Assembly (NCBI GenBank): GCA_035546815.1
Contig: DASZWB010000001.1
Coordinates: 20,667 to 84,666, forward strand
Reading direction: 5' to 3'
From: Candidatus Saccharimonadales bacterium
GTDB lineage: Bacteria > Patescibacteriota > Saccharimonadia > Saccharimonadales > UBA4665
Length of the DNA stretch: 64,000 bases
Of the stretch, positions 1-64,000 are shown one piece after another (the first letter of the stretch is position 1; the number at the start of each line of letters is the position of its first letter). A program made the position numbers and the translations under genes. The notes under the pieces are model-generated. The model was not told the origin of the DNA and did not search any database. It worked only from the letters and a program-made list of their open reading frames with translations.

Positions 1-226
1 CCAGCGCGTCAATGGCTTTGGCCAGCTCGCGGTCTTTCTCGGTGATGGCTTTATCGCCCTCGTGCGTGATCAGCCAGATCTGCACCACGTTCCACTCGTT
101 TTCCCAGCGCGGATGGTGCTGGAATTCCTCGGCCAGCCGGGCCACCTTCTCCATAAAGGCCCAGGCCTGCTTGAAATCGTCAAAATTGAACTGTTTGTAG
201 AGTCCGTGTTTGGTTTCTTGCCACAT
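1..226 (-). CDS. 4a-hydroxytetrahydrobiopterin (pterin-4a-carbinolamine) dehydratase, C-terminus cut by window edge
   Basis: Absent from the ORF track because the stop lies off-window. Reverse translation from ATG at 224-226 gives MWQETKHGLYKQFNFDDFKQAWAFMEKVARLAEEFQHHPRWENEWNVVQIWLITHEG..., which matches the PCD/DCoH family core (HHP..W, L.TH). Confidence 0.75.
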   Translation of the reverse strand, partial: MWQETKHGLYKQFNFDDFKQAWAFMEKVARLAEEFQHHPRWENEWNVVQIWLITHEGDKAITEKDRELAKAIDAL

Positions 227-303
227 GTGTCTCTATCGTAGCACGCCGGCCGGCCTAAGGATACTCGCCAGAACCCGCGCCGACGCTGTAAAATGGATAG
301 TCG

Positions 304-2565
304 ATGAACCGCGCATGGCAACTCGCACGAAATAAGCTCGGCTGGGAGAGCTGGCAGCTGCTGTACGTGCTGCTGAGCGTTAGCTGGCTGCTGGGGCCGA
401 GCCTGGACCGGCAGCTTTCGCATACCTCGACGTTCATCAGCGAGTTCGAGGATCCGGGGCGGCCGGGCTCGCTGCTGTTTCGGCTGTGCGATATTTCGGC
501 GGCGCTGGTGCTGGCACTGGCGGTTGGGCTGCTGGTTTGGCGGCGGGCGCGGCTGGCGCACTCCACGACTTTTTGGCGGACCAGCGTGGTCTTGCTGGCT
601 ATTGTGGCTCTCGGCTCGCTAATTGATGATTTATTTCCCTCGGCCTGCCAGGCCGGCGCGCACTGCTTGATACCAGGCGGCCTGTCGCGCACGGTTCACA
701 CGGGCGAGTCAATCGGCACCACGCTGGCGCTGATTGGGCTGAACGTGGTGTGGGTCATCAAAAAAATGCCGTGGGCGCGCAGCGTGCTGTTTATTCAGCT
801 GGCCTGGGGGGCGCTCTTTATTTATGGCCAGCTCACCACGGGCAATACGAGCACGCTGGCGCAGTTTGCCTACCAGGTGGCGGTGACGCTGTGGGTGGCC
901 AGCGTGGTGCCGGCGCTGGCCGGCTGGCGGCGGCGCGTTGATCCTCGGCGGCAGCTGCGGCCGCTAATTCATTTGATTGCCGCCTGGGTGTTCGCCGGCG
1001 GCTTTTTGGCGATTGTGACTTCCATCCGCAACCTCGGCGAAATCAGTCATCGCAGCGCCGCTTACTTCGGTGACAACACCGCCTGGCTCAGCCAGCACGG
1101 CGTGGCGGTCGGCATCTTGCTGATGTATGTCAGCCGCCACCTCTGGCGCGGCGAATATCGGGCCTGGCAGCTGGTTTGCCTGCTGCTGTGGCTGGAAACA
1201 CTCAAATACGCCGCCATTACCCCTGATGGCGACCTGGTGCTGCTCTACGGACTAACGGCCTCGCTGCTGTTTGTGCTGCGGCCGCTGTTTGACCGCGTCA
1301 CCTCAGTGGAAGCCTTGCGCGAGCGGCTGAAAAAGCTGGCTTTTGTGGCCGCGGCGTTTGTGCTGGCCCTGATCGTCGGCGTGGTCGCTTTCCGCTACAA
1401 GCACCACCAGGACCTCGACAGCCTCAAGCTCAACTTCGGCCAGCTGAGCCGGCACTTTTTCCTGTTTGATGTCGTGAACGATCTCGGGCCAGTGCGCCGG
1501 CGGCTTCTGGGGCAGGTGCTAAATACCGCCGGCATCGCCCTTTTGCTAGCAATTTTGATTTCGCTGTTCCGGCCGCGCCAGCCGCTGCTCCAGCCGGCCA
1601 ACCAGCAGGGTCGCCAGCAGCTTTTGGAGCGCCTCGGCCGCTACAGCAACTCCACCGAGGATTACTTCAAATACTGGCCGCAGCCAAAGAGTTACTGGTG
1701 GAACGATGACCGCTCGGCGGTTGTGGCTTATCGGACGGTTGGCAACGTGGCCTTCGCGCTGGCTGATCCGGTGGCCGCCGACACCGCGCGCGGCGCGGCT
1801 ATCCAGGATTTCACGGAGTTTTGCCGCCGGCACGGCTGGCGCGCCTGCTTTTTGATGGTTTCCGAGGACAGCCACCGGCTCTATAAATCCGCCGGCTACA
1901 AATTGCTGCGGATCGGCGCCAGCGCCGTGGTCGACATCGAGACTTTCGCCGCCGAAACCGCCCGCAACAAGTGGTGGCGCTGGGTGCTGAACAAAGCCAA
2001 GCGCCAGGCGTGGGAGTATCAGCTGGCCGAGCCGCCGCACAGCCTGCGCCTGATCGCCGAGCTGCACCGCGTCTCAAACGCCTGGTTGCAGCGCCAAAAT
2101 CACCAAGAGCGCGGCTTTGCGCTGGGCTATTTTGACCGAAGTTATTTGCAGCAATGCCGGCTGCACCTGCTGCGGCGGGAGGGCCGCGTCATCGCCTTCG
2201 CCAACGAGCTGCCCGCCTACAACGGCCTGCCCGCCGCCACCATCGACCTGATGCGCTTCCTGCCGGAGTACAATCACGCCATGCCCGCCCTGCTGGCGCA
2301 CACCATTCAGCGGCTGCACCAAGAAGGTGCCAAGCGGCGGTTTGACCTCGGCTTTGTGCCGCTGGCCTCGCCGTCCGGCCGCGGCGAACAGCTTATAAAA
2401 GTGGTCGGCCAGCTGCTGATGAGCGAAGTCGTCTCCGCCCAAGGTCTCGAACAATTCAAGAATAAATTTGGCCCCACCTGGTGTGATAATTACATCGCCT
2501 TCGACGGCGACTGGATCGACCTGCTCCACATCACCCGCCAGCTGGACACACTACTTAAATTATAA
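304..2565 (+). CDS. Polytopic membrane protein with C-terminal aminoacyl-phosphatidylglycerol synthase (MprF/LysX C-terminal, DUF2156-type) domain
   Basis: 753-aa ORF. The N-terminal ~450 aa are hydrophobic and multi-TM. The C-terminal part (YFKYWPQPKSYWWNDDRSAVVAYRTVGNVAFALADPV...) resembles the MprF synthase domain. Confidence 0.6.
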   Translation: MNRAWQLARNKLGWESWQLLYVLLSVSWLLGPSLDRQLSHTSTFISEFEDPGRPGSLLFRLCDISAALVLALAVGLLVWRRARLAHSTTFWRTSVVLLAIVALGSLIDDLFPSACQAGAHCLIPGGLSRTVHTGESIGTTLALIGLNVVWVIKKMPWARSVLFIQLAWGALFIYGQLTTGNTSTLAQFAYQVAVTLWVASVVPALAGWRRRVDPRRQLRPLIHLIAAWVFAGGFLAIVTSIRNLGEISHRSAAYFGDNTAWLSQHGVAVGILLMYVSRHLWRGEYRAWQLVCLLLWLETLKYAAITPDGDLVLLYGLTASLLFVLRPLFDRVTSVEALRERLKKLAFVAAAFVLALIVGVVAFRYKHHQDLDSLKLNFGQLSRHFFLFDVVNDLGPVRRRLLGQVLNTAGIALLLAILISLFRPRQPLLQPANQQGRQQLLERLGRYSNSTEDYFKYWPQPKSYWWNDDRSAVVAYRTVGNVAFALADPVAADTARGAAIQDFTEFCRRHGWRACFLMVSEDSHRLYKSAGYKLLRIGASAVVDIETFAAETARNKWWRWVLNKAKRQAWEYQLAEPPHSLRLIAELHRVSNAWLQRQNHQERGFALGYFDRSYLQQCRLHLLRREGRVIAFANELPAYNGLPAATIDLMRFLPEYNHAMPALLAHTIQRLHQEGAKRRFDLGFVPLASPSGRGEQLIKVVGQLLMSEVVSAQGLEQFKNKFGPTWCDNYIAFDGDWIDLLHITRQLDTLLKL

Positions 2566-2608
2566 GTTCTTCCTCAATCTGACCCGCCGAAAAGCTATCT
2601 TTGGAAAG

Positions 2609-3490
2609 TTACTTGTTTTTCGAGTTCAGCGACGTAAGAATACTCTGGACCTCACCTTGGTGGTCGGCGAGATTAAAGACAGGCGAGGTCATCCCTTGAG
2701 AATTGACAGTGAAATTCTCATTTATTATAACTACGAAAAAAGCCTGGGCCTTTTGGCTGGTGAATACCGCTACGTAGCTCAGTACCGTGTTTGGATCATT
2801 GTCGGCGTTAATTGCACAAACGTTGACATTCGTACCCAGATTGGGCAGATACTCGCTGAACCCCATGGTTAGGCCCGATCCAGCGCAGTTATTATAGGTG
2901 CTTAAGAGTTGTTTGCCGGCGTCGGTGTTGGCCGTCGCCAGCGGATCCGCGTCAATGCGCATAGCTACGTAGGTTTTGCCATCGATAGTAGGTGATATCA
3001 GGCTGGTCTGTGCCGCTGCTGGCGATTGTCCCGGCGGAGTATACGGTGTATATGGGGCAATCTTGGAGCCACGGAAGAACTTAACAGTACAGACGTGGGT
3101 CTTGCAGATAGGATAGTTGTACGTTGTAAGCTTTTGCCTAAAAATAGTAGCCCGCAAATTTTGATTAGTTGCCAAGACCGCCCCTATCGCCGCTAATACT
3201 ATTATCAGCAAAGCTCCTTTTATTAACTTTCTCCAAGGTGGGCGGTGTGTTTTTTGGGACAGATTCGGAGGGCTTGTAATTGAGGTTACCGCCGGTGGAG
3301 GAGTAGCGGGTATCGCAGAAGTCGCAGGTGATGCCCCTGGATCGGGTACAAGATTAGGGTCTGTAGGTTGGATAACTTTCATGCCGCCAGTCGCATTCTC
3401 CGAGGTCGCGCTAATTTGGGGAGTTACAGTAGGCTGGTCAGCTTCTACCGGCTTGTCAGGCGTATCGTTCGGGCTTTGTTCGGGTTGCAT
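2609..3490 (-). CDS. Hypothetical membrane-anchored exported protein (Pro/Thr-rich N-terminus, one TM)
   Basis: 293-aa ORF with a low-complexity P/T/S-rich head, a TM segment (ALLIIVLAAIGAVLA) and a globular C-terminal part. I recognise no family. Confidence 0.45.
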   Translation of the reverse strand: MQPEQSPNDTPDKPVEADQPTVTPQISATSENATGGMKVIQPTDPNLVPDPGASPATSAIPATPPPAVTSITSPPNLSQKTHRPPWRKLIKGALLIIVLAAIGAVLATNQNLRATIFRQKLTTYNYPICKTHVCTVKFFRGSKIAPYTPYTPPGQSPAAAQTSLISPTIDGKTYVAMRIDADPLATANTDAGKQLLSTYNNCAGSGLTMGFSEYLPNLGTNVNVCAINADNDPNTVLSYVAVFTSQKAQAFFVVIINENFTVNSQGMTSPVFNLADHQGEVQSILTSLNSKNK

Positions 3491-3614
3491 GTAATTTATT
3501 TATCTTGGTCCTAGTATGGCCAATTCTAAGTCTTTTCAAGGATTAGCGCAATGTCAGCTACTTTGGCTGTAATGACAGACGCAGGTCCTATCTAGTGTAT
3601 AATTTTACGGTGTT

Positions 3615-3690
3615 CGGGGTGTGGCGCAGTTGGTAGCGCGTACGGCTGGGGGCCGTGAGGTCGCAGGTTCAAGTCCTGTCACCCCGACCA
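3615..3690 (+). tRNA. tRNA-Pro (anticodon GGG)
   Basis: Hand-folded cloverleaf: acceptor CGGGGTG/CACCCCG, anticodon stem TACGG/CCGTG, loop CTGGGGG, T-arm GCAGG-TTCAAGT-CCTGT, encoded CCA. Confidence 0.9.
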
Positions 3691-3704
3691 GCATGATGAA
3701 AAGT

Positions 3705-3735
3705 AAAAACTCGAGCCTGTGAGCTCGAGTTTTTA
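3705..3735 (+). terminator. Rho-independent terminator after tRNA-Pro
   Basis: Stem CTCGAGC / GCTCGAG (3710-3716 / 3723-3729) followed by TTTTT. Confidence 0.7.
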
Positions 3736-3900
3736 GGAGTCGGGGCCGGGTTGATCACCTGAGGTTTCCCAGGTGGGTGCCCGCACTTGCCGGCCACGGC
3801 CGACAAAAATATTAGGCTCCCTGAATGATAGTATCAGATAATCATTCGCCCGGCGTAAGAGCTGAAAGCTCCCCGACTTACTCTTATTATACCGCTCGGC

Positions 3901-4530
3901 TCAGCCCAGGAAAAGCTGGATGAACCAGGTTTCGATGTTAATAATTGGCCCGGAAATAAACTGAAAAATCAGCAAGATAAAGACCAGGATGGCCAGGAAG
4001 CCGGCGCTTTCAATCTGGCGCATCACGTCCTGCAGCGGCTCCGGCGCAAAGGCGTACAGCAGGCGCGAGCCGTCGAGCGGCGGGAACGGAATCATGTTAA
4101 AAACAAAGAACGCCACGTTGACTTCTACAAAAATAACCACCGCGTTATAGAGATTTTCGCTGAGGCTCGGCCCGAGCGCGTGGAATGCCAGCGCGCCCAG
4201 TCCGGCCAGCGCCAGATTGGTCAGCGGGCCGGAGACGCCGATTAGCGCCGCGCCGTACTCGTCCCACTTCACGCGGTCGGGATTGAACGGCACCGGCTTG
4301 GCGGCAAAAAACGGCGGCAGGCCGCTGATAATCAGGATCATCGGCAGCAGCACCGTGGTCAGGCCGTCGATATGCTTGAGCGGATTGAGCGTCAGCCGGC
4401 CAGCCAGATAGGCGGTGTCGTCGCCCAGCCAATGCGCCACATAGCCGTGCATGGCCTCGTGGATGCCCATCGAAATAATAATCGACACCAAAATGGCCAC
4501 CAGCTGGAAGGCAGATAAGTCGCTGAACAT
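3901..4530 (-). CDS. Site-2 protease family (peptidase M50) membrane metalloprotease
   Basis: 209-aa multi-TM ORF with an HExxH motif (HEAMHGYVAHWLGDDTA) near the N-terminus, typical of small M50 proteins. Confidence 0.7.
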   Translation of the reverse strand: MFSDLSAFQLVAILVSIIISMGIHEAMHGYVAHWLGDDTAYLAGRLTLNPLKHIDGLTTVLLPMILIISGLPPFFAAKPVPFNPDRVKWDEYGAALIGVSGPLTNLALAGLGALAFHALGPSLSENLYNAVVIFVEVNVAFFVFNMIPFPPLDGSRLLYAFAPEPLQDVMRQIESAGFLAILVFILLIFQFISGPIINIETWFIQLFLG

Positions 4531-4600
4531 TACGACTTAGTATAACAGGCGTGCGGCGGCTGCGCTCCGGTCCTTCTCCTTCAGTGGTTGGCTCGTAGTG

Positions 4601-4657
4601 TGATATGTCATATATCATATACTTCAATCTGTTAGCCATATAATATATGATATACTC
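4601..4657. promoter_or_regulatory. AT-rich dyad element, copy 1 (TATATCATATA ... ATCTGTTA ... TATATGATATA)
   Basis: Lies in the divergent M50/rpmB spacer. Arms at 4611-4621 and 4644-4654 are reverse complements. An ungapped alignment to the reverse complement of 22280-22336 gives 49 of 57 matches, counted by hand. Confidence 0.5.
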
Positions 4658-4747
4658 GCCAATCGCGCTGTCAGAGCGGACAGGCGGGCTCATTGACTCA
4701 ACAACCGTTTTCGGCTACAATAACACCTTGAATATCTAGGATAACCT

Positions 4748-4972
4748 ATGCAGAAATGTGACATTACCGGCAAAGGCAAGCAGTACGGCCACAACGTGAG
4801 CTTCAGCCAGCGCCATACCAAAAAAGTCTGGAAGCCCAACCTCCAGAAGAAAACGCTCGTGGTCGACGGCAAAAAAGTCACCATGAAGCTCAGCACGCAG
4901 GCCATCCGCACCCTCAAGAAAAAGGGCCTGCTGACCCCTGTCGAAGTCAAAAAAGCCTCCAATTCCAAATAG
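4748..4972 (+). CDS. rpmB: 50S ribosomal protein L28
   Basis: 74-aa ORF MQKCDITGKGKQYGHNVSFSQRHTKKVWKPNLQKK..., a classical L28 sequence. Confidence 0.9.
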   Translation: MQKCDITGKGKQYGHNVSFSQRHTKKVWKPNLQKKTLVVDGKKVTMKLSTQAIRTLKKKGLLTPVEVKKASNSK

Positions 4973-4983
4973 GCGGCCGGCCC

Positions 4984-5613
4984 ATGCCAGCCCAGCATCA
5001 GACCGAACTACACTTGCCGTTCGAAGGCGAATGGCTGGTGTTCTGGGGCGGCGACACGCCGGAACTGAACCACCACCACGACAGCCAGGCAGAGAAATAC
5101 GCCTTTGACTTTGTGGTGACCGACGAGGGCGGCAACTTCTACCGTGATGGCGAACGGACCAACGAGGCTTCGCTCGCCTTTGGCCGGCCGATTCTCAGCC
5201 CGGCGGCTGGCACGGCCATCGAGACCGTCGACGGCGTCCGCGACAATCGGCCGGGCAGGCTTAACACCTACTCCATCCTCGGTAATTACGTCTTGATCAA
5301 GCACAATGAGGATGAGTTCTCCCTTTTGGCGCATCTTCGACAATACAGCCTGCAGGTTCAGGCTGGCGAACAAATCGAACAGGGCCAACTGCTCGCCCAG
5401 TGCGGCAACTCCGGCCGCTCAAGCGACGCCCACTTGCATTATCAGCTTCAGGATTTCGACGTCTTCGCCGAACTAAATACGAGCCACGAACAGCGCGCCC
5501 TGGCCCGCGGCATAAAAGCCTACTTCACGGATGTCCTGCTGGAGCGAAACGGCATCACCAAGCCCCGCCGGCAGTGCTCGCCCGTCAAAGACGACATTGT
5601 CAGCAACGCCTAA
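4984..5613 (+). CDS. M23 (LytM-type) family metallopeptidase
   Basis: C-terminal half LAHLRQYSLQVQAGEQIEQGQLLAQCGNSGRSSDAHLHYQL carries the M23 signature (G.SG.S..PHLH-like). No signal peptide is visible. Confidence 0.6.
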   Translation: MPAQHQTELHLPFEGEWLVFWGGDTPELNHHHDSQAEKYAFDFVVTDEGGNFYRDGERTNEASLAFGRPILSPAAGTAIETVDGVRDNRPGRLNTYSILGNYVLIKHNEDEFSLLAHLRQYSLQVQAGEQIEQGQLLAQCGNSGRSSDAHLHYQLQDFDVFAELNTSHEQRALARGIKAYFTDVLLERNGITKPRRQCSPVKDDIVSNA

Positions 5614-6233
5614 GCTGTTTCGAGTACGACCAGCTGCGTAACATCGGTCAATTCGCCTGGTTTGAGGCGCAATTTAGCGACGGTTTCTTTGGGCTCCATG
5701 GCCATTTCTTTGAGGGCGCTCGCCAGCGTTTGCTGCGGCATCGGGTACTTCAGGGATTTATCGTCATAATGCGTCGGCACGACCAGTTTCGGCTCGATGG
5801 CCTTGATGAGCTTCAGCGCGCCGACCGGATCGACCGTGTAGCCGTTGCCGCCCACCGGCACCACCAGCACGTCAATCATGCCGATGGCTTCCAGTTGCGC
5901 CTCGCTCAGCTCGGGGTAAATGTGACCGGTAAACAAAAAACTGGTTTCGCCGACCACCAGCTTGAACATGGTGGCCCGCATGGTGCCCGCCTCGTCCAGA
6001 TGCGCCCGCGCGGCGATACCAATGACGGAAATATCGGCCACTTCGTACTCGCCCGGACCGCTAAACACCAGGCGGCCGGCCGGCTGAGCTTTGGGCGGCA
6101 GCGTGCAGAGGCTGACGTCGTCCGGCTTGGTGACGCTTTTGGCGCCGAGTTCGGCCAGATTATCGTCGATGACGATGCGCGTGCCCTTCTGCGTCAAACT
6201 CAAACAATTCGCCCCGTAAAACTGTAAATCCAT
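5610..6233 (-). CDS. MBL-fold metallo-hydrolase
   Basis: 207-aa ORF MDLQFYGANCLSLTQKGTRIVIDD...VVPVGGNGYTVDP, resembling small UPF0173-like MBL-fold proteins. Its stop overlaps the convergent gene at 5610-5613. Confidence 0.55.
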   Translation of the reverse strand: MDLQFYGANCLSLTQKGTRIVIDDNLAELGAKSVTKPDDVSLCTLPPKAQPAGRLVFSGPGEYEVADISVIGIAARAHLDEAGTMRATMFKLVVGETSFLFTGHIYPELSEAQLEAIGMIDVLVVPVGGNGYTVDPVGALKLIKAIEPKLVVPTHYDDKSLKYPMPQQTLASALKEMAMEPKETVAKLRLKPGELTDVTQLVVLETA

Positions 6234-6234
6234 G

Positions 6235-6909
6235 TTACTCCTTACTTTTTTCTGATTTGGCGGCCGGTTTGGCGGCTACAGTCGGCCCGGCCGCGGTCGG
6301 CTCAACCGGCTTGCTCAACAGATGATGTTCGTCAACCAAAATCTGCTTTTTGGCCCGTTCCACCCCCACCGCAAAGCGGTCTTTGATGCCCTGGCGGTAC
6401 TGAAAATCAGTCAGACTCATCACGGCGTAGCGCAGGCTTTTGCCTTCTTGTTTTTCCAGCCGATCGACGTATTTTTTGAGCGCGTTTCGATTGACGTCGC
6501 CGACTACCAGAAAATCAATGCCGGCGCTGTCGTCGCGCGTAAACTGACCGGTGTACAGCGCCAGCTCCACGTGCCCGACAGCTTTCAGATCAGCCTCCGC
6601 CGCCTCGTCAGCGCCGTCCTCGGTCACCTTCTTTTTAGTAACCGATTTGTTAACGCCGCCGCCAAAAATCTCCTGCAGCGGCTTGTAATACTCAAATTTC
6701 TGATTCACTTCATAGTAGAGCCGGTTGTTGGTGTTTTCGGAAACGATGATGCCGATGTTGAGCAAATTGCTCAGCTCGCGCCGCACCGAATTGATCTGCT
6801 CGTCGATTTTGCGGGTGATTTCGCGCACGTAAAATGAGCGGTTCGGGCTGCTATAAAACAGCTGCAGCAGCTTGACCCTCGTCTTTGACCCAAAGAGTTG
6901 TTCAACCAT
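6235..6909 (-). CDS. Winged-helix (ArsR-like) DNA-binding protein
   Basis: The N-terminus LFGSKTRVKLLQLFYSSPNRSFYVREITRKIDEQINSVRRELSNLLNIGII looks like a wHTH. The tail is Lys/Ala-rich. Confidence 0.5.
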   Translation of the reverse strand: MVEQLFGSKTRVKLLQLFYSSPNRSFYVREITRKIDEQINSVRRELSNLLNIGIIVSENTNNRLYYEVNQKFEYYKPLQEIFGGGVNKSVTKKKVTEDGADEAAEADLKAVGHVELALYTGQFTRDDSAGIDFLVVGDVNRNALKKYVDRLEKQEGKSLRYAVMSLTDFQYRQGIKDRFAVGVERAKKQILVDEHHLLSKPVEPTAAGPTVAAKPAAKSEKSKE

Positions 6910-6945
6910 GATTCCATTGTAGCAAACGATGATGCAGGACGAAAT

Positions 6946-7860
6946 CTATTTACTCAAAAATGTTGTCACTTCTGCCACAACAGTAGGCCATTTTACAGGG
7001 GTAGAATACCAGTGAATACTATTATTACGTTTGAACCAGGTGCGTTGGCGTTTGGCCAAATCGAGCGTTGCTTTAATGATTTTTTGGCGGGTTTCTTCGC
7101 GATTTTGAGTGCCCCCGGCAAGGCCCGTGCTGCCCTCATCGGCGCCTTCAAAGTAGCCGCGCCACTGCGCGTAACCGACGCCTTTGAGCGCCTCGCACTG
7201 CCAGCCATAGCGCTCGGCCAGCTGGCGCACCTCCGTCTCCAGACCGGCCTTCAACATAGTGTCCACGCGCCGCTCAATCCGCTCTTTTAGCCGCTGCCGC
7301 TCGGTCTTAAGCCCGATGACTAAAGTGTTCGGCCGCAGCTGCTGCTTGTGCGGCCGTTGGCCGCCAGTCTCCAGCAACCTGATCAGCCGGCGCTTGTTGC
7401 GAACATCCACATCACCTGGCTCGATGCCCCGCTCCTTAACAGTGTTAAGGAGTTCCTGCGCGCTCAGACGATTGAACCTTTCGCGGTTGGCGCGGTCGCC
7501 GGCCGGCAAAAAGCCGTAATCGTACAGCACGCCGTCGATGTAGAGGCCGGTGCCACCAACCATAATCGGCAGTTTGCCGCGGGCAGCGATATCCTCGATG
7601 GCCGCCTGCGCCAACTCCTTAAAAACCGCCGCCGTAAAGTCTTCGCAGGGCCCCACCACGTCCAGCAAATGATGCGGCACGGCCGCCCGTTCGGCGGCGC
7701 TGGGCTTGGCCGTACCGATGTTAACCTCGCGTCGCGCCGTCCACGAATCAGCGCAAATCAGCTCGCCGTCAAACCGCTCGGCCAGCCTGAGCGCCAAGGC
7801 CGACTTGCCCGACGCTGTCTCGCCCACAATAACCAGTAGCGGCGGGCTCGCATCACTCAT
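6946..7860 (-). CDS. miaA: tRNA dimethylallyltransferase
   Basis: P-loop LLVIVGETASGKSALAL plus MiaA-like body. I place the start at the internal ATG (MSDASPPLL) rather than the 7929 start in the track, because the longer form would overlap the upstream gene. Confidence 0.85.
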   Translation of the reverse strand: MSDASPPLLVIVGETASGKSALALRLAERFDGELICADSWTARREVNIGTAKPSAAERAAVPHHLLDVVGPCEDFTAAVFKELAQAAIEDIAARGKLPIMVGGTGLYIDGVLYDYGFLPAGDRANRERFNRLSAQELLNTVKERGIEPGDVDVRNKRRLIRLLETGGQRPHKQQLRPNTLVIGLKTERQRLKERIERRVDTMLKAGLETEVRQLAERYGWQCEALKGVGYAQWRGYFEGADEGSTGLAGGTQNREETRQKIIKATLDLAKRQRTWFKRNNSIHWYSTPVKWPTVVAEVTTFLSK

Positions 7861-8248
7861 CGAATAAACTTGCCTGCGGGTCCGCAGCCGGCGCGGTGCC
7901 CGGCGGCCACCAGATGAGTCTATCGACATCGACCTGATAATTTTCGCTCACTGCGTAGCCCTCGCCTTCCAACACCTGCTTGTGCCCGCGCCGGCCGCCC
8001 GGATAGCCGGCCGCCAGGCCGCCCTGCTTGTTAACCACCCGCTGCCAGGGTAAATCCGGATCGCCAAAGTGCGCGATGCCGCCGACGATGCGCGCCGCCC
8101 GCGCGTTGCCGCACAGCGCCGCCAGCTGCCCGTACGTCATCACCCGCCCGCGCGGAATCTGCGCCACCAGCGCCTCCACCCGCCACCGAAATCCAGCCTC
8201 GCCGACGCCCGAGCCCGCACCCGACGCCGCCTCAAGCTCGTCCATCAA
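7853..8248 (-). CDS. Alkyltransferase-like (ATL) protein of the MGMT/Ogt DNA-binding-domain family, lacking the acceptor cysteine
   Basis: IPRGRVMTYGQLAALCGNARAARIVGG...PWQRVVNKQG. The canonical PCHRV active-site Cys is replaced by Trp (PWQRV), as in YbaZ/Atl1-type proteins. Confidence 0.7.
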   Translation of the reverse strand: MMDELEAASGAGSGVGEAGFRWRVEALVAQIPRGRVMTYGQLAALCGNARAARIVGGIAHFGDPDLPWQRVVNKQGGLAAGYPGGRRGHKQVLEGEGYAVSENYQVDVDRLIWWPPGTAPAADPQASLFDE

Positions 8249-8831
8249 AGTACTCCAAGACCGCCGCCCAATCCGCGCAGCGCGTCACGCCCGCCGGCAA
8301 TTCCTCGGCCTGATTCCAGGGGTAATCGCCAAACAACACTCCATCGATCCCCTGCTCCGCGCAAGTCTGGACATGCCCAAGCGAATCGTCAATCAAGGCG
8401 ACGGCGCCCACTTCGCGGCAGACAGCCGCCTTGGGCTTCGGCTGCTTCATCTCCAAATGATAACCAACGTGGACCAGCTTCGTGAAAATACCCTCAAAAT
8501 GGTCATTAATCCAACGGTGCGTATGACCGGTAAACTTGGGGTGTCTGGAGGTTACAATCGTTAGGTCGAAACGGTTGGCCAGCTGGCCAATCGCTTCTTT
8601 GGTCTCCGGCAACGGCTGGATATGGCCGTGATCGGCCTCGTTAAAAGCGTATACCCGCTTAACAGCCTCTTCTTGAGGAAGGCCGATGACCGACTGGAAA
8701 TCATAGCAGAAAAAGTCATCGGCAGTTAGGCCGCCGTCGTGAATAGCATTATCAAACTCTATGAACTCCGCCACAAACGGGAATAGCACTTCGTCAACGT
8801 CCACCGCAATAGTCTCTCGCGCCATGGTCAA
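8232..8831 (-). CDS. HAD-superfamily hydrolase (5'(3')-deoxyribonucleotidase-like)
   Basis: N-terminal DxDxV motif (IAVDVDEVLFPF) and size fit NT5C-like HAD phosphatases. It overlaps the ATL gene start by 17 nt, indicating an operon. Confidence 0.5.
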   Translation of the reverse strand: MTMARETIAVDVDEVLFPFVAEFIEFDNAIHDGGLTADDFFCYDFQSVIGLPQEEAVKRVYAFNEADHGHIQPLPETKEAIGQLANRFDLTIVTSRHPKFTGHTHRWINDHFEGIFTKLVHVGYHLEMKQPKPKAAVCREVGAVALIDDSLGHVQTCAEQGIDGVLFGDYPWNQAEELPAGVTRCADWAAVLEYFDGRA

Positions 8832-8858
8832 ATTATAGCAATCTCGCGCCGGATAACC

Positions 8859-10718
8859 TTAACCGTGCAGCGAGGTTTTGTGCACGCGGGTTTTGGCTTC
8901 GTTGGCCACGGTTTGCAGGAATTGCTCGAGGCCGATTGGCGCCTCGCCCTCGTGCACCGCCATATCCTTACGGATCCGCGGCACCACTTCCCCGCTCTCG
9001 ATTTCTTTCTGGCCAATGACGACAGTGTAGGGGACTTTGGCCACCTCGGCAGCCCGGATTTTCTTGCCGACTGACTCGTTGGAATTGTCGACGCTCAAAC
9101 GCAAACCAAGCGCCTCGGCCTGCCTGGCCAGCTTGTCCGCAAACGCCACCGTCGCTGCTTCTTGATTAACGCTAATCACGCGGATCTGCTCCGGCGCCAG
9201 CCACACCGGAAACCGCCCGGCCGTATGCTCAATGTAGACCGCCAAAAAGCGCTCAATCGAGCCCAGCAACGCGCAGTGGATCATCACCGGCCGCACCCGA
9301 CCGTCGTCATCAGCCGCATATTCCAATCCAAAGCGCTCCGGCTGCACAAAATCCAGCTGGACCGTCGCCACCTGGTGCTCGCGCCCCAAGGCGTCCGTCG
9401 CCATAAAGTCGATTTTCGGCCCGTAAAACGCCGCCTCGCCGTCCTGCTCAAAATAGTTCAGCTTGGCCGCCACCACAGCGTTCTTGAGCTGCTCCTGGGC
9501 ACTTTGCCACAGCTCCGCCGACCCCAGATAGCCATCACCGTCATCGCGGTAGCTCAGCCGCACCCGCAGCTTCATATCCACCACCGCATACAACTCGCCG
9601 GCCGCCGCCAACAGATTATTAATCTCCGCCTCAATCTGGTCCTGCCGGCAAAACACATGGCTGTCATCCTGGGTGATGGAGCGCACGCGGTTCAGCCCGC
9701 CCAGCTCACCCGATTTTTCATCGCGGTACACCGTCGTCGTCTCCAGATAGCGGATCGGCAAATCCCGATACGACCGCGGCTGCGCAGCATAAATCCGCGT
9801 GTGATGCGGGCAGTTCATCGGCTTCAGCACCAGCTCGTCGCTGGTTTCCTGACTTTTCACCAAAAACAGCTCGTCGCCAAACTTGTCCCAGTGGCCGGAC
9901 GCCTCATACAGCGCCCGTTTGGTCATGTGCGGAATCCACACCTTCTGAAAACCGTGCCGCTCGCGCAAACTGTTCGAGAACGCCGCCAACTCCTCGCGCA
10001 ACACCGTGCCGCGCGGCGTAAACAGCGGCAAACCCGACCCCACCATATCCGAAAAAATAAACAGGTCGAGCTCCTGCCCCAGCCGGCGGTGATCACGCTT
10101 TTTAGCCTCTTCCAGCATCGCCAGATGCTGGCGCAGCTCTTTCTCGGTAGCAAAGGCCACCCCATAAATCCGCTGCATCTGCGCATTTTGCTCGTTGCCG
10201 CGCCAGTAAGCGCCGCTGACCCGCTGCAGCTTAAACGCGCCAACCTTGCCTGTAGATTCCACATGCGGCCCGCGACAGAGGTCGGTAAAATCGCCATTGC
10301 GGTAAAACGACACGTTCTCCACCGCCGAGCCGCCCTCGGCAATCGTCCCCATCTCGTCCTGGCTCAAATCCTTGGCCGCCGTGGTGCCGGCCCGCTTCAA
10401 ATCGTTCAAAAGCTCTTCTTTATAGGGCTGCTCGTTCTGCTGAGCCCAGGTGATGGCATCGTCCACCGGCATCTCCAGCCGCTCAAACGGCTCGTCGGCC
10501 TCGATAATCTTGGCCATCTCGGCCTCAATCCGGCCAAAATCCTCCTCCGAAAGCTTCGTTTCGCCCAGATCAACATCATAATAAAAGCCGTTCTCCACCA
10601 CCGGCCCCACGCCAAACTTGGCCTCCGGCCAGAGATGCTGCACCGCCGCCGCCATAATATGCGCCAAACTGTGCCGCATCGGATATAACTGATCGTCGCT
10701 GTCGCTCATTGCCTCCAT
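8859..10718 (-). CDS. thrS: Threonine--tRNA ligase, short form without N-terminal TGS domain
   Basis: MRHSLAHIMAAAVQHLWPEAKFGVGPVVENGFYYD (second additional domain, HxxxH), followed by a class II core and anticodon-binding domain. Start chosen at MEAMSDSDD (ATG 10716-10718). The extension to 10829 would run through a terminator hairpin. Confidence 0.9.
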   Translation of the reverse strand: MEAMSDSDDQLYPMRHSLAHIMAAAVQHLWPEAKFGVGPVVENGFYYDVDLGETKLSEEDFGRIEAEMAKIIEADEPFERLEMPVDDAITWAQQNEQPYKEELLNDLKRAGTTAAKDLSQDEMGTIAEGGSAVENVSFYRNGDFTDLCRGPHVESTGKVGAFKLQRVSGAYWRGNEQNAQMQRIYGVAFATEKELRQHLAMLEEAKKRDHRRLGQELDLFIFSDMVGSGLPLFTPRGTVLREELAAFSNSLRERHGFQKVWIPHMTKRALYEASGHWDKFGDELFLVKSQETSDELVLKPMNCPHHTRIYAAQPRSYRDLPIRYLETTTVYRDEKSGELGGLNRVRSITQDDSHVFCRQDQIEAEINNLLAAAGELYAVVDMKLRVRLSYRDDGDGYLGSAELWQSAQEQLKNAVVAAKLNYFEQDGEAAFYGPKIDFMATDALGREHQVATVQLDFVQPERFGLEYAADDDGRVRPVMIHCALLGSIERFLAVYIEHTAGRFPVWLAPEQIRVISVNQEAATVAFADKLARQAEALGLRLSVDNSNESVGKKIRAAEVAKVPYTVVIGQKEIESGEVVPRIRKDMAVHEGEAPIGLEQFLQTVANEAKTRVHKTSLHG

Positions 10719-10745
10719 CTTATCACTTTCCAAACTACCGAGGTA

Positions 10746-10786
10746 AACAAAAAACGGTTGATGATTCTCGCAATTATCATCAACCG
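10746..10786 (-). terminator. Intrinsic terminator/attenuator hairpin inside the thrS 5' leader
   Basis: On the minus strand the sequence reads CGGTTGATGAT-aattgcgaga-ATCATCAACCG followed by TTTTTTG. It ends about 28 nt upstream of the thrS ATG, and no upstream minus-strand gene needs terminating. Confidence 0.55.
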
Positions 10787-10988
10787 CTCTTCCCCGTTTT
10801 GGAGAGGCTGTTAAAAACAGTCTCGGCAAAACTTCACCTGTGATGAATATCTTAGCAGGGCTAGTACTATATGGCTAGCCTATTTATGCTGTAATTCTCA
10901 CACTTCTGCTGGGGAAAAGTCTGTGACATATCTAACACCATCCGTGACGTTAAGCTGCGCCGATTGATTTCCCGCCCCATAATTGCTA

Positions 10989-11018
10989 CTATTACCCCTG
11001 ATTCGAGCATCGTTTCAC
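10989..11018 (-). promoter_or_regulatory. Putative thrS promoter (GTGAAA-N18-TAATAG)
   Basis: -35-like GTGAAA (complement of 11013-11018) and -10-like TAATAG (complement of 10989-10994). The same GTGAAA box sits 17 nt from a TACAAT box upstream of tRNA-Arg. Confidence 0.35.
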
Positions 11019-11069
11019 TACGGACGCTTTGCTCGCGTCTACAAAAAGCCAAGATTTTGACTTTTTGGG
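11012..11069. repeat. Intergenic module copy A (GTTTCAC..GACGCTTTGCTCGCGTC-TAC-AAAAAG hairpin CTTTTT-GGG)
   Basis: A 26-nt block GACGCTTTGCTCGCGTCTACAAAAAG is identical to 21339-21364. A 21-nt block is identical to the reverse complement of 21175-21203. The module abuts the 5' end of tRNA-Val. Confidence 0.7.
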
Positions 11070-11144
11070 ATCCTTAGCTCAGTTGGCTAGAGCGCTTCCT
11101 TGACGTGGAAGAGGTCAGAGGTTCGAGTCCTCTAGGATCCACCA
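11068..11144 (+). tRNA. tRNA-Val (anticodon GAC)
   Basis: Acceptor GGATCCT/AGGATCC, anticodon stem CTTCC/GGAAG, loop TTGACGT, T-arm AGAGG-TTCGAGT-CCTCT, encoded CCA. Confidence 0.9.
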
Positions 11145-11166
11145 CTTAAGACCTAAGCTTAGCCTC

Positions 11167-11535
11167 ATGAAATTACCATATGACAACTCACAATTTATCG
11201 ATGAACGCCTTGCCGCAACAGGTCTATTAACAGAGGCCGGCATACGGGAAAAGCTCATTACGCCGAAAGAAGCGATAGTGATGGACCGCATAGCGCAGCT
11301 TCTAGCATCTCAAGACCAATTCTGCCTAGGAGAAGTCGCGGACTACCTGGCTCTTAACCCGGGAGTGGTCAGACCACTACTCCATCAATTTACTGCTGAA
11401 GATAAGCTGCTCGAAAGCCATCCTGATGCCAATCACCCCTCTAAAAAGGGTGGGCGGCGGCGTAATAGCTATCATCCTACTGAATTAGGCAAGATGGTCT
11501 TTGCCGCTTTCGAGGCTCCTTACTCTGAGTTTTAA
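11167..11535 (+). CDS. Hypothetical protein, possible wHTH
   Basis: 122-aa ORF. The central segment (EAIVMDRIAQLLASQDQFCLGEVADYLALNPGVVRPLLHQF) looks MarR/wHTH-like. I recognise no firm family. Confidence 0.4.
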   Translation: MKLPYDNSQFIDERLAATGLLTEAGIREKLITPKEAIVMDRIAQLLASQDQFCLGEVADYLALNPGVVRPLLHQFTAEDKLLESHPDANHPSKKGGRRRNSYHPTELGKMVFAAFEAPYSEF

Positions 11536-11590
11536 TGAAAATTTCATGAAATAACAGAGGTCGGAAGCATAAGCTATATGAAGTATAGTA

Positions 11591-11619
11591 TTGACACGAT
11601 CTGCCCTCACTGCTAAGCT
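11591..11619 (+). promoter_or_regulatory. Sigma70-type promoter TTGACA-N17-TAAGCT
   Basis: TTGACA at 11591-11596, a 17-nt spacer, TAAGCT at 11614-11619. Confidence 0.5.
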
Positions 11620-11625
11620 GGTTCG

Positions 11626-11814
11626 GTTAAACGAGGAAGTGGTATTAAACGACGCAGTGCTTTAGATGCCTTCGAACTTTTCTACGAAGAGTTGACCGGG
11701 ACCAAGTCCACCGATCGCATCCGCAGACTCCGTTCCACTACTGCCGGATAACAACGGTTTTAGCGAGTCGCAAAATGTCCGAGGTTTGAGAGAGCCTCGG
11801 ACATTTTCTATTTT
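11626..11814 (+). ncRNA. Candidate ~190-nt small RNA or cis-leader upstream of nrdR (class unknown)
   Basis: Bounded by the promoter above and a strong intrinsic terminator. It contains no ORF longer than 9 codons in sense and has several local hairpins (for example CTTCG..CGAAG). Confidence 0.4.
11775..11814 (+). terminator. Rho-independent terminator
   Basis: 10-bp stem ATGTCCGAGG / CCTCGGACAT (11775-11784 / 11795-11804), followed by TTTTCTATTTT. Confidence 0.75.
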
Positions 11815-11896
11815 GGCCGCTGTAGCGATGGGTTTTCCCCGCCTTTCGGGAGTTTTTCCACTAGCTTTTTGTATAGCGTTATGACAATATGTTGAC

Positions 11897-12298
11897 ATGG
11901 TTTGTATACAATGCGGCGGTGAGACGGCCGTTGTGAACTCTCGGCATCAGAAACGGCTCAATCAAGTTTGGCGGCGGCGAAGCTGTAAAAACTGCGGCTC
12001 AGTCTTTACCACGCAGGAGTCGGCTGCATACGGCGGCGCCTGGGCCGTTCAGAGCCGTTCTGGGGCGCTCTCGCCCTTTTCGCGCGATAAACTGCTGCTG
12101 AGCCTGCATCGCAGCCTGCAGCACCGCAAAACGGCCGTGCACGACGCCTCCGCTCTCGCCGACACTATCATTAAGCGGCTGTTAGGCATTGTGACCGAAG
12201 GTAAATTAGAGAGCCAACAGATCAAACAGGCCGCCCAGGTAGCCCTCAACCGCTTCGACAAGGCTGCCAGCGTGCACTACGCCGCGTTTCACCAATAA
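11897..12298 (+). CDS. nrdR: Transcriptional repressor NrdR
   Basis: MVCIQCGGETAVVNSRHQKRLNQVWRRRSCKNCGSVFTTQE is the NrdR zinc ribbon, followed by an ATP-cone-like remainder. Confidence 0.85.
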   Translation: MVCIQCGGETAVVNSRHQKRLNQVWRRRSCKNCGSVFTTQESAAYGGAWAVQSRSGALSPFSRDKLLLSLHRSLQHRKTAVHDASALADTIIKRLLGIVTEGKLESQQIKQAAQVALNRFDKAASVHYAAFHQ

Positions 12299-12301
12299 TA
12301 A

Positions 12302-13927
12302 TTAGCGTTTGCGGGCGAGGAGTTTCATGCGGCCGCGGCCTTTGACGGCTTTTTCGGTGACGTCGAATTTGCTGATGTAGCGGCCGAACATCAGGCGGGT
12401 TTGGCTGTTGAAGGCGGCGATGGAGCCGAAACAGAAGCTGGTGATGGGCGTGAGCACCCATTGCAGCAGCATCAGGATGGAGCGGTGGCGCTTGTAGCGA
12501 GCCGGCCGCGGCGGCAGTGTGACCAGGCAGATGTAGACCGAGATAACGGCGGTGGCCAGGCCGATTTTTTGGACGCGGCTGACGATTAGCGGCAGTTCGT
12601 TGGCGGCCAGGCTTTGCGGGTGCAAGAGCGGCGGGATGAAGCCGGAAACGAACACCAGCGCCACGCCGGTGGCCCAGCTGACGTGGCTCTCCAGGGTGCG
12701 CAGCAGTTTGCTTAAGACGTTGAGTTTGGGGATCGGATTGGGGTGCCAGAAGCCCTTATCGGCGATGTAGGCGATGTCCGAGGCGCCGTAGGTCCAGCGG
12801 CGCAGCTGCATGAACTGGGCTTTGATGGTTTTGAGGTAGCCGTCGGCCAGCACGGCGTCCTGGTAAATCGGGATGCTGAACGGATAGACGCGGTAATCGC
12901 CGTTGAAATGGAAGTAGCTGCGCCAGAACTGGTGGCCGTCCTCGACGACGGTGCGGGTGCTCCAGAAATCCATGTCGATGAGGGCTTGCATGGGCTGGGC
13001 GTGGGCCGAGAAGTTGCGGCTGAGGTGCGGGCGCTGCGAGCCGACGATGTAAAACAGGTTGTTGCCGGTGGCGATGACGCGCATCATGGTCGGCGCGTCC
13101 CAAATGTTGTTGGTGTACATGGCCAGCGGCTGGTAGGAGGCGTTTTGCGGTTTGGGGACCACGCAGAACAGGTAGCTGAGGGCGGCAAAGTAGCGCTTGT
13201 CGGGCCGATTATCGGAATCGAGCGTGGTGACGAGGACGTTTTTGGGGTCGATGTCGGTTTGTTCGAGGTATTTTTGCAGCTGGCGGGCGGCGTAGGTGAT
13301 GTTGCCGCCCTTGCCGATGACTTCGCCGGGAATATTCGGCGGATGCTTGACGGCCATGGCGTGCTGAAATTTATCCTTGTAGAGGTCCAGCAGTTCCAGC
13401 ACGGTGGCTTCGGCGGCTTTGCCGGCGCGGCCTTCGTAGGCCATCACCAGGATGATTTTTTGGCTGTCGTAGTTGCTGTTGATGACGGCCTGGATGGTCG
13501 GCTCGAGGATTTCGCGGCTTTCGTCGACGCTGGCAATGATGACGGCGTGGGTTAGCTGCCGGGGCTTGATAACAGTGGTGCGATCCTGCAGGCGGCGGAG
13601 GTTGGCGAGGTGCCATTTGGGCCGCTTGAGGGTGATTTTGTCGCGCGTTTGGCCGGCATCGAGGTCGTCGCACAGGCCGTTCCAATCGAGCTTCATATGC
13701 TGCTTCATGGTGCGGTAGCCGGCGATGGCCCGGAAGGAGTAACCGATGGAGCGCACAAAGAAAATTAACAGATAGATCAGCACGAAAAAGACGGCCGCGT
13801 CGACGCTGATGAAGCTCAGGATGAGCGGCGTGAACAGCAGCGTCCAGCTGAGTGCGCCGGGCAGGATTTCGAAGAAGCGGTAGTGGCCGTGGCGGTCTTG
13901 CTCGTAGGGAATCTCCAGATCGGTCAT
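12302..13927 (-). CDS. Membrane-embedded family 2 glycosyltransferase (processive, cellulose-synthase-like)
   Basis: 541 aa with flanking TM segments, a TTLDSDN (D,D,D) motif and a QxxRW motif (QLRRWTYG). Confidence 0.7.
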   Translation of the reverse strand: MTDLEIPYEQDRHGHYRFFEILPGALSWTLLFTPLILSFISVDAAVFFVLIYLLIFFVRSIGYSFRAIAGYRTMKQHMKLDWNGLCDDLDAGQTRDKITLKRPKWHLANLRRLQDRTTVIKPRQLTHAVIIASVDESREILEPTIQAVINSNYDSQKIILVMAYEGRAGKAAEATVLELLDLYKDKFQHAMAVKHPPNIPGEVIGKGGNITYAARQLQKYLEQTDIDPKNVLVTTLDSDNRPDKRYFAALSYLFCVVPKPQNASYQPLAMYTNNIWDAPTMMRVIATGNNLFYIVGSQRPHLSRNFSAHAQPMQALIDMDFWSTRTVVEDGHQFWRSYFHFNGDYRVYPFSIPIYQDAVLADGYLKTIKAQFMQLRRWTYGASDIAYIADKGFWHPNPIPKLNVLSKLLRTLESHVSWATGVALVFVSGFIPPLLHPQSLAANELPLIVSRVQKIGLATAVISVYICLVTLPPRPARYKRHRSILMLLQWVLTPITSFCFGSIAAFNSQTRLMFGRYISKFDVTEKAVKGRGRMKLLARKR

Positions 13928-13930
13928 GGC

Positions 13931-14287
13931 TTAGCGGAGCATCAGCAAAGCGTTACTTACGATGACGGTCAGCACCAGCAGCAAAATGCCGAGGGCGAGC
14001 ACGGCCAGGGCCAGCTGGCGATGGATTTGGTAGGCGCGCAGGCTGAGCATGGTGTGGGCCACCAGCACGATGACGGCGAAGGCCGCGAAAGCCAGCAGAT
14101 CGGTGACGCTGCCGGTGTGAAAGGCGTCGGCGCCGAGGCTCGGGCGATACTGCACGATGTAGCTGTTGCCGTGCGTGGACACCAGTTTAACAAGGATGAA
14201 AATGGCGCCCGCCACGGCCGCGAAGGCGTTGAGGCTGAGCAGCAGGAGCACTAAATGATCGTGAAAATACTTCTTGGAAACGGCCAT
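13931..14287 (-). CDS. Small integral membrane protein (3 TM), upstream partner of the GT2 gene
   Basis: 118-aa hydrophobic ORF ending 3 nt before the GT2 start. No family recognised. Confidence 0.45.
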   Translation of the reverse strand: MAVSKKYFHDHLVLLLLSLNAFAAVAGAIFILVKLVSTHGNSYIVQYRPSLGADAFHTGSVTDLLAFAAFAVIVLVAHTMLSLRAYQIHRQLALAVLALGILLLVLTVIVSNALLMLR

Positions 14288-14329
14288 ATGATTAGACTAA
14301 TTGTAACATTAGCGGTCGATGATAAGAAC

Positions 14330-14403
14330 TGGTGCGAGATACGGGAATCGGACCCGTGCCCCTTGCTTGGGAAGCAAATGTACTACCATTATACTAATCT
14401 CGC
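14330..14403 (-). tRNA. tRNA-Gly (anticodon CCC)
   Basis: The reverse strand reads GCGAGAT..TTTGC-TTCCCAA-GCAAG..CACGG-GTCCGATT..ATCTCGC-A-CCA. The cloverleaf folds by hand. Confidence 0.85.
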
Positions 14404-14409
14404 AAAATG

Positions 14410-14485
14410 TGGAGCCACCTAGCAGGATCGAACTGCTGACCTGCGCGTTACGAATGCGCCGCTCTACCAACTGAGCTAAGGTGGC
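14410..14485 (-). tRNA. tRNA-Thr (anticodon CGT)
   Basis: The reverse strand reads GCCACCT-TA-GCTC-AGTTGGTA-GAGC-G-GCGCA-TTCGTAA-CGCGC-AGGTC-AGCAG-TTCGATC-CTGCT-AGGTGGC-T-CCA, with one A-C mismatch at 31-39. Confidence 0.85.
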
Positions 14486-14566
14486 AAATCAGTCTGTATT
14501 ATAGCAGTTGCTAACAACCGCGAAAATTGTTACTATTACCCCTGTCTTTTCATCGTATGGTGACGC

Positions 14567-14643
14567 GGGCTCGTAGTGAAGAGGCCTATCACGCCTCCCT
14601 GTCACGGAGGAGATCGCCGGTTCGAATCCGGTCGGGCCCGCCA
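14567..14643 (+). tRNA. tRNA-Asp (anticodon GTC)
   Basis: GGGCTCG..CCTCC-CTGTCAC-GGAGG..GCCGG-TTCGAAT-CCGGT-CGGGCCC-G-CCA. Confidence 0.9.
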
Positions 14644-14724
14644 GATTGACTTTTGATTATACTTATGCTATTGTAGCCATATTGGAGCGTTCGCTTCATG
14701 TCCACGAATTCGGGGAGGCCCGAT

Positions 14725-15237
14725 ATGAGTGTTTCACAGTTTTCGGTTAGCAAGCGCTTCGCGCCGCTGCTGGCTTTGGCGGTTCTGGCGCTGATGGTGC
14801 TCGGCACGGTCTCGCGGGCTGCCGCCGAGTCGACGGTGATTAGCCATCGGCAGACGAATGTGTTCTTCACTTGTAATATCGATTCGGAACCAGGTGAACC
14901 TTACCGACCCATCTGCATGAGAGCGATATATCAGCACGGCGGTTTCAAATATACAAGATCGTCGAACTACGGCTCTCTATTTTACAACGAAAAGGAAGCA
15001 GTAGTGGGCTTTAAGCTGGCGCTCGTCTCCGGCGAGAAGATTGTCCAGATCGAAACGACCTACAGTTACGCCAACAACCGCGGTCAGATTCATTTCAAGT
15101 GGAATGGCAGGGGTACTTTGCCGCTTCAGCGTTCTTATAAGGGTACTGAGGTACACTTGAATTTCGTTAACGTTGGCGTGCATTCACCCAAGCTGCCGGA
15201 TCAGCCGAAGCAACCGGAACACACCGGCATGCGTTAG
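14725..15237 (+). CDS. Hypothetical secreted protein
   Basis: Start chosen at the ATG preceded by GGGGAGG (MSVSQFSVSKRFAPLLALAVLALMVLG, a signal-peptide-like N-terminus). No family recognised. Confidence 0.5.
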   Translation: MSVSQFSVSKRFAPLLALAVLALMVLGTVSRAAAESTVISHRQTNVFFTCNIDSEPGEPYRPICMRAIYQHGGFKYTRSSNYGSLFYNEKEAVVGFKLALVSGEKIVQIETTYSYANNRGQIHFKWNGRGTLPLQRSYKGTEVHLNFVNVGVHSPKLPDQPKQPEHTGMR

Positions 15238-15254
15238 TTGTTTGAGCAACGCGC

Positions 15255-15288
15255 GGGACGGAGTCCATACAATTTGTGGCTCCGTCCC
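15255..15288 (+). terminator. GC-rich hairpin downstream of the 14725-15237 gene (no clear U-tract)
   Basis: 9-bp stem GGGACGGAG / CTCCGTCCC beginning 18 nt after the stop codon. Confidence 0.35.
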
Positions 15289-15441
15289 GAGCCCGCTCCT
15301 TCTACCTGCCGCAACTGCCTGCCCGAATTCGTTTTACATTACTCGCGTCAAATTAGGGTGATTTTGCGCTCCAGAGAGACTTCCTCTGGACAAAAAGTGG
15401 TTTTTATGCTAGTATTATAGGTGTTCATCCGGCTTGTCGTT

Positions 15442-16512
15442 ATGAGCCTTACAAAAATAAAAACTCAGCTTAAAAATCGTCTGGCGCGGCTGCGGCCGAA
15501 GCCTGTTTCGCGGCGGGCGCTGCGTATGGCCGAGCCTCTGCTGTTTACTGCCGCTCTGCTGACGGCGGCGGTTGGTTGGCAGTTTGCCGTGGCGCGGCCG
15601 GCGGCCAGTCACACTGCTCCGCAAAAAAGTATTCACCAGACGGCGGCCAAACATCAACCGGCGGCCAAACCAAAAGCCGCGCCGGCGGCAGCACCGGCGG
15701 CCGCGCCCCAAACGCCAGCGGCAGCCAGCACCGCGCCCGCCGCCGCACCAAAACCGCCCGCGCCGGCACCGGCCGGCAGCTCCAAGACCGAGCCGGTGGT
15801 CACGCCGTCACCGGCCAGCAGCGTTAGCGGGCTGACCCCGACTTCGACCGCACCGAGCGGCTCGACGGGCGGCAGTCAGCAAGTCACCAGCGGCTACTAT
15901 TCCACCAACTGGTCGGGCTATATGGCCAGCAACGGCACGTTTACGGCGGTATCCGGGTCGTGGCACGCCACGTCGCCCAGCGGTAACGGCTCGACGACTT
16001 CGGCTGATTCGACCTGGATCGGCATCGGCGGCGTCACCTCCAGCGATTTGATCCAAGTCGGCACCGAAAACATCGTTAGCGCCAGCGGCCAAGTTTCCAC
16101 CTCGGCCTTTTACGAACTGTTGCCTGCCTATGCCGTAACGGTGCCTGGCGTGAGCGTGTCAGCCGGCGACAGCATGAGCGCCAGCATCACCAACCTGGGC
16201 GGCTCCAGCTGGAAAATCAGCATTATCGACAACAGCGACGGGCAATCCTTTTCGATAACGGTGTCGTACGCCTCGTCGCTGTCTTCGGCGGAATGGATCG
16301 AGGAAGACCCCAGCTACTCGGCGCACCGACAGATTCCGTTCGACAATTTTCAGGCCGCCTACTTCGCGGGTACCTCAACTGTCGAAAACGGCAGCGCCGT
16401 GAACCTGTCCGGCAGCACCGCGCAGCCGATCATCATGGTCGGCGGTGCGGGCCAGTTCATCGCCGTGCCGTCGGTGATCAGCGGCGGCAGCGCCTTTAGC
16501 GTCACGCCGTAG
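15442..16512 (+). CDS. Secreted peptidase G1 (eqolisin / Peptidase_A4-like glutamic peptidase) with Ala/Pro-rich linker
   Basis: YYSTNWSGYMA...DSTWIGIGG...SSAEWIEEDPS match the eqolisin motifs (NWaG, WvGiDG, aEWIvEd). A TM/signal segment and an A/P-rich spacer precede the domain. The start could instead be GTG at 15421. Confidence 0.55.
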   Translation: MSLTKIKTQLKNRLARLRPKPVSRRALRMAEPLLFTAALLTAAVGWQFAVARPAASHTAPQKSIHQTAAKHQPAAKPKAAPAAAPAAAPQTPAAASTAPAAAPKPPAPAPAGSSKTEPVVTPSPASSVSGLTPTSTAPSGSTGGSQQVTSGYYSTNWSGYMASNGTFTAVSGSWHATSPSGNGSTTSADSTWIGIGGVTSSDLIQVGTENIVSASGQVSTSAFYELLPAYAVTVPGVSVSAGDSMSASITNLGGSSWKISIIDNSDGQSFSITVSYASSLSSAEWIEEDPSYSAHRQIPFDNFQAAYFAGTSTVENGSAVNLSGSTAQPIIMVGGAGQFIAVPSVISGGSAFSVTP

Positions 16513-16524
16513 TTCGGCGCCAGG

Positions 16525-16803
16525 CTACTCGTCGGCGTCGAAGGCTTTGCGCAGCTCGGCCTTGGCGGCGTTGAGAGTTTGGCGACGGCTGGCTGGCAGG
16601 TTTTTGCCGGCGCGGTTGATGTAAAAGTTGAGCATCGACATGGCGGATTGGCGGGCTGAAGCCTTGCGGCGCTGGCTGGTTTCGGCGGATTTTTTGAGCG
16701 AGCGGGCGATTTTGCGCGGGTCATCCCAGGTAAAAACGCCTTTTTCTAGGTCTAGCGCGTCGCTCCGTTCGGTGACGCGGTGCGACCAGCGTTTGGCGGG
16801 CAT
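16525..16803 (-). CDS. DUF3175 domain protein
   Basis: ALDLEKGVFTWDDPRKIARSLKKSAETSQRRKASARQSAMSMLNFYINRAGKNLPASRRQTL is typical DUF3175. Start set at the internal ATG (MPAKRW) because the 170-aa version overlaps the upstream ORF. Confidence 0.7.
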   Translation of the reverse strand: MPAKRWSHRVTERSDALDLEKGVFTWDDPRKIARSLKKSAETSQRRKASARQSAMSMLNFYINRAGKNLPASRRQTLNAAKAELRKAFDADE

Positions 16804-16807
16804 GACT

Positions 16808-17089
16808 CTACTCCTTGTGGCGGCGCTGGTCTTTGGCGGGGTCGTAGCCTTCGACGGTGTTGCCGGCGTTGGGCTCCTCGACCTCGGCGCCTTCGTTATA
16901 GAGCTCCTCAAAATCCTGATCGTCGTCTTGCTGCGGATAATCCTTGGTTTCGCGCTCGCCGCGGATTTCGCGGTCCAGATTTTCGTCGGCCGGATCGTCG
17001 CGGCTGGGCGTTGGCAGGGCGGCCGGCGTGTCGCCATCCTCGGGTAATTTCTCTAATTTTTCTTCGTCGTTTGGCTCATCGGGCGGCAT
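16808..17089 (-). CDS. Small highly acidic hypothetical protein
   Basis: 93-aa D/E-rich ORF ending 5 nt before the DUF3175 start. Its third-position GC bias matches neighbouring genes. Confidence 0.4.
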   Translation of the reverse strand: MPPDEPNDEEKLEKLPEDGDTPAALPTPSRDDPADENLDREIRGERETKDYPQQDDDQDFEELYNEGAEVEEPNAGNTVEGYDPAKDQRRHKE

Positions 17090-17160
17090 GGCGGGCTCCT
17101 TTTATGATAATTCCAGCATAGCTAAGCCGGCGGCAAAAGAACAGTAAGAAAAGCTACAGC

Positions 17161-18288
17161 TTAGACTTTGATGTATTCGTGGACCGGTTCTTTGGCTTGC
17201 AGCGGCTTGGTGTAGATGGTGATGGGCTGGTAGGTGAACTGGATGTGGGCGGCGTGCAGGCTGCTGCCGTTGGAGTCGATGACCTTGACGATTTCCAGCG
17301 TGTAGCCGGTGTTGATGATGCCCGAAGTTTGGCCGGGTTTGAGGCGGAAGAGTTCGGCGGACAGCACCGGCGACAGGCTGCGATCATTAACGCTGATAGC
17401 GTTTGGATATTGGCCGCCGCCGGCTTTGGTGGCGGTGTCGTCAGACACTTGCTGGGCCAGCTTGCCGAAGTCAGCGCCGCCTTCCAGCTGCTGGAGCGCT
17501 GCTTGGGCCCGCTGGTTGGTGCGGGTATCCAGTTTGGCCACCACGGCCTGCTGCAACAGCTGCTGCCGCAGTTCGCGCTGGAAATCGCTCTCGCTCCAGC
17601 CCCAAAACTCATTCAGCACTTCTTTGAAGACGTGGTCGTTGTTGCCGAGGCGGTTCTGGCTGCGCAGCAGCGACACCTCGTTAGTAACGGCCTGCTGGCT
17701 GACCGACACGTGGTGCTGAGCGGCCAGCTGCTTAACATAAGCATCTTGAACGACCTCGCTCATGGCCTGTTCTTTGAGGCGTTTTAGCTGAGCTTTGCCG
17801 TCTTTGGTCGAGAAATTAGCCTGTTGCTGCGTTTGGTAATAATGCATGTCGCGGCGCAGCTCAAACAGATACGATTCGTAGCTGATCCAGTTGGAACCGG
17901 CTTTGGCGACCGGAAACGGCGCGACTTTGGTGACGCCGTACAGAAAACCGGAAGTCGACTGGAATTTGTAGAGCGCCAGGCCGCAGTAAACGAAAAAGGC
18001 GATCAGCACGGCCAATAATATGAGAATCGAATTGCGCACCACGTGGCGCTTGGAGTGCTGCAGCGGATAAATGTACTTGCGGGCCGTGGACAGCACTTCT
18101 TCGCGGTGCTCCTCGACGGTGTCGCTGGTAATCCGCGGCACGTTGCTCAGCGCCTCGGTCACCCGCTCTTCGGCTGGCTTGCCGCGCTTAAAAGGCCGTT
18201 TCAGCTTAACCTGCGGCCGCTTAAGGTTAAGGGCCAGCTTGGGCTGCTTCAGCCTAGATTTCTTCGACTGCTTCGATGTCTTCTTCAT
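17161..18288 (-). CDS. Membrane-anchored parvulin-type peptidyl-prolyl isomerase (PrsA/SurA-like)
   Basis: Basic N-terminus, one TM, and a C-terminal PpiC-like block ADFGKLAQQVSDDTATKAGGGQY...GQTSGIINTGYTLEIVKV. Confidence 0.55.
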   Translation of the reverse strand: MKKTSKQSKKSRLKQPKLALNLKRPQVKLKRPFKRGKPAEERVTEALSNVPRITSDTVEEHREEVLSTARKYIYPLQHSKRHVVRNSILILLAVLIAFFVYCGLALYKFQSTSGFLYGVTKVAPFPVAKAGSNWISYESYLFELRRDMHYYQTQQQANFSTKDGKAQLKRLKEQAMSEVVQDAYVKQLAAQHHVSVSQQAVTNEVSLLRSQNRLGNNDHVFKEVLNEFWGWSESDFQRELRQQLLQQAVVAKLDTRTNQRAQAALQQLEGGADFGKLAQQVSDDTATKAGGGQYPNAISVNDRSLSPVLSAELFRLKPGQTSGIINTGYTLEIVKVIDSNGSSLHAAHIQFTYQPITIYTKPLQAKEPVHEYIKV

Positions 18289-18883
18289 TATCGGTAGTGG
18301 TGGCGTTATCGTCGTCGCTGACCGGCGATGAGCGCTTTTTGGCGTTGCCCGGATACGGCTCGGCGTTAATGCCTTCGTCGCGCAGAATACTCAGGATTTG
18401 CTTTTGGATCTTGGCCGGATGATGCACGTCGTGAATAACCATATCTCCCACGTAAGTCTGCATCTTTATTGTACCAAATCCGAGCAGGGTTTCCTGCAGG
18501 CCCGACACCTCGTAATTGACTGATTGGATCTGCGGCAGCCCCAGATCGGCCACCGCGCGGTGGAAGAGCCCCTTTTGGGTGATCTGAATAAAGCGCTGAT
18601 CGGTCAGAATGAAGACGCTGAAGTGCCAGCCGATCCAGCTGGGCGCGAAAATCAGCAGGCCGAGCAAGCAGCCGGCGGCGAAGCCGCCGAAAAACACGCC
18701 AAAGCCGAGGTTCGGATCAACCGCTGACGGCAGCACGCCAATCAGCGGCCCCAGCAGGCCAAACACCAGCCCTTTACGCATCACAATCGGGTGCTTGCGA
18801 AAGACAAACAACACTTCTTCGTCGTCGAACTGGTCGTCGAAGTATTTTTGAGGTTTGTCCGCTGTTTGTTCGGCTTCGGCCAT
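18254..18883 (-). CDS. Membrane protein with bacterial PH (YdbS/YdbT-like) domain
   Basis: A two-TM hairpin followed by FILTDQRFIQITQKGLFHRAVADLGLPQIQSVNYEVSGLQETLLGFGTIKM. The C-terminal tail is acidic. Confidence 0.45.
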   Translation of the reverse strand: MAEAEQTADKPQKYFDDQFDDEEVLFVFRKHPIVMRKGLVFGLLGPLIGVLPSAVDPNLGFGVFFGGFAAGCLLGLLIFAPSWIGWHFSVFILTDQRFIQITQKGLFHRAVADLGLPQIQSVNYEVSGLQETLLGFGTIKMQTYVGDMVIHDVHHPAKIQKQILSILRDEGINAEPYPGNAKKRSSPVSDDDNATTTDNEEDIEAVEEI

Positions 18884-18997
18884 ACGAGTATTGTATCAAA
18901 CCCTCCTGAACTTCCCGGGCGGACCGATCGGCTACCAAATCACTTTAGCTTATGATACAATCCAAGGGAATATAGCGTTCCGCAATAAGGAACTTAT

Positions 18998-21133
18998 ATG
19001 ACACAAAAACACTCTATCCTAAAAAAATTTCCGCTTTACATTGTGGCGCTGCTGGTGGCGTCGTGTAGTTTGCTGCCGCTGGCCGCGGCTGACAGCGGTT
19101 GCGACAGCCTTGATTTCAACGGCGGATCAGGCACCGCGGCGGACCCATGGCAAGTAAACACCGCCGCCCAACTCGACAACGTGCGCGATTGCCTGGGCAG
19201 CGGCACGCTGAGCTATTATTTTGTACAAACCGCCAATATCAACTTGGGTGTAGCACCGTATAATCAAGACACCGGCTGGACGCCGCTCGGCAACAGCGCC
19301 GCGCCGTTTTACGGTTTTTACGATGGCGCCGGCCACACGATAAGCGGACTTGATATAAACCAGCCAACTGACGCGACTACCTCCAGCAACCCGGCCGCCT
19401 TCGGCCTCGGCCTGTTTGGGTACACGCAAAATGCTACCATTATGAACCTGGCTGTCACCGGCGCCAGCCTAACTGGCAGCGGCACGATGGGCGGCCTGAT
19501 AGGCTCGGCGACCGGAACTAATATTTATAATTCCTCCGCGGCCGGCAGTCTGGAGGGACGGTACCGGCTGGGCGGTCTGGCCGGCTTTGCCAGCGGCGGC
19601 ACGATCTTCAGCAGCCACTCCGGCATCAACATCAAGGGTGACGGCAGCCAGAACACCACCGGCAGCGACCCGACGCAGCAATCGTATCAACAAGGCGGCT
19701 TGGTGGGCTACCTGGGGTCAAACGGCGCCATCATTCGCTCTTATGCCAGCGGCAATATCAGCGGTTACCAAGTAGGCGATACCCGCGAACAAGTCGGCGG
19801 GCTGGTGGGCGGGCTCTGGGGAGCTCAGAGCAGTATCCTCGACAGTTACGCGACCGGCGCGGTGGACGGCGGCAAATATAGTACCGGCGGGCTGGTGGGC
19901 CGCGTCGGCTCCAGTACGGCCTCCATCAATAATAGCTTTGCGACCGGCGCCGTAACCGGTGTAAGCGGCCAGACCGGCGGCTTGGTGGGCGGCACGGCGG
20001 GCACCATTGCCTATGCCGGTGCCGACAATTTTTGGGATGAAGACACCACCACCTTGACCGTCTCGGGCGGCACCGCCGAAACCGGCGAAACGACCGCTGA
20101 GATGAAAGACAGCGCAACCTTTACGGCGGCCGGCTGGGATTTCGACGCCATCTGGACCATCGACTCCTCCACGAACGGCGGCTATCCCTTCCTGCAGCCG
20201 GCCTACGCGGTCGTCCCCATCGCGGCCGGCAACGGCACCATCAGCCCTTCGACCATGCAGATCGCCGGCGCCGGCCAGAGTCTTGCCTTTACCATGACGC
20301 CCGCCAGCGGCTACGGCGACAGCGTTAGCGGCACTTGCAGCGGCACCCTGTCGGCCGGCGTCTTCACAACTGATTCAACCAATCAAGCCTGTACGGTGAT
20401 TGACAGTTTCCCGCCGAACACCTATAGCGTTACTTTCGACACGCAGGGCGGCTCGAGTGTGGCGCCCCTGTCGCAGGCCTATACCGGCACCATCAGTCTG
20501 CCAGCCGCGCCGACGCGCGCCCATTATACTTTTACCGGCTGGAACACCGCGGCTGACGGCAGCGGCACCAGCTACAATGCCGGCGACAGCTTTAGTATGC
20601 CGCTCAACGGCACCACCCTTTATGCCCAATGGTCGCCTCAGCAATACAGCCTGCAGTACAGCGCTGGCAGCGGCGGCTCGGTGACTGGTTCTGCCTCCCA
20701 AACCGTTACCTATGGTGCCGACGGCGCGGCAATCACGGCCGTGCCGGACGCCGGCTACAAGTTCACTGGCTGGAGTGACGGCGTGACCGCCAACCCGCGG
20801 ACCGACCGCGCGATCAGCCAGGATATATCTGTTACGGCAGAGTTCGCGCCCCTGGCCGGCCCTGTCTCAGCCGGCCCTGTCAATAAGTCGACGGTGACCT
20901 CAAAGGTGGCGGCTGGTCAGGCTCAGGCGGCTCAATTTTTTGCCATCGCTTCGCCCACAGCTTCATCGAAGGCAGCAAGTCCTTCCGCCGCCCGCCAGGT
21001 AGCCCAGGCAGCCGCACCGCTCAACAGCCGTAAATCAAGCGCCGACAACTGGGTCATCCTCGTGGCCGTCAGCCTTATGCTCGCTCTGTTCCTCATTCTG
21101 GTGTTCCGCCGCCGGCGCGCTGACAAACAGTAA
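18998..21133 (+). CDS. Large surface protein with GLUG-type repeats and Listeria-Bacteroides (Flg_new/InlB B-repeat) domains, C-terminal TM anchor
   Basis: Signal peptide, then repeated GGL(I/A/V)G motifs (GLUG-like). YSVTFDTQGGSSV...YTFTGWNTAADGSGTSYNAGDSF...LYAQW and YKFTGWSDGV are Listeria-Bacteroides repeats. The protein ends in a TM segment plus RRRRADKQ. Confidence 0.65.
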   Translation: MTQKHSILKKFPLYIVALLVASCSLLPLAAADSGCDSLDFNGGSGTAADPWQVNTAAQLDNVRDCLGSGTLSYYFVQTANINLGVAPYNQDTGWTPLGNSAAPFYGFYDGAGHTISGLDINQPTDATTSSNPAAFGLGLFGYTQNATIMNLAVTGASLTGSGTMGGLIGSATGTNIYNSSAAGSLEGRYRLGGLAGFASGGTIFSSHSGINIKGDGSQNTTGSDPTQQSYQQGGLVGYLGSNGAIIRSYASGNISGYQVGDTREQVGGLVGGLWGAQSSILDSYATGAVDGGKYSTGGLVGRVGSSTASINNSFATGAVTGVSGQTGGLVGGTAGTIAYAGADNFWDEDTTTLTVSGGTAETGETTAEMKDSATFTAAGWDFDAIWTIDSSTNGGYPFLQPAYAVVPIAAGNGTISPSTMQIAGAGQSLAFTMTPASGYGDSVSGTCSGTLSAGVFTTDSTNQACTVIDSFPPNTYSVTFDTQGGSSVAPLSQAYTGTISLPAAPTRAHYTFTGWNTAADGSGTSYNAGDSFSMPLNGTTLYAQWSPQQYSLQYSAGSGGSVTGSASQTVTYGADGAAITAVPDAGYKFTGWSDGVTANPRTDRAISQDISVTAEFAPLAGPVSAGPVNKSTVTSKVAAGQAQAAQFFAIASPTASSKAASPSAARQVAQAAAPLNSRKSSADNWVILVAVSLMLALFLILVFRRRRADKQ

Positions 21134-21143
21134 GACAGGTCTT

Positions 21144-21169
21144 TGGTATCCCCAAACGGATTCGAACCC
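21144..21169 (-). pseudogene. tRNA 3'-end remnant (T-loop, acceptor 3' strand, CCA only)
   Basis: The reverse strand reads GGGTTCGAATCCGTTTGGGGATACCA. No matching 5' half, D-arm or anticodon arm can be folded from the upstream 50 nt. Confidence 0.45.
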
Positions 21170-21205
21170 AAAAAGCCAAGGTCTTGGCTTTTTGTAGACG
21201 CGAAC
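21167..21205. repeat. Intergenic module copy C (inverted relative to copies A and B)
   Basis: CCC-AAAAAGCCAAG-gt-CTTGGCTTTTT-GTAGACGCGAAC. The hairpin at 21170-21193 probably terminates the surface-protein gene. Confidence 0.65.
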
Positions 21206-21220
21206 GAAGTGCCGTTTGCT

Positions 21221-21295
21221 TGGTGTCCCCACTGCGATTCGAACACAGATCTGCTCCTTAGGACGGAGTTATTCTATCCATTGAACTATGGGGAC
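21221..21295 (-). tRNA. tRNA-Arg (anticodon CCT)
   Basis: The reverse strand reads GTCCCCA-TA-GTTC-AATGGATA-GAAT-A-ACTCC-GTCCTAA-GGAGC-AGAT-CTGTG-TTCGAAT-CGCAG-TGGGGAC-A-CCA, with a 27-43 A-C mismatch. Confidence 0.8.
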
Positions 21296-21304
21296 TCGCT
21301 ACTG

Positions 21305-21333
21305 ATTGTAACAGTAGTCGGCGCTAGTTTCAC
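21305..21333 (-). promoter_or_regulatory. Putative tRNA-Arg promoter GTGAAA-N17-TACAAT
   Basis: -35-like box is the complement of 21328-21333 and -10 TACAAT is the complement of 21305-21310, with an exact 17-nt spacer. The -10 ends 9 nt before the mature tRNA 5' end. Confidence 0.5.
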
Positions 21334-21384
21334 TGAACGACGCTTTGCTCGCGTCTACAAAAAGGCCTGCTAGGCCTTTTTGGG
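21327..21384. repeat. Intergenic module copy B (includes ndk terminator hairpin)
   Basis: GTTTCACTGAAC-GACGCTTTGCTCGCGTC-TAC-AAAAAGGCC-tgcta-GGCCTTTTT-GGG. The hairpin at 21359-21381 overlaps the ndk stop codon. Confidence 0.7.
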
Positions 21385-21876
21385 TTGGGTGAACTTTTCG
21401 TGGACGGCGGTGTAGTCGTGGAGTTCGTCGGGCTTGAACCAGTGAGCAATTTCTTTGTCCGCTTCCTCGGCGGTGGCTGAGGCGTGGATGATGTTGGCCA
21501 CGCCGCGGCCAATGCTGGCCGCCTGGCCGTAGGTGACGTGCGCGTAATCACCCCTGATGGTGCCCGGCAAGGCGCTCTTGGGCTCGGTGTCGCCGGTCAT
21601 TTTGCGGACGGCGTCCACGGCCTCAACGCCCTCCAGCACCATGGCGATCACCGGTCCGTCCTGCATGGAAGCCAGCTGGCTCTCGAAAATCTCGTCGCCC
21701 TTGCGGGTTTTGAGGGTGCCGATGCCCTCGTAGTGTTCAAAATAGTGTTCACGGCCGGGCTCGAGCATTTTCATGCCGACGATTTTGAAGCCGGCGTGCT
21801 CAAAACGAGTAATAATTTCGCCGACGATGCCGCGAGCCACGGCGTCCGGCTTGAAAATGACGAGTGTTTTTTCCAT
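21370..21876 (-). CDS. ndk: Nucleoside-diphosphate kinase
   Basis: MEKTLVIFKPDAVARGIVGEIITRFEHAGFKIVGMKML..., a classical NDK N-terminus. The protein is 168 aa. Confidence 0.9.
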   Translation of the reverse strand: MEKTLVIFKPDAVARGIVGEIITRFEHAGFKIVGMKMLEPGREHYFEHYEGIGTLKTRKGDEIFESQLASMQDGPVIAMVLEGVEAVDAVRKMTGDTEPKSALPGTIRGDYAHVTYGQAASIGRGVANIIHASATAEEADKEIAHWFKPDELHDYTAVHEKFTQPKKA

Positions 21877-21884
21877 GAATCTCC

Positions 21885-22274
21885 TTATTTACGGGTCTTT
21901 CGCGTTGGTGTTGTTCGCTGCTGATATTCTATCACGAGCCGCGCGCCCAGCGCATCGGCCAGCCTCAACAATGTGTTCAGACTGGGGTTGGCCTTGCCGC
22001 CCTCGATTTTGGACACCCGCTCCTGGTTCATAGCGGCCCGCTCGGCCAGCATAGTCTGCGACAATCTGCGCCGGTTGCGAGCATCGGCCAGCTGGAAGCC
22101 TATCAGTCGCCGATCCGTCAGCAGCAGATCGGCGTTGGCTCGCTGCTTGTCGGCCGCCTTAAAGTCGCGCTCCCGCTCCAGCTGCGCCATGGCCTCGGCC
22201 TGCAGCTTCTCGATTTGCCGATCGTAACTGCTCATGCCTGCTCTTGTCTGCCCGTCCCGAGATTTACTATTCAT
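21885..22274 (-). CDS. XRE-family helix-turn-helix transcriptional regulator
   Basis: C-terminal RRLSQTMLAERAAMNQERVSKIEGGKANPSLNTLLRLADALG is an HTH_XRE domain. The N-terminal ~55 aa are coiled-coil-like. Confidence 0.7.
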   Translation of the reverse strand: MNSKSRDGQTRAGMSSYDRQIEKLQAEAMAQLERERDFKAADKQRANADLLLTDRRLIGFQLADARNRRRLSQTMLAERAAMNQERVSKIEGGKANPSLNTLLRLADALGARLVIEYQQRTTPTRKTRK

Positions 22275-22279
22275 AAAGT

Positions 22280-22336
22280 GAGTATATCATATAATATATG
22301 GATAACAGATGGGGGTATATTATATATGATATATCG
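22280..22336. promoter_or_regulatory. AT-rich dyad element, copy 2 (inverted relative to copy 1)
   Basis: Arms TATATCATATA (22283-22293) and TATATGATATA (22323-22333) around TAACAGAT. The element lies immediately upstream of the XRE gene ATG and contains its TATACT -10 box. Confidence 0.5.
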
Positions 22337-22439
22337 CTAAATCGCAGAGGACGATTGCCGAGCCCCCAGCCTCCTCCCCTGGCCTCCAAACCAGCCGACT
22401 TCTCGTGCAGCCCACGTCGCACAATGATATACTGAGCCT

Positions 22440-23354
22440 ATGCTCTTCGCTAAAGCCAAGACCGACTTTCTGGAATATCTGGAGCTCGAACAGAACCGCT
22501 CGCAGAAAACCATCGAAAACTATAACCATTATTTGACCCGCTTGATCGATTTTGCCGGCGACATTAAGGTGGCAGATATTGATGCCGAGCTGATCCGTAA
22601 ATGGCGGCTCTGGCTGAACCGTTTGGGCACCAATACCTCTGATGAATTGAGTAAAACCACGCAGAATTACCACTTGATTGCGCTGCGCAGCTTTTTGAAG
22701 TTTTGCGCCAAACGTAACATCCCCGCCCTGACGGCCGACAAGGTGGAGCTGGCGCGTACTCGGCGCAAGCAAGTCACGTTCTTGAACGAAGACGAGCTGC
22801 AGCGAATATTTGCGCAGCCTAATCTGAACACCCTAAACGGCGTGCGCGACCGCGCCATCCTGGAACTGCTTTTTAGTTCGGGCCTGCGCGTTAGCGAGCT
22901 GGTGGGGTTGGACCGCGATCACATCAATCTGAAGCGGCGCGAATTTATGGTGCGCGGCAAAGGCCAGAAAGACCGGCCGATTTTCATCAGTCCCGAAGCC
23001 GCCAAGTGGGTTGAACACTATTTGCAGAAGCGTCAGGACACTTCGCGGCCTTTATTTGTGCGTTACAGCGGGCGCAAACAGGTTGATTTGTCCGGCAATT
23101 TTCACCGGCTGACGGCCCGCAGCGTGCAGCGGCTGGTGGCGCGCTACGCACGGCTTTCTGGCATCACTAAGCACGTCAGTCCGCACACCCTGCGGCACTC
23201 GTTCGCGACCGACTTGCTGATGAACGGCGCCGACCTGCGCTCCGTGCAGGCCATGCTCGGCCACAGCAACATCGCCACCACCCAGATTTATACGCACGTC
23301 ACCGATCCCCACTTGCGCGCGGTGCACGAGAAGTTTCATCGGCACGGGGAGTAA
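22440..23354 (+). CDS. Tyrosine site-specific recombinase, XerC/XerD family
   Basis: N-terminal SAM-like core-binding domain. The C-terminal catalytic region has HTLRHSFATDLLMNGADLRSVQAMLGHSNIATTQIYTHV (R..HxxR..Y). Confidence 0.8.
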   Translation: MLFAKAKTDFLEYLELEQNRSQKTIENYNHYLTRLIDFAGDIKVADIDAELIRKWRLWLNRLGTNTSDELSKTTQNYHLIALRSFLKFCAKRNIPALTADKVELARTRRKQVTFLNEDELQRIFAQPNLNTLNGVRDRAILELLFSSGLRVSELVGLDRDHINLKRREFMVRGKGQKDRPIFISPEAAKWVEHYLQKRQDTSRPLFVRYSGRKQVDLSGNFHRLTARSVQRLVARYARLSGITKHVSPHTLRHSFATDLLMNGADLRSVQAMLGHSNIATTQIYTHVTDPHLRAVHEKFHRHGE

Positions 23355-23357
23355 TGA

Positions 23358-24515
23358 TCAGTTGACGCTACAGGAGTTATTCGGGTCAGTGATACCACTG
23401 CTTTGCTCTACCGTGCCGGCTACCGGATCAGTGCTAAACCGCTTACAAATATCTTGGGCTTCTACTCCATAACTCGCTGACGAGCCAGGTTGATAGAGAG
23501 GTTTATAGACCTGCAGGCGCTTCAATACCTGACGAGCTTTGCCGGTCACGTCAATCACCACTTGGCTATTACTAAAATTAAGGCCGTTACTGGAACTGTC
23601 TTTGGCGTTGGTAAGGTAAACTTGTGATTTATCGTAATAATTAATTATGTGGACCAGGTAATACTCATTGGGGCTGCCCGACAGTCCTTTAACGTTAACC
23701 TTGACCTGGCCGCAGGCGCCGGTGGTGTGCGTAGTGGTGCTAATCCGACCGGCAACTTGGCTGCAGGTAGCCGAGATGATGCTGCCTGAGGCGTCACTGC
23801 CGACCGTCACGCTGCCGCTGCCGCTGGCCGTCGGTCGAAAATAGTAGGTTTGCGTATTATTTAACAGAGACGTGCGGTCCACCGCGTTGAGCGGCGTGAT
23901 ACTAAATTGGAGCATGGCCGGCGCACTGCCCCACTGACTGCCGTCAGTAGCAGAACCGATCGGCGGAAACGTAGTGCCCCCTGGGGGCGTATCATACTGG
24001 CTGTCAGTGCTATTCCAGGTCACATCAAAAGAGCTTAAAGCATTACTGCCCGTGGTAGAAAATACCGTGGACCAGGCCGAACCCGGATCGAGCGCTTTGG
24101 TAAGCGTCGGCGGAGTCAGATTAACCATCAAACAGGTGTAGGAAACGCCGTGAGAACTATCAATATTGCCGCTGGAGGCCTTTACCTGAGAGCCGGCGGG
24201 GAGCGTAGTAGGATCGATGCAGTTATTATTGGTGCTGGCGGTAATGTAATTATGCAGAATGTCGGCATAAGCGTCATTGATGCCGCTCTCCGCCGCGTCA
24301 TAAGCTTGATTGGCCAGCTGTTTATTAAGCGCGCTTTGCTGTTCGCGGCGTGCCAGCGTGGCGAAACCGACCGTCATGAGCGCTAGCACCACAATTAGAA
24401 CCAGGGCTATCACTATCGAAGCAAAGCCGTCTTCGGTAAGAGTATGACGCTTCGCCCTGTTGCCGGTGTGTTTGTTAGCCATAAGCTTGTTCTCTGCCTT
24501 CAATTGTATCCTCAT
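23358..24515 (-). CDS. PilX-like minor pilin / pilus tip-associated protein
   Basis: The N-terminal hydrophobic helix EDGFASIVIALVLIVVLALMTVGFATLARREQ lacks Glu5, as PilX_N-type proteins do. It is the last gene of the pilus operon. Confidence 0.5.
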   Translation of the reverse strand: MRIQLKAENKLMANKHTGNRAKRHTLTEDGFASIVIALVLIVVLALMTVGFATLARREQQSALNKQLANQAYDAAESGINDAYADILHNYITASTNNNCIDPTTLPAGSQVKASSGNIDSSHGVSYTCLMVNLTPPTLTKALDPGSAWSTVFSTTGSNALSSFDVTWNSTDSQYDTPPGGTTFPPIGSATDGSQWGSAPAMLQFSITPLNAVDRTSLLNNTQTYYFRPTASGSGSVTVGSDASGSIISATCSQVAGRISTTTHTTGACGQVKVNVKGLSGSPNEYYLVHIINYYDKSQVYLTNAKDSSSNGLNFSNSQVVIDVTGKARQVLKRLQVYKPLYQPGSSASYGVEAQDICKRFSTDPVAGTVEQSSGITDPNNSCSVN

Positions 24516-25210
24516 AGAGAATTATCCGTCAAACGCTTCGTGACCGTGACTTGCAGCCGCGCGGTAGCGCAGAACTGGTCGCCAGTCCCGCCTTTACACA
24601 GAGGATTGGTGCTGGCGGGGTTGTTCAAAAGGTCGTCATCGCCATACGCCACCCCAACCGTGACCACATACGGCGAAGTTACTGGGTTGATAGAAAAAGT
24701 GCTTAAACGCGATTTCGCGGCCACCAGTTCGGCACCATTTGAGCCTCCCGTCGTAGCGCTCGGATTAGACTGAGTAAGGTCAGCGGGCACGCAGCCGGCA
24801 CCGGAGCTAATCGTATCCCGCCATAGAATGTGCTGAAGCGTATAGTCACCAACGGTGCTGCCCATTTGGATTCCGGTAGCGAACGAATAGCGGATATTAT
24901 CTATGCAATAAGCGTATATGGTGGTGGCGTTGACGTCATGCTGGGGATAGGTTTGCGACACCGGCCCCGACGGCGAATGATCGCTCAGCTGCAAATGGCT
25001 GGCTACGTCGTCGACGATACTGCGCGCGTTATCTTGGGCGCGGGATTGATTAATACCTTTGTAGTACAAGTTGCTGACATTTATCATTAACACGGTAACT
25101 AAGAGTATGATTGTCGATAGTACCGCCGTGGCGATCATCAGCTCGATGATCGTGAAGCCGCGCTCGTTCGGCCGCCGGTCTCGGTTAGGCTGAGCTAGCT
25201 TGGCGAACAT
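24512..25210 (-). CDS. Minor pilin (prepilin-type N-terminal cleavage/methylation domain)
   Basis: ERG/FTIIELMIATAVLSTIILLV class III signal. Shows 4-nt start/stop coupling with the neighbouring gene. Confidence 0.65.
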   Translation of the reverse strand: MFAKLAQPNRDRRPNERGFTIIELMIATAVLSTIILLVTVLMINVSNLYYKGINQSRAQDNARSIVDDVASHLQLSDHSPSGPVSQTYPQHDVNATTIYAYCIDNIRYSFATGIQMGSTVGDYTLQHILWRDTISSGAGCVPADLTQSNPSATTGGSNGAELVAAKSRLSTFSINPVTSPYVVTVGVAYGDDDLLNNPASTNPLCKGGTGDQFCATARLQVTVTKRLTDNSL

Positions 25211-26052
25211 AGCGTCACATTCTGGGTCTGCGACCCGTCTTTAGCTTGCGCGGTGGCTCCATCGGTTGAAATGTACGAGGCGTTGAATTTAACCGACAGT
25301 ACTCCGTTGGCATCGAGAACCGGCGTGGTCGGTGTGGTGGAGACGGCGGTCATGTTTGGCGACGTGCCCGTCAGCGTCACTGTATCGCCGGGCGCGCCCG
25401 CCAGATTTATGGTGGCCGTTACTTTGTAATTCTGAGCTTTGACTTTGGAGCAGACGGCGGTTTGCAAAGAAGCCGTTAACAAAGGGGCTGATGGGTGGTC
25501 GTCCGACCCGTCATCTGAACCACTGTCTGAGCCCGAGCCATCGGACCAGCCGGCAGCACCCGTCGGCAGTTGCGGCATGCGATAATCAAGTGTCACCGTA
25601 TCATTGCCGCTACCTGAAATATCCGGCCAGGTCGCGGTGGCCGTAAAAGTACCGGGCGCGGAACAAGTAGTGCTAACCGCATCGCACCGCGAAATACTTA
25701 TCGTATAGCAGAACGAATCAGCAGCCGCGCAGGTGCTGCCCGATTGGCTGAACGTACAGGGATTAGAACCGTTAATCGGAGTGTAAGTGCCGTTAATCAT
25801 GCAGAAAGTCGTCGCGGCGGGATTAGTATACAGCCGGCTGTCAGTTGAAACGCGTAATTGCTCGACCTGTGATTCCAGCAGCTCGGAGGCCTGTGAATTC
25901 TCCTGGGCCTGACGGGTGTTTTGCAAGCTGCGGTTAGCGGTAGCATAAGAAATGCCGATGGCTAGTCCCAGCACAGCCAGCACGATCATCACTTCGACGA
26001 TGGTGTCGCCGCGCTGGCCCCTCACCGCCAGTTTTTTCAGCTTGTTTTGCAT
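25195..26052 (-). CDS. Minor pilin-like protein with atypical processing site
   Basis: RGQRG/DTIVEVMIVLAVLGLAIG is pilin-like, with a hydrophobic helix and Glu at +5 but Asp at +1 instead of Phe. Confidence 0.5.
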   Translation of the reverse strand: MQNKLKKLAVRGQRGDTIVEVMIVLAVLGLAIGISYATANRSLQNTRQAQENSQASELLESQVEQLRVSTDSRLYTNPAATTFCMINGTYTPINGSNPCTFSQSGSTCAAADSFCYTISISRCDAVSTTCSAPGTFTATATWPDISGSGNDTVTLDYRMPQLPTGAAGWSDGSGSDSGSDDGSDDHPSAPLLTASLQTAVCSKVKAQNYKVTATINLAGAPGDTVTLTGTSPNMTAVSTTPTTPVLDANGVLSVKFNASYISTDGATAQAKDGSQTQNVTLCSPS

Positions 26053-26831
26053 GCCGTTGTCCCTATATTAGCTACATTAACGTTTAGTGTGCCGCCGCTG
26101 TTGCTATTCAAGCCTATGTCGATAGTTCCGTAACGAGTGCCATCGGTCAGGCAGATGCTTATGCCGCTGCTCTGTGTTATTGATGACAGATTGCTGCTGT
26201 TGGCGCCGTAATACAGGGCGACCGTTTGCGCGCCATCGCCCAGGACGCCTGCGGCATCGCCGGCCTGGCCCAGACTTTGCAGGAAAGCAATCTGGCGCGC
26301 CGCCGTATAATTGCCGCCGGTGGAGATGCCCACGACCGACAAGTTCTGCGACATATCTTGAGTAGTAATCAAACTACCAACTCGAGTAGCTTGAGCGCTG
26401 CTCAGATTTGTTATTTCGTTACCGCTCCCATCAATTCGCAAACCAGCCACCGGATAGACGCTAAAGGTGTTTGTCGTGCCCGAGGCAAAAGTTAACGACT
26501 TGCCCAGAAAAACACAGGTGGGCTGGGTGCCTTGAGCCGCCGCGCCGGTTCCTACCGTTATGTTCAGGGTTCCGGCACCCGTTTGGCCGCAGGTAATCGG
26601 TTCGTCGTTATACTGACCGTCGGCCACCTGCTCGATTACGTCTTGGATTTGCGAAGCCATGGTATTCACCCCTGAACTAAAAGCGGTCCGCTCTTGTTTG
26701 CCGTTTACAAAATTAACTGCCGCCAAGAATATTACTCCGGAGACCGCCAGGACGATCATCACCTCAATGATGGTGTAACCGTTAGCTGAACGCCGCGGGC
26801 GGTGTAGCTGTTTATTTTTGCCACCCAGCAT
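26037..26831 (-). CDS. Minor pilin (prepilin-type N-terminus)
   Basis: SANG/YTIIEVMIVLAVSGVIFLAAV. Start set at ATG (MLGGKNKQ) rather than the TTG start at 26852 in the track. Confidence 0.6.
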   Translation of the reverse strand: MLGGKNKQLHRPRRSANGYTIIEVMIVLAVSGVIFLAAVNFVNGKQERTAFSSGVNTMASQIQDVIEQVADGQYNDEPITCGQTGAGTLNITVGTGAAAQGTQPTCVFLGKSLTFASGTTNTFSVYPVAGLRIDGSGNEITNLSSAQATRVGSLITTQDMSQNLSVVGISTGGNYTAARQIAFLQSLGQAGDAAGVLGDGAQTVALYYGANSSNLSSITQSSGISICLTDGTRYGTIDIGLNSNSGGTLNVNVANIGTTACKTS

Positions 26832-26889
26832 AATGCTCTCAGTATAGCACAAGCGTTATGGGGTGCCACCCCTGGAAACGAATTCTGCG

Positions 26890-27744
26890 TTAATAGTGGA
26901 TAACGGTGTGCTGGTACCAGTGCAGGATGTCGGCGCCGAACAATTGGGTGATGATCAGGCCGGCGATTAGGAATGGGCCGAACGGAATCAGGCTATTTTT
27001 GCTCAGCCGCTGGCTTTTTAGGAGCGACAGGCTGACCAAGGTGCCGAGAAAAGATGCCAAAAAGATGAACAACACGCTGCGGCCGGGCGTGCCGGCCACC
27101 AGACCGAGCAGCCAGCCGAGTTTGACGTCGCCGCCGCCAATCCACTTGCCTTCCGAAAACTGGAACAGCGCGTAAAAGATACCGCCGCCGATGGCCACGG
27201 CCAGCACGGCGTTTAGGAGCGCTTTTAGCGGGCTATCGGCGTTGATAATCGAGATGAGCATCATAACGAAAGCGGCAACGCCGGCCGGATAAAGGATCCG
27301 GTTGGGCAACAAAAACCAGCGCAGATCGTAAACCGTGAGCGCCATCAGCCCAACTAGCAAAATGAGCCACCACACAAAGACACCTATCTCAAAGCCGTGC
27401 AGCGCGGCCGGCCACCACACGTACGAAGCGATAAAAAGGAGTGCGGTGGCCAGCTCCACGAGCGGGTATTGCTTGGCGATGGGTCGGCCGCAGTAACGGC
27501 ACTTGCCGCCCAGGCTGAGCCAGCTGAGCAGCGGCACCAGGTCTTTGGCGACCAGCTCGTGGTGACAGTGCGGGCACATCGACTTGCCGGTGGCGATAGA
27601 GAGGCGTTTGGCGTAAGCTTTGTCCGGCTTTTTCTTTGTTTTGGCCTGCTCGGCCTGCTCGTGCACCCGCCAGACCAAAGCGTTCACAAAACTGCCCAAA
27701 CACAGCCCCACGACCGCCAGAATCACAATAATCATTAGCATCAT
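26890..27744 (-). CDS. pilD: Prepilin peptidase (A24 family)
   Basis: Multi-TM protein with the zinc-binding CPHC....CRYCG motif (MCPHCHHELVAKDLVPLLSWLSLGGKCRYCGRPI). Confidence 0.85.
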   Translation of the reverse strand: MMLMIIVILAVVGLCLGSFVNALVWRVHEQAEQAKTKKKPDKAYAKRLSIATGKSMCPHCHHELVAKDLVPLLSWLSLGGKCRYCGRPIAKQYPLVELATALLFIASYVWWPAALHGFEIGVFVWWLILLVGLMALTVYDLRWFLLPNRILYPAGVAAFVMMLISIINADSPLKALLNAVLAVAIGGGIFYALFQFSEGKWIGGGDVKLGWLLGLVAGTPGRSVLFIFLASFLGTLVSLSLLKSQRLSKNSLIPFGPFLIAGLIITQLFGADILHWYQHTVIHY

Positions 27745-27799
27745 AGTAGCACAAAAGAGAACAGGCCCCGAAGGGCCTGTTCTCTTGCCTTGCTTTACA

Positions 27800-28333
27800 C
27801 TAGGAAGTGGTGCACTGCAACGTTTTACCGCCGGAGGTCTCCGTCAGGTAATAGAGAGCAACTGACCGAGCTGAAGCAGGAGCAGTGCTAACGGCGTTGC
27901 CGTTATCTGGGCAACTATGCCCCGTCTGCACCTGAATAGTAGAAGTAGGAATGGTAGTATCAGTGCCGATGTCGGCTCCAATCTTGAGTCCGGCAGTCGG
28001 CGTCGTGTTACATACCACAGCCGTACTACCATTGACGTTTACTGTTTCAGCTGTTGTGCCCGGAGAAGCACAAGTTCCGTTGGCAATCGTGACCTTGCCA
28101 TTGGTGCTGCTTATACTACTTGGCGTAGCGCCATTGTTATCAGATTCGTAAGTATTGATAGCGCCCGCAACGGAAGCGGCGTCATTCTTGATGGTCGTGT
28201 TACGGCTGTTGCGCTGCAGGGCCGGAACCGCTAACAGCACAATTAACAGGATTAAAGCAGCGATGGCCAACACAATCATCACTTCGATGATGGTAAAACC
28301 TTCGCTGTTACGTTTTTGTAATTTCTTAAACAT
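27800..28333 (-). CDS. Type IV pilin (likely major subunit)
   Basis: MFKKLQKRNSEG/FTIIEVMIVLAIAALILLIVLLAVPALQRNSRNT. The gene has its own upstream spacer. Confidence 0.75.
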   Translation of the reverse strand: MFKKLQKRNSEGFTIIEVMIVLAIAALILLIVLLAVPALQRNSRNTTIKNDAASVAGAINTYESDNNGATPSSISSTNGKVTIANGTCASPGTTAETVNVNGSTAVVCNTTPTAGLKIGADIGTDTTIPTSTIQVQTGHSCPDNGNAVSTAPASARSVALYYLTETSGGKTLQCTTS

Positions 28334-28450
28334 TGCAGGTGCCCCTTTGCAACTTACTATTTTCTAACGTTTTTAACGCTTATGGTTTGATAGTACCCTA
28401 GTCGCCGGTGAAAAAGCAAGCCGCGGGTTCATATTTATCCACAGTCCTCA

Positions 28451-29053
28451 TTATAATTGCTGACACTTCACCGCGGTGCTGTTAGCGCCGGTTTGAATGG
28501 CGTACAGCGCCACCACGCTGTTGTAGCCAGCCCCGCTGCTGGTTGATTGGCCAGGGTTATTGGCATCACATACTTGGTGGTTGTAGATATAGACGGTGTC
28601 CAGATCGGGCGTCACGGAGTGCGGCGCTTCGGTTGGCGTATCTTTCCAGTCACCGGCAATACAAAATACGATCAGCGGCCGCGGTGTGGTAGGCGGCTGG
28701 CAGGAGGCGTCCGACGCGCTTGTGGCAGTGAGGTAGGTCGGATTATGGGTTCCGAGCGGCGTGTAGTAAGTGAGCCTCGACAGATCACCCGCGGACAACG
28801 GTGCATCCGAACTCGGCATGTTGCCGCCGTTATTCAGCTCGTAATGCGACACGGCTGCCAAAATCTGCTGAATGTCCTGCCGGCGCTGATTGTTATGGCT
28901 GCTGCGTTCCAGTGCCGGCACCGCCAACAGCACCACCAACAAAATCAGCCCAGCGACAGCCAGAACAATCATCATCTCTATAACTGTAAAGCCGCGCTGC
29001 CCCGAAAACGCGGGAGATTCGGCAATGAATCGGTGTTGCCGCCTCATACTCAC
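28451..29053 (-). CDS. Type IV pilin paralogue
   Basis: SGQRG/FTVIEMMIVLAVAGLILLVVLLAVPALERSSHNNQRRQD. The N-terminal 35 aa closely resemble those of the 27800-28333 pilin. Confidence 0.7.
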   Translation of the reverse strand: MSMRRQHRFIAESPAFSGQRGFTVIEMMIVLAVAGLILLVVLLAVPALERSSHNNQRRQDIQQILAAVSHYELNNGGNMPSSDAPLSAGDLSRLTYYTPLGTHNPTYLTATSASDASCQPPTTPRPLIVFCIAGDWKDTPTEAPHSVTPDLDTVYIYNHQVCDANNPGQSTSSGAGYNSVVALYAIQTGANSTAVKCQQL

Positions 29054-30271
29054 CTATATGTTATTAGTAAAGCCTGATTGGTTCACCAGACCGTAAATTG
29101 GCAGCAATACAGCAGCTACGATCACTATGGCGATTAACCCCATGATAATCATCATCACCGGCTCGATGATAGTGCTGATGGCCTTGATTTCGTTATCGAC
29201 CTCTTTTTCGTAATAGTCGGCCACTTTCTCAAGCATGGTCTCCATGGCACCGGACTGCTCGCCGATATGGATCATATTTGGCACTAGTTCGAGGAAGTTG
29301 GGATCGCCCTGCAGCGAGTCGGATAGCGCCTTGCCGCCCTTTACTTTGTCGGCGGCGTGAGCCAGAGATTTTTCGATGTGCACGTTATCGACCGCGTCGC
29401 CGGTGATTTCCAGCACCTGGATAATCGGCACGCCGGCGGCCACCAGCGTGGTACCGGTGCGAGCGAAACGCGCCATGTACATCTTCATGTACAGATGGCC
29501 GATCGGCCAGGCGCGCATCTTGGCGGTGTCAATGGCTGAGCGGCCGCCGATCGTGCGCGCCCAGCGCGAACCGAAGAAAATAAGCAAGACAACCATAATA
29601 ATTACGACCCACCAGAAGTGCGTAATGAAATGCGAAACGGCTAACAGGATTCTGGTCAATATAGGCAGCGACACGCCTGGCAAGCCTGCGTATATGCTCT
29701 GCACTTGCGGAAGTACTTTAACAACCATGAAGATAACTACTGCTATCATTACCAACAACACGACGCACGGATAAATCATAGCGCCGCGCACCTTGCTAAT
29801 AATATCGGCATCTTTTTCCTGCTGGTCGGCCAAGCGCTCCAGCGCCTTGTCCAAGGTACCGGAGGTTTCGCCAGCCGCTACCAAACTGACAAATACGCGG
29901 TTGAAAACGGTCGGGTGCTTTTCAACGGCCACGCTGAAAGCATTGCCCGCCTCCACATCTGAAATCAACTGGTTAATAACAATCTTAAACGACTTATTGG
30001 TGGTTTGCCCGGCCACGCTGCGCAGGCTCTGCACCAGCGGCAAGCCGGCGTTAATGAGCGTGGACAGCTGCCGGCTGAACAGCACCTTGTCTTTGGTTTT
30101 GATGCGGCCGAAAAAGCGGTTGCCGCCGGCTTTGAGCGGCCGGATCGAAATCGGCGTGTAGCCTTGCTCGCGGATCAGCTTGGCGGCGGCCTGCTCGTTG
30201 TCGGCCTGCACTTGGGCTTTGACTTTTTTGCCGGTTTTGGCGTCTTTGGCTTCGTAGGTAAAGGTCAGCAT
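29054..30271 (-). CDS. pilC: Type IV pilus platform protein (GspF/PilC family)
   Basis: 405 aa with a duplicated T2SSF domain pattern and three TM segments. Confidence 0.85.
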   Translation of the reverse strand: MLTFTYEAKDAKTGKKVKAQVQADNEQAAAKLIREQGYTPISIRPLKAGGNRFFGRIKTKDKVLFSRQLSTLINAGLPLVQSLRSVAGQTTNKSFKIVINQLISDVEAGNAFSVAVEKHPTVFNRVFVSLVAAGETSGTLDKALERLADQQEKDADIISKVRGAMIYPCVVLLVMIAVVIFMVVKVLPQVQSIYAGLPGVSLPILTRILLAVSHFITHFWWVVIIMVVLLIFFGSRWARTIGGRSAIDTAKMRAWPIGHLYMKMYMARFARTGTTLVAAGVPIIQVLEITGDAVDNVHIEKSLAHAADKVKGGKALSDSLQGDPNFLELVPNMIHIGEQSGAMETMLEKVADYYEKEVDNEIKAISTIIEPVMMIIMGLIAIVIVAAVLLPIYGLVNQSGFTNNI

Positions 30272-30272
30272 C

Positions 30273-31343
30273 TCAGCTCCTCATCAACCTATCCAATTCA
30301 TCGAGATCGACGGCAAAGTTGCGGGCTTCGTCGTAGCTGATGGTGCCGGCGTGAATCAAGTTGACCAGCTGCTTGTCCATGGACTGCATGCCGTACTCGG
30401 CGCCGGTTTGGATGACGGCCTCCAGCTGATGCGATTTGCCTTCGCGGATAATGTTGCGCACGGCCGGCGTGGCCACCAGAATTTCGGCCGCGGCAATGCG
30501 GCCGCCGCCAATTGACGGAATCAGGCGCTGCGACACAATGGCCATCAAAATATTGGACAGCTGGGCGCGGATTTGCGGCTGCTGGTGCGGCGGAAAGACG
30601 TCAATCATGCGGTCGATCGACTGCGCGGCGCTGTTGGTGTGCAGCGTGGCGAACACCAGGTGGCCGGTTTCGGCGATGGTGATGGCGCTGGCGATGGTCT
30701 CCAGGTCGCGCATCTCGCCGATCAAGACCACGTCCGGATCTTCGCGCAAGGCCGAGCGCAGCGCCGCGCTGAACGAATAGGTATCGTAGTGGACTTCGCG
30801 CTGCACCACCACCGATTTGTGCGATTTGTGCGTGTACTCGATGGGGTCTTCGATAGTAATGATGTGCATGGCTTTTTCCATGTTGATCTTGTGCACCAGC
30901 GCCGCCAGGCTAGTTGATTTGCCGGAGCCGGTCGGGCCGGTCACCAGCACCAGGCCGCGCGGATAATCGGCAAACTTGTTGACGATGGTCGGCAGGCCGA
31001 GCTGCTCAATGGTCAAAATTTCGTTCGGAATCAGGCGCAGCGCGGCCGCCATGTTGCCCCGCTCGTGGAAGGCGTTGACACGGAAGCGGCCCAGATCGCC
31101 GTAGGCGAAACTAAAGTCGAATTCCTTGTCTTTGAGCAAAATCTGCTTCTGGTCTTCATCGAGAATCGAGAAAATCAGCGCTTCGACGGCTTCTTCGTCG
31201 AGGATGTCGGCGCCGGTTACGGCCACCAGCGAGCCATCCACGCGCAGCATCGGCGGCAAACCGACCTGAAGGTGCAGGTCCGAGCCCTTCTTTTTGATAA
31301 CTTGGTCGAGCAGTACTTCGATTCTCGGTTGTCCTGTTGCCAT
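30273..31343 (-). CDS. pilT: Twitching-motility (retraction) ATPase PilT
   Basis: 356 aa with Walker A GPTGSGKST, an Asp box and His box. The PilT-type length lacks an N-terminal GspE_N domain. Confidence 0.85.
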   Translation of the reverse strand: MATGQPRIEVLLDQVIKKKGSDLHLQVGLPPMLRVDGSLVAVTGADILDEEAVEALIFSILDEDQKQILLKDKEFDFSFAYGDLGRFRVNAFHERGNMAAALRLIPNEILTIEQLGLPTIVNKFADYPRGLVLVTGPTGSGKSTSLAALVHKINMEKAMHIITIEDPIEYTHKSHKSVVVQREVHYDTYSFSAALRSALREDPDVVLIGEMRDLETIASAITIAETGHLVFATLHTNSAAQSIDRMIDVFPPHQQPQIRAQLSNILMAIVSQRLIPSIGGGRIAAAEILVATPAVRNIIREGKSHQLEAVIQTGAEYGMQSMDKQLVNLIHAGTISYDEARNFAVDLDELDRLMRS

Positions 31344-31382
31344 AACCCACCTCCTGCCGCTAGCGGCCGCTTATCCCCGTCA

Positions 31383-33203
31383 TTACGCGTTATCCTCGGC
31401 GGCCACGCGGTTTACTTCTTCCAGGGTCGTTTTGCCGTCCAGCGCCTTCAAATAGCCGTCGCGGCGCATGTTGATCATGCCCTCGCGGGTGGCCATGTTT
31501 TCTATTTCGGATGCTGTTGCTCTTTTCATGGTTAGCGCCTGGATAGCCTCTGTAACCTCGAACACCTCATAGAGGCCCATTCGTCCCCTATAACCGCCGG
31601 GGGTATCAGTCGTATCCGTACCCTTGGTTAAAGTATAAGCGGTTTGCGTCCTCAAGGGCAAGCTTTTATAGCCTAAATCTTGGGCGAAGGGCGCCACTTG
31701 CTCTTTGGTGGCCGGCAACAAGCCGCCGAGCGTTTCCTGAATGGCGCGGGTTTCGGCGGCATTGGATTGATAGGTTTGCTTGCCCTGATCGGCCACCCGT
31801 CGCACCAAGCGCTGACCGATCACCGTATGCACCGTGCTGGCAATCAAAAACGGCTCGATGCCCATGTCCAGCAGGCGCGGCAGGATGCCGGCGGCGCTGT
31901 TGGTGTGCAGCGTGCTGAAGACCAGGTGGCCGGTCAGCGCGGCCTGGATAGCCAGCTGAGCGGTTTCTTTGTCGCGGATCTCGCCGACCATCACCACGTC
32001 CGGATCCTGACGCAAAATGCTGCGCAGGCCGGTGGCAAAGGTCAGGCCCACGGCCGGATTGACCTGGATCTGGTTGACGCCCTCGATCTTGTACTCCACC
32101 GGATCTTCCAGGGTGACGATATTGATCGAATCGTTCTTGATTTCCTGAATCAGCGCGTACATGGAGGTCGATTTGCCGGAGCCGGTCGGGCCGGAGGTCA
32201 GAATCATGCCGTTCGGCCGCTGCACGCCTTTGCGGATCAGCCTGAGCGCCCGTCCGGTGTAGCCCATGGCTTCCAATTTCAGCGCCGTGCCGGACTTGTC
32301 CAGCAAGCGGATAACCACCTGCTCGCCCCAGACTGTCGGCGAAATGGCGATACGCAGGTCGATCTCTTTGTCGTCGACCAGCACCGTAAACTGGCCGTCC
32401 TGCGGGATGCGGTGCTCGTCGATTTTCAGGTTGGATAAAATTTTGACTCGCGAAATCAGGGCCGGTTCGGCGTTTTTGGGCAGGCGCATAATTTCGCGCA
32501 GCACGCCGTCGATACGGCAGCGTATTTTCAGCTCCTTTTCGAGCGGTTCGATGTGCACGTCGCTGGCGCGGTTGCGGGCCGCAAACTCCAAAATGGCGCT
32601 CAAAGCCTTGCTGATCGGCGAGTCTTCAACGATGGTCTTGATGGTTGAATTGCCGCGCCTGAGCGCATCGGCGCCCTTTGGCGCGTCTTTGCCGTCCGTG
32701 GGCGCCTCTTCGCCGCCGCCCACGTCCGCCTGTAAAGCCGCCTTCATTTGCGTGTCCAAGCGCGCCGAATACTGCTTGAGCACGTTGCGGATGCCGGCCT
32801 CGCTGGCCACGTAGACTTTCAGCGGCCGGCCGATGCGGTTGCTCAAATAATCGACCGCCTGCACGTTATCGGCGTCGAGCATGGCCACCACCAGCCGGTG
32901 CTGCATTTCGCCGAGCGGCACGGCCATGTAGCGTTCGGCAATGTCCACCGGCAGCAGCTGCAGAATTTTCGGATCGACCTTAGCGTTCGTGAGGTTAACG
33001 TACGGCACTTCGGTAACCGCGGCGTTGGCCTTGGTGAGCTGCTCGTCGGTAATCAAATTATTCTTCACCAAGTAGCCGAGCAGCGGCTCTTTTTTCTCCT
33101 TGGCCGCCTGGCGCGCTTCGCGCAATTTGTCGGCCGTCAGCATGCCGCTGGACACCAAAATGTCGGCCACCTGCTGCTCAGTACTGGCTGACAGCACGCT
33201 CAT
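31383..33203 (-). CDS. pilB: Type IV pilus assembly ATPase PilB (GspE family)
   Basis: 606 aa with an N-terminal T2SSE_N/MshEN-like domain and Walker A GPTGSGKST. Confidence 0.85.
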   Translation of the reverse strand: MSVLSASTEQQVADILVSSGMLTADKLREARQAAKEKKEPLLGYLVKNNLITDEQLTKANAAVTEVPYVNLTNAKVDPKILQLLPVDIAERYMAVPLGEMQHRLVVAMLDADNVQAVDYLSNRIGRPLKVYVASEAGIRNVLKQYSARLDTQMKAALQADVGGGEEAPTDGKDAPKGADALRRGNSTIKTIVEDSPISKALSAILEFAARNRASDVHIEPLEKELKIRCRIDGVLREIMRLPKNAEPALISRVKILSNLKIDEHRIPQDGQFTVLVDDKEIDLRIAISPTVWGEQVVIRLLDKSGTALKLEAMGYTGRALRLIRKGVQRPNGMILTSGPTGSGKSTSMYALIQEIKNDSINIVTLEDPVEYKIEGVNQIQVNPAVGLTFATGLRSILRQDPDVVMVGEIRDKETAQLAIQAALTGHLVFSTLHTNSAAGILPRLLDMGIEPFLIASTVHTVIGQRLVRRVADQGKQTYQSNAAETRAIQETLGGLLPATKEQVAPFAQDLGYKSLPLRTQTAYTLTKGTDTTDTPGGYRGRMGLYEVFEVTEAIQALTMKRATASEIENMATREGMINMRRDGYLKALDGKTTLEEVNRVAAEDNA

Positions 33204-33272
33204 AGCCGTGCCTCCACGCCGTAGCGGTTGGTTCGATTCGTCGGGGTTACGTACCTGGCCACGCCAGCTCCC

Positions 33273-33527
33273 CTACTGCGCCGAGCTGCCGCTGAACGGA
33301 TCCGGATTAGCGTTCTGACCGGTGGTAATGGGCTGGGCCGGATCAAAGGCCTGGTTGTTAAAGTAACGGCTATCCGGCTTAGATATTTGCGCATTAATCG
33401 GCTGCACTACTTCGACCTGCTGTTGCCGGTTTTTGGGCGGTGCAAAGATAGCTTTCGAGGCAAACAGCGAAACTAGCGCGCTAATAAAGACCACTACTAT
33501 AATCAGGGCAATATCTTTTTGCTTCAT
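33273..33527 (-). CDS. Small membrane-anchored protein of the pilus operon
   Basis: 84 aa with one N-terminal TM. Its start overlaps the stop of the upstream pilO-like gene (ATGA-type coupling). Confidence 0.45.
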   Translation of the reverse strand: MKQKDIALIIVVVFISALVSLFASKAIFAPPKNRQQQVEVVQPINAQISKPDSRYFNNQAFDPAQPITTGQNANPDPFSGSSAQ

Positions 33528-34201
33528 TTGATCGCCTTCTTGGTTATGCCGATTGTCTTGACCGGCTGATAGTACGTATGAGCATTGATGGTCGCCGTCA
33601 TGCTGTTAGTGCTGCCGCTTATATCAAGTTTATCGACTACAATGGGCCGGATAGAACGCTGCAGCGTGGTTAAGAGCTGGCCAATGCTGGTGTAGCTGGC
33701 ATTACTCACGCTGAACGAAAATGGAATGCTTACCGGTTGCGGGTTAGGACTTGAGGTGTTGTTTTGCTGATTCAGCTGATCGTCAGTGCCGGTTATGCTG
33801 CTCACCTGCAAGCCGCTATCAACGAGGATTTTCTCGATGCTGGAAGCCAAAGCCGGAAAATCGTAAGTCGGTGGCAAAGCGTCCAGAACAATCTTAGAGT
33901 TAGACCCGTCGTTATCGCCCGTACCGGCAGCATTGCCGCCAATCACGTTAGTGGCAGCTCCATCAAAGGCCTTATAGGACGTCTGCAAGTCGCCGAAGGT
34001 GTTAATATTTTGCTGCAATTGTTTGTGAGCCTTTTCTTTGGCACTTATCACTCTGCCCTGATAGCGATTTTGGCTAAAGACCGCTTTGGCGGCGAACAAA
34101 CAGAAAACCGTAATGAATGCGGCCACGGCCACGATAAACACCATTTGCGCCTGCGTTTTATCAATTGCTACTCGTTTGGTGGAAATTTGCGGGGTTTTCA
34201 T
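33524..34201 (-). CDS. PilO-like pilus assembly protein
   Basis: 225 aa with an N-terminal TM followed by a coiled-coil. Position after pilN and 4-nt overlaps on both sides support the call. Confidence 0.45.
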   Translation of the reverse strand: MKTPQISTKRVAIDKTQAQMVFIVAVAAFITVFCLFAAKAVFSQNRYQGRVISAKEKAHKQLQQNINTFGDLQTSYKAFDGAATNVIGGNAAGTGDNDGSNSKIVLDALPPTYDFPALASSIEKILVDSGLQVSSITGTDDQLNQQNNTSSPNPQPVSIPFSFSVSNASYTSIGQLLTTLQRSIRPIVVDKLDISGSTNSMTATINAHTYYQPVKTIGITKKAIK

Positions 34202-34923
34202 TGTTGGCCTCCATTTGTCGTCGAGCTTGTCGGGCTTGGGCTCGGTGCGGCCTTAAACAAGTCATTCGGATCATTAGCACTCAGGTATGTAGTGGTAATG
34301 CTCGGCACGGTCAATTTAACGTTCTGGGTTATATCAAAGATGGTGGTGTCGTATGACAAAGTAATCGAATAGCTGGCCGACTGACTGGTGCCGGCGCCAG
34401 AGCCGCTGCTGAGGCTAAAGCTGCTCAGCACAATGTTGCTGAAGGCCGGTTGGCCGGAGGGGTTGTTATCGGAAGTGTAGGTGGTTGATTTGAGGGTATC
34501 GACATATTGGTTAACATGCGCCAAATTATCAGACGTACCGGTAATGGTGGCGGTCTGCTGCGTGAAATCAATTGTAAAGTCGGAGATACTGACGCTTGTT
34601 GGTGTCACTTCGTTCAAATAGTCAAATAACCTGCTAGCCGCCGGCTCCTGCGAGTGCAAATTCGTCAGGCTGTTCAGCTGGTTTTGGACGGTTAGAATTT
34701 TGTTGATTTGCGGCTCGTTCTGCAGTTTGGAGCTTTCCGAATTGATGTCTTTATTCAGGTCGCTGAGGTGCTTTTTTTGCAGGCCGTCAACGCTCAACAG
34801 CAGCAGCAGAATGACGATGGCCACGCCGGCCACCAGGAAGGAGGCGCTCAACACCAGGCGGCGCGTGCGCTCGGCCTTGATGTAAGCAAGTTTGATGTCG
34901 GGCAGTAGGTTGAGCTGAATCAT
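34198..34923 (-). CDS. pilN: PilN (fimbrial assembly) protein
   Basis: MIQLNLLPDIKLAYIKAERTRRLVL followed by a TM is the characteristic PilN N-terminus. Confidence 0.7.
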   Translation of the reverse strand: MIQLNLLPDIKLAYIKAERTRRLVLSASFLVAGVAIVILLLLLSVDGLQKKHLSDLNKDINSESSKLQNEPQINKILTVQNQLNSLTNLHSQEPAASRLFDYLNEVTPTSVSISDFTIDFTQQTATITGTSDNLAHVNQYVDTLKSTTYTSDNNPSGQPAFSNIVLSSFSLSSGSGAGTSQSASYSITLSYDTTIFDITQNVKLTVPSITTTYLSANDPNDLFKAAPSPSPTSSTTNGGQQ

Positions 34924-35954
34924 GCTGTGCGCTCCGCCAGGCCTACCGCCACGCTAAATTGGTTCGAGATGGCCAGCAATTCGTTCTGCCGGTCTTGGCC
35001 GAAGCTGACGTTGCGCCAGGCATTGCCGATCTCCACGCTGACGCCGAATTTATTAGCCAAATACAACGGAAATTCCGGAATGATCGAGGCGCCGCCGGTG
35101 ACAATAATGCGCTCCACTTTGTTGGTGGTGTAGCGCGTCTGGAAAAACTTGATTGATTTTTCGACTTCGGTAGCCAGCAGTTCGACCGTGCCGTTGATGG
35201 CTTGGAACACCTGGCCTTCCAACTTCTCCTTGCTAAGACCGAACTTAAAGACGAATTGCTCGGCCTGTTTTTGATCGACATTCAGACCTTGGGCGGCGGA
35301 GCGGACAATCGCCTCCACGCCGGTCGGAATGCTGCGCGTGAGATGCGGCGAACCGCCGAGTACAATCACTAAATCCGTGGCGCGGTGACCGACGTCCAGC
35401 AGCAGCTGCGCGCCGCCGTCGGGCGCGCTCAGCGCCCGCGCCATCGCCAAGTTGTCCGGCTCAAAAGCCACCACATTTAGGCCGATTGACTCCAGCATGT
35501 CCAGCCGATCCTCCACAAATTTGTTAGGCACGCTGGTCAGCAAAATTTCCTGCTTGGTTTTGTCGGCCGGCGAGTCGCCCAGCAGCGCCCAATCCACTTT
35601 GGATTCGGCCAGCGGCGTCGGAATCAGCGAATCCGCCTGATACTTAATGGCTTTGGCCAGCTCGGCGCTCGGCAAGCGGTCCACGTCGGCCACGGTGGTA
35701 AACACCCGTCCCGACGGCACGCCGACGGCCACGTTTTTGGTGGTAACGTGCGCCTGGGAAACCAGCTGAGCGATGGTTTGCGCCAGTTTCTGCTGGTCGG
35801 CCTTGGAATCGCTGAGCGCAATCGTGCTGTCCAGCGGCACGTAGGCGTACTTTAAGAGCGCCTTGGGATTGCCGGCCCGCAGCTCCACCAACCGCACGGC
35901 CGTGCTACCGATATCCAGCCCGAAGAAGTCAGAATTCACACCGAGCAAATTCAT
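34920..35954 (-). CDS. pilM: Type IV pilus assembly protein PilM (actin-like ATPase fold)
   Basis: 344 aa, FGLDIGSTAVRLVEL..., with FtsA/PilM-like phosphate motifs. Confidence 0.8.
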   Translation of the reverse strand: MNLLGVNSDFFGLDIGSTAVRLVELRAGNPKALLKYAYVPLDSTIALSDSKADQQKLAQTIAQLVSQAHVTTKNVAVGVPSGRVFTTVADVDRLPSAELAKAIKYQADSLIPTPLAESKVDWALLGDSPADKTKQEILLTSVPNKFVEDRLDMLESIGLNVVAFEPDNLAMARALSAPDGGAQLLLDVGHRATDLVIVLGGSPHLTRSIPTGVEAIVRSAAQGLNVDQKQAEQFVFKFGLSKEKLEGQVFQAINGTVELLATEVEKSIKFFQTRYTTNKVERIIVTGGASIIPEFPLYLANKFGVSVEIGNAWRNVSFGQDRQNELLAISNQFSVAVGLAERTA

Positions 35955-36119
35955 GCGCCCGCCTCACTCACCGCCGAGGATTTCATGCCACGAATTATAT
36001 CATAAGCGGTTTGGCCGATTAGCGCCGCCGCTTGCGTAAATTCGCGTTGTGTTTGTTCCCCACCCATGCTCATGCTCGGTTTGCTATCTGTTTCCTGTTT
36101 ATGCTTTTATTCTACCCCA

Positions 36120-39100
36120 TCACAACACCGGTGGCAAACTGGTAATGGAATCGTCGCTGCCAGCACCATTGCCCCCATTGTTCTCGGGCTCGGTTAGGTA
36201 CAGCTCCGGAGACAATTGGAACACCTCGGCGGCGCAGGTTTTATGATCGATCCAGGTGCCGGCGTTGCTGCACTTCGTTAAAGTCGGCGGAACTATCGAC
36301 GGACCGGTGGCCTTGGGCTCGCACAAGTAGTAGCCCTTGGCCCAGGTCTGCTTGCCATCGCTGGTGCCGTCGCTATCGGCCACCTCGCTGATTGGTGTGC
36401 AGTTCTGGCTGGTGTCGTTTGTCAGACTAAACTCCAAAACCGGATCACCCGTCGCCCGGGGCTGGTTCATGCACAGCCAGTTGTCATTCCAGCCGTAGTT
36501 TTTAGAATCCGGCGCGTTCCACGGCGTACAGTACGGATACCCGTGACTCTTTATATAGTCAAGATTGGCCTGGCCGCTAGATATGTTACACCCGGCGCTG
36601 CCTATGAGCTGCTGCACCAAGGTGCAGCTATTTGCAGCGTAGGACGTCCAAGCCAGCTTGAGTGATGAGCTGTTCGGCAAACAGAGCACGTTATCGCCCC
36701 ACCCGTTCGGGTCGCCCGGCTCATTAATGGCGGTGCACGTCAAGCCAAGCGATGACGGGCTGGCTGACAGGCAGGATTCACCGTTCTGCGGCTTGCCGTA
36801 GGCGCCGCAGCTGCTCCACTCAACATTGGTAGGCAAACCAGTACTGCCAGGCACCACGGTCGGTACCTCGTCGCGCAACGAGCCGAAGGTGCGCAACAGC
36901 TTCACCTGATCGGCCACGAAACTGCCGTTCACCACCAGCTGGTTTTTGGCGCCGTTAAAGAGGCTGGAAGCAGCACAGGCTTTGTAGGCCGAGGTGCCGC
37001 AGGTGTAAATGGTGCCGCCGCTAATATAGGTACCGTCCAACTGGGTAACGCCCGCCGCGATATAAATATTGCCGCTGGCATAGAGTGTGAGCGAAGGAAT
37101 GGAATCAGTCTTGGTGCCTGGGTCGTAGCTCCAGCCGCTGGTGCTGTAAACTATCTTTCCGCTGATATAGACATCGCCGTTGACGAACACCTTGGTGTCC
37201 GGCTTAGTGATGGTGTCAGTTCCAAAATCAACCTTTGTAGTTGATCCCGATGACCCGTATTCGTAGTGCGGCGTGCTGCCGCCGAGGCTGCTGATAGTTA
37301 CCGCGGTGGTAGCGCCCGGGCTGCTCTTGGCCTGCACGTCCGCCGGCTTCGTCGGCGTCACACAAGCGTCACCCGAGCCGCCGTAGTAGCCGCCAAGCGC
37401 CGGACTATCCAAACTGCTCGAAACTGCCGGCATTGGTTTTAGCGAGCCGTCGCTGGCAGTATATTTTCCGACATTGGCAAAAGAAAGTTTATTGGGCGAG
37501 TTGGTGACCGTAGACGCCGGCTGATCGCTAGCCACGCCGGTTATCTGGAGCAGCGCCAAAGCACTGAGCTCGGAGCTGGCGCCACGATCGGCACCGGCCG
37601 GATCAGCATTATCATTCCAGCCGGCCAGCAAACCGCCGTCGGAACTGCCGGAACACGTGAAGGTGCCGCTGCTGCTAGGCTTGGCAACCTGCTTCACATC
37701 CGCCGCCAAGCCGCCGGCGCCTTTCGCCTTAAAGTACGGTTCATTGGTAATCGTCAGACAATTGCCGTTCTTAGTAGCATCATTGTCCCCCCTGTCGCCG
37801 TAACCAGATGGCCCATGATACCCGTTCCCCGGCGATATAGTCACTTTCGGACAATACTGATCGCCGGCGTTCATACTGGAAATAGGATAGTTATACTGAC
37901 GCGATATACCGGTGCCGTAAGTATCGATAGTGTCGTGCTCACCATCTACCGTGGTGCCGGAAGCGTTAGTCAGCGAGCCCTTGGTGGTAGCAGTGGTAGT
38001 GGTGCCTTCCGTCAGGCTGCCGCCTACCGTGTAGCTCACGCCGTGCTGAGTGCTGCCGGCAATATAGGGATCTTCCGCATTAGTACCAGGCACTATGCTA
38101 ACGCTTGGATCAATATTGAAGTGCTGGAAAATCGGCACGTCCACGCTGCAGTCGTCGCCCAGCGAAGCATGCGGTTCCAAATCCGGGTAAAGCGTAATGT
38201 GATAGAGCTGCGCGGTTGAAGGCGCCGTGAAATTTATGAATACCGTTCCTTCATCATACGGCTGCCCAGGCGGGTTGAGCGAAAAACCTGTGTCATTATG
38301 GGTATAGTTAGGGTTACCATTCTCTGGCGGTTCGGTCACGCTGAAGTTATAGCCACCTACAGTAGAAGGGATAGTTTCCGCACTCGGATCAGTATTATCG
38401 TTTTTAACCTGCACCTGCAACGTAAATTGATGGCCGGCTACAACCGTACCTGGAGGACCCTGCTCGTCATCTATTACCTGCGCGATACTGCAGCTGGCAT
38501 GATAGCAACCATAAGAATGATCCACCGGCGAATCACTGTCTTCAATCCAGTCAGAACCATTCCATGTATACCTATGTATTATTACGTGAACGGTTTGACT
38601 CACCGCCGCGTACTTGAGGTCTATAGTGTCTCTTCCTTGGCCGTTGTCCGCGACTAAGTAGCTGCCATCATGGTCTGTTCCCGTTAGCTGTATGTACTGT
38701 CGATGTCCATCTTGATGACTTACGTCGTAAGTGGTTTCGGAGCATCCCAGAGAGTGCGAGGCGTCACAACCATTACTGTCGGTACAGCCACCGCCATTCA
38801 TTGACACGGTCACACAGGCGTTGCTACTGCTGCCCGAAGCCGGACTACCTCCTTGCTGATTACTAAAGGTGATTCTTTGACAGTATTGTTGACCATCTTG
38901 CGCTCCGCCGGGAATTTGATAGGAAATCGATACGTTGGTGTTGGTTGTTACATAGCCAGGAGGGCTACTGCGAGCAATAACCGGACTACTATCATTGGGG
39001 TACTTCCTCACTACATTCCAGGTATAGCTAGGCTGATCACCACTAGTGGTTATGGTATGTGTAAAAGTCACTGTCTGGCCCGGCTGTGCCGTAGACGGAT

Positions 39101-39851
39101 TCACGCTTGAGTTAGCGTGTGTAGTCCAGGTGTTTGGATGCCAAATCATTTGAACAAACGTATTCTGACCGTTTGTAACTGTAAAGTAATTTTGGCCATA
39201 GCTAGAGCTCCCTTCTGTGTAATGAGGAATGGTATAAGATCCCGAAGGACCATTAACGCTTATACTCCAGTAGCCATTTTGAGTACTGCCTATGGGGGTG
39301 GGCCGAAGATTACTGAACCAAAAATGAGTGGGGCTGTTTGAGGGGCCGCAATCTAATACATATCCGTTACCTATCTGTGACGTATCCAGCCCTCCGGGAC
39401 CAAAAGCATCCCAGCCAGTGCACTGAGTAGGATGTGCACCTTCAAGGCCTAAGCTATTATCGGTATAGCTTTGAAAACTATTTGTACGATTACTAAAATT
39501 CCCATCAATATCCATAAATATTCTGTCATTCAAATTTGTTTGCTGACCGTTTACCACGCCCCAGTCTGGGTCAGTTCCTGATATACCAGAATTTATATGG
39601 TAGACCGTATCTATCGACTGATTAGTAGAGGCATCATAGGCACTTACAATTAGCCCTGCCATGTTACCGCCATGAGCACCGTTATATTGGGGGCTGACCC
39701 CCCAATTGAAGCTATTTTGAGCCTGCGAAAAAGCAGTCGGATTTGAAGGGCATTGGCCAGTATTGGCCTCAGCCTTATGGCCAGGTAATATTATCCCAGC
39801 ACCTAAAACTACTAGAGCAAAAATACCAATTTTTATAGTCAACTTAAACAT
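36120..39851 (-). CDS. Giant secreted protein (1243 aa), possible pilus-associated adhesin
   Basis: Signal peptide MFKLTIKIGIFALVVLGAGIILPGHKAEA. The middle has Ig-like repeat signatures (QYCQRITF...ACVTV; QYCPKVTISP...NCLTITNEPYFKAKG). The C-terminus has three Cys-bounded W-x-DN-x-LC-type modules. Its start overlaps the upstream gene by 8 nt. Confidence 0.6.
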   Translation of the reverse strand: MFKLTIKIGIFALVVLGAGIILPGHKAEANTGQCPSNPTAFSQAQNSFNWGVSPQYNGAHGGNMAGLIVSAYDASTNQSIDTVYHINSGISGTDPDWGVVNGQQTNLNDRIFMDIDGNFSNRTNSFQSYTDNSLGLEGAHPTQCTGWDAFGPGGLDTSQIGNGYVLDCGPSNSPTHFWFSNLRPTPIGSTQNGYWSISVNGPSGSYTIPHYTEGSSSYGQNYFTVTNGQNTFVQMIWHPNTWTTHANSSVNPSTAQPGQTVTFTHTITTSGDQPSYTWNVVRKYPNDSSPVIARSSPPGYVTTNTNVSISYQIPGGAQDGQQYCQRITFSNQQGGSPASGSSSNACVTVSMNGGGCTDSNGCDASHSLGCSETTYDVSHQDGHRQYIQLTGTDHDGSYLVADNGQGRDTIDLKYAAVSQTVHVIIHRYTWNGSDWIEDSDSPVDHSYGCYHASCSIAQVIDDEQGPPGTVVAGHQFTLQVQVKNDNTDPSAETIPSTVGGYNFSVTEPPENGNPNYTHNDTGFSLNPPGQPYDEGTVFINFTAPSTAQLYHITLYPDLEPHASLGDDCSVDVPIFQHFNIDPSVSIVPGTNAEDPYIAGSTQHGVSYTVGGSLTEGTTTTATTKGSLTNASGTTVDGEHDTIDTYGTGISRQYNYPISSMNAGDQYCPKVTISPGNGYHGPSGYGDRGDNDATKNGNCLTITNEPYFKAKGAGGLAADVKQVAKPSSSGTFTCSGSSDGGLLAGWNDNADPAGADRGASSELSALALLQITGVASDQPASTVTNSPNKLSFANVGKYTASDGSLKPMPAVSSSLDSPALGGYYGGSGDACVTPTKPADVQAKSSPGATTAVTISSLGGSTPHYEYGSSGSTTKVDFGTDTITKPDTKVFVNGDVYISGKIVYSTSGWSYDPGTKTDSIPSLTLYASGNIYIAAGVTQLDGTYISGGTIYTCGTSAYKACAASSLFNGAKNQLVVNGSFVADQVKLLRTFGSLRDEVPTVVPGSTGLPTNVEWSSCGAYGKPQNGESCLSASPSSLGLTCTAINEPGDPNGWGDNVLCLPNSSSLKLAWTSYAANSCTLVQQLIGSAGCNISSGQANLDYIKSHGYPYCTPWNAPDSKNYGWNDNWLCMNQPRATGDPVLEFSLTNDTSQNCTPISEVADSDGTSDGKQTWAKGYYLCEPKATGPSIVPPTLTKCSNAGTWIDHKTCAAEVFQLSPELYLTEPENNGGNGAGSDDSITSLPPVL

Positions 39852-40860
39852 AGACTTTATATCCCAGCTTCTGCTTAGATTGATTTAGGTACTGGGCATA
39901 TGTTAAGCCACTATTGCCACCTTTAGTTGAATCCATCTTTACTATCAAGTAATACGAATCAGTGGTAACATTTTTTTTCGTAAGGGAATTATTTACACTT
40001 ACCACAAATGGTGCAGAAATTTGACCAGCTTTCATACTGTGTATCTTCCCTTGAATTGATTTAGGTAAAATAAGTGGGGTTGCCGGTAAAAATATATTTG
40101 AAGTGTCAAAGGAACCTGAATGGGGAAGTGTTTGATACGCTTGTAGACCTAGCTGTGGGTCGTCGTGTTCCTCTTGTATGGCCTGATCAAAGGTTATTTT
40201 GTGGGTCTTAATTTCATTGTAGATATTTGTAATAAAATTATCCGCGTACTGTTTATCTTGAGCGATGGCCGAGGCATTACCCATCAGGGGGTCAGATGCC
40301 TCTTGAAGTCCTAAAGCCGGGGACTGGAATGCAATGTGTCGGCTAAAGTTAGCAACTATAAGTTGCCCCTTATAAAGGCCCTCCGTATATGCCAATAATT
40401 TATCAAAATAAACGCTGTTCAAATCACTTTGATACACATATTTATTTGTATTTTTTTGGCTGACTATCGATGGACCAAACTTGGCGGTGACGTCACTATC
40501 ACCTACTGTAATGCCGGCTTTTTTAGCCATGGCCTCAGTTAGGTATTTGTCAGCCAGTACGACAGTCGCTTGATGGGCGGTAACTCCCTGGGTTGTACCT
40601 ATTAAATTATCAACGTCTTTCTTATATATTTTATGCCCGGCGGCCTGCGCATACACTTTTTGACCAGGCTTGGCTATATAAACCACCGCCAGAATAATAA
40701 TTACGACCAATAAAATACACGCTGTAAAAATAAAGAGCGCCCTTTTCGTAGGGCGACCACCGCGCCACCAGCGCTTGCCCGCCGCTTGCCCACCGCTGCC
40801 GACCTTTATATCGGAATTCAGGCTAGCGCCCTCGGTATCAGTATTTTTATTAGCCACCAT
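39844..40860 (-). CDS. Membrane-anchored hypothetical protein (SurA_N-like chaperone region possible)
   Basis: 338 aa with an N-terminal TM. AT-rich codon usage differs from the flanking core genes. Confidence 0.45.
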   Translation of the reverse strand: MVANKNTDTEGASLNSDIKVGSGGQAAGKRWWRGGRPTKRALFIFTACILLVVIIILAVVYIAKPGQKVYAQAAGHKIYKKDVDNLIGTTQGVTAHQATVVLADKYLTEAMAKKAGITVGDSDVTAKFGPSIVSQKNTNKYVYQSDLNSVYFDKLLAYTEGLYKGQLIVANFSRHIAFQSPALGLQEASDPLMGNASAIAQDKQYADNFITNIYNEIKTHKITFDQAIQEEHDDPQLGLQAYQTLPHSGSFDTSNIFLPATPLILPKSIQGKIHSMKAGQISAPFVVSVNNSLTKKNVTTDSYYLIVKMDSTKGGNSGLTYAQYLNQSKQKLGYKVYV

Positions 40861-40943
40861 GGATATATCCTGGCTAACAGTATAGAAACATAACCGTTAT
40901 GACGCAAGTTTCGAGCGCCCATGTTTTTTCCTGAATTCAGACT

Positions 40944-41675
40944 CTAAGAGTTGCCCCAATTTTGGCGGAGATCTTTAGTGGCCTCTTCACTTTCTTTGGC
41001 TTGAGCACAATTGCCGTGGACAGCTATACGTAGCGTAAAGTTTCTTTTAGCTTCTACCTTATGTGTCTGCGTATTTTTAATACTTTCTGTCAATGTCAGC
41101 TCAGTTTTCTGAAACTTCCCATTCTCACACTCATTAAAAAGATAATCGGGCCACGCATGAGAAGGCCCATAATTAAGCTCGCTCTCACCTTCTTGATTGC
41201 CAATATAAACAGGATTGTTAGGAGGCCCAAGTTTTATCATAGTTTCAGCATCACCTCTTTTCCCCATCTTTATTTGGCCATGAGAAACCCTTTCCCATAA
41301 AGGCCCGCAACCTATTGGCATAGAAGAATATTCGAACTCACCCGAAATATTCTGAATATAGTAGTGATGAGGTGTAAAAGGCCTAATACCGGCGTGGTTC
41401 ATTACAAGAGGCTTTTTAACTAAGGGTTTTTCAAGTCCCGCACGAATGCACTCCTGTTTTGAAGGCGCCTCGAAGACCCCTTGAGTGCTTGTAGTATTCG
41501 GCTCATTTTCAGCTCCTACCGGTTCAGCTACATAAGCTTCCGCAGCGCTTGCTACACCTAGAGAAGCTATACCAATGGTAGCAAGTTGACCGATACGACT
41601 ATTGCGAAAAGCTGTTTCGAGGCGTTCAAATACACCAGGATTGTCAACAATGGGTGCCTGATTAGGGTTGCTCAT
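40944..41675 (-). CDS. Hypothetical secreted protein
   Basis: 243 aa with a hydrophobic N-terminal segment (IGQLATIGIASLGVASAAEA). The gene is AT-rich and I recognise no family. Confidence 0.45.
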   Translation of the reverse strand: MSNPNQAPIVDNPGVFERLETAFRNSRIGQLATIGIASLGVASAAEAYVAEPVGAENEPNTTSTQGVFEAPSKQECIRAGLEKPLVKKPLVMNHAGIRPFTPHHYYIQNISGEFEYSSMPIGCGPLWERVSHGQIKMGKRGDAETMIKLGPPNNPVYIGNQEGESELNYGPSHAWPDYLFNECENGKFQKTELTLTESIKNTQTHKVEAKRNFTLRIAVHGNCAQAKESEEATKDLRQNWGNS

Positions 41676-41851
41676 CTCTAGAACCTCACATTAATGATTC
41701 TAAGTCATCTTATACACCTTTTTTTACCAGGGGTCAAGCTTAAGCACAATGAGAAATTTCACATTGTTTTAATATTTCTAGGCGTCTAAGTCTCGTAAAA
41801 AACGATTGGCGAAATGGAAAGCCCGCCTGACGCAACTAGTCCCCACCTACC

Positions 41852-42115
41852 CTACCGCCGGCGATACACTTCCCGCCGGTGCTGCACTCGCAACAGGCGG
41901 ATGGTTTTGCCTTCGGCATCAAAAATAATTCTGTAGGGCCCTATCCGCCAGCGATATGTGCCGGCAGCGGCATCGACAAGTTTTTTGGCATGCTCTAACG
42001 GGTCCGGCTGATCTAAAAAGAACTTCAGTTTCTTGGCTATGCGCCGCTGGGTTACAGTATCCAACGCCTGCAGATCCTTTTTGGCGCGGCCCTCAATTTT
42101 CAGTCGGTAACTCAC
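41852..42115 (-). CDS. Type II toxin, RelE/ParE family
   Basis: 87 aa with a GTG start. YRLKIEGRAKKDLQALD...YRWRIGPYRIIFDAEGKTIRLLRVQHRREVY is a typical RelE/ParE fold signature. Confidence 0.75.
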   Translation of the reverse strand: MSYRLKIEGRAKKDLQALDTVTQRRIAKKLKFFLDQPDPLEHAKKLVDAAAGTYRWRIGPYRIIFDAEGKTIRLLRVQHRREVYRRR

Positions 42116-42157
42116 CGCGCGCCGGCCTCGCCCTGTACACGGCGTATATGCCGAGCC

Positions 42158-42415
42158 TTACGACTCATCCCAGAGATCACCAAAAACCTCCTGAGGCGTA
42201 TACCAGTCTTTGCTGGCGCGCGCTTCGGCGATACTCTTCACGTAAGCCGGATCGTTCACGGCTAGCAGATCTTCCAGCATATCGATATCCACCAGCGCCG
42301 ACTCCACTTTGCCGCGCCGTTTTACCAGAATGACATTCTTACTGCCATGAACCGCGTCCAAGGCTTCGGATAAATTTTTGCGCATCATTGACGCGTCGAT
42401 AGTTTTGGCACTCAT
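42158..42415 (-). CDS. Type II antitoxin, Phd/YefM family
   Basis: MSAKTIDASMMRKNLSEALDAVHGSKNVILVKRRGKVESALVDIDMLEDLL. The start is preceded by AGGAG, and imperfect inverted repeats lie just upstream. Confidence 0.75.
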   Translation of the reverse strand: MSAKTIDASMMRKNLSEALDAVHGSKNVILVKRRGKVESALVDIDMLEDLLAVNDPAYVKSIAEARASKDWYTPQEVFGDLWDES

Positions 42416-42539
42416 GATATAGCTCCTAGCGTACATAATAAAGTTACATCCGTATTGTACGTTTGTTAGTTGATTATTTCAAGTGTCCTGTAGCTTATCC
42501 CCTACCTTTCTTGGAGGTTTAGTCTGCGAATACGTCGGC

Positions 42540-44033
42540 TTAGTGGCCGGCCGCGATGACGGTTTCGCCATGGCTAGGGTCACCTTTGGCCTTTTGCTGG
42601 CGGATGACGAAAGTGGCAATGAGGGCGGCGATGATGCCGAAGGTGGAGGCGATGAGGTAGCCGTCGTGATAGCCGTGGACCGTGGCGGCGGTTATTGGGT
42701 TGACCGTTAACACATGGTGGGCCTGCAGGTTTTTGAGGTAGTGCGTGGTGCTCGAAGCCGCGATGCCGGTCAGCACGGCCAGGCCGAGCGCGCCGCCCAC
42801 CTGCTGCGAGGTGTTCAAAAGCCCTGAGGCCAGGCCGGATTCGTTATGCGGCACGCCCGAGGTGGCCGCCACCGTGCCGGCCACGAAGACGCCGCCCATG
42901 CCGAAGGCCATCAGCGACAGGCCGGGCGCCACGTCGCTCCAAAACGAACCGTGCACCGGAATGTGCGACAACCAAAACAGGCCGCCGGACACGAACAGCG
43001 GCGCAATCATCAAAATTGGTTTGTAGCCGACGCGCTGGATAACCCGCGGCACGTTGGTGGCCACAATGGCGATAATTACCGGCATCACCAAGAAGCACAG
43101 GCCCGTCTTAACCGGCGAATAGCCCAAAATTTCCTGCATATACAAAGTGGTGAAGAAAAAGATAGAGAACATGCCAGCCGCCATGCAGAACATCAGCAAA
43201 TCGGCGCCGGACAGGTTGCGGATGCGGAAAATGCCGAGCGGCACCAGCGGGTGCTCGACGCGCTGCTCGTTGATTACGAAAGCCACCAGCGCGGCAATGG
43301 CGATGCCCAAAAATACCAGCGCGGTCGTGGAGGTCCAGCCGTCGGTCGGCGCTTTGACCAGCGCATAAACCAGCGACATCAGGCCGCCGGTGGCCAGCAC
43401 GGCGCCCGGCAAATCGAGCTGGTTGTGGTCGATGTCCGAGTCGTGACGGTCCAGAATCAACAAGGACGACGCCACCACAATGACGCCCACCGGCACATTA
43501 ATAAAGAAGTTCCAGCGCCAATCCAAATACTGCGTGAGAACACCGCCCAGCAGCACGCCGGCCGCCGCGCCGCCGGACGCCACCGCGCCCCAGACACTGA
43601 GCGCCACGTTGCGCTCGTGCCCTTCCCGATAAGTGACCAGCACGATGGACAAGGCCGCCGGCGACATAAAAGCGCCGGCCAGACCCTGCAGGCCGCGGGC
43701 GGTGATGATCCAGGCCTCCGATTGCGCCAGCGCGGTGCCCAGCGAAGCCAGCGTAAACAGCGAAATGCCGGCCAAGAATATCCGGCGCCGGCCGAACAAA
43801 TCGGCCGCCCGTCCGCCCAGCAGCAGGAAGCCGCCGAAGGTCAGGGTGTACATGGTGACGATCCACTGCAAGTTCTCCGGACTCATATGAAAGGCCTTCT
43901 GGATGGCCGGCAGCGCCACGTTGACGATCGACACGTCGAGCACCACCATAAACTGCGCCAGCGCCAGCAACACTAAAATCAGCCAGTGGTTAGCCTGTTT
44001 GCGCGGTGCGCCGGATGATTTCGCTTTCGCCAT
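42540..44033 (-). CDS. MFS transporter, DHA2 (EmrB/QacA, 14-TM) drug-efflux type
   Basis: 497 aa with about 14 hydrophobic segments. Contains LDVSIVNVALPAIQ and GRRRIFLAG motifs typical of DHA2. Confidence 0.8.
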   Translation of the reverse strand: MAKAKSSGAPRKQANHWLILVLLALAQFMVVLDVSIVNVALPAIQKAFHMSPENLQWIVTMYTLTFGGFLLLGGRAADLFGRRRIFLAGISLFTLASLGTALAQSEAWIITARGLQGLAGAFMSPAALSIVLVTYREGHERNVALSVWGAVASGGAAAGVLLGGVLTQYLDWRWNFFINVPVGVIVVASSLLILDRHDSDIDHNQLDLPGAVLATGGLMSLVYALVKAPTDGWTSTTALVFLGIAIAALVAFVINEQRVEHPLVPLGIFRIRNLSGADLLMFCMAAGMFSIFFFTTLYMQEILGYSPVKTGLCFLVMPVIIAIVATNVPRVIQRVGYKPILMIAPLFVSGGLFWLSHIPVHGSFWSDVAPGLSLMAFGMGGVFVAGTVAATSGVPHNESGLASGLLNTSQQVGGALGLAVLTGIAASSTTHYLKNLQAHHVLTVNPITAATVHGYHDGYLIASTFGIIAALIATFVIRQQKAKGDPSHGETVIAAGH

Positions 44034-44134
44034 ATGGTAGTATTCCTCCCTGTCAGATTTACGCGGACTTGTATTTCTTTCAGCCGTCTCTTAGAATAAA
44101 AGTACTGAATCATTGTAAAGGTCAAAGGTTGAGG

Positions 44135-44578
44135 ATGTCAAATATTACCCGCGAGAAAACTGTGCAAAACATGTCCGCCGAAGAATCCTTTATTATTTTT
44201 ATCAAATTTTTGATGCTGTCCAAGCACCGCGTGATTGAGCTTGGCTCCAAGTACGAACTCACTGCCATGCAAACGCTGACGCTGTTCCTGCTCGACCAGC
44301 CTTGCCCGATGCACGGCCTGCGCAAAGTTTTTAACTGCGACGCTTCAAACATTACCGGTTTGGTGGACGGCCTCGAGCAAAAAGAGCTGGCCAGCCGCTA
44401 CGAACACCCGCAAGATCGCCGCATCAAGATGGTCCGGCTAGAGGAGCGCGGCCGCGAAGTCCGCCGCGCCCTGCTCCGCCAGCTCGGCAAACAAGATGGC
44501 CCCGTCTGGTCGCGCCTGACGCCCGCCGAATACCGCACCCTCATACAGCTTTTGCAAAAAGTCACCCAGGAAGCCTAA
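44135..44578 (+). CDS. MarR-family transcriptional regulator
   Basis: Start set at the ATG preceded by GGTTGAGG. The LTAMQTLTLFLL...ASNITGLVDGLEQKELASRYEHPQDRRIKMVRLEERG wHTH is MarR-like. The gene is divergent from the MFS gene. Confidence 0.75.
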   Translation: MSNITREKTVQNMSAEESFIIFIKFLMLSKHRVIELGSKYELTAMQTLTLFLLDQPCPMHGLRKVFNCDASNITGLVDGLEQKELASRYEHPQDRRIKMVRLEERGREVRRALLRQLGKQDGPVWSRLTPAEYRTLIQLLQKVTQEA

Positions 44579-44637
44579 AAATTTGGCTTTTGCCGGGCAT
44601 AAATTTATAGTGAAAGTTATGTAAGGAGGGTTCGCCT

Positions 44638-46827
44638 GTGTTTGCTGCTATCGCTCGGTTTTCGGTTCGTTTTCGGTGGTTGATTATTATTTTTTGGCTG
44701 GCAGCCATTCCGGTGGTGACGGCCAATTTCCCCAGCATCAACAGCGTCACCAAAAACGACAATTCGCAATTTTTGCCCAAAAACAGCCCGACCACTAAGG
44801 CCGGCCAGCTGGAAAACGCTTTTCAGAGCAAGAACACGGCCGGCACGTCGGTGATTGTGGCGGTGCGCGCCGGCGGGCAGCTGACGGCCGCCGACAGCGC
44901 CGCGCTGCAGCAGATTGCCCAGAACGTTAAGCGCGTCAAAGATGTCACGACCGTGCAGGATCAGGGCGTGTCGGCCGACGGCCAGGCCCAGGAGCTGCTG
45001 GTGGGCGTGAACGGCGCCGGCTTTGGCGAGCAGGCCACGCAAATCGTTAGCGATATCCGCGCCCAATTTAAGGATTTGCCGGCTGGTTTGAACGTTTATT
45101 TGACCGGTGATTTGGCGGCCGGCGTCGACGCCGATAACGCCAATCAGAAAGGCCGCAACGACACCGAGGGCCTGACCGTGGTGTTCATTTTGGTCTTGCT
45201 GCTACTGGTGTTCCGGGCCGTGCTGGCGCCGATTACCACGCTGATTCCGGCCGGCATTGCCCTGGCGATTTCGCAGCCGGTGATTGCCGAATCAACCAAA
45301 ATCGGCGTGCAGGTGTCGTTTATTACGCAAATTTTGCTGATTGTGCTGGTGCTGGGTGCCGGCACGGATTACGGGCTTTTCCTGGTGTTCCGCGTGCGCG
45401 AGGAGCTGCGCAATGGTCACGCGCCGAAGGACGCCGTGGTGCGGGCCATGGCGCGCGTTGGCGAGTCGATTACTTTTTCGGCCGCCACGGTGGTGGCCGC
45501 GCTGCTCTGCTTGCTGCTGGCCAGCTTTGGCATTTATAAGGGTCTCGGGCCGGGGCTGGCTATCGCGCTGGGCATTATGCTGCTGATTGCGCTAACGTTT
45601 CTGCCTGCCTTACTGGCGGTGTTGGGCCGGGCGGTTTTTTGGCCGTCCAAGACCCGCAAACGGCCGCTTAAAATCGGGCTGTGGGGGCGCGTGGCGGACC
45701 GCGTGATTAAGCGGCCGGCTTTGATGCTGGGCTTAGGCGTGATCATTTTTGGCGGTTTGTCGTTTGGGATTTTGGGCTACAAGACGACCGGTTTCGGCGA
45801 TCAATCGGCGCCGAACGGCAGCCAATCGGCTACCGGCCAGCAAGTTATCGCGGCGCATTTTCCGGCCGCCAATAACAATCCGGATTTGCTGCTGCTTAAG
45901 TTTGATCAGCCGGTTTGGAATAATTTAGCGGCGGTGCAGAAAGCTCAGAACGAGCTGGCGGCGTCGAGCGTTTTTAAGGCCGTGAGCGGGCCGTTTGACG
46001 CCAACGGCTTCACGCTGACGCCGGCGGCGCTGCAGCAGCTGCACGCCAGCGGCGCCAACACGCCGGCTACGCAGGCCATTTCGCAGTTCATTAGCCCCGA
46101 CGGCCGGACCGTGCAGTTTTATGCGCTCTTCAAGGCCGGACCGAGCGGCAGCCAGGCGGCCACCGACGCCACGCCGGCAGTGCGGGCCGAGCTGGCAAAG
46201 GTCGCCAGCAATGTGGGCGCGGCGGAGAACGGCGTTTACGGCATCGACTCGGTCGGCTACGACGTCAGCCACACCGCCAACGACGACCTGAAACACATCG
46301 TGCCGGTGGTGCTGGTGATCATCGCCATTTTGCTGGCCATCCTGCTGCGCAGCCTGGTGGCGCCGTGGTACCTCATCGCCACCGTCGGCCTGTCGTACTT
46401 GGCCGGTTTAGGTTTCGCCATGATTGTTTTCGTGCATCTCGGGCATCAGGACGGGCTGAACTTTATCCTGCCATTTTTGATGTTCATTTTCAGCATGGCG
46501 CTCGGCGAGGATTACAACATTTTGGTGATGAGCCGCATCCGCGAGGAGGAGCACAACCACGAGCACGACACCACCGAGCAGGCCGTGGCGCGGGCCGTCG
46601 GCGTTACCGGCAGCACCGTGACTTCCGCCGGCCTGATTCTGGCCGGCACGTTCGGCGTGCTGGGGCTGGTGGGCGGCAACGAGCAAATCCAGCAAATCGG
46701 CTTCTCGATCGCCTTCGGCGTGCTGCTGGACACCTTCTTCGTGCGAACCCTGCTGGTGCCGTCAATCGTCACCCTGCTTGGCCGCTACAATTGGTGGCCG
46801 TCACGGCTCTACCACGAATCTAAATAA
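44638..46827 (+). CDS. MMPL-family (RND superfamily) membrane transporter
   Basis: 729 aa with a GTG start after GGAGGG. Two 6-TM bundles are separated by soluble domains, and GTDYGLFLVFRVREEL and GEDYNILVMSRIREE motifs are present. Confidence 0.8.
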   Translation: MFAAIARFSVRFRWLIIIFWLAAIPVVTANFPSINSVTKNDNSQFLPKNSPTTKAGQLENAFQSKNTAGTSVIVAVRAGGQLTAADSAALQQIAQNVKRVKDVTTVQDQGVSADGQAQELLVGVNGAGFGEQATQIVSDIRAQFKDLPAGLNVYLTGDLAAGVDADNANQKGRNDTEGLTVVFILVLLLLVFRAVLAPITTLIPAGIALAISQPVIAESTKIGVQVSFITQILLIVLVLGAGTDYGLFLVFRVREELRNGHAPKDAVVRAMARVGESITFSAATVVAALLCLLLASFGIYKGLGPGLAIALGIMLLIALTFLPALLAVLGRAVFWPSKTRKRPLKIGLWGRVADRVIKRPALMLGLGVIIFGGLSFGILGYKTTGFGDQSAPNGSQSATGQQVIAAHFPAANNNPDLLLLKFDQPVWNNLAAVQKAQNELAASSVFKAVSGPFDANGFTLTPAALQQLHASGANTPATQAISQFISPDGRTVQFYALFKAGPSGSQAATDATPAVRAELAKVASNVGAAENGVYGIDSVGYDVSHTANDDLKHIVPVVLVIIAILLAILLRSLVAPWYLIATVGLSYLAGLGFAMIVFVHLGHQDGLNFILPFLMFIFSMALGEDYNILVMSRIREEEHNHEHDTTEQAVARAVGVTGSTVTSAGLILAGTFGVLGLVGGNEQIQQIGFSIAFGVLLDTFFVRTLLVPSIVTLLGRYNWWPSRLYHESK

Positions 46828-46885
46828 GGCCGAGCGGCCGGCTGCACTCCGCCTGACCCTCATTTTAGGCATGGCCAGGCGCTCG

Positions 46886-47407
46886 CTAAATAGCCAGCAT
46901 TTTGCGCAGGGTTTTGATGTTACGGTTAGTGTTGAAATTTCTGTATTTGGCCTTGGCGAGCGTTTTGCCGAAGGAGCTGCGCAGCGTCAGGCCCTGATCG
47001 ACGCGCCAGTAGATGACGCCGCGGCCGGTTTGGACTTTTTCGCCCCTGCCGAGTTCAAAATCGTCAGCCAAAATGGCCTTTTCTAGCCCGTTTTCGATAA
47101 AGATCACATAGTCATGCTGCTTGCTGCTAGCGGTGCCGAACGGATAGCCGTCAACGATTGCCCGGAGCCGCTCAAGCGGCACGACTTGGACGATGGCCGG
47201 ATAAGCAAAGGTTTTGGTCAGCGCGGCTTCGATCAATTTTTTTAAGTCAGCGGCCGCAGCATCGCTCTCAAAGACGACATTGCCGGATTGCAGCAGCGTA
47301 GCCACATTATGCAAACCGGCCTTGTCCAGACAAACGCGCAAATCGGCCATTTTGACGACCCGCCCGCCCACGTTAATACCGCGCAGAAACGCCGCGTAGC
47401 GCGCCAT
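46886..47407 (-). CDS. DUF1697 domain protein
   Basis: MARYAAFLRGINVGGRVVKMADLRVCL is the DUF1697 signature N-terminus. Confidence 0.75.
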   Translation of the reverse strand: MARYAAFLRGINVGGRVVKMADLRVCLDKAGLHNVATLLQSGNVVFESDAAAADLKKLIEAALTKTFAYPAIVQVVPLERLRAIVDGYPFGTASSKQHDYVIFIENGLEKAILADDFELGRGEKVQTGRGVIYWRVDQGLTLRSSFGKTLAKAKYRNFNTNRNIKTLRKMLAI

Positions 47408-47572
47408 TTATTGCTTCGGCGTTTGCCGGCGCACCACCAGCACGTCGTAGACGAAAATGATGGCCGCCAGCACCAGAGCGATGTAAATCAGCGCTCCCAA
47501 AATGTGCAGGAAGACGCCGATCAGCCAAATCAGCACCAGCACGGCCGCGATAGTTAATAAAATATTTCCCAT
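47408..47572 (-). CDS. lmo0937-family small membrane protein
   Basis: MGNILLTIAAVLVLIWLIGVFLHILGALIYIALVLAAIIFVYDVLV. Start set at the ATG lying 6 nt after a TACAAT box. The track start at 47590 is the alternative. Confidence 0.55.
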   Translation of the reverse strand: MGNILLTIAAVLVLIWLIGVFLHILGALIYIALVLAAIIFVYDVLVVRRQTPKQ

Positions 47573-47605
47573 GCCCTCATTGTAACGCATCTAACGATAA
47601 GAATG

Positions 47606-47620
47606 TGACATGTCAGATTG
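47606..47620. repeat. Terminal inverted repeat, unit 1 left (TGACATGTCAGATTG)
   Basis: Perfect reverse complement of 48343-48357 and identical to 48555-48569. The core TGACATGTCA is itself a 10-nt palindrome. Confidence 0.95.
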
Positions 47621-48342
47621 CGGCGCGGAACTGGTGGCGGGGAGAGCGAAAACCGCTCAGGCTAGGCTCTCCCCGCACCAGTGCTTGTGTTCGTCCTGCT
47701 CTCGGACCTATCGGTATCGGAGCCGTGACACCGTTGATAGGACCGCTGCTATGTTGCGTGAACACCTGGTTAGGTCATACCCCGTGACTACGCTTGTCAG
47801 CACGACCGAGGCGCGTGGCCGTTTGCCAGCACGGCTCCAGATGAACACTCGCCTAACGAACTGCGGCTTTAGCCCGATGGACCACGGGTCATGAAGCGAC
47901 ACAGTTCGGCGTGGGTAGAAGTAGTACAAGCGGGCGGCGCGAGAAGACCTACGAAGGCGGCGGAGAGGAGGACCTCAAAACCACCAGCTTCGGAGCCGGA
48001 AGGTTGCCTTGTAACGCTCCGTCTCGTCTTCTCGCGCTCAGCCCGGGCTAGAGGCGCCGCATCCTCGCGAATTGGCAGGGAGATTCGCGAATCAATTGCA
48101 CACGCCCCCTCACTGGCGCAGCGGACACTGATTCGGGTAATGGCCGCGCGCCAGCAAGTGTGGCAATTGGTGACTACTTGGCTGTCGTCAGCTCCTCCGG
48201 CGGAACTTTATAACGATAACTTCGCTTCCGCTCCTTACGGACGCCCCAGTGCTTGGGACGGCACGGATGACGCAACTTAAATAGACTTCTCATGGCTCTT
48301 CTCCCTTGTGCCCGTTTTGCGCTATTACAAAAAACACAACTA

Positions 48343-48357
48343 CAATCTGACATGTCA
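48343..48357. repeat. Terminal inverted repeat, unit 1 right (CAATCTGACATGTCA)
   Basis: Perfect reverse complement of 47606-47620 and identical to 49278-49292. Confidence 0.95.
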
Positions 48358-48429
48358 AGGTGCTAACCTCGGAAAAACTGCGAACTACCTTGAGCTCAAG
48401 CGGCCTCTCAATCCAAAATTAGTACTATA

Positions 48430-48458
48430 ATTAAACGCTAGCTTAAAGAAAATGTCAA
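48430..48458 (-). promoter_or_regulatory. Promoter P1: TTGACA-N17-TTTAAT reading toward unit 1
   Basis: -35 is the complement of 48453-48458 and -10 the complement of 48430-48435. Boxes and spacer length match the second copy exactly, while the spacer sequence differs. Confidence 0.55.
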
Positions 48459-48554
48459 TGGTGCGGCACTTGCGGCACCTTAGACGAAGTATTATTGAAT
48501 TATTCGAACTGCCAGCGGCATCTCTCAAAGCCAATAATTAATGATTATGGAAAA

Positions 48555-48569
48555 TGACATGTCAGATTG
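48555..48569. repeat. Terminal inverted repeat, unit 2 left (TGACATGTCAGATTG)
   Basis: Perfect reverse complement of 49278-49292. Confidence 0.95.
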
Positions 48570-49128
48570 ATGGGGGCGAAGCGGCTAAAGGTTTGAGAAA
48601 GCGGCGCGGGGAGAGTGAGTCTTCGCGGGGCGAAGTAACCAGATTCCGGACAAATCCAGTCGTGCTACTCACTCTCCCGTTGCCGGCTTTGGTTTACATC
48701 CGCTTTACACGAACCCTGTCTCGGTGGGAGGCGCCAAACGGCACTTGAGACGATAGGCCCGCCGCCTGGGCGATGAAATGCCCGTACGTTACGCGGATAC
48801 CTCCACTCCCGAACACCATCGGGGGCGAAGCCTTTGAAAACTCAAAAAGCAAAATAGAGACCCGAGCGACGAGAAAGCCCCCCAAACTTAGGGACAGGCT
48901 GTGTGTGTATCACTCGCACTGCCCAGTGCGTGCCTGCAACCTTCCGGATTCTTTTGGAACCTTTCCGGTATCGCTTTCTCGCGCTCGGTATCTCTCCCCC
49001 TGTAATGACGCGCACGGCGGACTCTGATGAAGTACCAACTACCTGCATCGGAGCACAACTTGGGCCGTGGGCGCCTTACTGCCTGTTACGACGGTACTTA
49101 TCCCTCCCAGGAGTAACCGTCCAGGCAA

Positions 49129-49160
49129 GTTTTGCGGTTTTGCGGTTTTGCGATTTTGCC
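49129..49160. repeat. Tandem octamer repeat (GTTTTGCG x3 plus ATTTTGCC) inside unit 2
   Basis: Read directly from the sequence: gttttgcg gttttgcg gttttgcg attttgcc. Unit 1 has a single GTTTTGCG at the equivalent end (48313-48320). Confidence 0.9.
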
Positions 49161-49277
49161 TTAGCAAAAAGGACTCAAACTTTTGACATTATCAGAATAC
49201 GAGCAAAGCGGCGGCGCGAGTGGCTGCTCGGCGGCTGCGCTGGTCGTATCCCAATAATATCGCTTGCGCGGTTCAAA

Positions 49278-49292
49278 CAATCTGACATGTCA
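49278..49292. repeat. Terminal inverted repeat, unit 2 right (CAATCTGACATGTCA)
   Basis: Perfect reverse complement of 48555-48569. Confidence 0.95.
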
Positions 49293-49378
49293 AAGTGCTA
49301 ACCTCGGGGAATACACGGCGAATCCAGGCTTTTCGTGCGCGGACTCCAGCCGGTCTCTCGACCCAAAATTGCTATATT

Positions 49379-49407
49379 ATTAAACGCCTCTCGAGAGAAA
49401 ATGTCAA
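49379..49407 (-). promoter_or_regulatory. Promoter P2: TTGACA-N17-TTTAAT reading toward unit 2
   Basis: -35 is the complement of 49402-49407 and -10 the complement of 49379-49384, with a 17-nt spacer. The flanking ACCA and GCG bases are also conserved with P1. Confidence 0.55.
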
Positions 49408-49441
49408 TGGTTCGGCCGCTCGGATGGTAAAATAAAACTCT

Positions 49442-50524
49442 ATGGCACTCTCTATCGGCATCGTCGGGCTGCCCAATGTTGGCAAGTCTACCCTGTTTAA
49501 CGCCCTGACCGGCAGCAATATTTTGGCGGCTAATTATCCGTTTGCGACCATTGAGCCGAATACCGGCATTGTGCCGGTGCCGGACCCGCGGCTGGCTAGG
49601 CTCGGCGAGTTATATAAGACTAATAAAATCGTGCCGGCCACGGTGACGTTTGTGGACATTGCCGGGCTGGTGGCCGGCGCCAGCGAGGGCGAAGGGCTCG
49701 GCAATCAGTTTTTGAGCCATATCCGCAGCACCGACGCCATCGTGCAGGTGGTGCGGGCTTTTGACGATGCCAATGTGACGCATGTTGACGCGGCGCGCGA
49801 ACCATTGCGCGACATCGAGGTCATCAATACCGAGCTAGTGCTTGCCGATTTGCAAACCGTCGCCAAGCGCCTGCCGAAGCTCGAAAAAGAGGCCCGCGCC
49901 GACCCGAAATTGAAGCCGCTGATGGCGACTTACCAGCAGGTGAACACTTTGCTTAATCAGGGCCAGCCGCTCTGGAATCACCCTGAAGTCAACCGCGATC
50001 ACCTTGCCGACTTGCACCTTTTGACCATGAAGCCGGTTATTTACTTGTTCAATCTGGATGAGGCCGGCTTGGGCGATGGTTCAACCCGCGGCGCGCTGCA
50101 GCAACTGGTGGCGCCGGCCCGGGCGCTGTTCGTCTGCGCCAAGTTGGAGAGCGAATTGAAGGATCTGGACGCTGCGGACGCCGCCGAGCTGCTGGCAAGC
50201 TACGGCCAAACCGAATCGGGTCTGGTGCAGCTGATCCATGCCGCTTATGGCACGCTCGGCCTGCAAAGTTTTCTGACGGCCGGCGAAAAAGAGGTCCGCG
50301 CCTGGACGATTCCGGCGGGCGCCACGGCGCCGCAAGCGGCCGGCGTCATTCACGGCGACTTTGAGCGCGGCTTTATTGCCGCCGACGTAGTGAGCTACGA
50401 CGACCTGCTGGCCGCCGGTTCCCTGGCCGCCGCCCGCGCCGCCGGCAAAGTCCGCACCGAAGGCAAAGGCTACATTATGCAGCCCGACGACGTGGTGGAA
50501 TTCAAATTTAATGTTTCTAAATAA
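49442..50524 (+). CDS. ychF: Ribosome-binding ATPase YchF
   Basis: MALSIGIVGLPNVGKSTLFNALT...ANYPFATIEPNTG... plus a C-terminal TGS-like domain. 360 aa. Confidence 0.9.
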   Translation: MALSIGIVGLPNVGKSTLFNALTGSNILAANYPFATIEPNTGIVPVPDPRLARLGELYKTNKIVPATVTFVDIAGLVAGASEGEGLGNQFLSHIRSTDAIVQVVRAFDDANVTHVDAAREPLRDIEVINTELVLADLQTVAKRLPKLEKEARADPKLKPLMATYQQVNTLLNQGQPLWNHPEVNRDHLADLHLLTMKPVIYLFNLDEAGLGDGSTRGALQQLVAPARALFVCAKLESELKDLDAADAAELLASYGQTESGLVQLIHAAYGTLGLQSFLTAGEKEVRAWTIPAGATAPQAAGVIHGDFERGFIAADVVSYDDLLAAGSLAAARAAGKVRTEGKGYIMQPDDVVEFKFNVSK

Positions 50525-50565
50525 GCACTGAGAATGATGGGCCGGCGCGACTTCGGTGCGCGGGA

Positions 50566-51597
50566 TTACGCTCGAGCTGGAGTGGTCTGAGTTGAGTCGG
50601 CGCCGGATTGGCTGTGCGCGTGGAACGACGGGCTGCCGAAGCGCCGGTTGCGCATGGCCATCGGCAGACGGGAATAGGCGATCCGCAGCGGATTGATGTC
50701 CAGCGCGTGCTGAATAGCAGCCGGCACAGCGGAATTTGTAGCCGCTTCGGCAGGCTGGGACTGGGGCCGGGACTGGGGCCGGGGCTCGGGCTGGGACGCC
50801 GCCCGCCTACCAAACACTTCCTGGACGCCCTCGGCATACAACTCATCCGACGGCGGCAAGCTGCTCGGCGCAAAGGCCGGCGCTCGAGCGGTCACTACTT
50901 GCTGCAATTGCTGGATGGGCGGCGTTATCGGCCGGCCGTCGGCGCCGTTGCCGCTCCAGTCATTCGTTAAATCCTGTCCGGTCTGCTGCTCGTGCTGGGC
51001 CAGCAGGCTCTGCGCGTACAGATAATCCGACAGCTCGGGGCTCGGCTTGACGGGCTCCAGCCGTTCCGCCGGCTGAGCCGCACCACTCTGCAGCTGCTCG
51101 TGCAGTTTCTGTTGCTGCTGATGCTGCGCCAACAGATAGGCCTGCAGCTGGCGGTTAATCTGCTCCAGGTGAAGATTCTGATCTTCCTGGTGCTCGGATT
51201 GCTTGAGTTTGATCTCAGCCATGCAGTGCTGGACGTGGTTGATCAGCTTGCGCAGCCGCTGCTGATTGTAGCTGGTAAAGCGCAGCGTTTTGGAGCCGGT
51301 GGCTATCCTGATTTGCGCGCCCATCAGACGGTGGCTGTAATCAATCTCGTTAATCATGTCAAAGCGCAGGTCTTCGACGGTCAAATAATTGAGCGGCTTT
51401 TTATCTATCAGCAGCACGCGGATATTGGTCGCCACCAACAGCGCAAAACCGCCTTCGTAAATGCCGTTCACGCACTCGTAAATCTGTTCGTCCGGCAATA
51501 TAATGTTGGGCAGTTCGCTGATTTCCGTCCGGCCCCACCCATGTAAATTAAAGCGTATTTTTTTGAGCTGTTCGTCAATGGATTGCTTTGTTACCAT
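50566..51597 (-). CDS. Bacterial PH-domain protein with Gln/Pro-rich low-complexity C-terminal half
   Basis: The N-terminal ~120 aa (LPDEQIYECVNGIYEGGFALLVATNIRVLLIDKKPLNYLTVEDLRFDMINEI) resemble YokE-like PH domains. The remainder is Q/P/S-rich. Confidence 0.45.
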   Translation of the reverse strand: MVTKQSIDEQLKKIRFNLHGWGRTEISELPNIILPDEQIYECVNGIYEGGFALLVATNIRVLLIDKKPLNYLTVEDLRFDMINEIDYSHRLMGAQIRIATGSKTLRFTSYNQQRLRKLINHVQHCMAEIKLKQSEHQEDQNLHLEQINRQLQAYLLAQHQQQQKLHEQLQSGAAQPAERLEPVKPSPELSDYLYAQSLLAQHEQQTGQDLTNDWSGNGADGRPITPPIQQLQQVVTARAPAFAPSSLPPSDELYAEGVQEVFGRRAASQPEPRPQSRPQSQPAEAATNSAVPAAIQHALDINPLRIAYSRLPMAMRNRRFGSPSFHAHSQSGADSTQTTPARA

Positions 51598-51751
51598 GGG
51601 GCACCTCCGCCTTTAGCTCTTTCATGATAGTACTTTTTGGCTGAGTAAGCGGTGAAAATCCTCACAAATTGCGTGCGATTTTAATCACACGGATTTGTAA
51701 TGTTTCGAGCTATTTACCCCTGTAATTTCGCGCTCGCACAACATTTAATAT

Positions 51752-51780
51752 TTGACTTCTTATTTTACCCCTATCATAAT
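51752..51780 (+). promoter_or_regulatory. Promoter TTGACT-N17-CATAAT, 6 nt before the Crp/Fnr-family ATG (leaderless configuration)
   Basis: TTGACT at 51752-51757, a 17-nt spacer, CATAAT at 51775-51780, ATG at 51787. Confidence 0.5.
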
Positions 51781-51786
51781 ACATAT

Positions 51787-52440
51787 ATGTTGGCCACGCT
51801 GAAACAGACAGCGGAACTGGTGGACCTCTTCAGGACGCGCGGCCTCAAGCAAACGTTTCGAAAAGGTGATTTTGTAATTCGACCCGGCGATACCCCGCCG
51901 GGCATTTTTTATATCTACCAGGGCTTGGTGAAAGCCTACGACATCACCAAGTACAACGAAGAAAATTTGCTGATTATCCGCAAAGAGGACGAGATTTTTC
52001 CGCTCATTTGGGCCATTACCGGCCAGGAGCGGCACGTGATTTATCAGGCGCTGGCGCCGACCGTCACCTGGCAGTTGAGCCGGCAGGATTTTCTGGACTT
52101 TATCGGCAAAGAGCCCGAGGCACTGGCGCCGATCGTCGACATGACGATTGAAATGTACCGGCTGCACAGCGAGCGCATCCTCAACTTGGAGTACCGCACG
52201 GTGCGCGAACGCATCATTTCGTTTTTGCTGACCATGGGCCAGCGCTTTGGCAAACAGACGGCCGACGGGCTGCTGATTGACGTGCCGCTGCGGCACCAGG
52301 ATATCGCCAGCTCAGTGAACGCCACCCGCGAAACCACCAGCCGCGAGCTGTCGGCGCTGGAACGCAAGGGTTTACTCAAAAATAAGCAGTCGCTGATCGT
52401 GCTCTACGACGTCAAAGCTCTGCGCAAACACCTCGGCTGA
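51787..52440 (+). CDS. Crp/Fnr-family transcriptional regulator
   Basis: cNMP-binding-like beta-roll (FRKGDFVIRPGDTPPGIFYIYQGLVKAY) and a C-terminal HTH (RHQDIASSVNATRETTSRELSALERKG). Start set at MLATLKQ. Confidence 0.75.
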   Translation: MLATLKQTAELVDLFRTRGLKQTFRKGDFVIRPGDTPPGIFYIYQGLVKAYDITKYNEENLLIIRKEDEIFPLIWAITGQERHVIYQALAPTVTWQLSRQDFLDFIGKEPEALAPIVDMTIEMYRLHSERILNLEYRTVRERIISFLLTMGQRFGKQTADGLLIDVPLRHQDIASSVNATRETTSRELSALERKGLLKNKQSLIVLYDVKALRKHLG

Positions 52441-52470
52441 GGCGGCGGCGCGGGCGCGCGCGGCCGGCGG

Positions 52471-53127
52471 TCATTTCCATTTCAGAACAATTTGCTCGAT
52501 GGTGGCGAGGACGGTTGCGTGGTCCGGCACGTCGCGCTGGTCGTAATAATGATCGGTGTCCATGTAGTCCTCGATAACGTTCAGGCAGTACAGATCATCG
52601 GCTAAAACGTGCATGCGGTCGACCGCCTGGACGCTGGCGAACGGCGTGGCGACGATCATTTTCTCGATGGCGATCGGCTTGAGGAACTCAGCCGCCAAAT
52701 CTATCGGAAAGCCGGTTTTCAGGCCGTCCGCCACAATTATGACGTTGTGGCCTTTCAGCAGATTTTTGTCGATGGTGCCGCCGCTGCCCAGCAGTTGGTT
52801 CATATCGTGCATGCGCGTTAACTTTTCCTGCTCGATGTAGCCGTGGTTTTCGCCGATCATTTCATCAAGTTCACCTTGCGAATACTGCTGGTTGTAGGCG
52901 ATGGTGCCGCCGGCCGTGATGCCGGCCAGGGGGTCCGGCTCGCGCGGCAAGTTGATTTCCGAGCTTTCCAGCAGCGTCAGCACGCAGTGCAGCTGCGTGG
53001 CGATTTGCGCGCCGACCATCACGCCGCCGTCATTCAGAGCCACCACTGCACAGTTTTCGTAGCGATATTTCTTGACCAGCTGGCTGGCGAGCATGCGTCC
53101 GGCTTGCAGCCGCGAGGCAAAGTACAT
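52471..53127 (-). CDS. Phosphoribosyltransferase-family protein
   Basis: MYFASRLQAGRMLASQL...AVVALNDGGVMVGAQIA...VIIVADGLKTG is the PRTase nucleotide-binding motif pattern. Confidence 0.6.
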   Translation of the reverse strand: MYFASRLQAGRMLASQLVKKYRYENCAVVALNDGGVMVGAQIATQLHCVLTLLESSEINLPREPDPLAGITAGGTIAYNQQYSQGELDEMIGENHGYIEQEKLTRMHDMNQLLGSGGTIDKNLLKGHNVIIVADGLKTGFPIDLAAEFLKPIAIEKMIVATPFASVQAVDRMHVLADDLYCLNVIEDYMDTDHYYDQRDVPDHATVLATIEQIVLKWK

Positions 53128-53170
53128 GCCTGCAGTGTAGCATTACGCTAGAGCTTATCCCAGCCAATTA

Positions 53171-53887
53171 TTACAATTTTTTTAAGAGGTAGAAGCGCTC
53201 TTGATTGCCTTTGCTGCCGGCCACCTGCGAGTCGGCTTTGTCGATAATTATGAAGTGCTCTTTTGCCCACTGCTCGAAAGCTTTTAGAATTTCGCGGCGC
53301 AAGCGGTCGTTTTTGATGACGCCTTTGTGCTTCAGCGAGCTCGCGCCGGCCTCGAATTGCGGCTTAACCATGGCCACGATTTGCGTTCGCGGGGAACTCA
53401 GTTTTGCCACCGCTGGCAGGATGTCGCGCAGCGAGATGAAGGAAACATCGATGACCACGATGTCTGGCTGCTCGGCAGTTTTGAACTGGCGAATGTCGGT
53501 TTTTTCGTGCAGCTCAATCCGTTCGTCGGTTCGCAGGCTGGGGTGAAGTTGATCGGTGCCCACGTCCACCGCCAGCACTTTTTTCGCGCCGTGGCGAAGC
53601 GCGTAATCGGTGAAGCCGCCGGTGCTGCTGCCCACGTCCAGCATTATTTTGTCCGCAAAATCAAGCTTGAGCGCCGCCGCCACCGAGGCCAACTTAAGTC
53701 CGGCGCGGCTGACGTATTGCTCCGCGGCGGTCAGCGCCACCTCGTCCGCCGGCCGCACCAGCTGCCCGGGCTTGGTTATAACTTTGCGATTGACCGTTAC
53801 CTGGCCGAGCTTTATATAGCTCTCGGCCTGACTGCGCGTGGCCACCAGTCCGCGGCGAACCAGGTAGTGGTCAAGCCGCTGTCTCAT
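53171..53887 (-). CDS. tlyA: TlyA-family rRNA (cytidine-2'-O)-methyltransferase
   Basis: An N-terminal S4 domain (RLDHYLVRRGLVATRSQAESYIKLGQVTVN) followed by an FtsJ-like MTase (LDVGSSTGGFTD). Confidence 0.8.
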   Translation of the reverse strand: MRQRLDHYLVRRGLVATRSQAESYIKLGQVTVNRKVITKPGQLVRPADEVALTAAEQYVSRAGLKLASVAAALKLDFADKIMLDVGSSTGGFTDYALRHGAKKVLAVDVGTDQLHPSLRTDERIELHEKTDIRQFKTAEQPDIVVIDVSFISLRDILPAVAKLSSPRTQIVAMVKPQFEAGASSLKHKGVIKNDRLRREILKAFEQWAKEHFIIIDKADSQVAGSKGNQERFYLLKKL

Positions 53888-54350
53888 CGGCCAGCCGCAA
53901 CCAGGTAATTAAGTTTGAGGTTGATTGGATGCTCGGATTTGGATCGGCCACATAGGCCACTCCCAGCTTGTCCAGCAGCCAGCCGGCCCCGTGCCGCCGG
54001 CGGCTGTATTCGGTGGATTCTACGAAGTAATCGGGGCGCAGAGCCGCTATTGCACGTGGCACGGCTAACGCCTGGAACGGCACCACGAAGCTGAAGTCTA
54101 CGCCTTCCACCTCATCAACGTTGGCAAGCCGTACCTCCTGGCGCTGCACGGGCCGCTCGGGCCCTTTGCGTTGCCGCACTCTTTCGTCCGATGAGACGCC
54201 AATGACCAGTATATCGGCCTGTTCGGCCGCGTAGTCGATGCCCTGCAGATGGCCGGCGTGCAGCAAATCAAAACAGCCAAATCTGACGGCTATGGTTTGG
54301 TCGCCAACCTGTTCCCTGATGTCCGGCAGCGCCTGTCGTTCGATTATCAT
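53871..54350 (-). CDS. Cytidylyltransferase-like (nucleotidyltransferase, HxGH) protein
   Basis: FGCFDLLHAGHLQGIDYAAEQADILVIGVSSDERV is the CTP_transf_like HxGH motif. Confidence 0.65.
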   Translation of the reverse strand: MIIERQALPDIREQVGDQTIAVRFGCFDLLHAGHLQGIDYAAEQADILVIGVSSDERVRQRKGPERPVQRQEVRLANVDEVEGVDFSFVVPFQALAVPRAIAALRPDYFVESTEYSRRRHGAGWLLDKLGVAYVADPNPSIQSTSNLITWLRLADETAA

Positions 54351-54352
54351 AG

Positions 54353-54919
54353 CTAGTCTTTCACGCGTTCGCGGTAAGCGCCGCTGGCGGTATCGACCGA
54401 AATAACGTCGCCCTGCTTGATGAAGGCCGGCACGCGGATGGTCAGGCCGGTTTCCAGCGTGGCGTCCTTGGTAATTGAGGTACTGGTGTCGCCCTTGACG
54501 GCGTTTTCGGTGTAAGTGACTTTGAGCGGCACGTTTTTAGGCAGCTCCACGGTGATCGGCCGGCCGTCAAAAAACTGCAGCTGCACTTGATCGCCCTCTT
54601 TTATATAGCCCGCGCCGTCGCCAACCAGATCGGCCGGCACTTCGAACTGCTCAAAAGTCTCGCCGTTCATGAAGAAAAAATTTGCGCCGTCGCTGTACAG
54701 ATACTGCACGGTCTGGCTGGTAACATCGGCGCTGTCGAGCTGTTCGTTGCCCTTAAAAGTTTTCTCAAGCACCTTGCCGTCGAGTAAACTTTTAATGCGC
54801 ACATTGACAATCGAGCCGCCGCGGCCCATTACCTTCTGCTTGTAATCGACCACGCGAAACGGCTCGCCTTCCCACTGGAAGAGCGTGCCTTTTTTAAGAT
54901 CGGTTATGCTGAGTGCCAT
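54353..54919 (-). CDS. efp: Elongation factor P
   Basis: 188 aa, MALSITDLKKGTLFQWEGEPFRVVDYKQKVMGRGGSIVNVRIKSL. Confidence 0.9.
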   Translation of the reverse strand: MALSITDLKKGTLFQWEGEPFRVVDYKQKVMGRGGSIVNVRIKSLLDGKVLEKTFKGNEQLDSADVTSQTVQYLYSDGANFFFMNGETFEQFEVPADLVGDGAGYIKEGDQVQLQFFDGRPITVELPKNVPLKVTYTENAVKGDTSTSITKDATLETGLTIRVPAFIKQGDVISVDTASGAYRERVKD

Positions 54920-54928
54920 TCCAGCTCC

Positions 54929-55132
54929 TTAATTATTAGCTACGAACGGCAGCAGGGCGATGTGGCGGGCGCGCTTGATGGCCACTGCCAGGCGGCGCTG
55001 TTGGCTTTCGGTCAGGCCGGTTTTCTTGCGGCTTTCGATCTGTCCGTAAACATTGACGTAGCGCTGCAAGGTCTTGAAATCCTTGTAGTCGAAAAACGCC
55101 ACATCGGTTTTACTCTTAAATATCTTTGCCAT
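54929..55132 (-). CDS. rpsR: 30S ribosomal protein S18
   Basis: [50 protein letters not shown]. Confidence 0.9.
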
Positions 55133-55290
55133 TATTCTCTCCTTAAATTAATTGTAACGTATAGAGCTTTTTCCAGAGATGAAGTGCAAGGAAGCGGTGA
55201 GAACTGCAGGGAGCCGTACAAAACGTACGGCGAGCAAGGCTCGGAGCTGCGCTGACGCCGCAGTTCGCTCTAGAAAAAGCTCGAAAAACT

Positions 55291-55788
55291 CTAGAATGGG
55301 ATGTCGTCGAGGTTGATCGGCTCATCGCCGATATCTTCGATGACGACATCGTCTTTTTTAGCTTTTTTGCTGGGTGCGGGCTTGCTGGGCGCCGAGCTGG
55401 AACTGGCACCAGAGCCAGAACTGGATGAAACCGGCGCGCCGCCCTCATCACCGCCGCCGCGGCTGTCCAGAAATGTCACGTCGTTGGCCAGCACTTCCAC
55501 CTTGTTGCGCTTTTGCCCGTCTTGTTCCCACGAACGGCTCTGCAAACGGCCCTGCACCAGGCAACGACGGCCTTTGCTGAGGTATTGCGCCACCCGTTCG
55601 GCCAGCGGCCCCCAGCAGACAATATCGATATAGTCGGTGGCTTCCTGCCACTCGCCGCTCTGATCTTTGTAAGCCCGATTCAGCGCCAGGCTGAAATTCG
55701 TGACGTTTTGGCCGTTCGGCGTTTGCCGCAGCTCGGGATCCCGCGTGAGATTGCCCATTAATGTTACTTGGTTTAAGCTTCGTGCCAT
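55291..55788 (-). CDS. ssb: Single-stranded DNA-binding protein
   Basis: OB-fold N-terminus (LNQVTLMGNLTRDPELRQTPNGQNVTNFSLA), a Gly/Ser-rich linker and an acidic tip ending in DDIPF. Confidence 0.9.
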   Translation of the reverse strand: MARSLNQVTLMGNLTRDPELRQTPNGQNVTNFSLALNRAYKDQSGEWQEATDYIDIVCWGPLAERVAQYLSKGRRCLVQGRLQSRSWEQDGQKRNKVEVLANDVTFLDSRGGGDEGGAPVSSSSGSGASSSSAPSKPAPSKKAKKDDVVIEDIGDEPINLDDIPF

Positions 55789-55901
55789 CGTACCCTCCTT
55801 ATAAGACCTATGTCTTCGTTATTTTGTACCCTTACCCTACGCCCGCGCTCAGACTATCGTCAAGCGTAAGCGCGTTCAAAATGTTCAGATTTCAGAATTA
55901 T

Positions 55902-56297
55902 TTAAGATTCTTGGTTGTCTGAGCCTGCCTCATCTTCGCTGTCGCCGCGCTCGGCGGCTTTTTTGGCCTTTTCGGCCTTCTGCGCCTCGGCCTTGGCGAT
56001 TGCCTTGAGGTCGGGCCGCGTGATGAGGAAGCGGATCACCTCGTCGGTGATGTTGAGCGTCTGCTCGATTTTCTGCACGCCAGCCGGCGGCAGTTCGACG
56101 GTGTAAAACACATACACGGCATGCTCGTTGCCCTTGATATCGTAGGCCAGCTTGCGCTTGCCCCAGTTATCGGTGGCCGTGACTGTGCCGCCATTGTCGG
56201 TAAAAATCTTCTTGACCCGATCTTCGGCCTTGCTCAGGTCGACCTCGAGGTCAGGATGATACAGCACCGCAATTTCGTACTGATTCACATCACTCAA
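55902..56297 (-). CDS. rpsF: 30S ribosomal protein S6
   Basis: TTG start after AGGAG. YEIAVLYHPDLEVD...WGKRKLAYDIKG. The C-terminal tail is acidic. Confidence 0.85.
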   Translation of the reverse strand: MSDVNQYEIAVLYHPDLEVDLSKAEDRVKKIFTDNGGTVTATDNWGKRKLAYDIKGNEHAVYVFYTVELPPAGVQKIEQTLNITDEVIRFLITRPDLKAIAKAEAQKAEKAKKAAERGDSEDEAGSDNQES

Positions 56298-56370
56298 AAT
56301 GCACTCTCCTTCCTTCGGTTAAAGCCCGTGCTCACGAGGGGACACAAGCTGAAGTTGCTATTACCGCTTG

Positions 56371-56399
56371 ATTATAGCGTAATCACCCCTGTTGGTCAA
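56371..56399 (-). promoter_or_regulatory. rpsF-ssb-rpsR operon promoter TTGACC-N17-TATAAT
   Basis: -35 is the complement of 56394-56399 and -10 the complement of 56371-56376, with an exact 17-nt spacer. Confidence 0.6.
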
Positions 56400-57305
56400 C
56401 TAGCTAACTGCGAAATACTCATCAAGCAGTTTGTTTTCGATGGTCGGAATATAATCCACTTCACGCTCCTTCAACAACTTTTTGACCATCTCCCAGGCCG
56501 TAGTGGGAGCACCCTTTTTCAAAGCATAGGCTCGTCTGGCTTCACGGTAATCCCGTTCTACCGGTTCAACCACTTCGCTGATGGCAATATTCGCCAAGCG
56601 CAGCCCGAGCCGTAATTTTTGCTGCTGAAGCTCCTCGTCCTTATCCAACTTGCGCGTGATTAACTCAACAAACCGCTCAATGTGAGCCTGTTTGGCCCGA
56701 TCAAACCCCCGCCGCAAGGCATACTCCATGAGAAAGCGCCCTACCCTGGCCTGATCGCCTCTTGATTTTTCTAGCATGAATACACTGGGTTTGCGCAAGC
56801 GATTACGCTCCTGATCCGTCAGTTCCCGGACAGTAACGTCATCACCCTTGATAATAACCCCCAGATGCGGCACATAACCGGCGCTATTAAGGATGATGGC
56901 CCGAGCGATTGCCGCTTCGCCATCGGGCATCAGCGTGCCCTTGTAGTGTTTGTGATATATCTTGTGAGCCGCCGGATTATTGGTCTGCTGCAAGCGTGAA
57001 TGGCGAAGTGCGCGCATGGGCGCGGAGTGATTAAGGTAGTGCCGTTCGTAAAAGTAGGTGTGGTGCACGCTGGGCCGCTGCTTGCCCTGGTTCTCGGAGA
57101 TAATTGGTAGCACTACGTCGGTTCTCGTCTCCATCGGGCTGAGCGTACGATCCCAGCTATCTATCGGGGTGTAATAACCCTCGCCGCTGTCGACGATGGT
57201 GCGGGCCTCATTAAATGAAAGACGCCCCTCGGTATCGAGAGGCGTCTGGGGCGGGCCAGACGAAGAATCGTCGATGAATGGCGGTACGGATATTTGCTCA
57301 GCCAC
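56400..57305 (-). CDS. Hypothetical protein (orphan, 301 aa)
   Basis: Long ORF with plausible codon bias but visibly lower GC than its neighbours. I recognise no motif. Confidence 0.5.
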   Translation of the reverse strand: MAEQISVPPFIDDSSSGPPQTPLDTEGRLSFNEARTIVDSGEGYYTPIDSWDRTLSPMETRTDVVLPIISENQGKQRPSVHHTYFYERHYLNHSAPMRALRHSRLQQTNNPAAHKIYHKHYKGTLMPDGEAAIARAIILNSAGYVPHLGVIIKGDDVTVRELTDQERNRLRKPSVFMLEKSRGDQARVGRFLMEYALRRGFDRAKQAHIERFVELITRKLDKDEELQQQKLRLGLRLANIAISEVVEPVERDYREARRAYALKKGAPTTAWEMVKKLLKEREVDYIPTIENKLLDEYFAVS

Positions 57306-57391
57306 TGCCCTTGCCTCCGTTTTGCAGTTTTAATAAGTATGTAATTATTGTAAAAAGCTTTTGCTTGTTTGGCAAGAACTTTACACAAAGA

Positions 57392-59614
57392 TTATTGGTT
57401 CAGATAGGCGTCTTTGTCGGTTTCGGCTGGTTCGAGGTCGCCGTCCGCAGCCCCACCGCCGAAGACTTCGTCGAGAGAATTCACCAGCACCTCGCGCGGC
57501 CGCGAGCCGTCGGCCTGGCCGACGATGCCCTGCTCTTCCATGGTCTCGATCAGGCGGGCGGCGCGGCCGTAGCCGATGCGCAGGCGGCGCTGCAGCAGAC
57601 TGGTTGACGCCTTGCGGTTCTCGATCACCACCTGCACGGCGTCCTTCCACATGTCATCGTCGGCGTCCTGGCCGCCGCCGGCCGGCACGATGCCGCCCTT
57701 GCCGTTCAGCACCACCGGCTGCGAAACCACTTCGTCGTCGTACTGCGGCGGGCGCTGCATACGGATAAAATCGGTGATTTTATTGGTCTCGTTATCATCT
57801 ATGAATGCACCCTGAATGCGGCGCGGCTTGGGCATGTCGGCCGTGGTGAACAGCATGTCGCCTTGGCCGAGCAGCTTTTCGGCGCCGATCTGGTCGATGA
57901 TGGTGCGCGAATCAACCTGCGAAGCCGTGGTGAAGGCAATACGGGCCGGAATATTGGCCTTGATGAGGCCGGTGATGACGTCCACGCTGGGCCGCTGCGT
58001 GGCCAGCACCAGGTGGATGCCAACGGCGCGGGCTTTCTGGGCAATGCGCACAATCAGCGCCTCAACGTCGCGGGCGGCCATCATCATCAGGTCGGCCAGC
58101 TCGTCGATGACGATGACGATGTACGGCATACCCTCCTCTTTTTTGAGGTTGTTGTATTCGGCGATGTTGCGCTTGCGCTCGTCGGCCAGCGCCTTGTAGC
58201 GGCGCTCCATTTCGGCCACCGCCCACTTGAGCGCGCTAATACATTTTTCGGGCTCGGTCAGCACCGGCGTCAAGAGGTGCGGAATATCATCGTACGGCTT
58301 GAGTTCGACCTGCTTCGGGTCGACCAAAATCAGTTTGAGGTCGGCTGGCGAGTTGCGGTACAGCAGACTGGTCAAAATATCATTGATCATAACCGACTTA
58401 CCAGAACCGGTTTGGCCAGCGACCAAAAGGTGCGGCATTTTCGCTAGGTCGGCCACCACCGGCGTGCCGGAAATGTCTTTGCCGATGGCGAAGCCGAGCG
58501 GGCTGGCCAGCTTCTGCCACTCCGGCGATAACAAAATCGAGCTCAGCCGCACCGTGGCGGACTTGACGTTCGGCACCTCGATGCCGACGGCGCGCTTGCC
58601 CGGAATCGGCGCTTCCATACGGATGCTGTGGGCTGCCAAATCGAGCGCCAAGTTGTTCTCCAGGGCGGTAATTTTGGTCAATTTGACCCCTGTTGGCGGC
58701 TTCAAAGTATACTGCGTGACGCGCGGCCCGATGTTGGCGCCCTCCATCTCAACCTCGATGTTAAAATTCTCGAAGGTGTCGTGAATGGCTTGGGCGTTGG
58801 CGTTGACGTCGCCGGCGTCGGCCTTATCCTGCTTTTGGTTCAGCAGGTCAACGCTCGGAAACTGCCAGTCGGGGTCGCTGGCAGTGGTCAGCGCGCTGTG
58901 ATCTTCGCGGCTGGTCAGTTTTTCGGCCGTATTTTTGAGCGAGCTCATGCGCGCCGGCTGCGGCTCGCCCTTGTGATGCTCCACCGGCACGCCTTCGTTC
59001 AGCTGGAAATTTGGCTGAGCCGTAGCTTTAGCTTTGAGCGCCGCCAGGTCTTCCTCGCCCTCCTCATGATTTTTCTTAAACAAATCACCGAGCTTCAGCA
59101 AGACTTTCAGATTGATACCAAAGGCGAAGAACACCGCCAGCACGGTCAGCACCAGGAAAACCAGCGAGGCCGGCAGGCGGTCGAGCGCGCTCAGCACGCC
59201 GTCGCCGATGATTTTGCCGATTTCGCCGCCGTGGCCGCCGCTCCACGTGCCGCCCGCGGTCTTGCTGGCGAACGTCACTTGCGCCCAGCAGCTGGAAAAC
59301 AATAAGACGCACCACATACCCACGAATTTTTCGAGCGGAATTTGGCGGTCTTCGGCGATAAATTTATGAGCACCCCAGTAAGCAAAAGCCACCGGCGTGG
59401 CGTAAGCCGCCCAGCCAAACAGCCAATAGGCCGCCTTAAAAAGATTGACCGGCAGCGGCCCGCCAACCCCAAAGCCGCCCAGCAGCAATAAAAACGCCAG
59501 CAAAATGAGCACGATGGCGCCGGCCAGCGGCCAAAACGAGGACTTCTCTACGGCAGCCGCTTTGGCGCCGCCTTTAGAGCCTGCTTTTTTAACCGTTTTT
59601 TTCTTTTTAGGCAT
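57392..59614 (-). CDS. ftsK: DNA translocase FtsK
   Basis: N-terminal TM domain, a linker, a motor domain with Walker A GQTGSGKS, and a C-terminal gamma wHTH (LLQRRLRIGYGRAARLIE). Confidence 0.9.
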   Translation of the reverse strand: MPKKKKTVKKAGSKGGAKAAAVEKSSFWPLAGAIVLILLAFLLLLGGFGVGGPLPVNLFKAAYWLFGWAAYATPVAFAYWGAHKFIAEDRQIPLEKFVGMWCVLLFSSCWAQVTFASKTAGGTWSGGHGGEIGKIIGDGVLSALDRLPASLVFLVLTVLAVFFAFGINLKVLLKLGDLFKKNHEEGEEDLAALKAKATAQPNFQLNEGVPVEHHKGEPQPARMSSLKNTAEKLTSREDHSALTTASDPDWQFPSVDLLNQKQDKADAGDVNANAQAIHDTFENFNIEVEMEGANIGPRVTQYTLKPPTGVKLTKITALENNLALDLAAHSIRMEAPIPGKRAVGIEVPNVKSATVRLSSILLSPEWQKLASPLGFAIGKDISGTPVVADLAKMPHLLVAGQTGSGKSVMINDILTSLLYRNSPADLKLILVDPKQVELKPYDDIPHLLTPVLTEPEKCISALKWAVAEMERRYKALADERKRNIAEYNNLKKEEGMPYIVIVIDELADLMMMAARDVEALIVRIAQKARAVGIHLVLATQRPSVDVITGLIKANIPARIAFTTASQVDSRTIIDQIGAEKLLGQGDMLFTTADMPKPRRIQGAFIDDNETNKITDFIRMQRPPQYDDEVVSQPVVLNGKGGIVPAGGGQDADDDMWKDAVQVVIENRKASTSLLQRRLRIGYGRAARLIETMEEQGIVGQADGSRPREVLVNSLDEVFGGGAADGDLEPAETDKDAYLNQ

Positions 59615-59683
59615 TACCGTAATTATACCAGTTCCCGCCCCCTATAATAGGACGTACCTGATATTATAGCAATTTTTACAACT

Positions 59684-61828
59684 TTAGTCAATCCGGGCGT
59701 CCTGGGTGAGCAAACGGGCGCGCATTTCCTGGAAGCGTTTTTGCTGCTCGGCGGCGACTTCTTCGGCTGTCTTGGTTTTGCCGCCGGCGGCGGTTTTGGC
59801 GTCCATTTTGGCGCCGCCCTGGGCGCTAATCACGTTGACCACCGGAATGACGATCGGGCTGCGGCCGGTGTGCTCGAACAGGTAGTGCGTGACGTGGTCT
59901 TTCAGCTCGGCCTTGAAGCGGTCGAGGTCGATGCGCTTGAAACGCTGCTGGACGGCGCGCTTTAGCTCCACGCGCAGGCCGTTCATGATCTCTTCGTTGT
60001 CGCGCATATATATGAAGCCGCGACTGATGATGTCGGGGCTGGTCAGCAGCGCGCCGTTCTTTTTGTCGACAGTCAGGATGACGGCCACCAGGCCTTCTTC
60101 GCTGAGCAGCACGCGGTCTTTGACGACGATGTGGTTGACCACGGCGCCGGTCTGATCGACCAGGATGGTGCCGTGCGGCACTTCGCCGGCCAGCTCCATC
60201 TTGTCTTTGGTGAAGGCCACAACCTGGCCGTTGCCGACGTTGAGCGTGCTGGCGCGCGGGATACCGTGCTCCACCGCCAGGTCGATGTGGTATTTCTTGG
60301 AAGTAAAGTCGCCGTAAATCGGCAGAAAGAATTTCGGCTTGGTCATCTCGATCATTTCGGCGTATTCGTCGCGCGAAGCGTGGCCCGAAACGTGCAGCGG
60401 GCCGATGTTGTCCAGCTCGTGCGTTTCGTGGCGGAAAACGTGCACGCCTTTAGCCAGCAGCTCGTCGACCATGGTGCGGATTTTAGCGTCGTTGCCGGAG
60501 TACGGGATGGGCGTGCTGGACAGCACCACAGTATCCTGCTCCTTCAGTTTGACGTGGCGGTGCTCGCCGGACGCCATGCGCTGCAAAGCCGAGCTCGGCT
60601 CGCCCTGCGAACCGGTACAAACCACCACCAGGTCCTGGTCTTTCATGGTCGAGGCCGAGGCAATCGGCACGAACGTGCCCTTCGGAATGCGCACAAAGCC
60701 GTGGCGCACGGCCATTTCCAGCGTGCTGACCATGCTGCGGCCGTCCATGGCAATCTTTTTGTTGTGATGGACGGCGGCGTTGATGATCATCTGCACGCGG
60801 TTCATGTTGGTGCTGAAAAGGCCAACGAAAATGCGGCCCGGCGCCTGATCCATGATGTCCTTAAAGCTTTGTTCGATGGTCGATTCGCTTGGCGTGCGGC
60901 CCAGTCGCTCGGTGGTGGTCGATTCGCTGAGCAGCGCTAGCACGCCTTCGTCGCCGAGCTGCTTGAGGCGCTCGATGTCGGTGCGCTCATGGTCCAGCGG
61001 GTTCGGGTCGAGCCGGAAATCACCGGTGTTGATGAGCCGGCCGACCGGCGTATCCAGCACAATCACCGTGCTGCCCGGAATGGAGTGCGTCACCCGCACC
61101 AGTTCCACGAAAAATTCGCCGATTTTCAGGCGCTCGTGGGTGTCTTCGTTCATGGTAACGGTCTTAAGCTCGAAGCCGTCGGGCATCGGCAGGCCGAAGT
61201 TCTCAAAGATCTCTTCGACGCGGCCGATGGTGAAGCGCGAGCCGTAAATCGGCGCCGGATATTTCGGCACGATGTGCGGCAGGCCGCCGATGTGGTCGAG
61301 GTGGCCGTGCGTGATGACGTACGCCCGCAGCTTGTGCTTAATCTGGTCCAGATAAGCGGTGTCGGCAATGCCGTAGTTGATGCCTGGCAGGTCAACGCCG
61401 AGATCGTTGCCGCAGTCCAAAATCACGGCGTCATTCATGTATTCCACCAAAATCATGTTCTTGGAGCCGCCGCCGTCCATGCCGCCGAGGCCGACGACTT
61501 TGAGGCGCGGGCTGTCGTCGATGACGTTGGCGCGCTTTGGTTTGCCGGAAGTATCGGCCGCCACGTACTGGCTGGCGATGCGCTGGGCACCCTGCTGGCT
61601 GCGGCGCTGGGCGCGCACGGCCTGGCCGCGCGAAGTCGTCAAATTGCTGGCAATCGGCTTGCTGCCGCCCGTCTTCTGGCCGCCGCCGCGGCCCAAACCC
61701 CGCTTGGAGGCATTGCCGTTAGCGTTGGTAGGTTTGGAGCGCTTCTGGTTTTGGTTCGGACTCTGGCTCTGGTTTCGCGAGCCGGAAGCTTTGGAAGCGC
61801 CGTTATTATTCTTATTATTTGGTTGCAT
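59684..61828 (-). CDS. rnj: Ribonuclease J with ~110-aa basic low-complexity N-terminal extension
   Basis: MBL/beta-CASP core (VITHGHLDHIGGLP, HVSGHASRDE) preceded by an N/Q/G/K/R/S-rich extension. Confidence 0.85.
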   Translation of the reverse strand: MQPNNKNNNGASKASGSRNQSQSPNQNQKRSKPTNANGNASKRGLGRGGGQKTGGSKPIASNLTTSRGQAVRAQRRSQQGAQRIASQYVAADTSGKPKRANVIDDSPRLKVVGLGGMDGGGSKNMILVEYMNDAVILDCGNDLGVDLPGINYGIADTAYLDQIKHKLRAYVITHGHLDHIGGLPHIVPKYPAPIYGSRFTIGRVEEIFENFGLPMPDGFELKTVTMNEDTHERLKIGEFFVELVRVTHSIPGSTVIVLDTPVGRLINTGDFRLDPNPLDHERTDIERLKQLGDEGVLALLSESTTTERLGRTPSESTIEQSFKDIMDQAPGRIFVGLFSTNMNRVQMIINAAVHHNKKIAMDGRSMVSTLEMAVRHGFVRIPKGTFVPIASASTMKDQDLVVVCTGSQGEPSSALQRMASGEHRHVKLKEQDTVVLSSTPIPYSGNDAKIRTMVDELLAKGVHVFRHETHELDNIGPLHVSGHASRDEYAEMIEMTKPKFFLPIYGDFTSKKYHIDLAVEHGIPRASTLNVGNGQVVAFTKDKMELAGEVPHGTILVDQTGAVVNHIVVKDRVLLSEEGLVAVILTVDKKNGALLTSPDIISRGFIYMRDNEEIMNGLRVELKRAVQQRFKRIDLDRFKAELKDHVTHYLFEHTGRSPIVIPVVNVISAQGGAKMDAKTAAGGKTKTAEEVAAEQQKRFQEMRARLLTQDARID

Positions 61829-61852
61829 TAACTTTCCTTTCTTATTTGTAAG

Positions 61853-62476
61853 TTAAGATGATTTAATTTTCTCGATAATGGCGGGGATGAGCGCGAAGTC
61901 ATCAATCAATGTCTGGCGCATATCTCCGTTATAGAGGGCCGCCGCCGGATGAAACAGCGGCAAAATGACCACCTCAAACGTGTCTTTGTCATTCGCTTTC
62001 AGACGCAGTTTAACACGTTTCGGCTGGCCGTGAACCTGGCTGATTTGCAGGTCCGGCAGAAAACAATTCATGCTGTGGCGGCCCAGCGTCACGACGACTT
62101 TGGGCTGAATCACTTCCAGCTGGCTCTGTAAATACGGCAAAAATTCGCGTTTTTCTTCGGGGTACGGGTCGCGGTTGTTGGGCGGCCGGTATTTGACGAT
62201 GTTGGTGATGTAGATGTCTTCCCGCTTCAGGTCGATCATCTCCAGCATCTCATTCAGGAACTTGCCGGCGGCGCCAACGAACGGCTCGCCCTGCTTGTCC
62301 TCGTTCTTGCCCGGCGCCTCGCCAATAAAGACGATGTCGCTGTCCGGATTGCCCACGCCGAACACCAGCTGCGTGGCACCCGCTTTCAGCTCCGGCGTCA
62401 CCTTATCCTTGGCAAGCCGCTTGGCGATGTTATCAAGCTTAACTTGTTTTGCGCTGGCCATGGAAAAACCTTCCAA
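61853..62476 (-). CDS. Uracil-DNA glycosylase, family 4
   Basis: GVGNPDSDIVFIGEAPGKNEDKQGEPFVGAAGKFLNEML is the family 4 UDG motif A region. HPAAALYN is the motif B region. Confidence 0.8.
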   Translation of the reverse strand: MEGFSMASAKQVKLDNIAKRLAKDKVTPELKAGATQLVFGVGNPDSDIVFIGEAPGKNEDKQGEPFVGAAGKFLNEMLEMIDLKREDIYITNIVKYRPPNNRDPYPEEKREFLPYLQSQLEVIQPKVVVTLGRHSMNCFLPDLQISQVHGQPKRVKLRLKANDKDTFEVVILPLFHPAAALYNGDMRQTLIDDFALIPAIIEKIKSS

Positions 62477-62651
62477 TTAACTTAAACAAATTCTGCAGGG
62501 CGCCGACCAGGAAAATCAGGGTTAGCAGGTACCACCACAGGCTGCCACTATTGATAGCCAGGCTGGCGAAGCCGTATGCGATCGCCAGCTCAACTATGCC
62601 AAAAACAAAGAGACCCAGCTTGGTCTGATGCCAGTTATGCAGGCTTTTCAT
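62439..62651 (-). CDS. Small two-TM membrane protein
   Basis: 70-aa hydrophobic ORF bridging pnp and the UDG gene, overlapping both ends. No family recognised. Confidence 0.35.
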   Translation of the reverse strand: MKSLHNWHQTKLGLFVFGIVELAIAYGFASLAINSGSLWWYLLTLIFLVGALQNLFKLIGRFFHGQRKTS

Positions 62652-64000
62652 CTCGCTTCTCTTTGCCTTCCAGTTCCCGTTTGGCGGCTTTCATGCTGAG
62701 CTGCAGGCGGCCGCGGTCGTCGATGGCAACCAGTTTAACGGTGACTTTATCGCCCTCTTTCACCACGTCGCTGGTCTTGCCCACGCGCTCCTCAGAAAGT
62801 TCGCTGATGTGCACCAGGCCGTCTTTACCCGGCATAATTTGCACGAAGGCGCCAAAGTCCATCACGCTAACCACCGGCTTGTCTTTGTAGATTTTGCCGA
62901 CTTCCGGCTCCTCAACAATCGAGGCGATCCACTGCTTAGCAGCGTTGATGCTGGTAGCGTCCGGACTGGCGATCATCACCGTGCCGTCGTCCTTGATGTC
63001 GATGGTGGCGCCGGTTTCGCCGGTAATTTTCTGGATGGTTTCGCCGCCCTTGCCGATCACCTCGCGGATTTTGTCCGGATTAATCTGGATCGACTCGACC
63101 TGCGGCGCATACGGGCTGATTTCATTCTTCGGCTGCTTGATGGTCTCCAGCATGTGCGCCAGGATAAAGGCCCGACCGTCCTTGCCCTGCTCCAGGGCTT
63201 GCTGCAGCACTGCCACCGGCAGGCCGTGGACCTTCATGTCCATCTGCAGCGCCGTGATGCCCTTGGCGGTACCGGCCACCTTGAAGTCCATGTCGCCGGC
63301 AAAATCTTCGGCGTCGGCGATGTCGCTCAAAATGTACGGCTTCTTGTCGTCGCCAAGCATCAGGCCCATGGCGATGCCGCTGACCGGCGCCTTCAAAGGC
63401 ACGCCGGCGTCCATCAGCGCCATGCAGCTGGAACAGGTCGCCGCCATCGAGGTCGAACCGTTCTGCGACATAATCTCGGTGACCGATCGGATGACGTAGG
63501 GGAACTCGGCCTCGCTCGGCAAGACGGCCGTCAAAGCTCGCTCCGCCAGATAGCCGTGGCCGATTTCGCGGCGGCCCGGCGAGCCCAGGCGCTTAACTTC
63601 GCCGACGGTATAGCCCGGCGCGTTATAGTGGTGCAGGTAGCGGCGCTCGCCCTCTTTTTCCATGGTGTCCACCAGCTGGGCAAAGCTGGTCGGCGCCAGC
63701 GTGACGATGTTCAGGGCCTGCGTCACGCCGCGCGTGAACAGGCTGGAGCCGTGCGCCCGCGGCAAAATGCCGACCTCGCTGCTCAAAGGCCGCACCTCTG
63801 TTAATTTGCGGCCGTCCGGACGCACCTGGTGCTCCACAATGCCTTTGCGCACGTCTTTGTGCAGCGCCAGCTGAAAGGCGTCGTGATAGTGCTCGCGCAG
63901 CTCCTCGAACTCGCTTTCGCCCAGCTGCTTGGCCAAGTCTTCAAACATTTCGTCGCGCAGTTGCTGCACCAGCACGTTGCGCTCCGGATACGGCTTGCGC
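62635..64000 (-). CDS. pnp: Polyribonucleotide nucleotidyltransferase (PNPase), N-terminus beyond window edge
   Basis: Second RNase PH domain, KH domain (IREVIGKGGETIQKI) and S1 domain (GKIYKDKPVVSVMDFGAFVQIMPGKDGLVHISEL). The reading frame stays open to position 64000. Confidence 0.9.
   Translation of the reverse strand, partial: RKPYPERNVLVQQLRDEMFEDLAKQLGESEFEELREHYHDAFQLALHKDVRKGIVEHQVRPDGRKLTEVRPLSSEVGILPRAHGSSLFTRGVTQALNIVTLAPTSFAQLVDTMEKEGERRYLHHYNAPGYTVGEVKRLGSPGRREIGHGYLAERALTAVLPSEAEFPYVIRSVTEIMSQNGSTSMAATCSSCMALMDAGVPLKAPVSGIAMGLMLGDDKKPYILSDIADAEDFAGDMDFKVAGTAKGITALQMDMKVHGLPVAVLQQALEQGKDGRAFILAHMLETIKQPKNEISPYAPQVESIQINPDKIREVIGKGGETIQKITGETGATIDIKDDGTVMIASPDATSINAAKQWIASIVEEPEVGKIYKDKPVVSVMDFGAFVQIMPGKDGLVHISELSEERVGKTSDVVKEGDKVTVKLVAIDDRGRLQLSMKAAKRELEGKEKRDEKPA

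Follow-up and report, generated by a model that had tools for sequence, protein, structure and literature searches.

The window, by which we mean the whole stretch of DNA that was analysed (64 kb; 64,000 nt), comes from a member of the Saccharimonadales (candidate phylum Saccharibacteria) and contains two neighbouring repeat units, arranged in tandem on the minus strand. Each unit is bracketed by an inverted repeat, lies downstream of a putative promoter and a short leader, and would give rise to an RNA of 740–754 nt. The neighbouring genes, here and at the syntenic loci of relatives, are ychF, bPH, Crp, DUF5670, DUF1697, MMPL, MarR and MFS. The features of unit 2, which lies at the higher coordinates, and of unit 1 are given below in the direction of the predicted transcripts, with P1 denoting the 14–15-bp helix predicted to form between the two arms of the inverted repeat.

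Unit 2, 49402..49407, minus strand: putative -35 hexamer TTGACA, read from the sequence; a TTGACA-like -35 is found in 21/23 related units
Unit 2, 49379..49384, minus strand: putative -10 hexamer TTTAAT, 17 nt from the -35, with a predicted start at ~49372-49373
Unit 2, 49297..49372, minus strand: predicted leader hairpin with the basal stem GCAAUUUUGGG/CCCGAGGUUAGC and U.G/U-A exchanges in that stem
Unit 2, 49341-49353 with 49316-49325, minus strand: inner leader motif GCUnGAG...UUCGC, a conserved bulged stem
Unit 2, 49278..49293, minus strand: predicted 5' strand of P1, UUGACAUGUCAGAUUG, from repeat search, fold and comparison
Unit 2, 48570..49277, minus strand: predicted RNA body with no conserved ORF, from the RNAalifold alignment, folds and ORF comparison
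Unit 2, 49233-49260 with 49186-49212, minus strand: predicted helix P2
Unit 2, 48972-48989 with 48860-48878, minus strand: predicted long-range helix H6
Unit 2, 48607-48679, minus strand: predicted 3' G-rich/C-rich hairpin
Unit 2, 48555..48569, minus strand: predicted 3' strand of P1, CAAUCUGACAUGUCA, followed by UUUU (48551-48554)
Unit 1, 48453..48458, minus strand: putative -35 hexamer TTGACA, read from the sequence, with the footprint present in relatives
Unit 1, 48430..48435, minus strand: putative -10 hexamer TTTAAT, with a predicted start at ~48423
Unit 1, 48363..48422, minus strand: predicted leader hairpin with the basal stem CUAAUUUUGG/CCGAGGUUAG
Unit 1, 48392-48403 with 48378-48388, minus strand: inner leader motif
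Unit 1, 48343..48358, minus strand: predicted 5' strand of P1, from repeat search, fold and comparison
Unit 1, 47621..48342, minus strand: predicted RNA body with no conserved ORF, from fold and comparison
Unit 1, 48026-48037 with 47937-47948, minus strand: predicted helix H6
Unit 1, 47633-47679, minus strand: predicted 3' hairpin
Unit 1, 47606..47620, minus strand: predicted 3' strand of P1, from repeat search, fold and comparison

For comparison, 23 units were gathered from Saccharimonadales genomes and metagenomes, on ~20 contigs. Twelve of these are ORF-less, including a tandem pair from the distant relative L033, and 11 are coding. Seven units were found through synteny of the adjacent DUF1697 gene, so that their inclusion involved no selection on RNA sequence.

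The first-pass annotation had proposed a TTGACA-N17-TTTAAT promoter on the minus strand beside each unit. Direct reading bears out both positions, the boxes being the reverse complements of 48453-48458/48430-48435 and 49402-49407/49379-49384 (full spans 48458-48430 for unit 1 and 49407-49379 for unit 2). A search of the 64-kb window with this pattern returned exactly these two sites, both on the minus strand, while 100 dinucleotide-preserving shuffles gave 0 matches (0 expected). Equal spacer length combined with differing spacer sequence, which had been taken as the mark of a promoter, is true of both copies (TTTTCTTTAAGCTAGCG vs TTTTCTCTCGAGAGGCG) and extends to the relatives, in which the spacers are mostly 17 nt long (range 16–18) and unrelated in sequence. 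The promoter table covers 21 units. In 19 of them a -10 follows, after a 16–18 nt spacer, a -35 that is TTGACA itself (16 units) or one mismatch away from it (3 units). Both L033 units, checked apart from the table, show the same layout with an exact TTGACA, so that 21/23 units have the -35/-10 footprint.

The -10 hexamer is TTTAAT in 11/12 ORF-less units and mostly a canonical TAnnnT, at the same spacing, in the coding units. The window promoters match the consensus at 11/12 positions, and TTTAAT itself at five of the six -10 positions, with T instead of A at position 2. This position (the -11 A) is normally the most critical one, and sigma-70 promoters normally need A there. A consensus sigma-70 scan omits both promoters because its rule demands that A, and a TTTAAT promoter may be weak or specially regulated. 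On the plus strand, the TATAAT/TATTAT boxes have no good -35, as had been annotated, and they are not conserved in the orthologues either. The TTGACA inside the 5' arm of P1 was considered as a second, internal -35 and was rejected on inspection of the sequence, there being no consistent -10 at 16–18 nt downstream.

Downstream of the -10, TATAG, AATTTTGG and GAGAG.CCG were confirmed as common to both leaders, both of which terminate in CCGAGGTTAGCAC(C/T)T beside the inverted repeat. The leader hairpin starts 6–9 nt past the -10 in related units, where transcription is predicted to begin. In the basal stem, GCAAUUUUGGG/CCCnnAnnUUAGC, four pairs alternate between U.G and U-A, and a fifth between G-C and G.U. 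The U.G/U-A exchanges pair only in the minus-strand sense, since they would be A.C mismatches on the plus strand, and this supports the minus-strand reading. As comparative evidence, the leader structure, the promoter footprint, the folding of the bodies and the orientation of the cargo in relatives support the earlier suggestion that the units yield two transcripts toward lower coordinates, each from a promoter of its own. A covariance model of the leader (R1), run on the window, scored only the two known leaders and found no further frames.

A perfect 15-mer, TGACATGTCAGATTG/CAATCTGACATGTCA, makes up the inverted repeat and lies at 47606-47620/48343-48357 and at 48555-48569/49278-49292. We found four exact copies of the arm in the window plus two overlapping matches with two mismatches, against 0.04 expected. 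All ten ORF-less units other than those of L033 keep the 14-nt core of P1 unchanged; five of the ten were reached only by DUF1697 synteny. The arms of L033 are altered, to GACATGTCGGATTA/TAATCCGACATGTC in one unit and GACATGTTGGATCG/CGATCCAACATGTC in the other; P1 has five compensated pairs there. These are not the same in the two tandem units, and the second has also lost its intact palindromic core. Across the 23 units, seven P1 pairs have changes on both sides, a number matched by 0/500 shuffles. The covariation of P1 comes mainly from this one distant genome, to which L009b adds a single pair and L001 a single G.U. Because P1 covaries in a relative as distant as L033, the arms probably pair with each other, which argues against operators, transposon ends and invertase sites. 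Both the leader hairpin and P1 appear when the two full window transcripts are folded by minimum free energy. Six units have U.G as the outer pair of P1 and one has an internal U.G, which again favours the minus-strand sense. L028b lacks the two outer pairs altogether. Pairing alone leaves the strong sequence conservation of P1, and that of the unpaired GCACnUU linker, unexplained.

Perfect 15-bp inverted repeats that bracket each unit, and that are conserved far above the interior, are also what one would look for in the sites of a site-specific recombinase. The units would then be invertible, phase-variable segments behind a fixed promoter, and the cargo of the relatives, surface protein and sortase, is a classic subject of phase variation. 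The cwpV switch of Clostridioides difficile offers a likeness, given the inverted repeats downstream of a promoter and the surface-protein cargo in relatives. We nevertheless consider inversion very unlikely, and the same observations separate the framed units from cwpV. All 23 units, on ~20 contigs, have the same orientation to the promoter, as seen from the sense ORFs of the coding units and from P2 lying on the 5' side in the ORF-less ones. The arms of the tandem L033 units differ within one genome, each matching its own partner, and one shared invertase would not yield such arms. In addition, the arms covary and tolerate U.G pairs on the sense strand only, and no recombinase gene was found among the neighbours in the window or at 10 syntenic loci, though an enzyme encoded elsewhere might act on the arms. 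Inversion would also leave the covarying structure of the ORF-less bodies unexplained.

The core of the arm is, in addition, perfectly palindromic over 10 bp, and each arm could be an operator, TGACATGTCA, for a DNA-binding regulator such as a Crp-family protein, making the units one regulon and the inverted repeat incidental. A Crp-family gene, two genes away in the window, is syntenic in the window, L010, L015-L017, L028 and L033. Moreover, pairing never accounts for the invariant TT that precedes GACA, column 7 being unpaired in 23/23 units. Such a regulon seems to us most improbable, however, because the non-palindromic AGATTG is kept in inverted orientation at both ends, and because the palindrome is destroyed in L033b (GACATGTT / AACATGTC) while the complementarity of the arms is fully retained. 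To our knowledge, a 10-bp palindrome without a central spacer is also unlike known Crp/Fnr sites, which we count against operators.

Inside P1, the two window copies are barely alignable. An RNAalifold consensus of eight orthologues contains 82 pairs, and compensatory changes are seen at 31 of these. Paired cells make up 90.9%, vs ~40–45% with the partners slid by 1–3 columns, and 0/500 shuffles reach the observed values. The agreement is inflated, however, by the use of one alignment for both predicting and testing the structure, which the slid-partner control answers only in part. The minimum free energy is lower for the sense than for the antisense strand in 8/8 orthologues (consensus -71.9 vs -52.1 kcal/mol), and the folding z-scores, sense vs antisense, are -6.1 vs -4.4 for unit 1 and -6.6 vs -4.9 for unit 2.

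No ORF is conserved among the 12 ORF-less units, in which the sense ORFs vary in position and frame between orthologues. A cross-comparison of all reading frames of at least 18 codons matched only the conserved leader/P1 nucleotides, and plus-strand ORFs of 129 and 132 codons had no match in Pfam. One 39-codon ORF of unit 1 (minus strand, 48293-48174), which has a good ribosome-binding site, was rejected, as it lies inside an insertion specific to unit 1 that is absent from the orthologue L011b. Rfam searches at gathering scores, covering the window and nine loci, found tRNAs only. At E up to 10, with OLE, GOLLD, ROOL, HEARO, RNase P, group I/II introns and rRNA included, the best match in the region itself scored 20 bits against a cut-off of 88. 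The RNA of a retron or diversity-generating retroelement was rejected because there is no reverse transcriptase among the neighbours; a template/variable-repeat pair was rejected as well, as nothing similar to the unit interiors occurs in the rest of the window or in any coding cassette.

At the level of sequence, comparison among the relatives shows a conserved promoter footprint, minus-strand orientation, a leader hairpin and P1 as a helix, and a body that is structured but lacks a conserved ORF. Our main reading, to which we give a probability of about 0.7, is that both repeat units are tandem, neighbouring minus-strand genes for large structured RNAs without a conserved ORF, anciently duplicated, each with its own promoter and with a frame, or clamp, of 5' hairpin and P1. 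What the first-pass annotation had called an inverted repeat is, on this comparative evidence, the predicted closing helix of a large structured RNA, a point it had missed. The window pair appears to be an undescribed RNA family in the Saccharimonadales. Searches of the literature on structured or non-coding RNA in Saccharibacteria, Patescibacteria and CPR, on sortase transcriptomes and on GOLLD/ROOL yielded no description of the RNA or the frame.

Tandem, ORF-less segments of 0.6–0.75 kb with perfect terminal inverted repeats might instead be MITE-like, non-autonomous transposable elements, whose promoter would be a chance neighbour or face outward. Presence/absence polymorphism at the ychF-DUF1697 site would suit this too, the entire module, promoter included, being absent from that spacer in L015 and L017. 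MITEs and Correia-type elements are likewise short and ORF-less with terminal inverted repeats, and transcribed repeats can form RNase III substrates. Mobile elements are nonetheless an extremely unlikely explanation. No target-site duplication or direct repeat was found beside the arms, the 64-kb window holds only four arms, and there was no match in phage and plasmid collections (BLAST, whole region) or viral contigs (pattern scan). Copies from the same genome are almost unalignable inside, yet same-site orthologues keep the structure by compensatory change; although the repeats do not enclose the promoter and leader, these belong to the unit and are gained, lost and conserved together with it. 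For annotation, the repeat units are better taken as putative genes for structured RNAs than as mobile elements.

The 11 coding units hold sense ORFs with signal peptides or transmembrane segments, and the Pfam domains in these ORFs are Sortase, Big_9, Cadherin-like and PKD. Every ORF in them runs in the promoter direction. In Saccharimonadales relatives the same promoter-leader-P1 frame thus encloses predicted mRNAs whose products are sortases and secreted proteins resembling adhesins. Some of these stand at the same ychF site, as in L028, where two adhesin/sortase-type cassettes directly adjoin ychF. In L012, L013, L019 and L032, DUF1697 was found in other contexts or with unrelated genes, and no frame was seen. 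That promoter, leader and helix are a frame reused around putative mRNAs had also escaped the first-pass annotation. Because the same frame surrounds adhesin/sortase mRNAs, it would constitute a reusable expression module, and the window RNAs are, as far as these comparisons go, its predicted non-coding cargo.

The distance to the downstream genes raises a further explanation. The start codon of DUF5670 lies 15 nt past the 3' arm of unit 1, and that of DUF1697 lies ~11 nt past the arm in L016. With DUF5670 so close and no classical intrinsic terminator found after the units, read-through is possible, and the units could be long cis-acting 5' leaders of DUF5670/DUF1697. Alternatively, they could be decayed adhesin cassettes with only the frame under selection; the coding cassettes of L028 stand at the same site. 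We judge this pair of explanations quite unlikely. Read from the sequence, L003, L004 and L008 have a separate TATAAT for the downstream gene, at the position suited to a leaderless mRNA, and L015 and L017 have DUF1697 without any unit. A U-tract is present 3' of P1 in seven units. Decay would not keep 31 compensatory pairs, and the ORF-less interiors share no sequence similarity with the coding interiors.

Taking the units as structured-RNA genes, we propose the following course of events. Transcription from the sigma-70-type promoter TTGACA-N17-TTTAAT would start ~7 nt past the -10, near 49372 in unit 2 and 48423 in unit 1. The first 60–76 nt of the transcript would fold into a 5'-terminal bulged hairpin, and 3–4 nt past it the strand UUGACAUGUCAGAUUG would pair with CAAUCUGACAUGUCA ~0.7 kb downstream to give P1, closing a highly structured body of roughly 710–720 nt. 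Hairpin and P1 would form a frame that tucks away both transcript ends and may serve as a processing and/or stability clamp, like the RNase III processing stalks of rRNA or 5'-terminal stabiliser hairpins; this end-sequestering role is one that we infer by analogy. The strongly conserved frame sequence suggests recognition by a sequence-specific factor.

A more far-reaching idea, which we think unlikely, is that the frame is a clade-specific RNA address tag that gives all framed transcripts a common fate. Bulged 5' hairpin, GCACnUU linker and closing helix would together be the features read by a sequence-specific factor, and the fate could be processing, protection, localisation or even export at host contact. 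The ORF-less RNAs would then be competitors or scaffolds that tune the adhesin/sortase cassettes, which presumably serve host attachment by these episymbiotic bacteria. If true, a new class of large RNA would stand at the centre of a post-transcriptional regulon whose architecture is itself new.

Bacteria have few large structured RNAs without a known function, and such RNAs have repeatedly opened new biology. The Saccharimonadales are an order of ultra-small episymbionts with reduced genomes, and retention of 1.6 kb of putative non-coding RNA genes in such a genome implies an important role. One promoter, 5' hairpin and closing helix for both the RNAs and the adhesin/sortase mRNAs would tie non-coding RNA to surface-attachment gene expression. 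Testable predictions follow, with the 5' ends, the helix and the compensatory mutants all specified.

Several known systems share parts of this arrangement. In rRNA operons, the leader and spacer sequences that flank the rRNA pair over a long range into stalks that RNase III cleaves. The window units are alike in that a promoter is followed by a structured leader and then by a long-range helix that would bracket a stable, structured RNA; the flanking duplex is P1, which covaries and is present in the minimum-free-energy folds. The enclosed window RNA is not rRNA, however (no Rfam match), and the frame also brackets putative mRNAs. P1 is only 14–17 bp long across the units, shorter than a typical RNase III substrate, and a role as a stalk would be by analogy.

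OLE, GOLLD and ROOL are large ornate bacterial non-coding RNAs without known function (PMC12286853). The window RNAs resemble them in size (~600–800 nt), in having no ORF and many covarying helices, and in their narrow phylogenetic range and lack of a known function. They differ in giving no covariance-model match at E up to 10, in their host clade, the Saccharimonadales, and in having no phage association. A dedicated 5' leader hairpin is a further difference, as are the promoter, leader and closing helix held in common with coding cassettes.

A third likeness is to 5'-3' fold-back mRNAs, such as the hok mRNA with its tac/fbi pairing and the icaR mRNA, whose 5'UTR pairs with its 3'UTR and involves RNase III. 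The pairing controls stability or processing, and there too the two ends of a transcript meet across hundreds of nucleotides. In hok and icaR the pairing takes in the ribosome-binding region and is peculiar to a single gene, whereas P1 lies well upstream of the start codons (130–210 nt in coding units) and one conserved sequence is reused on many cargoes.

W1 and W2, the two tandem units without a conserved open reading frame (ORF), lie on a contig of a Candidatus Saccharimonadales metagenome-assembled genome (MAG), within the gene order MFS, MMPL, DUF1697, DUF5670, W1, W2, ychF, bPH protein, and Crp-family regulator, and each is bounded by the arms of a perfect 15-mer inverted repeat (TGACATGTCAGATTG/CAATCTGACATGTCA). 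A 100%-identical DUF1697 protein is present in the protein database, from a Candidatus Saccharimonadales MAG record. The features used below are as follows.

46886-47407, minus strand: DUF1697
47408-47590, minus strand: DUF5670
47606-47620/48343-48357: W1 repeat arms
48392-48403 with 48378-48388: bulged-stem motif of the W1 leader
48458-48430, minus strand: W1 promoter, TTGACA-N17-TTTAAT (-10 at 48430-48435)
48555-48569/49278-49292: W2 repeat arms
49341-49353 with 49316-49325: bulged-stem motif of the W2 leader
49407-49379, minus strand: W2 promoter, TTGACA-N17-TTTAAT (-10 at 49379-49384)
49442-50524, plus strand: ychF

Relatives were gathered by three routes, which combined to 23 units at the window and at related loci (L numbers, with a and b for tandem units in one locus). 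Nine loci came from a scan for GCACNTTGACATGTCAGATTG across 185,579 species genomes (labels: eight Saccharimonadales/Saccharibacteria, one Patescibacteria, one unclassified MAG), and 11 more from a scan of metagenome contigs for the same sequence. The third route, independent of the RNA sequence, used the neighbourhoods of DUF1697 homologues with 59–82% identity. Twelve units of 0.54–0.75 kb have no consistent ORF and are called ORF-less (W1, W2, L003, L004, L008, L010, L011a/b, L014, L016, and L033a/b), and all of them lie between divergently transcribed ychF and DUF5670/DUF1697. L011 carries a tandem pair as in the window, in identical order, and therefore the duplication is old. Two loci have a ychF-DUF1697 spacer with no unit (120 nt in L015, 36 nt in L017), thus the module, together with its promoter, is either there in full or missing in full. 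Searches of phage, plasmid, and viral collections turned up no relatives of the units.

The first-pass annotation had placed a near-consensus promoter ahead of each unit and proposed two independent transcripts running toward lower coordinates. Its coordinates and sequences were all correct when the window sequence was re-read: both promoter motifs were borne out, the two 17-nt spacers are alike in their first six or seven bases only, and both leaders contain TATAG, AATTTTGG, and GAGAG.CCG before finishing in CCGAGGTTAGCAC(C/T)T, abutting the inverted repeat. The 29-nt promoter pattern has exactly two matches in the 64-kb window, both here on the minus strand, and none in 100 shuffles. A generic sigma-70 scan of the window did not list either promoter because TTTAAT has T, not A, at -10 position 2. 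The common layout was observed in 21 of 23 aligned upstream regions, with a TTGACA-like -35 (exact in 18, one mismatch in 3) and a spacer of 16–18 nt, mostly 17, whose sequence is unrelated between units. The -10 is TTTAAT in 11/12 ORF-less units and mostly canonical TAnnnT in the others (TACTAT, TAAAAT, TACATT, TATAGT, TAGAAT). The -11 A of this element is normally essential, and its conserved replacement hints that the promoter is weak or specially regulated; apart from this conserved non-canonical -10, the promoter itself is ordinary. Transcription is predicted to start at ~48423 for W1 and 49372-49373 for W2.

A single long hairpin starts 6–9 nt past the -10 in every leader. At four positions its basal stem (GCAAUUUUGGG/CCCnnAnnUUAGC) has U.G in some units and U-A in others, and a fifth position varies in like manner between G-C and G.U; on the opposite strand these exchanges would be A.C mismatches. 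A plus-strand promoter reading was considered and rejected: TATAAT/TATTAT can be read there without a -35, as had been noted before, and these boxes are not kept in orthologues. With the conserved -35/-10 layout and this sense-only pairing, the minus-strand reading of both units is well supported, and their interpretation as two independently promoted transcripts is supported; the earlier observation is confirmed at the level of sequence. Inside the hairpin, a bulged-stem motif, GC-UN-GAG...UUC-GC, is conserved in 17/23 units beneath variable apical loops, and an unpaired linker, GCACnUU, is conserved ahead of the inverted repeat. Both look like protein-binding features, with no known motif matched. 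A covariance model of the leader gave a weak match just downstream of the L001 cassette (L001:3267-3353, 23.7 bits, E ~ 0.003), possibly one more cassette in such a frame whose arms have diverged.

The repeat arms form a helix, P1, that joins the segment immediately past the leader to the unit's 3' end. An arm search in the window gave six matches (four exact, two overlapping with two mismatches) vs 0.04 expected. All ten ORF-less units outside L033 have an identical 14-nt core, and protein synteny was the only route to five of the ten. L033 is more distant, and its arms are altered with complementarity kept within each unit (GACATGTCGGATTA/TAATCCGACATGTC in L033a, GACATGTTGGATCG/CGATCCAACATGTC in L033b): five P1 pairs are compensated, the arms of L033a are not those of its tandem neighbour, and L033b no longer has the palindromic core. 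One more compensated pair was seen in L009b, an internal U.G in L001, and an outer-pair U.G in six units. Over the 23 units, seven pairs changed on both sides, which was matched by 0/500 shuffles. Such changes are in keeping with an RNA helix on the sense strand and at odds with transposon ends, with sites for a single shared invertase, and with palindromic operators that act independently. There were no target-site duplications at the arms, and the interior has the same orientation relative to the promoter in 23/23 units. A retron or diversity-generating retroelement was rejected as well: the neighbourhood has no reverse transcriptase, and a template/variable repeat is absent. Because a U-tract trails P1 in seven units, the helix may be a mark of the 3' end as well. 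No classical terminator is present after the units, and read-through into DUF5670/DUF1697 is possible.

Between the arms, W1 and W2 are almost unalignable, and no conserved ORF was found among the ORF-less units, nor any Pfam match for the long plus-strand ORFs inside them. RNAalifold on eight W2-type orthologues predicted 82 pairs, 31 with compensatory double changes; 90.9% of cells were paired, vs 40–45% when partners were slid by 1–3 columns, and the observed covariation was reached by 0/500 shuffles. The sense strand folded better than the antisense in 8/8 sequences, and folding z-scores of both window transcripts were ~ -6 to -6.6. Three elements recur in the body: P2, a long hairpin on the 5' side; H6, a long-range helix (e.g., CGAGAAAGC/GCUUUCUCG in W2, GCGCGAGAAGAC/GUCUUCUCGCGC in W1); and, on the 3' side, a hairpin of the GGGGAGnGUGAG.../...CUCACnCUCCCC type with a C-rich tail after it. 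On this comparative evidence, we read the ORF-less units, W1 and W2 among them, as genes for large structured non-coding RNAs. Rfam gave no match for the units at gathering scores or at E up to 10. In size, structure, and lack of known function they are like OLE, GOLLD, and ROOL, large ornate RNAs of bacteria (PMC12286853), but they match none of their models. No description of the units or their frame (promoter, leader hairpin, and P1) was found in the literature searched, which is not proof of novelty; we regard these large structured RNA genes as an undescribed pair and their locus as not an ordinary one. Two smaller features were observed within the bodies. An 8-nt tandem repeat, GTTTTGCG (~ 3.5 copies; 49129-49159 in plus coordinates, CGCAAAAC on the RNA strand), sits in a W2-specific insertion that seven orthologues do not have (alignment columns ~ 150–200). 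W1 contains a 39-codon ORF, MRSLFKLRHPCRPKHWGVRKERKRSYRYKVPPEELTTAK (48174-48293, minus strand), with a good ribosome-binding site, AAGGGAG, ahead; it is probably not a gene, because the ~ 85-nt insertion that holds it is absent from L011b.

The same frame surrounds mRNAs. Eleven coding units (0.95–3.2 kb) have sense-strand ORFs that start 130–210 nt past the 5' arm and stop ~ 100–150 nt before the 3' arm. The product of the first ORF carries Thr/Ser/Pro-rich regions along with a signal peptide or membrane anchor, and has Big_9, cadherin-like, and PKD domains in L028b and L030; in units with a second ORF, that one encodes a sortase (Sortase family of Pfam, E = 3e-11 in L007, a weak 5e-4 in L030). 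At L028, two coding cassettes lie directly beside ychF, in the exact place of the window's RNA genes. No sequence similarity was found between ORF-less and coding interiors; the promoter, 5' hairpin, GCACnUU linker, P1, and a 3' G-rich hairpin are common to both. The large structured RNA pair has its expression frame in common with adhesin/sortase cassettes, in an episymbiotic clade. Six coding-type units (L001, L005, L006, L007, L028b, and L030) have, 25–35 nt before the 3' arm, an incomplete version of the arm core, ACA(A)UGUC, with a small hairpin after it; this copy could be a local alternative partner for that arm.

Taken across the units, sequence comparison argues for independent promoters, a defined strand, a 5'-terminal hairpin, a closing helix, a structured body in which no ORF is conserved, and a frame that is reused for other cargo. 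We infer that the frame would tuck away both transcript ends, with the 5' end at the hairpin base and the 3' end in P1, which could stack on the leader hairpin. Ends sequestered in this way would be protected from end-dependent decay and/or present a defined duplex for processing, an arrangement like that of rRNA processing stalks and 5' stabiliser hairpins. Base pairing by itself does not account for the near-invariant P1 sequence and the invariant unpaired nucleotides around it, which points to recognition of the frame by a candidate sequence-specific factor.

The ychF-DUF1697 spacer was also observed to be a variable hot spot among Saccharimonadales (L015:3881-4000, L017:3965-4000, L013, L019, L028), holding nothing, one RNA unit, two RNA units, framed adhesin/sortase cassettes, or unrelated membrane-protein genes. 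In a genome with an empty site, an IS200/IS605-type Y1 transposase gene was found ~ 3.2 kb downstream of DUF1697 (L017:7693-8253, L018:4275-4835). A three-tRNA cluster (Gly-CCC, Thr-CGT, Asp-GTC; window 14330-14643, on opposite strands) is unrelated to the units. DUF1697 in L003, L004, and L008 has TATAAT 6–7 nt before its ATG. Likewise, an apparent extended -10 for ychF, TGGTAAAAT (49425-49444, plus strand), ends only 8 nt before the ATG, which suggests that the ychF mRNA is leaderless or nearly so.
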